A stretch of 62,988 nt of DNA, counting the filler, from Craspedostauros australis (Eukaryota): NCBI GenBank assembly GCA_030167865.1. It is 12 parts of 12 records of this genome, joined end to end, with 100 filler letters (N's around TTAATTAATTAA, not from the genome) between each part and the next. Parts side by side here need not be neighbours in the genome. Positions count along the whole stretch, not along the records: positions 60,988 to 62,988 come from JALAGF010005383.1; 11 more parts are not named here. One strand, written 5' to 3'. Both the position numbers and the translations under genes were made by a program. Positions 1-62,988 of the stretch are shown in pieces (the stretch's first letter is position 1; every line of letters begins with the position of its first letter). The notes below the pieces were generated by a model, which did no database searches, was not told the origin of the DNA, and saw nothing but the letters and a program-made list of their open reading frames with translations.

Positions 1-160
1 CGTGGTTGTCATGCCAATCATATGATTTCCGCGTTCGTTGGTGTCAATGATGTGGAAGGAGCTGCGTGGGAAACGATGGCGGACCCCGCGGGCATCATAC
101 ATGGCTTGTAGGAATCGAGTCCAACTTGATGAAGTGGAGCCTATTGCGACTGTCAGCTTG

Positions 161-192
<32 letters not shown>

Positions 193-1528
193 GGTGGTGG
201 TGCAGTTCGTGCATGATGTCGTGCAAGGCACACGCGTATGCCAGCAGCTGCATGGTTTCGTTGTGGTCGACAAAGATAACGAGCAATGGGAGAAGTCGCC
301 GACATCATTACACACAATTTCTTTCATCTGTGGATGGGACGAGACAGTGCCTCTGTCTCATCGTTTGGGGTTTGTGGCAGCGACGCGTCGCTTTGAGCAT
401 CGGTATGAACAAGCGTGGCTAGTTGTGGTGCGTGCTGTGGAAACTGAGGAACATCTCCGAACTGATGGCTCTGCAGGTCTCGGAAGAAGTCACTGAGTCC
501 GATCTCACGGATGCACCTGTCCAACATGTGCTGAATCTCCGTTGCCGACAGCGCATCGGACGTTTATGTGCGCGGATGCTGCTGCTGATGACTTGAATCC
601 AGACCGCACCATGGGCCATGACATGTCTTGCCGTTGCTGTTGCCATTACAGTTGGTTCTGTTGTTGGCGCTGCGATTTCCCATGTCCCAAGCTCTTCTCT
701 ACTCCGGAGCAATTGGTGCGATATCTTCCTTTCTGATGTTTCTGAGTGATGCGACAAGTTTGAGATCGCTGTTCATCACTGCTCGTCATTCATCATCATC
801 ATCAGCGTCATCATCATCGGCATCAGCATCGTCTCTTGCCCATGGTCGCCTTCGTTGATTCTGGTTGGTGTGCCATATTTTGCGCAGCCGCTTCCTGCTT
901 GATTGATTTCTTCATTGCTTCATTGCTTTGTTGCTTGAGGTTCAATGTCTCAGTGTTGGCTGATATCTTCATCAATGCAAACATAGTCATGCGATGCCAT
1001 CTCTCTTTCTTTCTCTCTTGTGTTGTGTTGATGTTGATGTTGTTTGATGGATCATGGTGCAAAATCGAAGATTCGTTGTTTCGGGTGGCATCAAGAATTC
1101 TTGGCACGTTTGTTGAGTACTCGCCTGTCTGTCATCCGTTGTTCATTCAACCAATGACGCACACAAACACTCACAACGAACATCATCTCGCTGTTGTCTT
1201 CATGCAACGCAACTCTATTTGACGATGATGATGGCGATGGCAACCCCTCCAACAGCGCCGTATCCCTTCACAATTGGCACCACCGACGCAAACACCAACA
1301 CAAACAATCAGACAAACAATCAGACAAGATGACAAAGCATCGACATCCAAGAGGAACTGTGGGAAGGCTCACCAGTTGCTCCGCATCTTGACCCACCCGT
1401 TGTACAACTATGAGTATGGAACCTTCCATGAGTATGATCTACTCTGGGAGTTGACACAGCAAAGCGTCCAGCCTGATAGGTACTCTGTTCGAACCTTCGT
1501 CCAGCCCGTGCGGTCATGACGATCGAAG

Positions 1529-3282
1529 TTGCTGGAAGAGGACGGCGTCAGACTGATAGCGGAGAAGCAAACGGAGACCAAGCAACCGCAACAGACTGAC
1601 ACGAAATCGAAGGCGAGCAAGCCCACCAGCGTCGCCAATGAGGCCGACACAACTACAAAATCAGGTTGTCGTGCAAGTGTCAGCACAGATACACCAAGCA
1701 GGGCCAATAGAAGTACAGCACAAGATGCGAAAGCTTCGGCTGTGAAACCATCACGTGCGAAGAGTCTGGACATTCTCGACATGCAAGCTCACGAGATGTC
1801 ATTCAGCTCCCTTGATCCCAGCAAGTTCATCAACAACAAACCAATGCCGGTGCCAAACACCCCAGGTGGACTCAGCTTCGCCACAGCCCCAGCACTTGGC
1901 GCAACCAGCGAATGGAGCAGCCAAGACAAGACGAAGCTTGCCCAGAGTCGGAGACGCAGGCCAAGGCCAAAAACGAATTCCAACAGAACGACCAGCAGCG
2001 ACAAATGGAGGAGCAAGAGTTTGGAATTCTTGGAATTCTCGAAGGATGGGCACAGCATGCCAGTCACACCAGACACATCAGACATAACAGGCGCGATGAG
2101 TGCAGCCAGCACCCCGGCTGTATCTCGAGTTGCGACAACGAAAAAGATACGCAGCAAGCGTCTGGAGTCACTGTCCATTCTGCCAAGTCTCCACGACGAC
2201 GATGACGACAGCGCCGGCGTTGCGACAAGTGCTGCTGCAACGAACGGTGGGAGAAGCTCTGTGGTCCCTGTCACGCCTGGAGGTCGGAGCGCGGCATCTA
2301 CACCAGCCCCCTTTCCCTTCAGCCGCACACATGAAAGAGACAACAGTCTTGGTCGTTGAACAAGTGCAGGTCGACGTTGGAAAGCATCCTCAAGATCAAA
2401 TCATCATCATTACGTGAAGTGCCGTTCACCAATCCTCCCAAATCGAAGCAACGACCATCTCTGGAATCCCGACCATCGCAATTGGCCGACCTTGCCTTGA
2501 CCAAAGCATCCGCAAAGGCGCCATCATCACCATCATCATTGTCGTCGCCGCCGCCGTCATCATCATCGCAGTCCAAATCCAAACTCAATCATCAACAGTT
2601 CGAACGCAACCACGGAGGTGTCTCGACCGCACCCCAAGCCCCATCCAATCCTGGAGCCTTGAGTTTGGGAATCGAATTGAAATCGAGCAAGAAGGAACGA
2701 GGGGCTCCTTCTCACAACAGATCTGCATGCAGTTCGTTGCGCCCAAGTGAAGACTCAAAGCAACGACGTTCACGCGAATGAAGCACGGGTGCTCTGCGCG
2801 ATGAGATCAAGGAAAGGATCTCCAAGGTGCTTGGCAATGGGCCCCGATGTCACCATTCCAGCAAAACAAGAGGCTCGTCATCACCATTGATATTACCATC
2901 GATATCACCGTCGCCACGGCATCGGCGGAGAAGCGCACAGCACACCAGTGGCAAGCCGCACTCGACATCGTCAAGATCAAAGAGTGTGGAGCGTTCGCCG
3001 TCATTGCGTCATCGTCGTGACGGAGCAATTCACACTTCCTCTTCTGGAAGAAGCCGCTGCTCGCCATCGGCGCAGAGTCGTCGAAGCCCGTCCGACCGCG
3101 GCCGCAGAAGAACTGCGCAAGTATCGATGGACTCATCGCCATCATCACGACGCCAACGAACAGCTGGCAGTTCGGATGACATGAACGCAGTCTCTCGTTC
3201 ACGCCAATCCAACTCAAATGCGCACTCCACCGGTACTGGTTTGCACCAACGCAAGGGCTCACCTTCCCGAACGCATGTCTGA
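1529..3282 (+). pseudogene. Low-complexity Ser/Arg/Thr-rich coding region split into three ORFs (1529-2359, 2356-2781, 2827-3282); unknown disordered protein, broken or spliced
   Basis: Consecutive same-strand ORFs share composition and recurring motifs (RAKSLD, RSKSLE, RSKRLES, RPSLES; PNTPGG, PVTPD, PVTPGG). No recognisable domain. Confidence 0.35.
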
Positions 3283-5726
3283 GGAAGTTGGCGAACACCA
3301 AATCAACGTGGCCGCAGCCAATCGACACCATGTGGCGAAGATCAGCGAAGGAATTCCTCCGATGAACGATCACCATCGGCACGACAACGAAACAGATCAG
3401 GAGGATATCGAAATTAGAGCGTCGAACGGCACAGCAATGAGAGAGATGAAGATGGACGGCATTGCAACAAACATTCGTCATCACGTGGGGCCCTTCAATC
3501 AAATCGCCGTGGACGAAGCAGATCGTCGACACGCGATGCTGTCTACCATGAGAAGCTGTCTGGCACAAAGCCACTGCAACTCACACCAAAGAAAGCGGTC
3601 AGGAGCAAGAACGCGTCTCAGTACCGCTATCGCTCGATGAATGGTACCAAAACTCCCACTCCGTGATGCATCACGACACGATGGGATGGAATGAGATGGA
3701 TGGGCCGCTCCGTACTCGTATCATACTCATAGAGGTGTGGTAGACTCACGTCGCTGTAATGTAATACACCTACGAATGGATTGTAATGTTCTATGATATG
3801 TAGGATTGGAACAGTACCGCATGCACTATATCTGCTTGTGCAATAGAGCACTGTGATGAAGGCACCGGATGTTTCAAGAGATTGAAGGGCTGGATACTGC
3901 TCCCATGCTGCCTCCGCCTTGTCTACGACTAGTCTGGTCTGCTCTCGACGGTACATACGCACACAGAGTTGTTGCCGATGTCATTCACGAACGGATTGGA
4001 CATCCGTGGTTCCATCCATACTCCGCCATCAGCATCGTTGTTGGTTCGTTGCACAGACAAAGGACGCATGGCAGCAGCATTATCACAAGCCGTGCGGTCG
4101 TCACCATGCCACCGGATTCGCACACAGAGCAATCTCCACTCCAAGTTACACTACCAAGCAGATGCAAAGCTACAGTGCCGATGCCAGTCGATCCAAGTTT
4201 GTGGAAGAGACGATCTACGAAGAGCACATGGCGAACAAGGCAGAGAGAAATGATGGGAAGCCGCGAGGAGCATGGTTGTTGCACGGTTCCATCGACCGTC
4301 CCGTATCACGCTATTGTCCTCATCTCACCAGGAGTGGCACTCCCGCCATTGTGCCAAAACTGCAGTCGAGACCCTCGCCAAGTCCGAGGAGGAGCGATCA
4401 CTTGCCGTCGGAGTAACAATTGCCAGGGTCACCACCCATTCCAATCTTCGAAGCGACCAGTGCCAGCGTGGCGGAAATACAAGAACCGACGAGACAGCGC
4501 AGTCCAAACATCCAGAGAGCTTGACGAGCAACAGAAGAAACCAACGAACCAACGAGCAACCCCATGCAGAGTGCGAGTACTGTATTGCGGATCATGGTTG
4601 ACACAGAGTTCCATACAGCACAAGAAGTACGTGGTCAGCGATCCATGGCCCATGAGCACCATATCTCCACATATCCTCCTTTGTGGTGCTCCCAACTTCG
4701 TTCGTGAGGCGGATGTTCTTGTCGATCGCCTCGGTTGAGCATCGATGCTCTGGAAGTCACGAGCCAAGACGGTGGCGCTCATGCCTATTGATAGAATGCG
4801 CATGGTGTTGTGTGTTGGTGGTCCGTGTGGCAGGAACAGTGGAGGCGGCACGGTATCGCTCCGCCTGATGCTTGCCGAACATGCCAACTCATCCCAATAC
4901 GCAATGTCGTGTTGGTTTGATGTTGAGGACTCTTGTTGCCTGCGCGGATGGTGATTGTTGCAATGCGGTGGGATGGCAACCAGTCAAATCCAAATGAGAT
5001 GGGTCGCAACCAACAAAGGCAATCAACAAAGGCAGTCACATCAGTGGCTTCATCGGTGGCTTCATCGTTGTTCGAGGCATTGGCTCACACCTCAAGTTGG
5101 TGCTTGCGATGGCAGGCGGACGGGGGTCAGCGGTCTTGCAGATGCCACGATGACGCAAGCAAGCGTGGGCCATGGTGCACATGGTGATGGCGGCGGCGGT
5201 GGCGACGATGACAGCTGTCTGTGTTTCCGAAGACTTTGACGTTGTTTGCTTCGGATTGGTGTTGCGTTGATTGTGGCCAAACGAGAACTCTGTTGTGGTG
5301 CTTCTTTCTTGTTGTTGGTCGCACGCATTTTCGTGATGGATCGGAACAGAAAGATCCAATCCGCGCGAACCAGACGCGTTTGATCAAGAGAAGGAGACAA
5401 ACACAGGCAAACAGAAGGAGGAGACCNNNNNNNNNNNNNNNNNNNNNNNNNNNNNNNNNNNNNNNNNNNNNNNNNNATACTCAACCGCGTGAACAACAGA
5501 CATCGAATTGCCACTCATATTCATCACACAGCGTATGGTACTCATACTCATACTCATACTCATACTCATACTAATACAAGCTGTTGCATACACAAACATC
5601 GATATCTCTTCCATAGGCAGCTCCGACCACAGACATCCTCGACAGCCAATCCAACGTCTATCGTCCAACGTAAATCGTCCAACGTCTATCGTCCAGCAAC
5701 CATCGACCATCCACCACACTCTCAAA

Positions 5727-7478
5727 ATGCCGAGTGTTACGAACAAACAACTCATTGATGCTGCCAAGGCAGGTGACTTGTCAGTGTTGAAGGAGTGGAA
5801 GAAGCAGAACAAGACGCAGAATGACGGAGTTGATGTCAACAAGGTCAAAGACACGGATGGTCGGACTCCCCTTCATTGGGCATGCTACAACGGCCAGCTG
5901 GAGTGTGTGAAGTACCTCATCGAATCATGTGACGCGAACATCAACTTCAAAAGCAACGATGGTTCCACTCCCCTTCATCGGGCATGCTCCAACGGCCACC
6001 TGGAGTGTGTGAAGTACCTCATCGAATCATGTGAGGCAAACATCAACTGCAAAACCAATGATGGTTCCACTCCCCTTCATTGGACATGCTCCAATGGCCA
6101 CCTGGAGTGTGTGAAGTACCTCATCGAATCATGTGAGGCAAACATCAACTGCGAAGACGACAATATTTCCACTCCCCTTCATTGGGCATGCTTTTATGGC
6201 CACCTGGAGTGTGTGAAGTATCTCATTGAATCGTGTGAGGCGAACATCAACTGCAAAACCAACAATAGCTATACCCCCCTTCATGACACTTGCCACAACG
6301 GCCACCTGGAGTGTGTGAAGTACCTCATCGAATCATGTGAGGCGAACATCAACTGCAAAACCAACGACGGCTCCAGTCCCCTTCATCGGGCATGCCGGAA
6401 CGGCCACCTGGAGTGTGTGAAGTACCTCATCGAATCATGTGAGGCGAACATCAACTTCAAAGACAACAATGGTGACACTCCCCTTCATTGGACATGCCAC
6501 AACGGCCACCTGGAGTGTGTGAAGTACCTCATCGAATCATGTGAGGCAAACATCAACTGCAAAACCAATGATGGTTCCACTCCCCTTCATTGGACATGCT
6601 CCAATGGCCACCTGGAGTGTGTGAAGTACCTCATCGAATCATGTGAGGCAAACATCAACTGCGAAGACGACAATATTTCCACTCCCCTTCATTGGGCATG
6701 CTATTCTGGCCACTTGGAGTGTGTGAAGTATCTCATCGAATCATGTGAGGCAAACATCGACTGCAAAACCAACGATAGCGATACCCCCCTTCATGACGCT
6801 TGCCACAACGGCCACCTGGAGTGTGTGAAGTACCTCATCGAATCATGTGGGGCGAACATCAACTGCAAAGACAACCATGGAAACACTCCCCTTCATCGGG
6901 CATGCCGGAACGGCCACCTGGAGTGTGTGAAGTACCTCATTGAATCATGTGAGGCGAACATCAACTGCAAAGACAACCATGGAAACACTCCCCTTCATGT
7001 GGCATGCATTTATGACCAGCTGGAGTGTGTGAAGTACCTCATCGAATCAGGTGGGGCCGACGCCAACTGCGAAAACAACGATGGTTCCACTCCCCTTCAT
7101 TGGGCATGCCACAACGGCAAGCTGGAGTGTATCGAGTCCTTCATTAGAGGACTTTCGCCTTCAGTTCACCCACAAGTGCAACGACGCTTCCAACAAAACG
7201 AACAAGAGAATGAACAACTGCAACAACAGGTGAGACAGCAGTTGAAGCGAAAGAAGCAAGAGAATGAACAACAACAACAACAACAACAGTCGAGACACCA
7301 GTTGAAGCGGAAGAAGCAAGAGAATGAACACAAACACAGTAGCCACAAGAGGACCAACATCAACATTGGAGAAGACAGCTCAGATCCTTCCAAACCGAGA
7401 ACAGGGCAGACACCATCTTCTTGTGTGGACAGGGTGATGAGCAGCAACCAATCAAAGCAAACAGCGGAGTCCTCATGA
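5727..7478 (+). CDS. Ankyrin-repeat protein (13 tandem 34-aa repeats) with Gln-rich tail; probably the N-terminal part of an ANK-BTB protein
   Basis: ATG at 5727 (MPSVTNKQLIDAAKAGDL capping repeat). TPLH-x-(A/T)C-xx-GHLECVKYLIESCEANIN units recur every 102 nt from 5865 to 7089. Confidence 0.9.
   Translation: MPSVTNKQLIDAAKAGDLSVLKEWKKQNKTQNDGVDVNKVKDTDGRTPLHWACYNGQLECVKYLIESCDANINFKSNDGSTPLHRACSNGHLECVKYLIESCEANINCKTNDGSTPLHWTCSNGHLECVKYLIESCEANINCEDDNISTPLHWACFYGHLECVKYLIESCEANINCKTNNSYTPLHDTCHNGHLECVKYLIESCEANINCKTNDGSSPLHRACRNGHLECVKYLIESCEANINFKDNNGDTPLHWTCHNGHLECVKYLIESCEANINCKTNDGSTPLHWTCSNGHLECVKYLIESCEANINCEDDNISTPLHWACYSGHLECVKYLIESCEANIDCKTNDSDTPLHDACHNGHLECVKYLIESCGANINCKDNHGNTPLHRACRNGHLECVKYLIESCEANINCKDNHGNTPLHVACIYDQLECVKYLIESGGADANCENNDGSTPLHWACHNGKLECIESFIRGLSPSVHPQVQRRFQQNEQENEQLQQQVRQQLKRKKQENEQQQQQQQSRHQLKRKKQENEHKHSSHKRTNINIGEDSSDPSKPRTGQTPSSCVDRVMSSNQSKQTAESS
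5865..7140 (+). repeat. 102-bp coding tandem repeat (ankyrin), about 12.5 copies, with a 510-bp higher-order period
   Basis: Near-identical core CCTGGAGTGTGTGAAGTACCTCATCGAATCATGTGAGGC. Repeat 3 equals repeat 8 in translation; repeats 4-6 resemble 9-11. Confidence 0.95.
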
Positions 7479-7930
7479 TCACTGTCCCATCCATTGAGAC
7501 ACTGATCGACAAGGGAATCCAACATTGCCACAGGAATGATAGCACAGAAGACTACGCGGCCCTCATGCAAGTTACTGTCCCTCTTCCCAACCTTCAACCA
7601 AAACATGTCCAAGACGTCCTCCAATACATCTACACAGGCGAGATATCATTCAACAACAACACTGATGACGACAACGCCAATGCTGATGACACAAACCAGC
7701 CACCTCCCACCCTCAATGGACAGGACGATCTGCAACAGCTGATCCTTGTGGCCAACGAATTCGGCTTCTGGCGACTCAAGCTTGTTCTTGAAGCAGAGTT
7801 GGCCCACAAGCATCTCACAGAGGACACCATAATAGATTCGTTGATATTCGCTGATCAACGCAACTGCGTGGTGTTGAAGGATACAGCAATGAGAATGGCA
7901 GCTGAAAGTGAGAAAGATATGTTCACTCAT
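7343..7930 (+). CDS. BTB/POZ domain plus BACK-like helices, in a different frame from the ankyrin ORF and cut at its 3' end by a transposon terminus
   Basis: Translation ADTIFLCG..PIKANSGVL..VLQYIYTGEI..LILVANEFGFWRLKLVLEAEL..LIFADQRNCVVLKDTAM matches the SPOP-like BTB pattern. The frame is open from 7343. Confidence 0.75.
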
Positions 7931-8195
7931 CTAGTGCCTCAAAGAGCCAGACCAATAAATTGGCGATTTTTGGCTACAGTTGGCTACAGATTTTGGATCC
8001 ATTTTTCCCGATCTCAGACTTAAAGTTGTAGACACTCAATCAAATATCTCCTTACATCTACGTAAACTTAAGACTCAGGGCTATCCAGGAAAGCAATAAC
8101 ATTATCTTGTTGTTACTACCATCTTGTCGATCTTAATGTGTTTATTGATCCCCTTGGTGTGGTTTTGCTGTCGAACGACGGACAGACCGGCTGTT
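7931..8195. mobile_element. DNA-transposon terminal region, copy 1 (homologous to 38584-38846)
   Basis: Both copies begin abruptly at CTAGTGCCTCAAAGAGCCAGACC, have unrelated left flanks and align over about 260 bp. Confidence 0.7.
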
Positions 8196-8558
8196 TTTTG
8201 GATATCGTTGGCTACAGTTGGCTACAAGTAGGATTCTACAGGGGTCTGGTAGGATCTTGCCTCTTTTTTCGAGAAATTCGACCCTCCATCTTTGAAGTCT
8301 CCGGACTTAGCGGTCTTTGGCTCATTCTGTACAATAGATATCATTTCAGAATCTTCTCTCCGAGGCGGTCACAATAATATGGTATATGCATTGTTGTATT
8401 GCTATGGTGTGTTGGTATGCTCGCGTTTAGTGCTCCCATGATAATCGGAATGTTGTTTGACCACTCGGATCCACTCTCGGAAGCATGTCTGAAAGTTAAT
8501 TTCCGTTATTCGCGTCATCATGACGTCATGAGGAGGACGTAGCAACACGACTGCGACC

Positions 8559-9941
8559 ATGGCAACAGCAACAGATGCAACACCAACAACAGGTGCAACA
8601 CCAGCTTTTCTCTACCCCAACCGACATCGCCCTCCTCTCTATCTACTCTCCACTGAACATCGCACCATGAAGATCTGCCCTGGAAGCCACGTATCGAGTC
8701 CCTGTGGACCTCTTGTGGCCTCTGGAAACAGCAAGGGCAAGGTTCGAAGCATTCTGTATGGTGTTGTCCTCAAGTCTCTCCCCAAGAATCACTGGGTTGT
8801 GCACTGGCGTTCCATCAACGCAGTGTGTGAACATGCAGGCACCAAGCTGACTTTGCTTGACAAGACGCGAGTCGAATTGGACAGCAGCTGTGTCGAAGAG
8901 CTCATCTGTGTGCAGAGTGTTGGGAGGGGATTGGCGGAACTAGACAAGCACTACAAGACGTCGTGGTACCACAACCTCTGCCACAACACATCCACATTCA
9001 GCAACGCCTCTTATTCACACCACACCAACTTCTCATCCCCAGGGAACAGCGCCTCGACCAGTCATGGTGCAGACATGGACGTCCCCAACCAAAATACAGA
9101 TGAGTCCAAGACAGGAATCTTGATGAACAACAAGGATGATGCAGCAGATGACACCCATGGAACCTATGACTCCAGCACAGGCGATTTGCTCACTGGGGAC
9201 GAATTTGACTATGTCATGCAACGTGAAGAAGAGTCCCCAGGATACGTGCACATGGAGGAGAAGAACCAATTGATGGATACAACAGTCCTGGTCGGCAAGC
9301 AAAAGAACGCACAGTCATAGACGGTGGTGGATGACAAATCAGTTGAACAGTGTGATGAAGAGCCTCAAGCTGAGCTTGGTGTCACAGGTTTCAACTTCGA
9401 CAAGAAATGCTTGCAAGACAACACCAATCGTGACTGCATCAACCTCCTGGGACTGGTGTAACATCTATGGCCTGGCAATTGGAAACAACAAGTTGACACT
9501 CTCAACAGGCATATCATGGCAGGTGCAATTGATGTTGGCGGCAGGCGGAACAATGACCCCATGTCTGAGCGCGAACTGTGGGTGTTCTTTGGAATTATGC
9601 TCGTGGGCAAGCTCGATTTGACCATGAAGCTTTGGGGCAACAGGATGAATGAAGGTTTCTGTGAGGGCAGGAATGTCACGACACACATGCCTTTCCATCG
9701 CTTCCAAAACATCTGCAAGCACTTCATCCTGTACTTGTTCTCTGACCTGGCCAGGCAACACAAGGATAAATGGTGGCAAATCCAACCTGGGGTGGAGTTG
9801 TTCAACAAGTGTTGGCGCAACACCATCATTCCAGGCCAGGTAAAAGTCATGGACAAAAGCCTGACCGCACACAAGCCCCGTCTGTCGCCCACCGGAAACC
9901 TTCCCCATCTGACACACATTCCACACAAGCCAGAACCTCTT
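8559..9941 (+). mobile_element. Degenerate piggyBac-like (DDE_Tnp_1_7 type) transposase, truncated by an LTR
   Basis: MSERELWVFFGIML, MPFHRFQNI, DKWWQIQPGVELFN, PGQVKVMDKSL (DES-equivalent) and HIPHKPEPL. Stop near 9318-9320. Coding homology ends at the TGTTG of the LTR at 9942. Confidence 0.7.
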
Positions 9942-10741
9942 TGTTGAGATGTACATGTGAGTATATGTCGAGATGTACGTGTATATGTGCATCGTTCACC
10001 CGTTATTCTCTCATACGCACTTGGACGGTATAACTACATTCATGTCAATAGTATGCTGTGATTTGTCAGAATCACAGTGGAAATGGAACACACAAAAATG
10101 AGCAGAATTTCTGGAGGAAATTTGCAATTGACGATTTCTGAGAGAATTAGAAGATCGTCCGTCCATCCATCAATGGAAACGTATGGTACCAAGAGAATCT
10201 CGAGGTACTTCCCAACTAAACCTCAGATGACGATAACACCTGACAGGCTGCTGCATCACCAATGGAACGTGACATCTGGAGAGCAGAAGGACGCCTACTG
10301 ACGTCGACAGGATGTCAACATGTCACCATGTTGACATCTGTCTCCATGTCAGAAGCAGAAGGTAAAGATCTGATGACTGAAGGGCATTGAGATCATGGAT
10401 ACAGAAGGTGAACTTCAAATGGTAAGCATTCATGGAGTAGGAGCCAGTAGTGTATGAATGAAGTATCGAATGCGGAGTGCGCATCAAACGAGAAGTATCG
10501 TGTAGCTCAAGTACACAGTAGAGAGAGAGAGAATACGAAGAGTAACAAGAGAGCATCTCGCGTGCTGACTCATAGTCGGACGATCGAATCTACGAAACAG
10601 ACAAACACGCCAAGAGCATCGGGCAAGAGAGAGGACACTGAGAGGATTGGAGTGCCAACCAAATGAAATAGCAAACAGAACGACTATCAACCAACACCAC
10701 CCTCCACGATCGTAGGTTACTAATCACGGAACTTGCCAACA
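9942..10741. mobile_element. Solo LTR, family A (800 bp, TGTTG...CAACA)
   Basis: Inverted termini TGTTG/CAACA. Left end homologous to 44094-44177 (reverse strand). Right 480 bp homologous to 38947-39425, with homology ending exactly at CAACA. Confidence 0.85.
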
Positions 10742-11389
10742 GGCAATGGCTGTGAAGGTCTTGTAGTAGTCTTGGATGCTTTGTTGTTGGCCTTGTTGGG
10801 TGTTGATGAATGCCTTCTGCATCTCATGCGTGGCGATGATGGGGTGCTTGTGCGTGTTGTAGCTGAACGTGATGTTTTTGATCAGCGTGATGAGCCAAAT
10901 CAGGTCCATGTCGCTCTTGACTGCCGCATAATTGCTTTCCTCTTGTAGACGGGCACGTATTGCATCAGTGCGCTGGCCCCACACAACGGAGTACAGCTTC
11001 TGCATGTCGTCTTTGAGCTTCTCCTTTTTGTCCTCATACTTGCTGTATTGTTTCTTCCATTTCTCCCTTTGGATGGTGGAGGCGGTTGCCGCGTAGTCGG
11101 CTGGCTCTGCGATGGTTGGGGCTTCGAGAGTTTCAACAGCGTGTGCCACTCTGGGTCCGTACGTGGTGCCAGCAAAGACTTGGATGGCGTCAATGGTATG
11201 TTTGAAATCCTCCGCTTGTTTGGTTCGAGAGGTCACACAGTCGAAGATCATGCCCTTGAGCTCGGGGCATGCGCCCTCGAACTTGGATGCCTTGGCAAAT
11301 GGGGAGCGCCCCTTGTTGTTGTTGTTGTTGTTGCCTTTGCCGCCTTCGCCTTTTGGCTTGATCGGCTTGGTCTTGATGTTGGCGCTCAT
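10742..11389 (-). mobile_element. gag: Gag N-terminal region of a Ty1/copia (CoDi-like) retrotransposon, truncated by LTR A
   Basis: SKFEGACPELKGMIFDC, KLYSVVWGQ and QQGQQQSIQDYYKTF are gag-type motifs. The ORF runs into the LTR end at 10741. Confidence 0.7.
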
Positions 11390-11669
11390 CGTTACGATGA
11401 AGCAGCAATCCAGTGTAAAATATGTTGAGACAATGGCTCCTGCACCGGCCTCTACACGGCGATGAACCGATGGGCAAACCAGATGAGGAGCGATGAGATA
11501 GTTGTTGTGGTGTAATCAGATATTTTAAACTGGACTTATGGCTGCTTGCTGCCAATGTCCAGCTTGTTGTTGTTTGTTCTTGTGTTTGCTTGCTTGGTGC
11601 TGGTGGTGGCTGCCAGCCGTTGAGTTGCAACGACGAATGACGTCATTGGCATTTCCTGGTTTCTTTGGT

Positions 11670-12180
11670 TTCGCGCCATCTGTCGTCAAAATTTGGGCAT
11701 CTGCTCCAACACTGGGAACAATGGGCGGCGCGCAACAAGGCCATGTTTGAAGGCCAGGACTCGGCCGAAGCTGAAATGGTCCAAGCCCTCAGAGACAGGG
11801 CGAACTCACTTCATCTTCGCCTTGAGCAAGACAGTACAGACCACCACCGAATAACGCAAACGAAGCCCGCAGACGACGCGACAGTAGGAATGGTCGCGGT
11901 ATGGGTCGAGCAAGCAGCACGAATACTACATGAGCCAGCCGCCTCCGGCGCCCTGCTCAACTGGTTGATGTGTAGAAGGCACGCTCACCCAGCCCCCGAC
12001 TGAGTTCACCGCACGCGCGTTTCGACAGCGGGCCGCCACTACACGAGACACATACATATACAAAACGCAGATTCCGTGCTCCCTTCGTGCCGCGCACGAA
12101 GTCGAAAGAAGGCGGAGAAAAGCGCCACCGGCGCAGCCTCATAAGAGGGTCTAATCTCTGAGTTTTTATTTTATTTTATT
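11670..12180 (+). mobile_element. 5'-truncated non-LTR retrotransposon (LINE, Ambal/L1-like) 3' end, copy 1
   Basis: KIW..WEQWAARN C-terminal motif, stop at 12001-12003, 3'-UTR homologous to 39941-40088, and (TTTTA)n-like tail at 12163-12180. Confidence 0.7.
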
Positions 12181-13097
12181 GTGCTGTTTGGAACAACCGA
12201 TGGCGTTTCGGACAAGGTTGGTGCGATGATAGTGTTTTTGTACCCGAAAACAAAGGCGTCCGATAGCATAAGTGTTTCAAGGTGTTTCGTCGCAACCCTG
12301 TGCTTCGCATCGCGCACAACATGATTGCGAAGACACGGCAAGCGAACATGTTCACGTACGCACCCAACACCTTGGAGACATAGATATCCTGTTTCACGAA
12401 TGGAAGACAAGGACGAGAAATCTGAAGCAGGGCAGAATTGCGCGAAGACCAACAGCCTCAAGAGCCTATTGAACATGTCGATGAGATCGCGAGCGGACTG
12501 CGAAGAACGCGTGATGATGGTCGAGAGTGCTCTGGAGCACGAGCCGCTCTCAGCACTCAAACTTGCACTGCCAAAATGGAGCTTGGAGCCGAGATCGCGT
12601 ACGAGCCAGAGTACGTCGAAGTGTTAGTCCCTCGCCCGACCGCGTGGACGCAAAGAAGTCTGTGTTACCGATTTTTCACTGCACGCGTGTCCGCCACGCT
12701 TCCTCCGTGTTTGGCATTGGGTTTCCGCTCTGGTCGTGACGTCAACACAACTTCAAGCAGTTGCTGGCGATCGCGACATGTTAATCACAAGGAAAGCTCT
12801 GACGATGTCCCTTGGCTTCGGATGTCCTAAATGACATGACAAGGGGAACTCGAGGGACACGTCTGTGGGAGAATTACATATTGCACTCTGAATAAGGAAT
12901 AGCAAAGCGCATACGAACCCGAATTCGTTCACGAATGTGCACGCTGTTTCCGCAGAAAGAAAACGGGAACACGCGAGGACTGACGGACAATCGACATCGT
13001 GAGTTGTGCGCGATCCCTGGTGACGCGACAACACCCAAAGAAAGCATCATAAAATCACTCACCAACATTCACCGAAAATATCATCACCAGTACGAAT

Positions 13098-16000
13098 ATG
13101 ATGGCAGAAACAACCACATCTACAGACCAACACCATGGCGGTCAGCATCAAACCGACGGGATGCAGCAGAGATTGGTGGGCGACATGTTCGGTAGACATG
13201 CCGAGATCAAGCTGCTCTTCGATGCATTTGACACCATTGTCACCAAACAACAACGGCAGCCTCGGCAGCATCAGCAGCACAAGGAAAGACGACGCCCATC
13301 CAAGGTCGGAAAGTCTGCGCAATCTGCAGACTCTGCCAGGCATTCCACTCAGCCAGCAGGAACAACACAAACCGATGCCAGCGCCGGTATTGACAACAGC
13401 TCGAACCATCCTCAACGTCGTTCCAAGACCAATCGCCCAATTCCTGCCGTCTTCGTATCCGGCGTGAGTGGAACAGGCAAGTCGAATCTCCTCGAAGAGT
13501 TCTTTGACGATCTCAAGATCAAGCTGCGGGTGCTGTTGATACAACAGTTCAGTGTCGTGAGGACACAGCGGCTGCCAAAGCCAACGAGCAGCATCATGAG
13601 CATCACGAACACCACGAACACCACGACGATCAAGTGTACATCCTGAGGGGCAAGCTCGACGAGTACAGCGGCATGAACAACCCATACGTCGCCCTTGTCC
13701 AAGCAATCACCAGCTTCGTCCAGCAGCTGGAACAAGGCCCAACACACATAATGGAGTACTTTCAGCACAAGCTCGCAGCTGGGCTGTCCATCGATGATTG
13801 CAAGGTGCTCACCAAGGTCATCCCGCCACTGGCGGTACTCCTGCCTTCCCATGTCGCCGCTCGCCCCACCGATGCCACGCAAGATCATCACGAAGATATC
13901 GCCACCAATGCTGGCGACACATGGAAGAGCGTCCAATACCTCTTCGTCCAGCTCATCAAAATCATCTCGTCAGAAGCAGACGTTGAGGCAGACGTTGAGG
14001 CAGACGTTGAGGCAGACGTTGAAGCAGACGCTACGGCAGACGCTGCAGTTACGACAACAGCGGCAACAACGACAGCTGCACCATCGATCATCCTGTTCCT
14101 TGATGACCTGCAGTGGGCCTCGTCCGCCACCCTCACCTTGCTCTCTCGCCTTCTCATGGACCCATCCATCACCAACTTCATGCTCATTGGGACCGTGAGA
14201 GAGGATGAGATCGACAATCGNCATCATGACGACGAGGATCACATCGACATCGATGATCCCGCATTCTCCCATGAACAAGACGACCCAGACCAGCACGCCA
14301 TCAACCTCCCACCCTCAAATCCGTTCATGCAGATGGTTGGCACACTCGAGGAACTGCCGCGCTACGATCCCACCATGTCCCAAGTGAAGCTTCGGAACAT
14401 GACGTTGGCAGAGGTCACCCAATGGATGTCGTCTCTGCTTGACTCGCCGACCAAGGTCATCAGGACCTTGTCATTCAAGCTACACCACAAGACGCTGGGC
14501 AACCCATTCTACATCGTTCAAGCTTTGGAGGCGCTGCAGCGAGAAAACCGCATCATCTACGATGACATTCTTTGCACGTGGAGATGGGGAGCAGATGGGC
14601 ACGACACCAGGCCAAGTCCAGGAGCTGATGCCGATGCTAACAGCAGCGTCGAGATCGATGACGACGAACGATCGCTCCTGACCATGTCCGTTGGCGGAAA
14701 CGTCGAGGATCTCATCACCTCCAAGATGAAGTACCTCCCCAAGACCCTGCAGCAGCTGCTCACAGTGGCATCCTACATCCAGTCCCAATTTGAGCTTTCG
14801 ACGCTGCAGGCTGTCTGGAACGAGATCAAGGATCTCATCGGCATGTACGACGGAGATCTCGCCNNNNNNNNNNNNNNNNNNNNNNNNNNNNNNNNNNNNN
14901 NNNNNNNNNNNNNNNNNNNNNNNNNNNNNNNNNNNNNNNNNNNNNNNNNNNNNNNNNNNNNNNNNNNNNNNNNNNNNNGCTGCTGACCAACACCATCGGC
15001 GCCGCAAGCTACCGCTTCGCTCATGATCGCATCCAGCAGGCGGCTCGCAACGTCATCCCAGACGGAGAGTCCCGCGACAAGCTCCGCAGGGCCATCGGGC
15101 GCAGCATCCTCAACATGTACAATCGGTTCAGCAGCTCTCAGGACGGCACTGCTACGGCCAAGCCCATCGTCCAGAACGATGACGGTCTGCTCTTCATCGC
15201 GGCTGATCATCTCAACAGTGTGCCGACCAAGGATACTCTGTTTCTCGTCAACCTCAACCTCCAAGTCGGCGAGATCGCACTGGCCAAGAGCGCGCTCTCC
15301 CTGGCCGCATCCTACCTGGAGAAGGCCTACCATGGCTTCCAGCTCGTTCACAACAACCAAAGCGAGCACTTCCACGGCATCCTCATCCGCCTGTCCCGTG
15401 CCAGAGGAAGCGCGGAGGCCGCCCTTGGCAACTACGATGTCGCCACGTCAATGTTCAAACTCGTCCTGAAACGAGCGAAGACGCTGGAGGAACGACTCCC
15501 ATGCTACATACCGATGGCCGACATCCTCGCCCGTCAGCACCAGCATGACAAGGCAGCGAAGCTGCTGGTTGGCGTGGCCCAGGAGCTCAAGATCTTCCCC
15601 AAGAGGTGGTTCGTTCTTCACGTTGCCAAGGACTGGCGCTTCATGAGCAACTTCATCAAGGGGCAGAGCGACGAGACGATCCTGAATCTCCCGCTGATGA
15701 CTGATTCTGTCAAGGAGATGGGAATGAAGATTCTGAGCGAGCTTGCAATGCAAGCCTTCTTCATCAAGAACATATTGCTCGTCCTTGTCTGCATAGGCAA
15801 GCAACTCCGTCTTCTCAAGAAGGGTGGGCTGACTCCATATGCAGCTCCAGCGCTCGTTTCTTATGGTATCATCATCCAAACCATGAATGGTCACGACACC
15901 GCGCTTCGGCTGGCCTGTCTTGCCAGGAAGCTAATCGAGGCAACGAATGGGACTGCGATGATTGGGAGGACGCAGATAAGTTCCTGCCCGTGCATCTACT

Positions 16001-17127
16001 CTTGGAGTAGACCTCAAGAAAAGCAATTCAAGGATCTGGAGCTTGGATACAGATCGTCCATGCAAGTCGGTGACGTCGAGACCGCCTTCTTCAATTGGTA
16101 CATCCATGTCGACCTTGGTTTCATGATGGGAAACGACTTGAGCAGGCTCGTCCAATCGCATCGCGCAATCATGCGCGAAGCCAAGGAGTACCATGTCTTA
16201 TCGATCCAACGGATGATCGGGGTCCAACTCCCTGTCATGGAGGGTATGGCAGGCGAGAAGCCCATCAATTGGGTTGACGTCCGAAACTTCGGGGCACGAT
16301 CAGGAAGTCGTGAAGCTCCCAATGACACCTACTTTTTGACGGCCGGCTATGCTGCCAGGCTTCGAGTGGCCGTCTACTTTCAACAGTACGACGTTGCTGG
16401 TGAGCTTGCCGACAGATTCGAGAAGCTCGAGGTGGACAAGGCAACCTACAACGTCATCGTGCCCCAGCTACTTTTCGTGGGTCTCGCAGCCGCGGGCTGT
16501 TACAGAAGTACGAACAAGAAGAAGCACCTGAAAAGACTCCAACAGAAGGTCCAGGAATTCAAAAGCCTCGTACGTCACAGAGGGCTGAACTGCCTCCACC
16601 ACAGTCTCTTGTTGACGGCGCAACTCAAGGCTGTCACGGCCTCCCCACAGCGCAAGATCAAGGATGCGTACGACATCGCCATCGCTATCGCCCACAAGGC
16701 TGGTTGCATGCAAGATGTGGCGCTTGCTTCGGAACTGGCCGGTGAAACATTCCGTCGCATGGGTGTGAAAGAGGTGGCCACAACGTACTTCATGGAAGCT
16801 ACCATCCAATACAGCCAGTGGGGTTGTAAGGCCAAGGTCGACGACATCAAAAAGCGCCATACGAAGTACCTCGATCTGAGGCATCTCGCGAAGGTGGAAG
16901 CCAACAACACGAATGTCGGGAAGATGACCATCCCAATGATTGGCTTCAACCCAAGGGATGTATCATCGAACGACACCATTGGAGGAGAGAGTGGAGTGTT
17001 GACATCCACGTCGCCCACTATGCCGAGCTTTGGGAGTGTGAATCAAGCCGGGGATATGCTGTTTCCGTACCAGCAAGGCACCTGTACGGATCAAGACGAT
17101 GATATCTCCATGCTCAGTGACGATTGA
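13098..17127 (+). CDS. COG3899-like STAND/AAA_16 ATPase with C-terminal helical (TPR-like) region; one frameshift near 13510-13525 and one N gap
   Basis: MFGRHAEI, Walker A GVSGTGKS, GKLDEY..PY, Walker B ILFLDDLQWA, KTLGNPFYI, YRFAHDRIQQAA, ELAG and WGCKAKV, spread over ORFs 13098-13646, 13634-14986 and 15115-17127. Confidence 0.8.
13974..14030 (+). repeat. 12-bp coding minisatellite (EADV)x4
   Basis: GCAGACGTTGAG units just upstream of the Walker B motif. Confidence 0.85.
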
Positions 17128-18410
17128 AGATGAGAGATGAGAGATGTTGTGCGGCGCCATGGAAATAGAGTACTAACACGCATAGAATGGAAATTTAACT
17201 TCCAAATTTGAAGCATGTACGGTATGAGGACGTAGAGCAGAGTGGAGTGGAATAGAAGCATAGCATTGTGTAATACTCTGCAACACCGACACGAGCCACT
17301 CTTTTCTGTTTTCAGCAATTCGAAACCTGGATGAGCGTCATTGCCAGGGCCGCAAGACAATCAATCCATTGCTGATTCTCGTCGTCAGGTTGCGTGTAAT
17401 GGCGGTGTCCGAAGCGAACGTGGCATGTGGGCGTCACTGTCACATGCGATAGGATCTAGATGGCGTCGTCATGAATGCTTGATTCGTTCGAGGTCGTGGT
17501 CTACCATCCCACTGATTGTGGTTACCTGTGTACCAGTACGAGTATGTGCATGTGAGCCTTGTGAAATGGTGTACGAGGTGGCATGGCATAGTATGGTACG
17601 AAGGTGGAGAGTGCCTGTGATGCGGTGTCATCGTCATCGTTGCCTTGTGTGTATGATTGAGCCATGGCATCCGTGTGATGAGCAAGTAGGAGTAGGGAAG
17701 CAAGGTAATAGTACAACGGTGAAGGCAGCGGATGTTCTTTCGTGTATCAATACCAGTGAATGCAGCAATGGATAGAGTTGCTCGTGCATAGAGCACTCAA
17801 TGGATCGTACTTCACTTTGCAGGAACCGCCTCTGCGAATGCACTTGTGGCGTGTGTGAATTGCGCGGTTGCGATTTGCGTTCAAGAGAGAGTATCGATAA
17901 GTTCAACACTATTCTATTCTGAAATACTTGTATGTACTTGTATCTTGTTGAATGTGATGGGCGAGTGACACGTTGATGAGCGTCGTGTTTATTCGTAGCA
18001 ACAAGAGCTTTGTACTGTGGCATGCTGTACGACCTATGCTGTATTGATATCCCCTCGTCGATGATTCGGATCGTTCCGAAAAATCAAGGAAGGATTGGCT
18101 GAGGGGCATCACGACCCTTTTCATTCCGCGAATGGTGGTATGTGTCCATTGGTATCTGATGATGGAAGCCCTGCTGGAATTTCGACGCTGGTTGAATGGA
18201 TCACGTGGCGCTGATACCGGCAATCAATGGTGACCTCTATGTCGCTCCGATCCTTCCTTGGCACACACTGGATGACACGCTGCCAGAGAAGTGAGTCGGT
18301 GTTGGTGCCGCCATCTCCGGCTGTTGCCCTATTGTCGAGTATCTTACATATTGCGGTGCGTTGTGCTCGGTCGTTTTTTTTGTCGTCGGTTGGTTGTTGC
18401 TGGCTGGCAC

Positions 18411-20186
18411 TTAGACGACAAACAAAACGAGGGAGGCGGCCATGAGCGCCATTCCTCCGATGAAAGAATGCGTGACCACGGTGTCCTCCGGGTCGTAGAA
18501 GTGGGCGGTTGGCAAGAGCTCGCGGACGCTGATGATGACCATCATGCCACCGACGAGACCGAAGAGAACGGCGTAGAGGGTGTCAGAGAAGGAGTTGGCG
18601 AGGATGGCCCATCCCAGAAGGGCCGCGACGAACTCGGACGCGCCGGAGAGCAGGGCCCACAGGAATGCGTTGACGCGGTTTCCGGTGGCGTAGTAGATTG
18701 GGAGGGCGACGCAGAGACCCTCTGGGATGTTGTGGATGGCGATGGCGAATGCGAGGATGGCGCCGACCGTTGGATCGTCCAACGCGGCAACGAATGTGGC
18801 CAGTCCCTCTGGGAAATTGTGCAGACCGATGGCGAGTGCCGTATTGATGCCCATTCGGACGAGACGCTCCTGCCCCTCGAGCGGCTTAGCGCCGTCAGTT
18901 CCATCGGGTTCGTCGTTTCCTGCGTTTTCGTTCGCGACTACCGTTGTTGGTTCCTGCGCTGGCGCTGGCGTTGGCGTTTCATTGTCATTGTCGTCCCCGT
19001 TATCGTCGTCGCTGTTTGCATCCTTGGCCTCCAATTCTTGGCCCATTTTCTGTATCTTTTCAAGATCGCCAACTGGATCATTGCTGCAGCATGGAGCGCC
19101 TATTGTGGTATTGCTGTCGGCTGGCTGATTGGCTGACGTAGCACCAGGAGTTTCATGTTGATGCACATGCTCAGGCTGTTCTGGGTATTCATGATGGTGA
19201 TGCTCTCCGCCCATCAGCTTCATCACGACGCTGTTGAGAGCCTGGGAGTTAGTGGAATAATCATGAGTGGAATAATCATGAGGGCATGGATCCGAGGAGG
19301 TGAAGGGATGGTTGCAGAGATGAAGATGGAGGAGGTGAATGAGGAGCACCCATTCATCACAACCAAAATTCGATTTCAGCATGGGGACGAAAAGGTATGA
19401 TCAGGAACATATGCCGAACCGAACCGACCGATGCACGAGCACGATGGGGCAGTTGCGAGTCGTGAAGCCGAAGATCAAAATTGAAGGAATGGAGATTGAC
19501 AGCGTGAGCGGGAATGAACTTGAGGCATTGATGTTGAAGTGAATGATCGAGGAGTGCACAGGCTGAGTCTGGCCTTGCTCCATCACGGTCGGCATGATTG
19601 GCATAGACCTGCGAATGCAGATGCCAATGGAAATGAGCTTCTCTGTCGTGCTTCGGCAAGCGCAAACGTCGGCACGCTGGACATTGGGCAGTGGCCCATG
19701 CCTCGCTGCCACTCCGGCTGTTGGAATAGATTGGAATAGATTGAATTGGACCAATCAGAGAGGCGAGAGTGAAGGCAAGAGACCAATGCAACAATGCGGT
19801 GAATGCGAACTCTTCAACTCCTGCCAACGAAGCCAATGTCCAACCGGAGCGCACGCCTGAGAATGCATGAATGCCCGATTGCATGGAATGAAGGAACTCA
19901 CGATCATGGAGATGACACCACCGAAGAAGCAGAGGGTGGAGTAGAGGTAGGCATCGCTCTCGCTGAAGCCAGCATCCTCGAAGCTGGCGGTGGACTTGGT
20001 GAAGATCTCGACGAAGGAGACGTAGCTCATGACGCCAGCCGAGAATCCTAGCGACGAGGCCAGCACGCGACGTGACGTCATCTTGACGAGCGCCGGGAAG
20101 AAGACGACGGCCGCGCCGACGGCGGTCGAAGCTCCTGCTCCGAAGACCAGGGCCAGCGCCACTCCAACGTTCTCGTTTCTGCCCAT
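18411..20186 (-). CDS. ZIP-family (ZupT-like) divalent metal transporter; exons 20186-19902 and 19241-18411
   Basis: GFSAGVMSYVSFVEIF, AIGLHNFPEGLATF, AIAIHNIPEG and GMMVIISVRELLP motifs, with a His-rich loop. Phase-0 660-nt intron with GTGAG donor, ACTAAC branch point and CAG acceptor. Confidence 0.92.
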
Positions 20187-21395
20187 CTTGTGTGCTTGCT
20201 GTTGCTGTTGTTGCTGCCGTTCTGTGTGTTCTGTGACTCTCGCAGCTGCGAATTGTGACTGGTTGGATGTGAGTGGTGAGTTGTCAGGTGTGAAGTTTGG
20301 AATGTGTGGTGTTGTGATGTGTGGTGTTGTGATGTGGAGTGGTGTGGTGTGGTGTGGTGTGGAGTCGACGAGAGTATAGTCTGCCACTCTGGGAGGGTTC
20401 GACAACAGAATCGGGACAATGTGGTTGTAGGAGTAGCGGCAAAAGAGATAACGAGAGAGGTGGCAAAAGAGGTGGCACAAGAGGTGGCACAAGAGGTGGC
20501 ACAAGGAGCGGCGGCAGCCTGATCCTTCACTTTGGGTGTCAACAACGTTGTTGTCCTGCGAGGAGTGAAAGAGCTTCAATAGCCGAAATCTGGATTCCGC
20601 CTCTCCGCCTTGGATGCCGCAAGTTCCTTGTTGGTGTGAGTGAGCGTCGGCACCTTCGCTCGTGCTTGTTGTCGTTGTTGTCTGCACCAGCGTGTGTCTC
20701 GCGAGGAGCGGTGAGACACGATTCCAGTGCAATGACATGCGTTGCGTGATGTGCGCGGAGCCATCGGATTTGCCATGGTTTCGCCTTCCTCCGGTCACAG
20801 AAAGGGTCGGCTGTGTCAGAGGGATGACAGAAAATCAGCCGTTGCGACCAATGCGCACCGACTGTCCTTGCACTGGCGCTACCACTCGTGCAGCCGGTTG
20901 TCACACATCAACACGAACAACGATCAGGAAAGATCGCATCAACTTGAACATTTCGGCAGCTTGGAAGACCTGTATGCGACACTATTGCGACATGTGTACG
21001 ACACCAATAATGTGGTTGGTTGGTTCCACAACAAATGGAGAAAGCAACACGAACGAATCAAAGGTGACAATGCTTCCACGTGGAGTCGATACAACGCATG
21101 GTACTGTGACCCCTCCGACTAAGTACCGAAACTCGCGCCAACTCCAACGAAAGCTCCCGAACAAAAGCACAACAACATCGGCATCTCGTCATCGCCATCT
21201 CTCCAAGCGCAAACAGAACGAAGAATCAGGATCTTGAATGAGCGTGGTGCCAGCAATGCGCATTCTTCATCACACTCCACAGGCAGCCTGGTGACCCAAC
21301 AGCATCGAAAGAAAGGAGGCCGGCATTCGCCGAGGAGGGGAGGATCGCAAAAGAGTAGAAGAAGAGGAGGAAGAGGCATCTCTTCTCCCTCCACC

Positions 21396-23081
21396 ATGGT
21401 GTCAACGATGCATCGGTTACCGTTGCTTGCGCTCTTTCTGGCTTCGTTGGGGTTTGATTTGGCAGAGGCCTTCGGTCTTCCAGCGGCGAATGATGGTGGC
21501 AGCACTTGCGGAGGAAGGATGGGAGGGAGACAATCCTCCTTCCATCCACAGTCACAACCATTGCGACCATCGAAACCACAGCCACCACAATTGCAGTGGC
21601 AGTCGCAGTCATCACCATTCCGAGCATGCGGCGATGGATCGATGAGACGGAACCGCAGCTCCAGGTTATTCTCGTCGCCGCTGCCATCATCGATGGACGA
21701 TGATCGACGACCGCAACGTCCCGTCACGCCCAACAGCGCCGCACGGACGAACAACTGGGGCATCATCCGAGAGGACGCCACCGAGACGTCGATCGACTTC
21801 CCCTCCACGGCAGAGACGGTCGTCGACGATGCCTTCCGCGCCATCGCCGGCATTCTGCACGACAGGCAGATGGCCGATCCCAACGTCTTCGGCAACACCA
21901 TGGCCAAGAACGTCCTCGACTATCGTCCCGTGCGGCGCAACCATGATGCGGGACGCATGGGCATCGAGCTCGATGGCACCAAGATGCTCTTTGCCAACGA
22001 TCCGCGCGTGTCGCCGGACAGAGCGCTAAGGCGCGTGTCCTTGATGCTGGCGGCCAAGCTATCCGTCAATGACAATTGGCGGGAGTTCGAAGACAACACC
22101 GGGAAGGCTGGTCAAACCGCGAAAAAGAACAAGAAGAAGAAGAAGAAATCGACGACGGCGAAGGCTAACAGCGAAAATACCGGCAGCCGTCCCGTTGCGC
22201 TGTACTTCAACACGGTCAAGCAGGCTCTCATGGCGAGCAAGGAGTTAGCGCTGCTGCGGTATCAGGACATGCAGAAAGATGTCAGCAACGACGAAACAAC
22301 TGATGGCAATGATGATGGCGAAATTGGAAAGGCCGAAGGTACGAGCAAGTCAAAAGATCAGCAAAAGGTCTCAATATACGACAACATATTCGTCGGCTGC
22401 GTCGGCGACGAGCTGCCGCAGGAAATGCGCCTCGACTTGAAGGCCCGCAAGAAATACGGGGGACTCCAGAAGGGTCTCATCGATGCCACCAAGGGCATCG
22501 TCGTTGTGGTCAAGCCGACGGATTTCAATTCGGAATACAAACCGCCCGGGCCCGCCGCCGACGCGATCACCACATTCCAGGCTCTTTGCATGAAGACATC
22601 CGTCAATGAACTGCCCACCGTCGCCATATCACCGCGTTTCCTAGCGAACGAGGCGCCCGTCAGCGGCTGGGATCAGAGCGGGTACCAACGTTCTTCCATG
22701 TACGGTGGCATCGAACCTCCCAAGGGACCCACGCCTTGGATCATGCGAGATTTCACACCACCCGTCTACGCGTGGGTCACGGACGCGTTCAACGATGGAA
22801 CAGGTTCCAGAATCCAACGTTCCAGCATCACCCGCAGTTCCAACGGCGGCGATGACATCGCGTGCGCCTTCACCAAAATCGCCTTCACGCATTCCGTCAT
22901 GTTCACGCAGCACGTGTGGAGGATATACGCCGCCCGCGAATGCTTCAAGGGCAAGGCGCAGCTTCCGACGAGCCATCATTACTTGGCGAGCACCAGGAGC
23001 GCATCTGGCCGGCCCACTCGAGATATCCTGCAATACGTGATTGACAATGCCAACCTTTCTGTGGATGATGGCGAGACATGA
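21396..23081 (+). CDS. Putative plastid-targeted conserved protein (DUF1995-like)
   Basis: Long clean ORF. Signal peptide RLPLLALFLASLGFDLAEA-F followed by an S/R/P-rich transit-like segment. DFPST..AFRAI, GRMGIELD and RDFTPPVY recall the DUF1995 layout (recognition only). Confidence 0.6.
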   Translation: MVSTMHRLPLLALFLASLGFDLAEAFGLPAANDGGSTCGGRMGGRQSSFHPQSQPLRPSKPQPPQLQWQSQSSPFRACGDGSMRRNRSSRLFSSPLPSSMDDDRRPQRPVTPNSAARTNNWGIIREDATETSIDFPSTAETVVDDAFRAIAGILHDRQMADPNVFGNTMAKNVLDYRPVRRNHDAGRMGIELDGTKMLFANDPRVSPDRALRRVSLMLAAKLSVNDNWREFEDNTGKAGQTAKKNKKKKKKSTTAKANSENTGSRPVALYFNTVKQALMASKELALLRYQDMQKDVSNDETTDGNDDGEIGKAEGTSKSKDQQKVSIYDNIFVGCVGDELPQEMRLDLKARKKYGGLQKGLIDATKGIVVVVKPTDFNSEYKPPGPAADAITTFQALCMKTSVNELPTVAISPRFLANEAPVSGWDQSGYQRSSMYGGIEPPKGPTPWIMRDFTPPVYAWVTDAFNDGTGSRIQRSSITRSSNGGDDIACAFTKIAFTHSVMFTQHVWRIYAARECFKGKAQLPTSHHYLASTRSASGRPTRDILQYVIDNANLSVDDGET

Positions 23082-23690
23082 CGCTCTGTCTTTGTGATAA
23101 CGACGAGGATAAGTACAAGGATCGATGCCGCTAACTTCAAGTTCGTACAGAATGATGGGGCATCTATTTGCACCCCATCAAATCTCCAGTGCTCTCCGGA
23201 GACTACAGCCACAAAGCGAAAGTACGCGCAAGTGCAACCAATACTACAGGGTGTCCAATCATCTCCTGTGCTTGCGCAATTCCAATACGAATCCCAGTTA
23301 GAACCCAATAACGCCAGAGTAGAGTAGATTAGAGTAGAGCACATACACAGGCATTGTATGGTATCATACTTGCTCAGCCGGCTCAACCCTGCGGCGGCGT
23401 TGGTGCCTTGTCGCCGCTCATCGAAGTATCGCCCTCTACGTGTCTAGTCTCAAGTGATAGCCTGTTCGTACGTTTTCTTGGTTGGTTGGTTGTGACACGT
23501 CACGCCCGACTTCAACCACACAAACAGATTCTCACTTTGGCGCATTCGCGTCTCCTTGATGGTTTCGCGTCTCTGACAGAACATCAAGAGCCCATCAACA
23601 TCATCGACGAACGAAGTCGAAGATCAAAGCATCACACGCAGGCCCATCCCAATCGCAAGCAACAATCATCCATCCATCCATCCATCCACC

Positions 23691-24246
23691 ATGCAACTCA
23701 GACAACGACGACAGCGGCAGTGCAGCCACATCCATTTCGGCTTGGCGATTGCGGTTGCGTTGTGCTGCGCGCGAACGGGCAATGCATCAACGCCATGCGC
23801 CTTCGCGGCAGGTGGCTTCGGCGGCGGCAAGTCCAGCAGCAAATCCAAGGGCAAGCAGAAGAAGCCTCGCAAGGGATTTGGCACAGCGACGGCGCCCAGC
23901 CAGGCAGAAGAGACGATCGCACCCGTCGGTGCGCAAGCATCCGATGCTCCGAAGCTGGACAAATGGGGATTGCCGGAGATGACGCAAGATGATCTCTTCC
24001 CGCCAATGCCGGCTGGAACGGAGCTGCTGCCAGTTGAACAAGGGACAGCGTACAAGCTCGCAGACATGCAACTGTGCCTGCAGGATCATATCGACATGAA
24101 GCTGGACCGATGCTTTGATGAGGAAGGCGTGCAGAAGGGTGCATCGCAACGCTCGCCATGCCGATTGAACTTGCTTCACAGGTCTCCGCCGGTGCTTCAG
24201 ATTGACAACTTCTTCACGCCGCAAGAATGCAACGACATCAAGAGCT
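23691..24246 (+). CDS. 2OG-Fe(II) oxygenase / prolyl-4-hydroxylase-like protein, N-terminal part, truncated at scaffold end
   Basis: Hydrophobic leader, GGFGGG/KGFG low-complexity segment, then LLHRSPPVLQIDNFFTPQECNDI, typical of the start of a P4Hc domain. Confidence 0.6.
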
Positions 24247-24290
24247 NNNNNNNNNNNNNNNNNNNNNNNNNNNNNNNNNNNNNNNNNNNN

Positions 24291-24302
24291 TTAATTAATT
24301 AA
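24291..24302. other. Artificial scaffold spacer TTAATTAATTAA; also at 25787, 30378, 35628, 38891, 44038, 48208, 51434, 56573, 58934 and 60932
   Basis: Identical palindromic 12-mer with stops in all six frames, always embedded in N runs. Confidence 0.97.
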
Positions 24303-25311
24303 NNNNNNNNNNNNNNNNNNNNNNNNNNNNNNNNNNNNNNNNNNNNACATCACAAGCGGCATTTTCGTTGATGTGGTGGTGCGCCGCTTTTGGCTTGTCT
24401 CAATTCATCACAGCACGACATCAACTGCCACAGAGAAGATCAAGTCATCACCCAGAATATGAGCTGTGACTACTGTTCCTGACCAATACCATTGACCTTC
24501 TCAACGATGCCATACAACTGGATTGTAACAGAAGGATTGCCTGTGGTGCTGGCTGTGAGGGATCTCATGACAGCATCGCAGAATGTAGATGCAACACAAA
24601 CCCCAGCTGGTCCGACTTCCAACAAGCTCTCAGTCGCCATGCCACCATACTCCTACTATCTCTCTCATTCGTTTTGTTGCGATGTTCACAACCGCAGACC
24701 CAAGGGAAGTCATGGATCAAGGTTGATTGAATACGAATCCCTGTTGAATGAATTGAAATTGAAGCCGACGGCCGGCGCATACCTTGTCCAGCCATAGCTT
24801 GTCTATATCATGCAAGTGCACGGCGCCCAGCATATGTCGGGTCCACACGCTCACATTGCTGGGTCATACAGCTTTGAAAACAAAGGAACGCCATGCGTAC
24901 TCTATGGAAATGGTGGCGTCTTTGTTGGTTCCCCTTGGCTGTCCATTGTGCTTGATTGGGCTGCGAGAAAATCTCTCGTCATATCCGTNNNNNNNNNNNN
25001 NNNNNNNNNNNNNNNNNNNNNNNNNNNNNNNNNNNNNNTCACAAATGGCAACATCGTTACGGTGCTATTCTGTGCTTCGTGCTCGTTCGCGTCCAACTCT
25101 TCCAATAATTGTCGCCTCACTTCGCAGTTTCAGAAAGGCATGGTGTGACTACTCGGCAAGGCCATGGTACATTCAATGACAGCTATATTGCAACAGTGAA
25201 GGTGCACTAAGTTACTACTTGTTTATTTCATGGAATTTAATCTCGCTCTCCATGCCAGAGGCTGCGTTTGAGATCACGAGTTCTCCAACATTTTTGAGGC
25301 ATATCTGTGGA

Positions 25312-25742
25312 CTAGTACTGCACTTGGAATAGGGAGCTCCCATGTTCGATTTGAAGCTGTGTGATGGTGACCACCGCTTTCATCACATGCTTGTGTAACA
25401 TGAGGTCGTTCCGGAAACGATTCTGCAAGATCTTCCACGTCTTGAAGCGGCCATTCACTGTCTCGTGACGCGCACGAGCCTGGCTTTTGGCATGCTTCTC
25501 CGCCTCTGTAACATAGTCATCTGAAGTGCGGACAGCATCATCGCCACGGTACCCACGATCAGCTTCCACCATTTCACCTTCATCCAAGTATTCTTTCAAT
25601 AGAGAGCGGAAGATCCTCAAGTCTGGATACCGTCCGCAAGGGAATGGACCATTCATCCAGACAATATCTCCCCTCTGGATGGAGACTGCAATCTCGTACC
25701 TGATTCCGGCCGACTTGAACTTGTGGGAGTACCACTTGCGGT
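25312..25742 (-). mobile_element. PIF/Harbinger (DDE_Tnp_4) transposase, C-terminal half
   Basis: WYSHKFKSAGIRYEIAVSI, WMNGPFPCG, EADRGY and RARHETVNGRFKTW..L..RFR. Confidence 0.85.
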
Positions 25743-26452
25743 NNNNNNNNNNNNNNNNNNNNNNNNNNNNNNNNNNNNNNNNNNNNTTAATTAATTAANN
25801 NNNNNNNNNNNNNNNNNNNNNNNNNNNNNNNNNNNNNNNNNNCACATCATCATATGGAGGTGTACCACGTCGGCCATGCACTCCCAGCCCATTCTGGATG
25901 CATCCGCGTGTCGCCATGGAGTGTGGTAATTCACGAGGGGCACAAGGAGGGGCTGCAAGGATTGTATGGATGAGAGATGGATCCATATCTGCATCACAAG
26001 CTGATTGAAACCGTTTTTTGGAAATCGCTCTGTTTCAGTGTGTGGATGCATTGCTGCATGCAGAGCCAATATCTGTGGCCATCCTTCATGGAGCGGATAG
26101 CTGGGGGGTATGCAGAGCGAATGGTATGCACAGTTTGCTGAAATACAAAGATGATGATAATGATCATGTGTGCTCATTGGAGGGCAACATTGTGGCATCA
26201 CCTTTTTTTTCCGAATCCGCCACACAAAACACAGCAAACCAACATGACTTCCAAAATATTGTCTATACTCATTTAACTTCAATATTCTGATAAACCGATA
26301 GTCATGTGTACGAATGCAATGCTTAGTTTTAATTTTAAGCGATATGTTGTTGAGATATAGCATGACAAGCCGATATTTGGATGTGTTTTTGGGTGGGCTC
26401 TAGACTCGTTTTAGTAGCATGGTCTGCCACCCACAAAACTCCACAACTAGTG

Positions 26453-29400
26453 CTATCGCGGCAGTACGTGCCCATCACAATTTTCCGTCCCATCATCCAA
26501 CACAGCCTCACTTTCTGTGTTGGCCTTCAGTGTGTCAGCATCACACCACATCTGATGATCCAGCTCCTCTTCTTCTCTCTGCAACTCTTCTTCTCTTCGT
26601 TCCTCCTGTGTTTCAGCTGGTGCATAGTGGGTCGCCACGATTGCAGATGCTGTTGCTGTTGCTGTTGCTGTTGGGTTGGTGTTGGTGTTGGTGTTGGCTT
26701 CTGCCTTGATGAGAGCGGCCTCCTTCTTGTCCTTGCGTTGTTTGGCATTGTACGCTGCAGACAGCGACGCTTTCACGCGCATGGGATTTGCGTGCAGTTG
26801 TACGTACCAGTCAGTTTTGGTTCTTTNNNNNNNNNNNNNNNNNNNNNNNNNNNNNNNNNNNNNNNNNNNNNNNNNNNNNNNNNNNNNNNNNNCTTCACTG
26901 ATGTCCTTCAACTTGTCCGCGATGTAGTCTGGTAGTTCCGCTGGTTTGCGCGTTGTTTTGCTCGCCCAGCCTGGCACTGGGACACCCGGCAAAATGGGTC
27001 GAATTAGTCTATTTTGGAGTCTACTGACCCAGCCAATCAAAACTCGTGGTTTTTGCGATGNNNNNNNNNNNNNNNNNNNNNNNNNNNNNNNNNNNNNNNN
27101 NNNNNNNNNNCAGCGACGCTTTGACGCGCATGGGGTTTGCGTGCAGTTGTACGTACCAGTCAGTTTTGGTCCTGTTGTCGTCCATCAATTGCTCGTGTGC
27201 TTCGTGTTCGGACGGTCTGTTTTTCGGGTCCTTCGCGGACGCTTCACTGATGTCCTTCAATTTCGCCGCGATGTAGTCTGGTAGTTTTGCTGGTTTGCGC
27301 GTGGTTTTGCTAGCCCAGCCTGGCACAGCGAGTGGTGGGTGTTGTGTTTCCGCGGTCTGGTCTTGTAGCGCCGTGGTGTGATCACATGGAAGATGTTCAT
27401 GTCCGTCTTCGAGGGCTTTGCCGAACACCAGCCCCTTGCTCTCTGCCGCTGTGCGACCGAGTTTTCGCGTCTTGTCCGTCTTCCTGAATGATTCGGACGT
27501 AATTNNNNNNNNNNNNNNNNNNNNNNNNNNGTCCTCGATGACACCCACCTCATTGATGATCCAGCCATCCCATTCGGTGGTCTTCACCACGACGTCTTCC
27601 GTGATGCCAGATGCAGCCACCAGCCGCGCCTGGCCATCATCATACTTCACCTCATGAGTCTGACGTACCTGTTGTCCAGACGCTCGGAATCGTCTTTTTG
27701 GTGCGCCTGGCAATGTCGTGATGTGGCCTTGGAGGTTTCGTGCATTGACCAATACCGTTGTTGTCNNNNNNNNNNNNNNNNNNNNNNNNNNNNNNNNNNN
27801 NNNNNNNNNNNNNNNATTGACCAATACCGTTGTTGTCCCCGCGATGCTACCAGCTTTCAGTGCTTCGTAGAGTTGGCGGGCGGTCTTGATGTCGCGTCCA
27901 CTTTGCACGTATTTTCGCAGTACACGGGTGATGAAGGCGAAGTGGGTGTCCAACATGCTCTTACCGGTTTGGGCCTCCGTGTAAATCCACGCGATGATTT
28001 TGGCTGCTTTTCGTGTCGCAAGGTTCTTGTTGAGTACCGATGTGATCAGTGGGATGTGCTCGTGACTGGCGAAGCAACANGCGTTATNGCTCTGTAGGAT
28101 GATTTCAGTCACGGATGGGAGAATNTCTTTGACCTTTTTTTGCACAATGTCAAGTAGTCCACCAACTTGAAGAGTGTCTTGTGTCGGTCTTCCACCGACC
28201 ACAATGTCAATGAACTGATAAGTAAAAATATCATTGTGACATGTGATGACCATCGCCCCAAGCAGTGACATTCCCTTCTTCCCCCAATATTCTTGCTGGG
28301 CTTCGCTTTGGCCTGTCGGTAGAATTTTTTGCTTATGGTCAAGTACCACATAGGCTCTTTTGCCATTGTTGTTGGTCGTGGATTTATAAATGTCGATTTG
28401 TCTGAATTGAACCTTTGCACGCACTTTGTGAGCCATGTAGTTAACAATTTCATCAGCGAATCCCGGCGCTGCCACAAGCATTGACTGCAACTCGTCCTTG
28501 TGTTCTGTGAGTTCGCTGTCCTTAAGCATAGTGACAAAAGGGACAAAACGATCATCCACAAATCGCATTGCTGCGCCACATCTGTTGCATACTTTACGTG
28601 GTTGTTTGTTTGAGGTGGTGGGAGAAATGTCATTTGTGATGGTGGTGTTCTTCTTGCACTTGTGCTTGTTGGTGTGGGCTTTGCGTTGGTTGGTTGATGA
28701 GCCTGCTCCCTTCTTCGCCTTTTCGGTGGTGAGAGCGAACGCGGCCGAATGCATGGGGTCGTCACTACGAAGCTGCATGTGCGACGCGGTGAATTCCCAT
28801 TTGACAAACACGACAAGCAGTTCGAGCGCATGCAACAGAGAATCGGCAGTGCGCACATGCTGTGCAATGATGTCATCCGGCTCGTCGTCGTTGTCGCTCT
28901 CGTCATTGGCATCGTTTTTTTCCTCCCCATCCGCATCATACTTAGCCTTCAGCAGGTCTACTAGGCGCGAAATTGCCTGTTTCAGTTTCTCTGTGGCCAT
29001 GCAGAAGTAACTCTCGAAGGAAGAAAGCCCTGTCTTGATCTTGCTTTTTCGTGTGAGCAGGTTAGTCATGAGGGTGAACGCAGGCCTTCCCACTGGGTTG
29101 TTAGTTGTAGATGAGTACATGTCCAATAGTTGTTTGATGGTGGTGCTACCACGATCGAACACCGGGACATTCTCGAATTCGACTCCACCATACTGTACCA
29201 TGTGACTCAACCCTGGCTTGTATGTTGTTGTTGTCATGAGGAAGGACACCACGCCAGACAGGTCACAGGCACGCACACGATACTGAAGTACTGGCGCTGG
29301 AATGGTTTCGCCACGGCTAAACATATCAAACCCACGTCGCAATGTTGTTAGCTGACTCCTAGTAATAGTGGCACGCGTGGGCTCGACACGATTGCGTTGT

Positions 29401-30135
29401 TCCTCCGGAAGATTCTCTACATGACGAGACAGGATTGCGGAGCTGTTAGTGAATGACGTAGATGCAGCGAGTACAGCTCTGGCAGCGTTAGCAAGTGTCT
29501 TTTCTCCCCTCACACATAGGGTGTACAGGTTCGCACCAAGTGTAGGAGGCGGGAGGTCCACGCGAGCATGGACAAACGCCACCACCTGTTGCATCTGGCG
29601 AGTTGGCGGAGCCTCCTGAGGGAGCAAGACACCCCAGAGCGCAGTTGCCACAGTGACCCACACACGTGTTGCATTCCACCATGTGCGCCTGTCACAATTG
29701 CCACCTAGCACGAATCCTGTGGGAGGCATGGAATTGAACACGTTCACATCGAAGTGATCCGTGAGCTCCTNNNNNNNNNNNNNNNNNNNNNNNNNNNNNN
29801 NNNNNNNNNNNNNNNNNNNNCACAGCTCTGGCAGCGTTAGCAAGTGTCTTTTCTCCCCTCACACATAGGGTGTACAGGTTCGCACCAAGTGCAGGAGGCG
29901 GGAGTTCCACGCGAGCATGGACAAACGCCACCACCTGTTGCATCTGGCGAGTTGGCGGAGCCTCCTGAGGGAGCAAGACACCCCAGAGCGCAGTTGCCAC
30001 AGTGACCCACACACGTGTTGCATTCCACCATGTGNGCCTNTCNCAATTGCCACCTAGCACGAATCCTGTGGGAGGCATGGAATTGAACACGTTCACATCG
30101 AAGTGATCCGTGAGCTCCTCCATCACACGAATCAC
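26453..30135 (-). mobile_element. Large DDD transposase, Sola3-like, fragmented by gaps and duplicated segments
   Basis: DHKQKILP..EAQQEYWGKKGMSLLG, LQSxNxxCF and YTEAQTGKSMLDTHF match the motif order I recall for Sola3. A CxxC (CNRC) lies upstream. ORF of more than 900 aa. Confidence 0.6.
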
Positions 30136-30452
30136 AGCAGGGCGCCTCCAATTTCCCCCCTCTTCCGGGTCATACCCAAACTGACCTCCTCTCTTGTTCC
30201 TGCTGGCGCGCGTTCGTTTCCCCCTGTCGTTGTCCTCGTAGGTGGTGTTGCTGTCGTTGGAGGTGTCTGCGTATCCACCAGCAACAACAGTATTGCAGCG
30301 GCGAGGGAGCCTCGCTGGCGGGGCAGGCTCGACNNNNNNNNNNNNNNNNNNNNNNNNNNNNNNNNNNNNNNNNNNNNTTAATTAATTAANNNNNNNNNNN
30401 NNNNNNNNNNNNNNNNNNNNNNNNNNNNNNNNNCGACAAGGCATCAAGCACC

Positions 30453-33400
30453 ATGGCAGACAAAACAACTCCCTGTGAGCAGACGGATGATCAAACGTAC
30501 GCTTCATCACATCCAGGCACAGACACTACCGATGATCCCAAGCACAGTATCTACGACGACGACAACCACACCTTCGGTGACGACGACGATGGCAACGATG
30601 ACGATGACGAACAGTGGGATCAACTGCGGCTCAACACCTTCGTGGGACGCGAAGATGAGCTGGAACGATTGAATTCGATCTACGGCCGCATATGTCGCAA
30701 ACCACTGACGAAGCCCACACGTGATGACAGCAGTAGTGCCGATAGCAACAAGGATGCACAGGTCGTTCTCATCCACGGCTATTCAGGGACGGGCAAATCA
30801 GCATTGGTGGACCGTTTCTTGCATAGATTGAATGATGGCGCAACCAAGTCACCATCGCCGCCCCCATCATCTCCGCCGTCTCAAACTGACACATCCGCAA
30901 TTGCTCACTCTGTACAGAATGAATCACCCATGCCATCAAACAAGCGACGGGCTGACTCGCATCCATGTCACTATGGAAAGGGAAAGTACGACCAATTCAA
31001 TGCAGGTGGCAATCTCTCGGCCATCGTGGATGCGCTGTCACATTTCTTTCGGAGCCTTGTTGCATCTGGCGACACCGAAGAATGCCACCGGATCAGGATG
31101 GGACTCAATCGGAGGATGGATGTCACACGCCGCATGCTTGCGTGCCGCGCCATTCCAGGGCTTGTGTCTTTGTTGAAGGAACATCGGGCAAGTCATGCAG
31201 GCAGTGTGGTCGATATCGCGACCTCAAACAGTTTCGGAAGCGGTCACTCAAGCGAGTTGCTTCGCGAAGAGCAGGCGTCGGTTTCTGCAGGTTCGATAGC
31301 TTCGGGGAGTGTGATGAACACAGGCGCGTTCTCTCATGCTGGATCCAAAACGAACGAGTGGGTTCAGTTGGTGTACAGCTTCAAGGTCGTTCTGAAGGCC
31401 ATCTGCACTGACGGCCGTCCTCTCGTGCTCTATCTGGATGGTGAGTGATAGCGATGGGATCGTCTGCTTCATGTGTGCGATGTTCCTCCACGGTCTCGGC
31501 GTGGCATCGTACGAGTACGCTGTCGCAACGCACCACACTGAACCACCGTTGTATCTTTCGCGTTCCCAATCTCTCACATTCGCACACCAAAACCCACGCA
31601 AACAGATCTTCAATGGATTGATGAACGATCCCTCAAGCTCATTACGGAGATCTTGATCGACCAATCCATCCGCAACCTTCTCATCATCGGATCATACCGA
31701 TCCAACGAGGTGCACAACGATCCTCAGCATCAACTCACCACGGCCGTCTCACAGTGGAAAACCGACGGAAAGACCATCCACGACATTCCCCTCAATGATC
31801 TCACAGTCACCCAAACTGCGGAGTTGCTTGCATCGTCACTTCGGTTGGATGTAGTCAAAACAGCCCCTCTGGCCAAGCTGCTCCACGACAAGACCAAAGG
31901 CAACGTTCTCTACACCATGCAAGCGTTGGAGGGACTGCGCCGTCGCAAGGTTCTGACTCGCAACATCCACACAATGCAATGGGAATGGGATGAGCAGCGA
32001 GCAGCCGATGAGATCGACCTATCAGCGAATGTCGTCGACCTGATCACATCGAAGCTGCAGTCACTGCCTGAGGATCTTCGGAGGTGCTTACAGATGGCTT
32101 CATTTCTGCGATCGACATTCCGTCAATCGTTGTTGGAGACGCTGATGGACATGGAGATTGAACACCAGCAGCAGNNNNNNNNNNNNNNNNNNNNNNNNNN
32201 NNNNNNNNNNNNNNNNNNNNNNNNCGACCAATCCATCCGCAACCTTCTCATCATCGGATCATACCGATCCAACGAGGTGCACAACGATCCTCAGCATCAA
32301 CTCACCACGGCCGTCTCACAGTGGAAAACCGACGGAAAGACCATCCACGACATTCCCCTCAATGATCTCACAGTCACCCAAACTGCGGAGTTGCTTGCAT
32401 CGTCACTTCGGTTGGATGNAGTCAAAACANCCCCTCTGGCCAAGCTGCTCCANGACAAGACCAAAGGCAACGTNCTNTACACNATGCAAGCGTTGGAGGG
32501 ACTGCGCCGTCGCAAGGNTCTGACTCGCAACATCNACACAATGCAATGGGAATGGGATGAGCAGCGAGCAGCCGANGAGATCGACNTNNCNGCNAANGTN
32601 GTCGACCTGATCACNTCGAAGCTGCANTCNNTGCCTGAGGATCTTCNGAGGTGCTTNCAGATGGCTTCATTTCTGCGATCGACATTCCGTCAATCGTTGT
32701 TGGAGACGCTGATGGACATGGAGATTGAACACCAGCAGCAGAAGGCAGATGGTGGAGACACCATGCGTACCTTGGCAGTGGCCGATATGAGCGTAGGTGA
32801 CGCATTGAATCTAGCAGTGAAGGAGGAACTGTTGGAGAGACTCGATGTCGACACAGCAACCGCCGCAGAGATAGCTGAAGGCACAGTCACCTCAGGTGCG
32901 ACGTTCCGCTTCGTTCATGACCGAATCCAACAGGCGGCCTTCTCGTTGACTCCTCCGGGTGACGAACTCGATCAAATGAAGTATCAGGTCGGGAAACACC
33001 TCATGGGGATCGCGTCTGATCCCATGCTGGGTGAAGATTGGATGTGGTTTGTGGCCGCAGATCATCTGGAGAATGCATCTTCGCTCACAACCACCAACAC
33101 TATCATCCCGGAGCTTGATTTGATCAAGCTGAACCTTAAGGTTGGGCAGCTTGCCGTTGGCGTGGCTGCCTTTCTCCCAGCAATGAAATACTTGAACCGG
33201 GCATTGACGAATCTGGAGGTCAAGATAGCTGACCCTTGGAAGACGCAGCATGAGCTGTGTTTGGAGATCTACCATCGATTATCCGAGGTTGAGCTGACCC
33301 TCGGCAACTATGAGAAGGGATCGACCCTGTCCCAGACCATCATCGACAACTGCAGCAATTCCATCGAAGATATCGTCAAAGTGAATTCATCCCTCGCGGT

Positions 33401-35072
33401 GGCTCTCGAACGGATGGAGAGACACGAGGAAGCTTGTGTCTTGCACCTTCGGTCGCTCAAGTTGCTGGGGACGTTCCCAATGAGAAACCATCTATTCCTG
33501 GCACTGAGAGACTTCAGAAAGCTCAAGAAGTACTTCGCGAAGCACACGGATGAAGAGGTGCTGAACCTTCCCACCATGACCGATCCCAAGATGTTGATGA
33601 CGATGAAGATCTTACAGTCTCTCGGGTCGACCTCCTTCCTGGCTGCCAGGGATGCGACGATGCTGCTTGCGGGATTTCGCCAGGTGACGTTGATGCTGAA
33701 GCATGGGCTGAATGGTGAAAGTGCCTATGGCGCTTATGTGACGCGATCGGTCGCATTACATGTCATGAAGGATGTGAAATTCGCAAAACGGCTGCAAACG
33801 CTCCCGGCAAGGATTCTCGCTACGACGCACTCCAAATACGTGATGTGCCAGTTCTTCATGGCAGATACAGGATTTCTGGCTGCGTGGTCCGAGCCTGTAC
33901 ATGTATGTTTGGCAGCCTATCAAAAAGGTCATCAGGCTGGGATGGAGGCAGGTGATTTGTCTCATGCATATCGATGCTGGGGGATGTGCTTGATGCATGG
34001 CTTCTTGTGTGGGGTCCCGCTTGTGTCCTTGCACCGCACGGCGAAGATGCTTCTGGTGCAAGCCGACCATTACAACCTGAAAGAGATGTCCAACTCATAT
34101 GGACAAGTCGCACGTTTCTTCGAGATCTTGCTGGGCATGTCGTCTTCTCGACTTCAAGGCGAAGTGATTCGGGAGCAACCAGGGGAACAATCAACCGGGC
34201 ACTGGAAGGACCGGTCTGATGTCCCATCAACCAAAGACATGGACCGTGAGCAACACATTCGTTGGGGTATATGGTACTGGTGCTACGAGCAATTAACGAT
34301 GTACTTCGGTGAATTGGAGCTGGGGAAGATCTGCATGGGGCCATCAAAAGCTATCGCTGGGCTCGACAATACCTTTGCTCGGCAGACCGTGAGAGTGTTT
34401 CAAGGTGGGCTCACCATGTCCAGGATGGCGCAAAAGACAGACAACAAGAGAAAGCGGAGGAAGTACCACCGCCAGGCGGCAAGCTACACGGCAGAACTTC
34501 GTCGTCTGGTCGAGAGAAATGGTGGCAACAACCTCCATCGGTACCTCATCATGGAGGCAGACACGATGGCAGCCGGAGGGAAGCAATCCGAACAGAAGGT
34601 GAAGGCAGCGTACGACAAGGCCATTTCCTATTGCGCCAGATCGGGACATGTCAATGACGCAGCGCTGGCAAATGAGCTTGCCGCTGAGTACTTTCTGAAC
34701 AAGCACACAGGCACACTGGCACTGTCTGGGTCTTTGCGTCGCACAACCTTGAGCGGTCCCTTACGAAGCTCCGATTTTGAAAGCACAGGTGTCCTGGATG
34801 ATGATAAAGACTTCTACTGGCCACGGCAGTATCTGGGAAATGCCATCTCGTTGTACAACGAATGGGGAGCAAGGGCAAAGGTCGAACAGCTGTTGGAGAA
34901 GCATCCGAATCTTGTAGATCGATGCATGCTGGAGGGTGGTGTTGACGGTGGTGACGGAGAAACCAATGGTCAGCGACGGAAACGAAGAACTGCAAGGCAT
35001 ACAGCAGATACGCGGATGTGCGTGGCCACAGCCCACAAGATCATGGCAGAGGTGAACTTTGATGCGCTTTAA
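30453..35072 (+). CDS. COG3899-like STAND/AAA_16 ATPase with helical C-terminus, paralog 2; exons 30453-31440 and 31606-35072 (contains an assembly duplication)
   Basis: FVGREDEL, Walker A GYSGTGKS and GKYDQ. A 165-nt GTGAGT...CAG intron restores LYLDDLQWID. Also KTKGNVLY, FRFVHDRIQQAA, ANELAA and WGARAKV. Confidence 0.85.
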
Positions 35073-35835
35073 CTGATCCTATCATTTTAGATGCGTAACT
35101 TTACAAGCAGACTGGCCTCAGAGCAGAACTTCGCCTTGTCCCCGTCAGCGATTGTGGAATCGCGATAATGCTCGCGTTTGCGACCTCTCCTATCTCCAAT
35201 GCTGCAGGCACTCATTGGATGGTGTCAGATATCAAGAGGCGCCGAGGAGAGCTGTCACGGTGAGGGTGGTGGTTGTTGGCGATCGTGGTGTGCTAGCATC
35301 TATTATGCCTCTCTGCGGAGAAGTATTCATGGAATGTCGTGTCTACAGAACTCGCTTGTATTCGAACAGGTCGACGTCATTTGTTCTTTTGTGTTCGATC
35401 TCCTTCATTTCAGTCTTTCCAAGAATCATGTATTCAGTCGTGTACATGACCATCCAAACGTGTACCTACACTAAACACGTCTGAATCAACAAATCGTTCA
35501 ACCACAAAACAACCCCAAACAACACGGAACAGGACAACGTTGTGCCTTGGTTGCGTTTTTGTGCTTCGTTCTCCATTTCGTTCNNNNNNNNNNNNNNNNN
35601 NNNNNNNNNNNNNNNNNNNNNNNNNNNTTAATTAATTAANNNNNNNNNNNNNNNNNNNNNNNNNNNNNNNNNNNNNNNNNNNNACAAACACGTTGCTTTA
35701 TCGCCTTGTATTTTACTGAGCGATGGTTGTCACAGGGGCTACGGGCAGATAGGCATTCGATCCCTGAATCTGGAATTCGGCAGCAATGACCAATTCGGAG
35801 AAGAAGACAAGCAAGCGATTCGCTTCGGACTTCGA

Positions 35836-36894
35836 TTGGCTGCCAAACACCCATTCAAATCTCCATTCGATCAATGTATCCGCTTGCCTCAATGCTTCGT
35901 GGAGATGAAGCAGCTCCACGATATCCCTCTTGTGATACATCGTGTGCATTTGCATTCATGTGATCTTGTTGATTGCGACAAGCTCATGTTCAATATCTCC
36001 CAAAACTCCAAATACGTTATGTTTCATATCAGTAAGATCGCCAATGGGGGCGCTGATCTGTGCAGATGGCTGTCTCCAAACAATTGCAGCATCACCAAAG
36101 TCTCCTTTTTGGACACCTGTATCACTTGCGATAGCTTGGCAAAGCTATTCCAGTCAAACAAGCGCATCAACAAGCTCGACATCGATTTCGGTGTGATCTA
36201 CGGCGCCCGACGAATCTACTCACAACAAGAAATCGACCAGATCATCAAACTCCTTTCAGATGCATCACACTTGAAGAAGCTCAGGGTTTCCTGTTGCTGG
36301 GACATGCCATCGCAACAAAAGCAGATGATCATGTTCGACGCATTGATCTCGCTCCTGGGAAACAAGGGCTTGTCATCTCTCACATACTGTGTCGATGGTA
36401 ATCCTGGCATGTTTAAAGGTGCGCCTGAGACGCTCTCGGCACAGATGGAAGCACTTCAGCAAGCCTTGGAGCAGACTACCCAACTCACCTATCTCCACAT
36501 TCGATCACGCCCGCCTGGCGAACACGTCCATTCGTACAATGCGGTTGTTGGACGTATCTTGCGGCGAAATCATCGCAACAAGGTGAGAGCAGTGCTGTGT
36601 TCCCTTCCGACATGGTCGAGGCCACTGGCCCTGTTTGGAGAGATGCTGATGAGAACAAGCAAACGGAGTACAATGGATGCGCTGGGTCTAATGAGTACAA
36701 TATATCTCACGAGCGAGACTTTCAACATTCTGCTGCAGGGCAGTGAGGCGTTGAAACAGGCGTGGGATGACAAGAGAGCGGATCGGCTCGTCCGAGTTGA
36801 TGATGCTTCTGCTTGCTGTGTGGACAACAACGGCACATCGATGATTAATGCGATCCTGCATTGTCTTGGAGTACTCTGGTCGTCGAGTAATTAG
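35836..36894 (+). CDS. Hypothetical RNI-like/leucine-rich-repeat-type protein
   Basis: 352-aa ORF with ITKVSF, INKLDI, LKKLRV, LSSLTY and LTYLHI repeats, followed by an ILRRN..R helix. Confidence 0.5.
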   Translation: MAAKHPFKSPFDQCIRLPQCFVEMKQLHDIPLVIHRVHLHSCDLVDCDKLMFNISQNSKYVMFHISKIANGGADLCRWLSPNNCSITKVSFLDTCITCDSLAKLFQSNKRINKLDIDFGVIYGARRIYSQQEIDQIIKLLSDASHLKKLRVSCCWDMPSQQKQMIMFDALISLLGNKGLSSLTYCVDGNPGMFKGAPETLSAQMEALQQALEQTTQLTYLHIRSRPPGEHVHSYNAVVGRILRRNHRNKVRAVLCSLPTWSRPLALFGEMLMRTSKRSTMDALGLMSTIYLTSETFNILLQGSEALKQAWDDKRADRLVRVDDASACCVDNNGTSMINAILHCLGVLWSSSN

Positions 36895-37149
36895 AACAGC
36901 GCATGAAGACAGTATTGATACTCTGGTGCATGTGAGTGTGTTGTTGTACGAGTAGGATGGAAAAGGGAGGTGGTTGGTTGATGGGAAGGTTGCTTGATTG
37001 AGAGGTGTTCGCCTGTGATTATGATTGTGATTGTGATTGAGTGTTGTGGTTGGTGAGAAGTATGGAATGTCTGGATCGGACGAGTGTGGCTAGTCCATCA
37101 ACAACAAGCGAAAGCCGTCCACAGAATCTATCTGCATCACACCGCGATT

Positions 37150-38560
37150 TCACACCGCTCCATACGTTCTCATATCCTCGGAACAGCAGCATCCAGAAAG
37201 ATCTTCTTTGCAACGCTCGTCTTGTCCATGATGAAGAAGCACACATCCCGGAACTTGGCCAACGGTCCTCACAAGGCCTTCAGGTATCCCATCAGACCAG
37301 GGTTGGCCGTGGTGGCCGTGATGGTCCCGATGGTGGACCATCGCTTGTCCATGTATTCTATCTGCAGGATGTCTTTGAGGCTGTTGCCACCATTGGCTTG
37401 TTCATCGTATTGCATATTGTATTGCCGAATGGCGTTGGCCAGACAGTTAGCGTCTTGGATGGCCTGATTGGTGCCCTGTCCAAGGAACGGTGGCATGGCG
37501 TGCGCCGCATCACTGCAGACAGTCAGGATGGCGGCCTTCTCCACATCTGCGTCTTTGCAAGTGCTTCCATTGAAGTTGCCGTGGGTGGCCATCATTGCCT
37601 TGGTCCATCACGCAAAGGGCTTGTGGAAGTAGATCCCCAACTCGAAGAAACGATCGGCATTGTCGATGAGTCGATCGATGATGGGCCTGATGGTGTGCNT
37701 GGGGATCTTGGCATCATCGATCTACTGTCGCATCTGCTGCTGGATGCNCTCAGCCTTGGATGATGCCTTCCAAGCGACGTTGTTGTCGCTGTTGTCGCTG
37801 TTGTCGNTGNTGTCGTTGGTGTNGGTATTGCTGTTGTTCTCGAAAGCTTGCGCCAGGAGAGNCCAGCGCTGCCACCGCCGATCACGGCAATCTTCCGTAT
37901 TGGTTGGTGGTTCCCACTCTCACTCTCATTGCTTCTTCTCCTGCTGCTGCTGCTTCGCTTCTGCGTTGGAGCGAGGATGACGGGGACGACGGCGATGACC
38001 GTGAGTTCGTTGCCACCACCATGCACGCGATGCAGATGGCACCAATCATCCTCTTTNNNNNNNNNNNNNNNNNNNNNNNNNNNNNNNNNNNNNNNNNNNN
38101 NNNNNNCGATGAGTCGATCGATGATGGGCCTGATGGTGTGCTTGGGGATCTTGGCATCATCGATCTACTGTCGCATCTGCTGCTGGATGCTCTCAGCCTT
38201 GGATGATGCCTTCCAAGCGACGTTGTTGTCGCTGTTGTCGCTGTTGTCGCTGTTGTCGTTGGTGTCGGTATTGCTGTTGTTCTCGAAAGCTTGCGCCAGG
38301 AGAGACCAGCGCTGCCACCGCCGATCACGGCAATCTTCCGTATTGGTTGGTGGTTCCCACTCTCACTCTCATTGCTTCTTCTCCTGCTGCTGCTGCTTCG
38401 CTTCTGCGTTGGAGCGAGGATGACGGGGACGACGGCGATGACCGTGAGTTCGTTGCCACCACCATGCACGCGATGCAGATGGCACCAATCATCCTCTTTT
38501 GATGTGTCTGTGCCGTCACTATGCAAGGTTGGTGTCCCCACAGTTACGACCTGCACCAAA
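37150..38560 (-). pseudogene. Internally deleted and frameshifted FAD-dependent monooxygenase
   Basis: RKIAVIGGGSAGL (FAD-binding motif) and SDAAHAMPPFLGQGTNQAIQDA are in different frames and far too close together. The catalytic middle is missing. Confidence 0.7.
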
Positions 38561-38583
38561 TGTAGAATACAGCAACGATAACG

Positions 38584-38846
38584 CTAGTGCCTCAAAGAGC
38601 CAGACCCCAAAAATTGGCGATGTTTGGCGATGTTTGGATACAGATTTTGGACCTGTTTTTCCCAAACTCAGACTTCGTTTTATAGACACTCAATCCAACA
38701 TCTCTTTGTATCTACGTAAACTTAAGAGAAAGGGCTATCCAGGCAAGTGATAGCATTACCATGTTGTTACTACCATCTCGTCGATCTTGATGTGTTTGTT
38801 GACCCCCTTGGTGTGGTTTTGCCTTCGGACGACGGACGGACCGGGT
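38584..38846. mobile_element. DNA-transposon terminal region, copy 2 (homologous to 7931-8195)
   Basis: Direct sequence similarity starting at CTAGTGCCTCAAAGAGCC. Confidence 0.7.
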
Positions 38847-38946
38847 NNNNNNNNNNNNNNNNNNNNNNNNNNNNNNNNNNNNNNNNNNNNTTAATTAATT
38901 AANNNNNNNNNNNNNNNNNNNNNNNNNNNNNNNNNNNNNNNNNNNN

Positions 38947-39425
38947 GGAACGTGACATCTGGAGAGCAGAAGGACACCTACTGACGTCGACAGGATGTCA
39001 ACATGTCACCACGTCGACAGCTGTCTCCAAATCAGAACAGGAGGCGAAGATACGATGACCCATGAAGATCATGGATACTGAAGGTGAACTTCAAATGGTA
39101 AGTACTCATGGAGTAGAAGCCAGTACTGAATGAACGGAGTGTCGAATGCGGAGCACGCATCGAACACGGAGTATCGTGTAGCACGAGCACACGATGGTGA
39201 GAGAGAGAGAGAGAATACAGAGAGGAGCGAGAGAGCATCTCGCGTACTGACTCATAGTCGGAGACCGAATCTACAAAACAGATTGAAGCGCTGAGAGCAT
39301 CGGGCAAGAGAACGGGCGTACACCGAGAGCATCGGAGTAGCCAAGTCATGAAATAGCAAACAGACAACTATCAACCACCACCATCTTCCACGATCGTAGG
39401 TTACCGTGAGCGGAACTTGCCAACA
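38947..39425. mobile_element. LTR family A, right part
   Basis: Aligns with 10264-10741 and ends CGGAACTTGCCAACA. Confidence 0.85.
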
Positions 39426-40088
39426 TACATCTCCAGCCCCCCAACACCCACAGCAAACAGAAAGAGGCGATCGAACAACAGCGTGCAATTGGAAGCAAAT
39501 CGCACGCGCGCGGGCTGATCGGGTCCAAGTGGATAGAGCTGCGGGAAGCACATTTGGAGAGTCAAGGATCATGACGATCGCCCCTAGCGTGGGGGGCTGA
39601 GCTGGTCCGGCGCATTTGGCGCGTTGCATGGGAGCAATGGCGTCTCCGCAACCACGACATGTTCAACAACGACAAGTCTGCGGAGCAGGAGATGATGGAA
39701 GCCATGAGGGACAGGTCTAGTGACCTGGCCGGCATGCTTCAAAACGCCAATTCCACGCATAGACGAACCCAGCAATCTTATCCTGGGAGAGACACCGACG
39801 CAGCCAGCGTTGCGTTGTGGATGGAGCAGGCCTCACGGCTCCTGCACGTCCCCATCGCCGCAGGCCCTTTGCGCAAATGGATGACTGTCAATTCCGGTAG
39901 AGGTTTTCGCTTCTACCGCTCGCCCGATCCCGCTGCATGAGTACGCAACACACAACAAACGACAAGCACAACTACCTCAGAATCCGTACCCCCTCCAGGT
40001 TTCATACATGGAGTTGAAAGGAGGCGGAGAAAAGCGTCGCCGACGCAGTCGCACCATAAGACCGACTAATCATTGAGTTATTTATTTG
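39426..40088 (+). mobile_element. LINE (Ambal/L1-like) 3' end, copy 2, interrupted by LTR A
   Basis: AIEQQRAIG..RGLIGSKW..WGAELVRRIWRVAWEQWRLRN with an in-frame stop upstream. ORF ends at 39940. Structured 3'-UTR and TTATTTATTT tail. Confidence 0.72.
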
Positions 40089-40380
40089 ATGATAGGGGCG
40101 GTGCTACGTACTTATGTGTGGCGCCATACAAGTACATACCATACCATGTACTCGTACGTATGAGCACCATTGCTCTCTACAGTGAAGTAGCACGTAGTAA
40201 CAAACAATAGAGTGTGCATCTGAGAGTCAGAGAGTGACGAAACGTTGGACGACGCAGTCTCCTCACACAGCACAACACTCGGATGGTTGTCATTCTCGTA
40301 CTCGCACTCGTCGAATGGCGTTACATTATGAGATATAGCCTTTATATTGATAGGGGGAGATATCGCAGTGAATGCTCTTT

Positions 40381-42254
40381 CTACGCGTCGAGTTGAAGAT
40401 CTGACGGATCTGGGAGTTCAAGGGCTGGCCCATGCTCCTTCTTGAACTCCAAATACTGCTCCAGATCAAGACCTGCGCACTTACAAAAGTCAGCATCTGT
40501 GTTCGTGGAAATGGAATTCAGTGATGGGCGATACGAAGGGTTCTGCGATCGGACGAAGTACCATCGTGGCAATAATCGACTGTTGAGCGATGCGGCCATA
40601 TACGAAACCGACACTATCGTCTCTTGTTGGCATATTTTCCAATCGTCCGACAGCAGCACGTAGCCAGTCCGGTTGTAAAAGTCGAGCGTAGGTTTGAGGT
40701 TGCATTCTACATTCATCGCGAGAAGCATGGGACGCCGGCGCAAGTTCCGAACCAATGAGGCTTCACCCCACACTTTGCTGATGAAATCGATTTTGGCCTG
40801 AACATTTGTTGAGAAGTTGAGGACAAAGACCCTTGGTGCAATGGTGAGTATGCACACTGCTAGCGATCGCTCTTCCACTCCTTGTGGTACGTTCGGCGTG
40901 TGAGAAGACCAACGTGCGAAGTGGCGTCGTTCGATGTCATCGAAGAACTCAACCCTGGATTGCAAAGTCTCTATTGCCAAATTCAGTAAGAGTGGCATTC
41001 TCATCACACACTTCTTCAGTTCGTGCTGATTCAACATGGTTCGAAGGTATTCCAACATTGGTCTGATGTTGTCTTCCGACGAACAAATCAATGTCCCTCC
41101 ACCACCTCGGTTCATGAACACCGTGAAATCTGTTTCAGTCATGTTCAGTCTTCGCATCAGATACTCAACGCGTGGCTTCAACACTGCATTGGTGTCCGAC
41201 AAGAGTGTAGTTGGGCAACGTATGATCATCTGTTCGGCGATAGTGGATGTCGTCTTCTTTCGTTTCTCCAACCATTCTGTATCCATCACTGAATCCAAGT
41301 AGGTCAGAGATGCGTTGATTCTAGCTGTCGATTTGGTTGATATGGCCACCGTCGAAGCTTTGAGCTTGTTGATGGCTCTCGAAGATGTGCCCCAGTCATC
41401 GGAGAGATGTCTCACCAGTTTGTTCCAAGCCAACTCGGAGTTGTAGGATTTCACATTTGACAGCCAGCGCCGAGGATCATCATCGATCTCTTTCTGGAAT
41501 GCCTCATTTCCTGATACATTGATGAAATGCTCCGATGCTGGTGCAAGGAACTTGGNNNNNNNNNNNNNNNNNNNNNNNNNNNNNNNNNNNNNNNNNNNNN
41601 NNNNNTCTGGAATGCCTCATTTCCTGATACATTGATGAAATGCTCCGATGCTGGTGCAAGGAACTTGGACACATCCTTTGTTAGAACTGAGGGTGCTAAC
41701 TGAACGACTTTCTTTGCGGTCGATGCAGGACAGATGGATGAAAGGAAGTCAAGGACTTCTTGCGCTTGCTTGAGGGATAAGGTATCCGCTGCGAAGTACA
41801 CGTATGTCCTTGTTCTTTCCCAGGCTTTGGCGGACGAGACACCACGGTTGTTCGTATCCTCGAAATGTGATCGAATAGTGTGCATCACATTGCGCATATG
41901 CATGTTTGGTTTTGTTCGTATTGGAGCAGCACTTGTCGATGTATCTGTATTTGGAGTTGATGCCGCTGGTGTCCTTCTCTCTGTTTTTGTTTGTGTTGTT
42001 CTTGGCTTTGCTTTTGACTTCGGTTGCACGCTTGATTTCACGCTCGCCGATGATGGAGATGAAGATGAAGACGATGCCAGCAGCAGGGTTGAAGCTGGAG
42101 CGCAGTTGCCATGATGCGGTTGCCCCCACCGTGCCAATCCCCGACAATCACGTGTGGACTTCCATCGCGCACAAAAGGCGGCAGATGGTGTGCTCGTGAT
42201 GAGCAACGCGACTGACACGCACGCAGCCATGAAGATGATGTGCCTTGATATCAT
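40381..42254 (-). CDS. mTERF-family protein with plastid-type bipartite presequence; frame break caused by a duplicated gap overlap
   Basis: Signal peptide ending PSAA-F. mTERF repeats: RCPTTLL..LKPRVEYL, IRPMLEYL, RMPLLL, RRPMLLAMNVECNLKPTLDFY and SLNSRLLPR. Removing the 41495-41555 duplicate joins both ORFs (AFQKEIDDDPRRW). Confidence 0.85.
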
Positions 42255-42663
42255 GGCACTGTTGTTGATGATGGCGGCGTTGGCGATAGCTGTGGTGATA
42301 TTGATGGTGGTAGCGACGTCGACAACAATGGCAATGATGGTGATGGCGATCCTCCTGTCCGAAGCTGTGATCCTGACGATGCACAAGCGTGAACATGAAC
42401 AGTGTCTGTGTCTGTCGTTGTTCCTTGTTGGTTGGCGCATGTGGGTTTTGTCGCAGACCGCGAAACGAAAAAAATTGAGAACAAGTGTCACAACATGGTC
42501 GTTGGTCTCAGGAAGTTCCACGTGGAATCGAATGATGTATGAGCCCCCCGAGTGAGTCGACCTGCACTTTGTCCTGGGACTCAACACCTTTTTTCTCGGA
42601 TATCCAAACAAATCACATATTCATAATCCCCATATTCTAAAACCAAATACTGATTCAAATCAC

Positions 42664-43805
42664 TTTCCGGTTAGACCTTATTTTAAGTTTTATGGGCCCA
42701 TCAAGGTATTTTCGAGTCGTATGAGTCGAACAACATGAAACTCCTAGTTGTTTCTCAGAAGGTTCTGTGATGTTCTTGATTATTTATCGCATGGTACTCA
42801 GTCACGGAGACGACGTCGAAGATGTCGTTCGGTTGGTACGCGTTAAATACACGTTAGCATCTGCGACATGATCTCACATTTTGCTCGTCACAAAACACAT
42901 CACACAAAACGCATCACACAAAACACATCACACAAAACACATCACACAAAACACATCCCATCCAACATCATCGACACCCCCTCACCATTCACACATCATC
43001 GCCACACTTTCGCTCCATTTCACAACTTTCCTCGCCAATTCCATGCGTGCTCGCTCTTGTGTTCAATGTTAGTGCTCGTTCTGGTAGTGTAGTGGTAGTG
43101 TAGTAGTAGTAGTAGTAGTTATTGTTCTTGTCAACGAATGGTCGACCTGTCCTCCTGTGCTCTCCTTCCTCACTTCGTCTCAGACCAGTGCAGTTCATCA
43201 CATTCNNNNNNNNNNNNNNNNNNNNNNNNNNNNNNNNNNNNNNNNNNNNNNNNNNTTTCCGGTTAGACCTTATTTTAAGTTTTATGAGCCCATCAAGGTA
43301 TTTTTGAGTCGTATGAGTCGAACAACATGAAACTGCTGCTTGTTTCTCAGAAGGTTCTTTGATGTTCTGGGGTATTTATCGTATGGTACTCAGTCATGAA
43401 TACGACGTCGAAGATGTCGTTCGGTTGGTACGCGTTAAATACACGTTAGTATGTGGCACATGATCTCACATTTTGCTCGTCACAAAACACATCACACAAA
43501 ACACATCACACAAAACACATCACACAAAACACATCACACATCCAACATCATCGACACCCCCTCACAATTCACACATCATCGCCACACTTTCGCTCTATTT
43601 CACAACTTTCCTCGCCAATGCCATGCGCACTCGCCCTTTTGCTCCATGCACATTCTCATCATAGTAGTAGTATTTGTTGTTGTTGCTGTTGTTGCAGTAG
43701 CAGTAGTAGTAGTTGTTGTTCTTGTCAACGAATGGTCGACCTGTCCTCCTGTGCTCTCCTTCCTCACTTCGTCTCAGACCAGTGCAGTTCATCACATTCA
43801 ACCAG
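42664..43805. repeat. Two diverged tandem copies of a ~540-bp unit (42664-43205, 43256-43798) with a 14-bp ACACATCACACAAA minisatellite and a (GTA/GTT)n tract
   Basis: The units align directly across an N gap with many substitutions. Confidence 0.8.
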
Positions 43806-44093
43806 CCAACAACTATACTCTACAGCAACAACATCACCATGTCTACCTCTACCACTGCCAAGGCCCACTCCAAGGATGCTAACCCCTCCCCCAGTAAGAA
43901 ACTGCGTTCTGTCGACCCCATGTCTGCTCCTCCTTTCGATTCGAAGGGGAACTTGCTGCCTACTGTCGAGCAACTGTTGCCTGACAAGCCATCNNNNNNN
44001 NNNNNNNNNNNNNNNNNNNNNNNNNNNNNNNNNNNNNTTAATTAATTAANNNNNNNNNNNNNNNNNNNNNNNNNNNNNNNNNNNNNNNNNNNN

Positions 44094-44177
44094 TCCAAGT
44101 GCGTATGAGAGAATAACGGGTGAACGATGCACATATACACGTACATCTTGACGTATACTCACATGTACATCTCGACA
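44094..44177. mobile_element. LTR family A, left terminus in reverse orientation
   Basis: Reverse complement of 9942-10025; terminus reads TGTCGAGATG on the minus strand. Confidence 0.85.
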
Positions 44178-45684
44178 GACAACAGCCATCGCCCGTCTCA
44201 CGAAGCAGATGGAGAAAGGTGCAACAACGAAAGGATGGATGCGAAAGGATGGAGGGCGTAGCAACACTAAGACCACCAATAGGAAGAAACAACTTGGCAG
44301 AGATGAACAGCAAAACTACATCGTTCTCTACTTCAATTTGGGTGCGATCCCAGCCAACACGAAATTGATCGCNCANGCNTGGGATGTTGACCGCACCACT
44401 GTTGCCCGGAATATCAAGAATTTCCAACAGAACAANCTGGGACGGAAGAAGCGCAGCGACGCGGGCAGCACCATCTTCACCTGCCCCAAGAAGCAACAGC
44501 AATACTTCACGCCGCGTGCCATCTTCGCAAAGCAAAGGCGGCTTAAACATCCAAGACAACGGTTGATGACTGATGAAATCTCTGATGCCTTTGACCATGC
44601 TTCTCCTGAAGACCTGGCATCCGCAAAAGCCCTGTCTGACTCGTGGTTGGAGCGCGGTCTGTTCCTGCAATTTGAGCTCCAGGATGTGTTGCAACGATGC
44701 AATGGCGCAATCTCGTGGGACGATGTTGCACGCGAACTAGCAGGAAGGGGCAACGTCCAATGCGTTTGCGCGAACACCATTCGAACATACGTGATGGGAT
44801 TGGAGGGCAGCAACTACCGTTCTACAACAATGCTCCCCAAGATCAAGGGCATCATCAAGACGAAGCGCGAGATCTGGGCCAAGGACTTCTGTGTGTTCTG
44901 GGAATCAGCTGAGCTGTTCCCGAATACGCAAGTTGTTGTTGTCCACATGGACGAGAAGTGGTTCTACTCCATTGTCGCTCGCAAGCATCTCAAACATGTG
45001 CCCCAGATGGGAGTTAAGCCTGTTGACCATGCTGTGCACCACAAGTGCCACATTGACAAGACCATGGCAATTGCATCAACAGCGTTTGCCCCAACAGACA
45101 ACCGCTTTGATCGAGGAGGAAAGGCGCATAAGGTCAACTTCGAACGTGTTGGGCGCATGGCTCGAGCGCAGAAGACCACGTACAAGCGAACTTGGGTCTC
45201 GCCAACCAAGTACAAGCACCTTCCTGATAACAACAAAATCTCTCGCAAGAAGGGTGAACTGTACTTTCAACCACTGGAGATCACAGGCAGCAAGGAAACA
45301 GATGGTCATCATGATAAGCCCAAGCCGAAATACAGCCTAAAGAAATTCTTCCGCGAAAAAGAAATCCCCGCACTGGATTCGCTCGCCAACAAAATCAAGG
45401 CCGAAACGGGCAAGAACGTGGTGATTCGGTACCAGATGGATGGCGCAGGGCCACACAGAGACACGGAACTGCTCAGGTTCATCAACGAGGAGTTCGACAG
45501 TCGCGGATGGCATCTACGATTTCAACCATCGAATTCTCCCATCACGAATGTGAAAGACGATGCGATATTCCCAGCGATGTCGAAACACGTATCGGCACAT
45601 CAAGGTACGCACTACGGGAGTCGCATGTTCACCACCGAGGCGTTGTGGGGTGCTTGCAAAACCTGTTGGGAACAATTTGGGCTG
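44178..45684 (+). mobile_element. Tc1/mariner-superfamily transposase related to the DD39D group, here DD38D; cut by LTRs on both sides
   Basis: VHMDEKWFY, QMDGAGPH and QPSNSPITNVKD motifs, plus N-terminal HTH-like WDVDRTTV and RKKRSDAG. Confidence 0.8.
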
Positions 45685-46303
45685 TGTTGGAAATCCGGGG
45701 TACCCCAGTCTCTAGTAGTAGTCTCTGGTTACCTATTCCTGTTATTGCATTGTTGGAACTGTGAGTACAACATGTTCATCACTTTCAATTCCATTTGCCA
45801 AAGCATACATATTCCACAGTAGCACACAGTCTTGCCCTTGCTCATGCAGTGCTGTCCTCCTGCTTCATCATGTCATGCAGCATGTACTCCATGTACATCT
45901 CATCTTGCAGTATTGGTNCATCTCATCATGCATCTCAGATATTCCATCTCCTGCCCTCTACCAATAGTTTCGTTAGCGTAGACATCGCCGAGTCGTAGGC
46001 ATCACACAGATCGGTTCATTCGATCAGATCGCGGTCTCCCATTCGTCACGGGAACACCTTGGTTGGGAGCTCATTCAGCTCCTCGACCATCTCACATCTC
46101 CGATCATTTCACATCTCCGATCGTCTCCTGTCAACTCCGATTGTTTCTGATTGTTTCTTCGCCGATCACTTCACCGGCTTCCTGGATGTTCCTCATCTCA
46201 GGTTCGTTCACAGGNNNNNNNNNNNNNNNNNNNNNNNNNNNNNNNNNNNNNNNNNNNNNNNNNNNNNNNNNNNNNNNTCGTGATGTTGGTCACGATTCCA
46301 ACA
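45685..46303 (-). mobile_element. 3' LTR of copia element B
   Basis: 8-bp inverted termini TGTTGGAA/TTCCAACA. Polypurine tract GGGGGCGGGGA (minus strand, 46304-46314) abuts the LTR. Confidence 0.85.
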
Positions 46304-46875
46304 TCCCCGCCCCCTGCGACATACACGTGTGATTGGCATTCCTGCATTGAGGTCACGGACACCATAGTCCGGTTCGCATTCGGCACGTGGCGTTCTCCAC
46401 CACAAGTTACGTGCAGCTCACATTTTTCTGTGTCACAATGATCAAACGTGGGAGTTGCGGTAATGTATCATTTCATGACATTCGACTCCTGACTCTTGGG
46501 TTATTGGGAGGTGCGGTAGTGTAGCATTCCACGATGCTCAACTCCGCACTCTTGGGAGGTGCGGCAATTCGGTGTTTCACAACACCCGATTCCTGACAAC
46601 TCTACTCTTCTGGACTCTATTTGCTGCTCTGATCTCTTCAGTAACCCTCTGTGATACTGCATTCTTGGCCATCTTCAACAAGTCCTCTGTCGAAATTCCC
46701 CGTAGTCCCAAAAGTAACGTGCTCCTGTAACACTCAGGAGTGATCGATCATGCGCTTGCCACGTTAACGGTAGGGGGGTATTTGTTGTTTCTGTACTCTA
46801 TTTTGGTTCAGTCCCGNNNNNNNNNNNNNNNNNNNNNNNNNNNNNNNNNNNNNNNNNNNNNNNNNNCCACCTTGT

Positions 46876-48163
46876 TCAGTCCAATGCTGACCTGGGCTGA
46901 ATGATGCTCCCCTTGTGCCGATCGTAGATCTCCTTTCTTGTATTCTTCGTTAACCCGTCAGAGATGCTGTCCTCTGACTTCACGAATCGATCCCTCGCCT
47001 CCTTGTTCGCAATCAGCTCTCTGATGAAGTGATTGTGAACGTCGATGTGTCTCGTCCTGGTTGATGTCGATGGGTTGATAGCGATGAAGATCGCTCTCAC
47101 GTTGTCAACCATCACATCCACAGGTCTCTCCATCATCAATCCATATACTCGTGTCCGACACGAGCTTCGTCACTCTCAGCATCTCCTCGTATGCTGTGGT
47201 CGTTGGCCCATCCAACACCTTCGTCAGTTCTCGGATGGCATTCGTGACGTCTGGTCTCGAATGCTTCACCAGGTATAGCAGCATACCCACACCACTGTGG
47301 TATCTGCTGTGTCGATCCTTATCGACCTTGGGTGCTTCGTTGTTCCACTGGATCCCTTGGCCAGGTGTGCCAGGTGTTCCATATCTCTGAAGCTTTGTTG
47401 TTCCTCTTGATGATGTGTGGCTGGTTCACTCAGCTGTTGGTCTTGCTCTCATTGGATCCGATGCGGCAATTCAAGTAGTCCTCGAGACCATTCTCGGTCT
47501 TGATTCCGAATCGCTCTCCCTTGTTCTTCTTCACCGATTGTTTCAGCTCGCGTGTGCTTCCGATGCACAGGCGATCGTTGGCGTACGTCTTGATGAGGAC
47601 GAGGCTCCCTTCCCGATTCTGGATTAGCAGACATGGATCCGCCTTGCTCTGCCAGAAGCCAAGCTTGGTCAATGTGTTCACAAGCTCCTCATTTCATTGC
47701 CTCGCGCTCTGCACCGACCCATAGATGGTCTTCTCAGCAGCACGCATTCATCCGGTTCGTGTTCCTTTCTCTTGGGACACTGCATGTAGATCTCTTCTCC
47801 TTGAAGACCCACTTCGTCTTCACTCACTGTCGATCCCTCGGCATTTCGCTCTTCTTGGTCTTCTGCCAGACTTCTCGTCTGATCATTTCGTAGAACTCCT
47901 TGTTGATGGCCTCCTGCCATCTCTTTCACTTTGCTTCGCTGGATCCGCATGGTCCCAGCATTCTTTGGATGTGGTGGGGTCCAGCATCATAGCCGTGTAT
48001 GCATGCTCGGACGTCTCATTCCCTCTCTCGTGGTTGCTGGGGTCTTCTCTGCTTCCTCAGCTGACTCACCACCTCCACCGCTTGAATCTGAGTCGGAGTG
48101 GTGTTCTGGCGCGTTGTTGTGCGGTGCCAAGCCGCGTATCATCCGTGGCATCCTCGCCACTGG
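46876..48163 (-). mobile_element. pol: Degenerate, internally deleted copia RT/RNase H (element B)
   Basis: KWQEAINKE, LGFWQSKADPCL, TYAND (decayed YVDD), LLYLVKHSRPD, VDNVRAIF and RTRHIDV..HFIRE. Confidence 0.85.
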
Positions 48164-48263
48164 NNNNNNNNNNNNNNNNNNNNNNNNNNNNNNNNNNNNN
48201 NNNNNNNTTAATTAATTAANNNNNNNNNNNNNNNNNNNNNNNNNNNNNNNNNNNNNNNNNNNN

Positions 48264-51200
48264 GTGACGAGTGATTCCCTTTGCCTTCCAGTTGAGGTTC
48301 CTTCCATCGAGGATGAAGTTGTCTCTTTCGGTGTACTGGTCGCATTGGGCCAGGTATGCGAGTTGGTTGACTTCTGTTGCCATGAGGTTGCAGGCAAAGG
48401 AGATGGATGTCGTGTCCCATGAGATGTTCGTGTTGCACCCTGGTGGGTTCTGCCTTGGGTTCCCTGGATGGTTTGTTAGGGTGGGTACCCTTTGCGGTGG
48501 CACGGTGTTCACGCCTGTTGTGACTGGATCCGCTGCGATGGTCTGGATTATGGATCTGATCGTTCCATGGACAATGTTCTTCCATGGGATGCCTTTCCTG
48601 GTACCTGTTGACAAAACAGATCGTTTGTTTTGCTTGGTCCTCTTATTACCTCCCCTTTCTTCGGGGCCGTCATCCATGCGTTGGTATGATGGTGGTCCCG
48701 AGGAACATGGAAGATACAAAGATCCTGGATCAGAGTCTCCCCTGTCTGGCGCATCGGGGCTCGTTCGCGGATTGTCCTTCTCGGTGGTACGCGTCGTGGG
48801 TGCTTTCGCTGTCCGTTTGGTTAGCGTTTGGGATCGGGTGATGGGTCCTGTGTTCCGTGCCTCCCCTGAATCAGGGATCCCGGTGGGTCGCGTCAGTTTG
48901 TCGGTCTTGTGCTCCCATGCCCGCGGGTGTGTCGTCTTGGCCGTCGCTGCGTACCCTCTTTTAGGTGGGATCTTGGTCTTCCGTCCTTGTGGGGTACCGG
49001 ACAGTTCCAGCAGGGTCCGTGTGCTGGGGTTATCCGCCTCGGGGTCCATGTCTTGGTCGAAGGTGACACACCTGTTGTTGTTTATACCCTTCCTGAAGGG
49101 GCGGACCACGCTTCGTACCAGTACACGTCGAGATTCGTCATCTAGCACGTGGTATGTGAGGAAGTCCCCATGGGATTCTGCCACACCAAGCCAGTATCCT
49201 GACTTCTCCTTCGAGTTCGGAAAGGTAGCGTTGGGGTCATGGTACAAGACCTTCTCGTAGAATTGGAAGGTTAAGAGCGCAGAGATGTCGACGGTTTCTC
49301 CGTGTCGTACGGTGTATGGGATTGCGTATCGTAGGGACGGGTCTGATGTGTGGTTGNNNNNNNNNNNNNNNNNNNNNNNNNNNNNNNNNNNNNNNNNNNN
49401 NNNNNNNNNNNNNNNNNNNNNNNNNNNNNNNNNNNNNNNNNNNNNNGATGTGGAGGTCCCTAAGAAGCTTGAGGACCTTCTCTCCGGTCTGCTCCTTTGC
49501 GTTGTCGCTGTGGAAGGCCCATGGTGCCCCCTCTGTCCTGATGAAATCCTGGAAGGCGACGAAAACCTCTTCTTTCTTCTTCAAGCCGTATGCGTTGATC
49601 ATGTGGGAGGATGTTCCGTAGAAGATTTGCGCCATGGAGTATCCGTCTCCAAAAGACTTGACGTTGGANNNNNNNNNNNNNNNNNNNNNNNNNNNNNNNN
49701 NNNNNNNNNNNNNNNNNNTTGCGCCATGGAGTATCCGTCTCCAAAAGACTTGACGTTGGAGAATATGGTGTCCGTCGCCACGATCTCCCGGATTCGTTGT
49801 CGGCGCATCCACTCGAATCTGGACTTCTTGTGCCTTCGCATAGGGTAGGTGATCACTGCCCGCATGAGTTGTGTGGTTCTGGCGAGGGTCTGCTTGATCA
49901 CGTGCGTGGGTAGGTACCCGAGGTACGGTCGGATCTTGTGAAGATCGATGGACTTCCATTTGGCTCGGAAAGGGAACCCTTGGTGGCTGTACTCGGTCAT
50001 AGCTTCCGCAGGGTGTCGGTCCATGGTGTCCATGGGGTTGTCCTTTCCCGGGTCGTCAACCCCAGCGGGGTTCTCGTCCTTGGTGTGTCCGTGGTATCCA
50101 GGTACGCTTCGCGGGTCTCCCCGGTGGGTGTCGACACGCGTTGCCTTGGTCACGCCGATTTCGTTGGGGATGCGAAATGTTTCCCGATTTCTCCGGAACG
50201 CTGGTTCAGATCCTACCGAGTGTAAGGATGAGATGGCGCTGTCTGCTTCGCCATCCGGGTCTGATACCTTTGTCGATGGAACGTTGGTTGACTCGGTGTA
50301 TCCCTTTTGGGCCGTTCCTACCACGTTGGCCTCGCGATCGATGCCCAGCTCCCTGTATAGGTGGTCGATGTCTCCCGCTGAGAGATTGTCCACCATGTCG
50401 AAAAGGGTGCCTCGGATCGAGATGGCAGTGTCAGTAGCCGATTTCGCGAATGTTACCGTGTCAATTGCATGTGACATTCCGATGAGCTCCTCGAGACTTA
50501 GGGTGTCAAGAAATGCGTCCACCTTGGGGCACTCCTGGCGCACACGGTTGAGATCTCCTGTGGTGTGCTCATCTGGATGGTGGGCGTTGGGTTCCATGGG
50601 TTCTCGTCCTTCCATGGGATTATCCGGGATACCGTCCTTGGCCTGGCGTGTCCCGGGTTCCATGGGATCCTTCGATGCATTGTGGGCGCTTGAATCCATT
50701 GCTCCAGCGTCATGCGGTGCATCAGGTTGGTCATTCCAGTCGACTACCTTGTCTCCTCCAATTGGGTCCCTGGTAAGATAGCAACCCATGGGTACGTTGC
50801 ATACGTGTCCTCCTTGGTGATCTGAAGGGTTCCATCCTTGCTTTGGGGTGATGTCATAGGTGGGCAGATCCTCATCGTCCTCCATGATGGGAAAGACGTC
50901 GAACGTCATCAGCGCGTCTCGCATTTCCAAGTTGATCGTCGTGTCTTCGTTAGGCATTAGGCATTGTCGGCCTGTGCCTGGTGTCGAAAACGATGCCCAG
51001 TGTTCCGACGAAACCGTATCGAGGACGGTTCCACTGGCTCGAATTTGGTGGTCGGAGAGCAGCGTCACCCGACTGTCGACGTTCAGAGCGGCTTCGTAGA
51101 TCCGGAGGATCACTTCNNNNNNNNNNNNNNNNNNNNNNNNNNNNNNNNNNNNNNNNNNNNNNNNNNNNNNNNNNNNNNNNNNNNNNNNNNNNNNNNNNNN

Positions 51201-51389
51201 NNNNNNNNNNNNNNNNTGCGGGTAGATGTAGTCAATCTTCCAGACCCGGTCCTTGTTCCCGATAACGCAGCATTGTGCGCCTCCGTCACATACCGCGTAT
51301 GTTTGCGGGGAGAAGGTCGCCAGGTTGATCAGCTGTTCGGGTACTGATTGGCGTTGTTTGGATTCTGGTGGATCGATAGGGCTTGGGGC
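48264..51389 (-). mobile_element. pol: CoDi-like copia pol fragments (protease end, integrase, linker)
   Basis: TLLSDHQIR, RPYLGYLP..IKQTL..TTQ, IVATDTIF, FQDFIRTEGAP..HSDNAKEQ and FYEKVLY..GYWLGVAE..GD. Confidence 0.85.
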
Positions 51390-51489
51390 NNNNNNNNNNN
51401 NNNNNNNNNNNNNNNNNNNNNNNNNNNNNNNNNTTAATTAATTAANNNNNNNNNNNNNNNNNNNNNNNNNNNNNNNNNNNNNNNNNNNN

Positions 51490-52600
51490 AGAGCAACGGG
51501 TTGCGGATGAATGTGACAGGGGATATCATGTGGACTCGGGAATTCGATGCCAGCGGCACAATCACCATTTGAACGAGGCCCATGTCGTGGTACTGGGGCA
51601 ACCATGAAAAGGTGGTAAATCGCTCCGAGAGCTGTGTCTCGTTTGCACCTTTTTCAAGGCATGTGAGGGAAAAGCTGTGAAACAGTTCAACGTTGGCTCT
51701 CAGGGCGTCGTGGGTCACCATCACGCCCTTGGGGTTGCCCGTGCTTCCAGATGTGTACTGGAGGAAGGCGAGGTCCGAACCTTTGATGTTGGGTTCATCG
51801 AATGAAGGTGGCGACGACGATGAGCGGCCGGACATGAGGCTGGAAAGGAAGCCAGTCTTGGCTTGCTTGTTCTTGCCGTTGGTCTTGTCGGCGATGAACG
51901 GATCATGGCGGATGATGCGATCGGTGACTTGGTACTTGACCCCGCTCGGCCACAAGGAGCGGCTCTTGGACGCCGGATTGGCGCGATCGGCAGCGCGGAG
52001 CATGTTGATGGATGTTTGGGTGAGGATGAGTGCTGGCGCACAATCCCCGATGACCTTGTTCATTTTGGTGAGAGACTTGACGAGCGGTGGTCCGGGAGGG
52101 TAGACCAGGACNNNNNNNNNNNNNNNNNNNNNNNNNNNNNNNNNNNNNNNNNNNNNNNNNNTGTTCATTTTGGTGAGAGACTTGACGAGCGGTGGTCCGG
52201 GAGGGTAGACCAGGACGGCCGTCACTCCTGCGCGGAGACATCCCATGAACATGGCGAAGAAGTGGAGTCCGAAGTCGTAGCAGAGGACGACACGGTCATC
52301 TTTCTTGGCACCCCACTTGTTGCGGATGAGGTGAGCGCAGTGTCCTGCTTCATCCCAGAGCTGTTGGAAGGTGTAGTTGTTGGTTGCCTTGCCTTTTTCA
52401 TTGTACCAGGTGGAGAAGACGGTGTCGGACTTGAGTTCGACGATGTACTTGATGTGTTCGATGAAGGACTTGGTTTGGATGGACTTGTGGATGATCTCGT
52501 GCTCAGTGGCGTTGGTGTTGGCGTTGGCGTTGGCGGTACCGGCTTCGATGTCATCGTCGACGGCGCGGTTTGCATCGGAGGGAGCGGATGGGTTGCCCAT
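51490..52600 (-). CDS. Fatty acyl-AMP ligase (FAAL)-like adenylation enzyme, N-terminal part, truncated at scaffold end
   Basis: GLHFFAMFMGCLRAG..VYPP, LAFLQYTSGSTGNPKGVMVTH, SWLPQYHDMGL and SPVTFIRNPL. Confidence 0.85.
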
Positions 52601-53225
52601 GTTGGAATGCGTCGTTGAAACGAGGGGTTGGTTGCAGATGTGGTTGTGTTCTGTTGTGTTGCGATTGGTGCAGCGTGGTTACTTTGATCTTGTCGATTTG
52701 TGAGTTGTTGGTTCTCGAGCTTCAGAATTGTGAGCAGTTGGACAATCATCGGCGTTGTGTTGTCTGGTGCCTTCTTCGGGCACATACGTGCTCGTACGAG
52801 TGCTGCCGCTGCATTTGTTATCCAGCGAGATGAATTCCTTCATCAGATTGTTCCGTGGAAGGATCGTGGAAGGAAGGTGTTGTTGGGTGATGTGTGCGCT
52901 GGTTGGAGTCGTAGGTGTGAACAAGACAATCGCAAGATACGGCGCTCTGTCGCTTCCGGTGGCCGCACTTTGGATCATGGGTGCAGATTCGTGGCCCGAT
53001 AGGAGAAGACTGCATACCAGCACTCCGCGCAACACGAAAACGAATACAGTTCTGCAGAGCGCAGTAGAGCATAGTACCAGGATGTCGTGATACAACCAAG
53101 AAACATATATCCGATCGCCGGACGAAGCAGCGTTCATGTGGTGTGCAGGACCCAAAAACAGTCGAGCAATTATTGGAGTGGGAAGAACGGGCAAGTTCGC
53201 GCAGACGTGACAGCCACACACTCTG

Positions 53226-53407
53226 TATTGAAACGGAGACGGTGGTAGGTATAAAGTCGTATCTTAGTGTGTTGATTTGCGGATTGTGTCCGGTTTGTTT
53301 CTTTTTCCTTTTCTTTGCGTTGCACCTTCTGTGCCTTTTCTGTGGCTGTTGTCGTTTGCTGCTGCTCGTGACTCAGCCGAGTCCTCGTGACTGGTTTCGC
53401 TCCAATA
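53226..53407 (-). mobile_element. Short 3' LTR (182 bp) of copia element C
   Basis: Follows PPT-like AAAAGGGGCG on the minus strand and is bounded by inverted TATTG/CAATA. Confidence 0.55.
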
Positions 53408-56400
53408 CGCCCCTTTTGGACGTGTCAGGGATGAAGACCTGCGAGGTCCTAACCACCTTCACGAGTGTCTTGGTCTGCTTGCGGTTGCCATGTCCAGCCT
53501 GATCTGGTTTCGTCGTGTCGCGCTTTGCTTTGGAAAGTGGCTTTGGTAGACGGAATAGTGACATGCGGATGAGGCGGTAGAACGTGTGCTTTGCCACGGG
53601 TTTCGTCAGCAAGTCGGCTTCGTTGTCCTCTGACGCGATGTGCACGAACTGCACAGCCTTGGCAGCGATTGCCTCACGGATGCGGTGGTATGCAATGCCA
53701 CAATGCTTCTTCTTGAGCACGCTGGTGGGTATGGTCGTGTTGATGACCACGGATTTGTTGTCACCCAAGAGTAGCGCGGGTCCATCGATGGGAACGCCCA
53801 TGACACGGAGCGCTGTTCTCAGCTCGACGATCATATCCACTGCGATGCGCGCGGCCACCAGCTCGGAACCATACGTAGACGACTCCACCGTCTTCTGCCG
53901 CTTGCAGAACGTACGCACCACCATGCCGTTGATCTTTGCCACAATGCCTGTGACGGATCTGCGTGTCACAACGTCGTGTGCATGATCAGCATCCACGTAC
54001 ACGGTGATTCTGGCTGGTTTCCCTTTTGGCCTTGGTTGATTGTGTGGCATCTCCTCAGTTGCTTGTGGATAGAACTCGATCCACTTGTTGTGTTCATCCG
54101 GATCTGCTTCTGGGTGTTGTGGTAGGGTTGGATCACACAGCAGCATCCCGTTCCGGTGGGTCTTGAGGTAGCCAAAGACTCGGGTCATGGCTTTCAGGTG
54201 GCCAATACGCGGAGTCATCGAGAAACGCGACAGTGCCATCGTCGCGAACTGCACGTCATAGCGACCCAGAGTGATGATCCAATTCGCACTGCCAATGAGC
54301 GTCCTGAATTTGCTTGCTTCTGCTGGATCCAGGAGATCTGTGTCGTCGGTCTCTGGATGGTATGCTTCCGCCATCGGGGTTGCCACCTTTGGTAGAGATT
54401 TCCCCAGTAGTGTCTCAATCTTCTCACATGCGCTTCCGATATACGTCTTTGCCGACAGCGCTGTGAACACACCTTCCTTCTGCCAGACGTCATCCAGTTG
54501 TGCAATGTTGCCTCCGAGATAGTACATGGGTACTCCGACTCCTTTCATGACGTATTTCTCCTGCAACACCTTCATGATGTCCATGGGTGATCTGCTGAAT
54601 ACAAGGACATCGTCGACATATGAAGCAATCATTTCATAGTGGTCTTCATGTTCTCTGATCCACAGGTCATTGTCGTACTGTGTTGGTTGGAAGCCGAGTT
54701 CGCGGAATGTGGATGCCAGGTGCTCATGGAATCTTGCACTGGAAGTTCGCAGCCCGTACAAGCCTTTGTGGATGATCATTGGCTTGCCTTCCAGTGCCCC
54801 AAATTCAGACCCTGCCATGACGTAGCATCGTTCACGAGTCTTGGCGTACAAAAATGCATTCCCAACGTCGCCTGCGCACACCTGGAGTCCGTTCATGGCA
54901 GAGACAACGAAGGCGATGCGGATGGTCTCAAATGCGACCACGCCCGAGTAGACATCTTCCACGGATGGATCAGACTTGTTCCCATTCGCCACGAGTCGTG
55001 CTTTGCGTCGTAGATCAAACTTCACGTCAAAGATGATGTGATACGGGATGCATTGGTAGGTGGATAGGTCATCTGCAGCCGTTGGAAGCCGAAAGGTACC
55101 ATAGTTGCTGATCTGCTGGAGCTCCTTTTGGAGTGCCTGTAGCCACAGCGTGTCTCCATTGAGTCTGTCGAGGTACATAGCGTGTCGAACGCTGTTGGGT
55201 ACCTGGACACCAAACTTGTATCGAACACCTTTCTTGGTTGCTTGCTTCTTCTTGACCATGTTCACCATCGTGCGTCGGATCTCATCGTTGTCCTCGATGA
55301 CATGTGTGACCCACTTGAATGCTGGGTGGTCGTGCAATGATTGGTCCTCCACATACTTGCTGATGATGTAGGGGTCCTGGAGCCGCATGTCGTCCACTCT
55401 GTGCCACGAGTTGGATCCGTCCATCCATCCCACATTGACCTTCCAGTGTTCGTTGGTGGATCCTTTGAAGCGAAGTTTGTGTCGGATGATACACGCCGCT
55501 CTGTTTTGCATGTCCTGTCCCTCAGCCATCTCCTCGATCAGGTCTTCGCAGAAGTCCGCATGGATGACGTAGTTGAGTTGCTTGATCTCGGCCCGTGTCA
55601 GCCCTGCCACGATTGTTCTTGGTTCCATGTCATCGAAGTGTTCCCTTGTTGGTGGTGACACATCCATGGGGTAGAAGTGTTCATGATTGAGAATACCAAC
55701 CTGTGCTTGACTGTGGTGCCCGAGCACGGTATGTGGTGATGTAGCAATGGGTTGGTCTGCCCCAATGGCCGCCATCAGTGTGCGGACGATGGACTTTCGT
55801 CCGTCTTCTGGCTTCCACGAGCGACCACCGCCCCTATCGCGGATGCGTTGGGAACGTCGCCCCTGCGTCTTCGCCTCTTCGGTATCGTTCTTCGCTGTAC
55901 CACTGTTTCCATCGCGCGCAAGAGTCCCCCCTTTCGCCGGTGTCTTGGCAACGCCATGACGCCTCGGTGAACGATGAGCAGGTACGCCGTCTTTGGCAGC
56001 TAGCGGACGCTGGTGAGGTTGCGTGGTTGTGGGTGTGGTTGCACGCCCCTGGACGTGGCGTCGTGCCTTGCGCGGTGGTCGCCGATGCTTCCTCAGCCGC
56101 TGATTCATGGGCAGTGGGGATGAATCCAATGCCAGCAGGGCATCCGGTGCATCGCGTTCTGCGTTCGGGTCAAGCTCCTTGCCAAACGGCAGCCGCTTGT
56201 TTTCCATGTTGGTGCGGAACGGTCGCACAACGCTGCGGACAAGTATGCGCTGCTTATCATCAGTGAGTACGAAGTACGTGAGTGCGTCTCCACACGAGTC
56301 AGCAACGCCAAGCCAGTAACCATTCTGTTCCTTGGGGTCTGGAAACGAGCTCTGCGGGTCAAGGTAGTATACCTTTTCATAGAACCGAAACGTGAGGAAC

Positions 56401-56528
56401 GGCGATATATCAATGGTCTCGCCATGCCGGACGGTGAGCGGTATGTTGTACCGGAGCGATTGATCCGCAGTCACGTTGTGGATGTCAGCGATGTATTTGG
56501 CAGCATGGAACCACGCCCGTGGTGGTGC
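53373..56528 (-). mobile_element. pol: CoDi-like Ty1/copia pol, intact 3' part (integrase C-terminus, chromo-like domain, RT, RNase H)
   Basis: Uninterrupted frame of more than 1030 aa: YKFGVQVP, FDVKFDLRRKARLVA, GDVGNAFL, GLYGLRTS, SYVDD, YVDADHA, ESSTYGSE and ADLLTK. Confidence 0.95.
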
Positions 56529-58989
56529 NNNNNNNNNNNNNNNNNNNNNNNNNNNNNNNNNNNNNNNNNNNNTTAATTAATTAANNNNNNNNNNNNNNNN
56601 NNNNNNNNNNNNNNNNNNNNNNNNNNNNGCACGCTGTAATCTTCAGCGGACGGGGACAACACAGGAAGCCAGCCAAAAGGAACTCGAGCACGTCGATCGC
56701 CTCAAGACAGAGCAAGAGGGAAAAAAATAATCCTAAATATTCTCGATAGATGACATCAACGATGAGAGAACTGCGGGTATTCTGCCATGAAGCAACAACC
56801 AGGCAGCCTGACCAAGATGCCAAATGCCGCATGCCTCGCGAAGGTCTCGTTCGTCGCCGACGCCAACCAAAGGAGCACACCGAAAAGGGGTTCGGTGTTT
56901 CCAATCTATGCATACATCCGTCCACGCATCCATGCATCCATGCACGCATCCTTCAGAACATCTGGTGGTTCTGACGAATTCCGCAACGACACTCATGTTG
57001 GTACCAATGCATGGCCCTTCGGAAAGAAAGTCTGCGTCGCAGTCTTACCAATGTTACACGTAAAGAAAGTCACTAGTACCAGATACACGAATACATGCGT
57101 CACGACGAGTACAAGTGCGACCGCGAATGCTACGACCGTCTTGACACCTGATGATTACGGTTGTCAGAATGGGTGTTGCTCTCCCGATGCTTCGATCGAC
57201 ATGTTGCGTAGTGGTTCTCCATGTCGCTATTCTGACAAGCACGAGCATTCTTAGAATGTGGAAGCAGAGGCACTCCATTCATANNNNNNNNNNNNNNNNN
57301 NNNNNNNNNNNNNNNNNNNATCGTCATCATGGTAATCATCATGGTGCGTGTAGTCGTAGTCATTGTCAAAGTGGGCAAGTAACTCTGATGGACGCATTGG
57401 CCCGTACTGCATGTTCAGGTTGGAACTCCGTGTCCGTACACGCAATTGCGAGAGTTGTTGGAGAGGCGACGTCACGGGCAGATTACTGCCGTCACGAGCG
57501 CTCAATCATCTCAAAGGCACTGCCCACCCGTCCACCGCACCATCTGACGAGCGCTGAGCTTTGGTAACGTTGACAACGCTGCAGACTGCACACAAGACCG
57601 CATCATGGACTCTGTCGCAATTTGCAACAGAGCAAAGACCAACGCAAAGACCNNNNNNNNNNNNNNNNNNNNNNNNNNNNNNNNNNNNNNNNNNNNNNNN
57701 NNGACTGCACACAAGACCGCATCATGGACTCTGTCGCAATTTGCAACAGAGCAAAGACCAACGCAAAGACCAATACCAACGTCCACGCTCGTATGTACAG
57801 AGTAAACATGTTAGGCAAACACGCGGCGAACATACCACTATTCTTCACGGTTGCCCTTCGCAGCCTACCCCCGCAAGCACAAACACGGACCGAGGTGATG
57901 CCCGTCCTTTGAGCTGTCACTCTCGATTACTATCGGTCGGCAAGTACTCGCATGGGACGTTACACCAAGCGAGCTGCGATCATCGACTGCCTCACTATTC
58001 TGAGAACGGCAAAGACGGACACTCGAACACACAACAGATCTTCATCACGATGCGATGAGAAGTCCTTGGAATGGATAGTCATCGTGCCAAAGAGGACGAG
58101 CATGAGTACGAGCACGACCACATGCTCACTCACATGGATGAACAGCGACTGCAGAATCTCCAGTAGACTGCGCAGCGTGATTGATCATGATCGATGATGA
58201 GCAATAGATGATCGACGATAGACGATATAACGGGTTCGGTTCTCCTTGATAGCGATGTCCAGCACCTACAACCGCAACACTATATGCAGCAGCAACAACG
58301 GAATGGAGGGACGGAAGGAGGCACTCGGATCAGTGGATTCCAATCAGATCTCATTCACACCCGTCAGTGCGTTGATGAGAATGAGCCGTGGAACGTCGCG
58401 TCTTCCATGAATAGATAGCCATTGTGTGCTTCGTCGAGAGAGCTTCTTCAACTGCGACTTCGGTCACGACTTGCATTCAGATACTCCGCATTGAAGAGCA
58501 TGCAACGACCACGGGCGAATTGATCGCGGCGGTACTCACTGTGACGGTCAGATCTGTCCTTGGAGGGAAGGTGACCTGCTCATCGTGGAGTGGAGCAGAG
58601 TTTATGGATGGGGTAGCCGTGTCGGTGACGAGTGACTTCTTGTACTCTACACGATATCGCTGATGCTGCTTCGTTGATGGTGGAGGTAGTGGCGACAATC
58701 AGGGCAGCCATGGAATGCCTTCATGGAATGCCTTTATGGAATTCATCCACATGCCCATGACATCGTTGCCGACGTTGCTGCTGCTGCTGCTGCTGATTGG
58801 GTTGTTGAGACAACGGCGAATGATGAGAACATCAAGTTGCACGGAATGCCTACATCAACCACATCCACTGGCGCAGATCAGCTGCGGTANNNNNNNNNNN
58901 NNNNNNNNNNNNNNNNNNNNNNNNNNNNNNNNNTTAATTAATTAANNNNNNNNNNNNNNNNNNNNNNNNNNNNNNNNNNNNNNNNNNNN

Positions 58990-60887
58990 CCTGGACATCG
59001 GAACGGTCGCTGGACTCGTCATGTCCACCGAAGGACCTATCATCGCGAAGTTCCACCAATACGCCCTCTATGGCAAGGGCAAGACGATTCACTCGACGAA
59101 TCAGCTCGGTGCCTTCGGTCTCGATGTCAACGAGCGTCCTCGCGANNNNNNNNNNNNNNNNNNNNNNNNNNNNNNNNNNNNNNNNNNNNNNNNNNNNNNN
59201 NNNNNNNNNNNNNNNNNNNNNNNNNNNNNNNNNNNNNNNNNNACACGCAAGGAGATTGACACGTACCCTCACGTGGATTTCACTGCCGACGAAGAGTGGG
59301 ACCCATCCACTCTCGACCACGAGTTCACTTTGCTGGACGGGACCTCCGATGGTGCCCCAGATGACGGCGTCCACTCACCGGACTCCATCGAAGTGTTCAC
59401 CAGTGAGACTGGTGACCCAACGCAGGGCGCTATCACCCGCGCCAAGCCGACGATCGACTATGAGGCCCTCCGTCCATACTTCGGATGGATCCCGGCCAGA
59501 AGAGTCCAAGACACTCTCAAGTGCACGTCCCAATGGTACCGCACCTCCGAGCGATTCACCATGAGAAAGCACTTCAAGACNNNNNNNNNNNNNNNNNNNN
59601 NNNNNNNNNNNNNNNNNNNNNNNNNNNNNNNNNNNNNNNNNNNNNCACACCTGCACACGACGATGGTGTGCCAGGCCATGGTGGCAGCACGATGATGCAA
59701 GTATACGTGGCCGTGGATTCTCGCTTCACTGCAGGATTCCCCATGACATCGGAGAAGCAAGTCGCTTCCACTCTCCAAGACTTCATCCGGCGTCATGGAG
59801 CTCCTGACCTCCTGATGTCCGATAACGCGAAATCCGAGATCGGATTCAAGGTACAAGACATCCTTCGACAGTACTCCATCGCTGACCATCAGAGCGAGCC
59901 GGAGCACCAGCACCAGAACGCCGCAGAGAGGCGTATCCAAGACATCAAGCGCATGACGAACGGCATCATGGACAGGACGGGCACACCTGCTCGCTTCTGG
60001 CTCATATGCACCATGTATGTCATTGTGCTCTTCAACCACTTGGCTCAACGCACGGCAGGAAACGTCACACCGATGCAGGCAGCCTACGGACACCGTCCCG
60101 ATGTGAGCAAGTTCCTTGCCTACCGATGGTGGCAACCGGTGTACTACCGTGTTGAGAAGCCTGGCTTTCCCAGCCAGTCCAAGGAGCGCAAGGGGAGATG
60201 GGCCGGACCCTGTCTCCACAAAGGTGACGAACTCACCTTCTGGGTGTTGGACGATGACACCCAACAGCTCCTCCCACGATCCTCGATCCGTGCAGCCGAC
60301 GAGCACGGCTCTCGCAACCTGCGTGTCGACTTTCCCCTGGCCGACGTTGGGGAGGAAGACGGCTCGGACACGAACCCACTTGATGATGGGGAGCTTGACG
60401 ACGACGTTCCAGTGCCTGATGGAATGCAACCAGTTGTCCATTCCCTCGGAGACGCCGTTCTTTTCGCTTCTGCGGAGTCCGATCCTGGAACGNCGGNCAT
60501 GGCAAGAGTCTCCATCCCTCGATTCACACCAGAGGATCTCATCGGCAAGACCTTCCTGTACGACCGCGACGGACAGAGAGTCAAGGCCGAAGTCATCCAA
60601 CGCGTCAACGATGCAGATGCTGCGAACCACCAGCGAATCAAGATGTTGCTCGCCTTCGACGATGGAGCCACCAACGATCTCATCTCCTACGTCCAGCTGT
60701 CCGACATCATCGAACAGCAGCTCGAACGCAACGAAGACGACGAAGACGGAGTATGGGGATTCCAAGGCATCATCGGCCACGAAGGACCTCTCACTCCGAA
60801 CGTCAAGACCTACAAGGGGTCCCGATACAATGTCATTGTACAATGGGATGACGGATCAACAACATCCGAACCACTCTCCACCATGTT
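58990..60887 (+). mobile_element. pol: CoDi-like copia pol fragment (protease end, integrase core, chromo-like domain)
   Basis: HQYALYGKGKTIHS, LRPYFGWIP, LQDFIRRHGAP..SDNAKSE, SEPEHQHQNAAERRIQ and IIGHEGPL..YKGSRYNVIVQW. Confidence 0.92.
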
Positions 60888-60987
60888 NNNNNNNNNNNNN
60901 NNNNNNNNNNNNNNNNNNNNNNNNNNNNNNNTTAATTAATTAANNNNNNNNNNNNNNNNNNNNNNNNNNNNNNNNNNNNNNNNNNNN

Positions 60988-62352
60988 GGTTCCTGATCTC
61001 GGCTTGGATCATCTGGGCCTTGTTGGTCGCCGCTACGCCAGAGGCGTACTCCTCCTTCAACATCATGTAGACGCCATGTCCATCCTCCTTGTCGGCGTAC
61101 GGCAAGAGACAGTTGCGGCTCTTCATGGTGCGAAGGGAGTTCGAGAGAACATAGTACAGGAACGTACGTTGCTCTTCGAACAGGGCGAGCTCTTCACTCG
61201 CTGGCAGGTACTCCGGATCGACGGCGTTCTTGATTCCATGAGCAGCTGCGGTGGCTCGGAGACGGCGATCGAACTGCAGGAACTGCTCATCGTTCTTCAG
61301 GGTCGGGTAGTCGCTCAGGTTGCGCTTGGTGCCACGCTTGAAGGCCGCGACATCGTCCGAAGATGGGGTAGACGAGGGGACCACGTCAGGTGTGGGCACC
61401 TCTGCCACGGTTGTCTTCGGTTCTGCCTTCTTCTCCTTCTTCATGAAGGTCTGAAGGCGAGCTGCATTCAGCTCAAGCCAGGTGCTGGCTTCCATGCCTC
61501 CTTGGCTGTCGTACCAGCGCTCCAGCGCAAGGATCTTGTGCACATGCAGCGCGGCAAGCTTACAGTCGTAGGGTTCGCTACCCTCCTTGGAGATGGTGAT
61601 GCGGAGGCCGTCCAGGTCCTCCTTCGTCAACAGCGTGAGGTCGTCGATGTCCTCTACGCCAGATGAGGTGATGACTCGACGCTCGTCGGAGTCGTTCTTG
61701 ATCCCNNNNNNNNNNNNNNNNNNNNNNNNNNNNNNNNNNNNNNNNNNNNNNNNNNGAACGTACGTTGCTCTTCGAACAGGGCGAGCTCTTCACTCGCTGG
61801 CAGGTACTCCGGATCGACGGCGTTCTTGATTCCATGAGCTGCTGCGGTGGCTCGGAGACGACGATCGAACTGCAGGAACTGCTCATCGTTCTTCAGGGTC
61901 GGGTAGTCGCTCAGGTTGCGCTTGGTGCCACGCTTGAAGGCCGCGACATCGTCCAAAGATGGGGTAGACGAGGGGACCACGTCCGGTGTGGGCACCTCTG
62001 CCACGGTTGTCTTCGGTTCTGCCTTCTTCTCCTTCTTCATGAAGGTCTGAAGGCGAGCTGCGTTCAGCTCAAGCCAGGTGCTGGCTTCCATGCCTCCTTG
62101 GCTGTCGTACCAGCGCTCCAGCGCAAGGATCTTGCGCACATGCAGTGCGGCAAGCTTGCAGTCGTAGGGTTTGCTACCCTCCTTGGAGATGGTGATGCGG
62201 AGGCCGTCCAGGTCCTCCTTCGTCAACAGCGTGAGGTCGTCGATGTCATCTACGCCTGATGAGGTGATGACTCGACGCTCGTCGGAGTCGTTCTTGATCC
62301 CAACCGCCTTGAGGGCGTGGTTGAGGATGTCCAGTGGGTTCGTGGATGTCAT
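60988..62352 (-). mobile_element. gag: CoDi-like gag N-terminal region (element D), present as two overlapping near-identical copies across a gap
   Basis: FKRGTKRNLSDYPTLKND..RATAAAHG..VDPEYLP..LFEEQRTFLYYVL. Confidence 0.85.
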
Positions 62353-62539
62353 CTTGGAGATGATCGGGTTCGTTCTGTCTCTTCACAGCGGATGCGCTCG
62401 GGTGATGAGGGTTCAGTTGGTCGGCAACAGGCTGTTGCGGACTCGTTCAATGCAATTGCGGTTCTGGTGCTATCACGTCGTCACGTGATGCTCGTTCGGT
62501 CAGCTGGGATGCAGCTGTCTCGGGATGGGGTCTGTTCGT

Positions 62540-62582
62540 TCACTCAGTCAGCTCGGGACGTAGAGTATTGCGACTGTTAATC
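62540..62582 (-). promoter_or_regulatory. Primer-binding site of element D, complementary to the 5' half of tRNA-Asn(GUU)
   Basis: Plus strand AGCTC..GTAGAG..TGCGACTGTTAATC resembles a tRNA D-arm plus anticodon arm with GTT, and directly abuts the LTR end (TGTTAG at 62583). Confidence 0.65.
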
Positions 62583-62988
62583 TGTTAGACTTGAGGAATT
62601 GGTGGTAACGTAAGGGGAAACGCGTCCTTCTGCAATTGATCAGATTGAGAAGGTGGCGTTCACTGGAAGTCTGTTGGAAACTCAAATGTTATTACAAACT
62701 TAGGAGTTGTGAGCTTACTCTNNGACCTCTGTTCATGTCCATGCCTCTGCTCTTGCATTCCTCTGTTCTGCAAGCATCGGATAGGATCTTTACATCTCTT
62801 CAGGTTCAACTGGTTTGGGTCAGTAGCTGGCTCACAGTATCGTTCGTGTTTCGTGGTACCTTGTCTATGGTACCCAGTACTTTGGTACATCTTCATTTTC
62901 GTTCCTCGTCGAGCTATTCGCTCGTAATGTGACCATTTCATGGTCCGTGTTGGTTCAGGATACGATTCATACGCACAACTAAGCTGGA
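62583..62988 (-). mobile_element. 5' LTR of element D (outer end not seen)
   Basis: Minus strand ends ...GTCTAACA immediately before the PBS, 230 nt upstream of the gag ATG. Confidence 0.6.

Follow-up and report, generated by a model that had tools for sequence, protein, structure and literature searches.

A copia-type retrotransposon fragment of Craspedostauros australis with a putative primer-binding site for the anticodon arm of tRNA-Asn

Results

The window analysed here, a stretch of 62,988 nucleotides from the Craspedostauros australis assembly GCA_030167865.1, is a chain of unplaced scaffolds with 11 N44-TTAATTAATTAA-N44 linkers and many 50-N gaps. The linkers (a six-frame stop spacer found at 11 sites between 24247 and 60987 of the window, for example at 60888-60987) connect unrelated scaffolds, and features on the two sides of a linker are therefore not genomic neighbours. 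The element fragment that is the subject of this work makes up the last scaffold, from 60988 to the window end; this scaffold begins inside a gag gene and is cut at the window end.

All parts of the fragment lie on the minus strand, referred to below as the element strand. The outermost is a putative 5' LTR, of which the 3' part only is present (62583..62988, at least 406 nt, with the element-strand end ...CCTCAAGTCTAACA), the rest being cut off by the window end. On the element strand ...TCTAACA, which ends at 62583, directly abuts GATTAACAGTCGCA (62569..62582, minus strand), the putative primer-binding site (PBS); on the plus strand 62569-62582 reads TGCGACTGTTAATC, and TGTTAGA follows from 62583. 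The leader of 230 nt, which is free of TGG on the element strand, consists of a stretch adjoining the PBS (62540..62568, minus strand) with D-arm-like blocks, a likeness not above chance in the window copy (see below), and of the remaining untranslated part up to the gag start (62353..62539, minus strand). The blocks are AGCTC (62550-62554) and GTAGAG (62560-62565), as read on the plus strand. A sequence-only reading of this stretch had reported an LTR end ...CTAACA followed by a site other than TGG, together with these two blocks, and all of these letters are present.

A gag-like ORF lies on the same strand as the LTR and the PBS and downstream of both, with its ATG at 62352, 230 nt past the PBS. 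Its first part (61756..62352, minus strand) encodes 199 amino acids up to an N gap and is recognized by the gag-family HMM (E 2e-65); a second, overlapping piece (60988..61705, minus strand) encodes 239 amino acids. Positions 61160-61459 repeat positions 61756-62055 as a 300-nt direct repeat of 99% identity astride a 50-N gap, which suggests either that an overlap of contigs was left uncollapsed or that two nearly identical copies or haplotypes are present.

The window holds one LTR-like stretch, which is partial, and no second copy of 62531-62988 was found within it. We found neither informative terminal inverted repeats at the putative LTR ends nor a target-site duplication for the single, cut LTR copy. 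From the CA end, the adjoining PBS and the relatives described below we infer that 62583 is probably the end of the LTR and its boundary with the PBS. The element strand lacks TGG between 62741 and 62333, a span that begins 158 nt upstream of the putative PBS and takes in the whole leader, and there is therefore no canonical 3'-end PBS nearby. The nearest canonical candidate is a CA|TGG at 62742/62741, 158 nt upstream of the putative PBS.

The complement of the putative PBS, TGCGA-CTGTTAA-TC, reads as the 5-nt 5' strand of an anticodon stem, a 7-nt loop with the anticodon GTT, and two nucleotides of the 3' strand, which would correspond to nt 27-40 of tRNA-Asn(GUU). We scanned two public collections, one of metagenome contigs and one of viral sequences, for the exact 14-mer; the loci discussed here are samples among the matches listed. 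Among the matches listed, 41 of 117 metagenome loci and 65 of 120 loci from the viral collection have a tRNA-Asn called by ARAGORN at the 14-mer, and the two collections combined gave at least 109 tRNA-Asn genes with the 14-mer, with 54 distinct 5' parts. All of the listed genes have it as nt 27-40, after ...AGCTC-loop-AGAGC(G/A), so that the complement of the window PBS matches nt 27-40 of the ARAGORN-called genes at 14 of 14 positions. Some of the listed genes encode CCA at their 3' ends (bacterial style) and others have T runs and no CCA (eukaryotic style); since both carry the 14-mer, the arm exists in several kinds of tRNA-Asn genes. These called genes show that the 14-mer belongs to the anticodon arm of genuine tRNA-Asn. 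This bears out two points of the sequence-only reading: that the site complements the Asn(GUU) anticodon arm, as the identical 14-mer in the at least 109 called genes attests, and that it has the register of a 3'-truncated tRNA primer, the PBS complement ending at nt 40, two bases past the loop. Within the window itself ARAGORN called no tRNA gene over the whole length.

Three metagenome loci (L020, L034 and L092) have bacterial-style tRNA-Asn 3' parts, with encoded CCA, that begin within the anticodon arm, the 5' part being replaced by unrelated DNA; these resemble tRNA-Asn attachment sites occupied by integrated elements. Four others (L061, L071, L098 and L107) share a context that is neither tRNA nor LTR-like, ...GGTCGCATTCAGATA|14-mer|GTAAAATATTGACC..., an unexplained repeated sequence.

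Most of the non-tRNA matches in the two collections resemble chance matches in coding DNA, among them the majority of the 76 listed metagenome loci at which ARAGORN called no tRNA-Asn. In a subset of the 76, the 14-mer, read on the element strand, is immediately preceded by CA or TA, and a short leader and an ORF come after it. In L067 it follows ...CTTGACA (...CTACTTGACA|14-mer), and 491 nt downstream lies the N-terminus of the protein P0111 (35 of 36 amino acids identical), which is related to the window gag (E 1.1e-11). In a group of five loci (L035, L051, L052, L070 and L089, called the L051 group) it follows ...CAGTTTCA (...GGCTCAGTTTCA|14-mer), and the ORF after it is recognized by the gag-family HMM (E 1.5e-9) and matched by the gag relative P0011 in tblastn (E 7e-6). 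The LTR sides and leaders of L067 and the L051 group are unrelated to those of the window element, CA plus the 14-mer being the sole common parts. Conservation of the motif in related copies, on which the sequence-only reading depended, holds for the 14-mer itself in these gag relatives and not for the LTRs and leaders around it. Within the L051 group, L089 has the PBS, leader and ORF in common with the others and unrelated DNA upstream, and homology therefore ends exactly at the 5' edge of the 14-mer. L002, L008 and L018 have an LTR-like end and the 14-mer in common, with the downstream sequence of L018 deviating. These findings support the view that a putative PBS for the tRNA-Asn(GUU) anticodon arm has been kept in distant gag relatives.

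Counted over families, TG or TA adjoins the 14-mer (tRNA-sense strand) in 15 of 61 non-tRNA metagenome families, versus 12.5% expected (binomial p = 0.007, for the matches listed). In the viral collection, which served as a control without eukaryotic retroelements, the figure was 4 of 41 families (among the matches listed), and no polyprotein match was found among the listed viral-collection loci. About half of the 15 LTR-like metagenome families may be chance occurrences. A tblastn search of the window gag against the 117 metagenome loci gave nothing significant.

The affiliation of the element comes from its gag. An exhaustive protein search returned 904 gag relatives at E <= 0.001 and 138 at E <= 1e-10; word-index protein searches with the gag, at near and at longer lengths, gave no match. 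No Pfam family was detected on the window gag, on the integrase-like ORF described below or on the 14 longest relatives listed. A locus search based on gag found none in viral contigs and gave 82 pattern matches in metagenome contigs, of which 0 were confirmed. In five of the relatives (P0037, P0001, P0113, P0070 and P0011) gag is followed by a region 40-57% identical to an integrase-like ORF at 59647-60885 (plus strand), which lies on another scaffold of the window within a copia-type pol piece (59464-60939) and in which Pfam rve was undetected. Four of the five (P0070 being the exception) have a further match, to the N-terminal 55-114 residues (about 100 in three cases) of an RVT_2 ORF at 53376-56528 (minus strand), the only RVT_2 that Pfam finds in the window, again on another scaffold and within a copia-type pol piece (53373-56576). 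P0154, a protein of 1762 amino acids from the cluster of P0001, has gag at residues 30-239 and RVT_2 at 1244-1456, and the second window gag piece is 31% identical to its residues 30-239 (E 3e-38). Because gag, the integrase-like region and RVT_2 are joined in the polyproteins of relatives, the gag family is part of single-ORF copia-type elements with integrase before reverse transcriptase (RT), pol being unlinked in the window copy. That copy is without an RT, and the order of integrase and then RT is the one seen in relatives. No LTR resembling 62583-62988 was found after the RVT_2 pol piece (53373-56576). Downstream of the RVT_2 ORF there are about 700 nt and then a host ORF resembling AMP-dependent synthetases (51434-52678).

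The pairing with tRNA-Asn had been proposed to extend over about 40 nt, from the anticodon arm to the D arm. In the window copy the proposed extension does no better than chance: when the 30 nt adjoining the PBS were aligned locally with 16 tRNA-Asn D-arm regions, p was 0.18 (over 300 shuffles), the duplex energy of the window site with tRNA nt 8-40 gave p = 0.15, and a profile of the 54 tRNA-Asn 5' parts aligned to the window at positions 28-41 only, that is, at the 14-mer. A search of 62450-62680 with Rfam found no tRNA-like match, its one hit being a chance match to a miRNA (E 6.2). The proposed extended pairing is therefore not upheld for this copy.

Weak D-arm likeness is, however, enriched in the LTR-adjacent occurrences as a class. 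A D-arm alignment score at least as high as that of the window was reached by 8 of 16 LTR-adjacent families (the window included) versus 2 of 46 others (Fisher p = 1.3e-4), and with the window left out by 7 of 15 (p = 4e-4; Mann-Whitney p = 0.007), in a test where the threshold was chosen after the data were seen and contexts without a 30-nt flank (L002, L045 and L093) were dropped. In the viral control 5 of 41 families reached the score of the window, and 0 of these were LTR-like. The duplex-energy p-values combined to 0.001 for 14 LTR-like families (the window and L094 left out) and to 0.29 for 44 others. The length of the alignment to the tRNA-Asn profile was 31 nt for L090, 25 for L116, 20 for L018 and L067, and 14 for the window.

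The 31 nt of L090 (L090:58-88) align to profile positions 11-41, which take in the D arm and the anticodon arm, and the alignment stops at nt 40, before TG. This is the longest tRNA-Asn-like PBS region among the loci, and it lies on a short contig without a classifiable gene.

Directly after the PBS the element strand of several LTR-adjacent families reads A, two or three nucleotides, and CTC(T/C). This pattern, which is exploratory and was defined after the data were seen, occurs in the window (as ATACTCT), L004/L011, L067, L090, L094 and L116, and elsewhere in 1 of 46 other families (L108) and 0 of 41 viral families; it would pair with tRNA nt 21-25, leaving a small bulge. The base that faces tRNA nt 26 is A in 11, G in eight, C in two and T in none of 21 LTR-adjacent loci. 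In 19 of the 21, then, it is an A or G, which is unable to pair with G26 or A26, and perfect pairing therefore ends at nt 27. We read the 14-nt length of the PBS as bounded on one side by a cut at nt 40 and on the other by nt 26. In eukaryotic tRNAs G26 is usually dimethylated, a modification that stops reverse transcriptases.

Discussion

The above results suggest, with a probability that we put at roughly three in four, that a copia-type LTR retrotransposon has its 5' end in the last scaffold, in minus-strand orientation, and would prime from a PBS for the anticodon arm of tRNA-Asn. The complementarity of the site to the arm, its position abutting the CA end, its strand and its conservation in distant relatives are observations. 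In the process that they point to, cleavage of a tRNA-Asn within the 3' strand of the anticodon stem, two bases past the loop, would leave a piece of about 40 nt with its 3' end at nt 40; this piece would anneal to the PBS at 62582-62569, and its 3' OH would be extended by the RT of the element into U5, giving minus-strand strong-stop DNA. We consider it likely that minus-strand synthesis is started in this way; we infer a host tRNA-Asn with a matching arm, the use of a cut tRNA as primer, the enzyme that cuts it and the 5' extent of the primer. In cells the loop nucleotides of tRNA-Asn are modified (queuosine at 34 and t6A at 37). These modifications might hinder pairing with the PBS, a concern that applies equally to the accepted cases of copia and Ty5. 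The core of the sequence-only reading, a copia-type element with a putative PBS for the tRNA-Asn anticodon arm that is kept in distant relatives, probably holds.

A link to stress-induced tRNA halves, which had also been suggested, was rejected. Stress-induced halves are cut in the loop, whereas the pairing here goes beyond the loop and takes in two bases of the 3' stem strand, up to nt 40.

The D-arm-like sequence beside real PBSs could have no function in priming and instead be a decayed footprint, an explanation that concerns the extension only and that we regard as possible though doubtful. Plus-strand strong-stop synthesis would then occasionally run past nt 26 into the D arm of the primer, and the copied letters would be fixed beside the PBS and subsequently decay. 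Such an origin would suit a likeness that takes in D-loop letters, has indels and varies among families (profile lengths of 31, 25, 20 and 14 nt), and that is enriched at the level of the class without strong matches in single elements. The recurrent A-N(2-3)-CTC(T/C), however, albeit a post-hoc pattern, resembles a kept pairing with nt 21-25 across a bulge more than it resembles random decay. A fuller picture can be drawn, in which a widespread environmental copia clade (hundreds of gag relatives) would be primed by a 5' fragment of tRNA-Asn, with the nt-40 cut and the modified G26 as the limits of the PBS, a conserved extension that pairs with nt 21-25 around a bulge (A facing G26), and decayed D-arm copies that represent read-through footprints; taken as a whole it seems to us rather unlikely. 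If it were true, D-arm footprints beside PBSs would be a natural record of where tRNA modification halts the polymerase of a retrotransposon.

Three explanations bear on the PBS itself. According to the first, the 14-mer is a chance resemblance, and the element has its real primer site or LTR boundary at another position, such as the CA|TGG at 62742/62741. The boundary is drawn from one cut copy, that CA-preceded TGG lies 158 nt upstream, and 14-mers do recur by chance in huge collections. However, the identical 14-mer recurs at the same place and on the same strand in distant gag relatives whose LTRs and leaders are unrelated, and a chance match in the window is disfavoured because relatives would not share one; a primer site at the CA|TGG would moreover leave the Asn site common to the relatives unexplained. 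We therefore regard a chance resemblance as improbable.

According to the second, which we consider very improbable, the element primes without a cut tRNA, by self-priming of the Tf1 type or by using an uncut tRNA in some other way. Priming is indeed deduced here from sequence alone, and the start of the LTR, and with it of the transcript, lies outside the window. Yet the 406 nt of the LTR part contain no stretch that complements the PBS over 7 nt or more, and an internal tRNA site provides a 3' OH only if the tRNA is cut.

Scarcely credible, finally, is that 62540-62582 is the decayed 5' half of a tRNA-Asn gene or a tRNA-derived repeat beside the LTR and outside the element, for, even though the D-arm-like blocks are in order and about rightly spaced and there are tRNA-Asn genes that other inserts interrupt at the anticodon arm (L020, L034 and L092), the place and orientation of the 14-mer relative to gag are kept in relatives, the tRNA profile and Rfam detect no tRNA beyond the 14-mer, and the stretch sits between the LTR end and the gag of one element.

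Priming from a cut tRNA-Asn would have well-known counterparts. Drosophila copia and yeast Ty5 use a half-molecule of initiator tRNA-Met as primer, cleaved in the anticodon stem and ending two bases past the loop. They differ from the window element in the tRNA, which is initiator tRNA-Met there and would be tRNA-Asn(GUU) here, where the primer is deduced from the sequence alone.

Priming by half-tRNAs, as in copia and Ty5 (PMC5371799), is, in the portions of the literature available to us, reported for PBSs of Ty1/copia lineages only (PMC6317226, PMC10886601, PMC5445492). Among plants, Neumann 2019 describes 1/2 tRNA-Met in Osser, Bryco and Gymco-II and 1/2 tRNA-Ile in Bianca (PMC6317226). 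These lineages resemble the window element in being Ty1/copia with half-tRNA primers, the type of primer being a lineage trait in that account (PMC6317226); they differ from it in host group and in the tRNA, and the portions of the paper available to us place tRNA-Asn only among 3'-end PBSs (2% of elements) and give no 1/2 tRNA-Asn for any of the lineages (PMC6317226).

In fungi, Kojima 2024 reports PBSs for the anticodon loops of tRNA-Tyr, Ile, Asp and iMet in copia elements of rusts and in Helenus TRIMs (PMC10886601), which, in contrast to the window element, belong to rust fungi and are mostly non-autonomous (PMC10886601). In the available text of the same paper tRNA-Asn-GTT is named once, for a copia-mobilized fungal element, by the name of the tRNA and without the paired bases (PMC10886601). 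The fungal copia element FunCo1 has a PBS, ATTAAGAGTCT, that is complementary to an internal region of tRNA-Lys (PMC5445492). Over their overlap this PBS and that of the window differ in one anticodon base and in the last base; the FunCo1 site is assigned to tRNA-Lys with a shorter reported match (PMC5445492), whereas the window site points to tRNA-Asn.

The CoDi elements of diatoms (Maumus 2009) are copia-type, mostly with TG/CA LTR ends and with LTRs of 153-844 bp (PMC2806351). They are like the window element in being copia-type; the label CoDi for the latter was given by the sequence-only reading, and the window copy is without an RT by which to place it. What is available of the main text of Maumus 2009 makes no mention of a tRNA or a PBS (PMC2806351).

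Full-text searches of the literature yielded nothing further on an Asn half-primer or on a diatom PBS of this kind. The sequence-only reading knew of no description of an Asn half-primer; its suggestion of novelty is weakened by the single mention of tRNA-Asn-GTT (PMC10886601) and by the half-primers other than Met that are in print (PMC6317226, PMC10886601, PMC5445492). The kind of priming is thus already known, and the half-tRNA primers in print are Met, Ile, Lys, Tyr and Asp.

The choice of primer is a lineage trait of LTR retrotransposons, and it binds an element to one host tRNA and to the enzyme that cuts it. If our reading is true, tRNA-Asn would be added to Met, Ile, Lys, Tyr and Asp as a half-tRNA primer, for a copia family of protist type that is abundant in environmental sequence. 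An Asn PBS leaves the general picture of priming unchanged. The exact 14-mer could be used as a tag to locate the 5' ends of such elements.

Far from the element and outside its scaffold, positions 5493-7478 of the window (plus strand) contain an ORF of 661 amino acids that consists nearly entirely of ankyrin repeats (Pfam Ank_2, E 6e-151).
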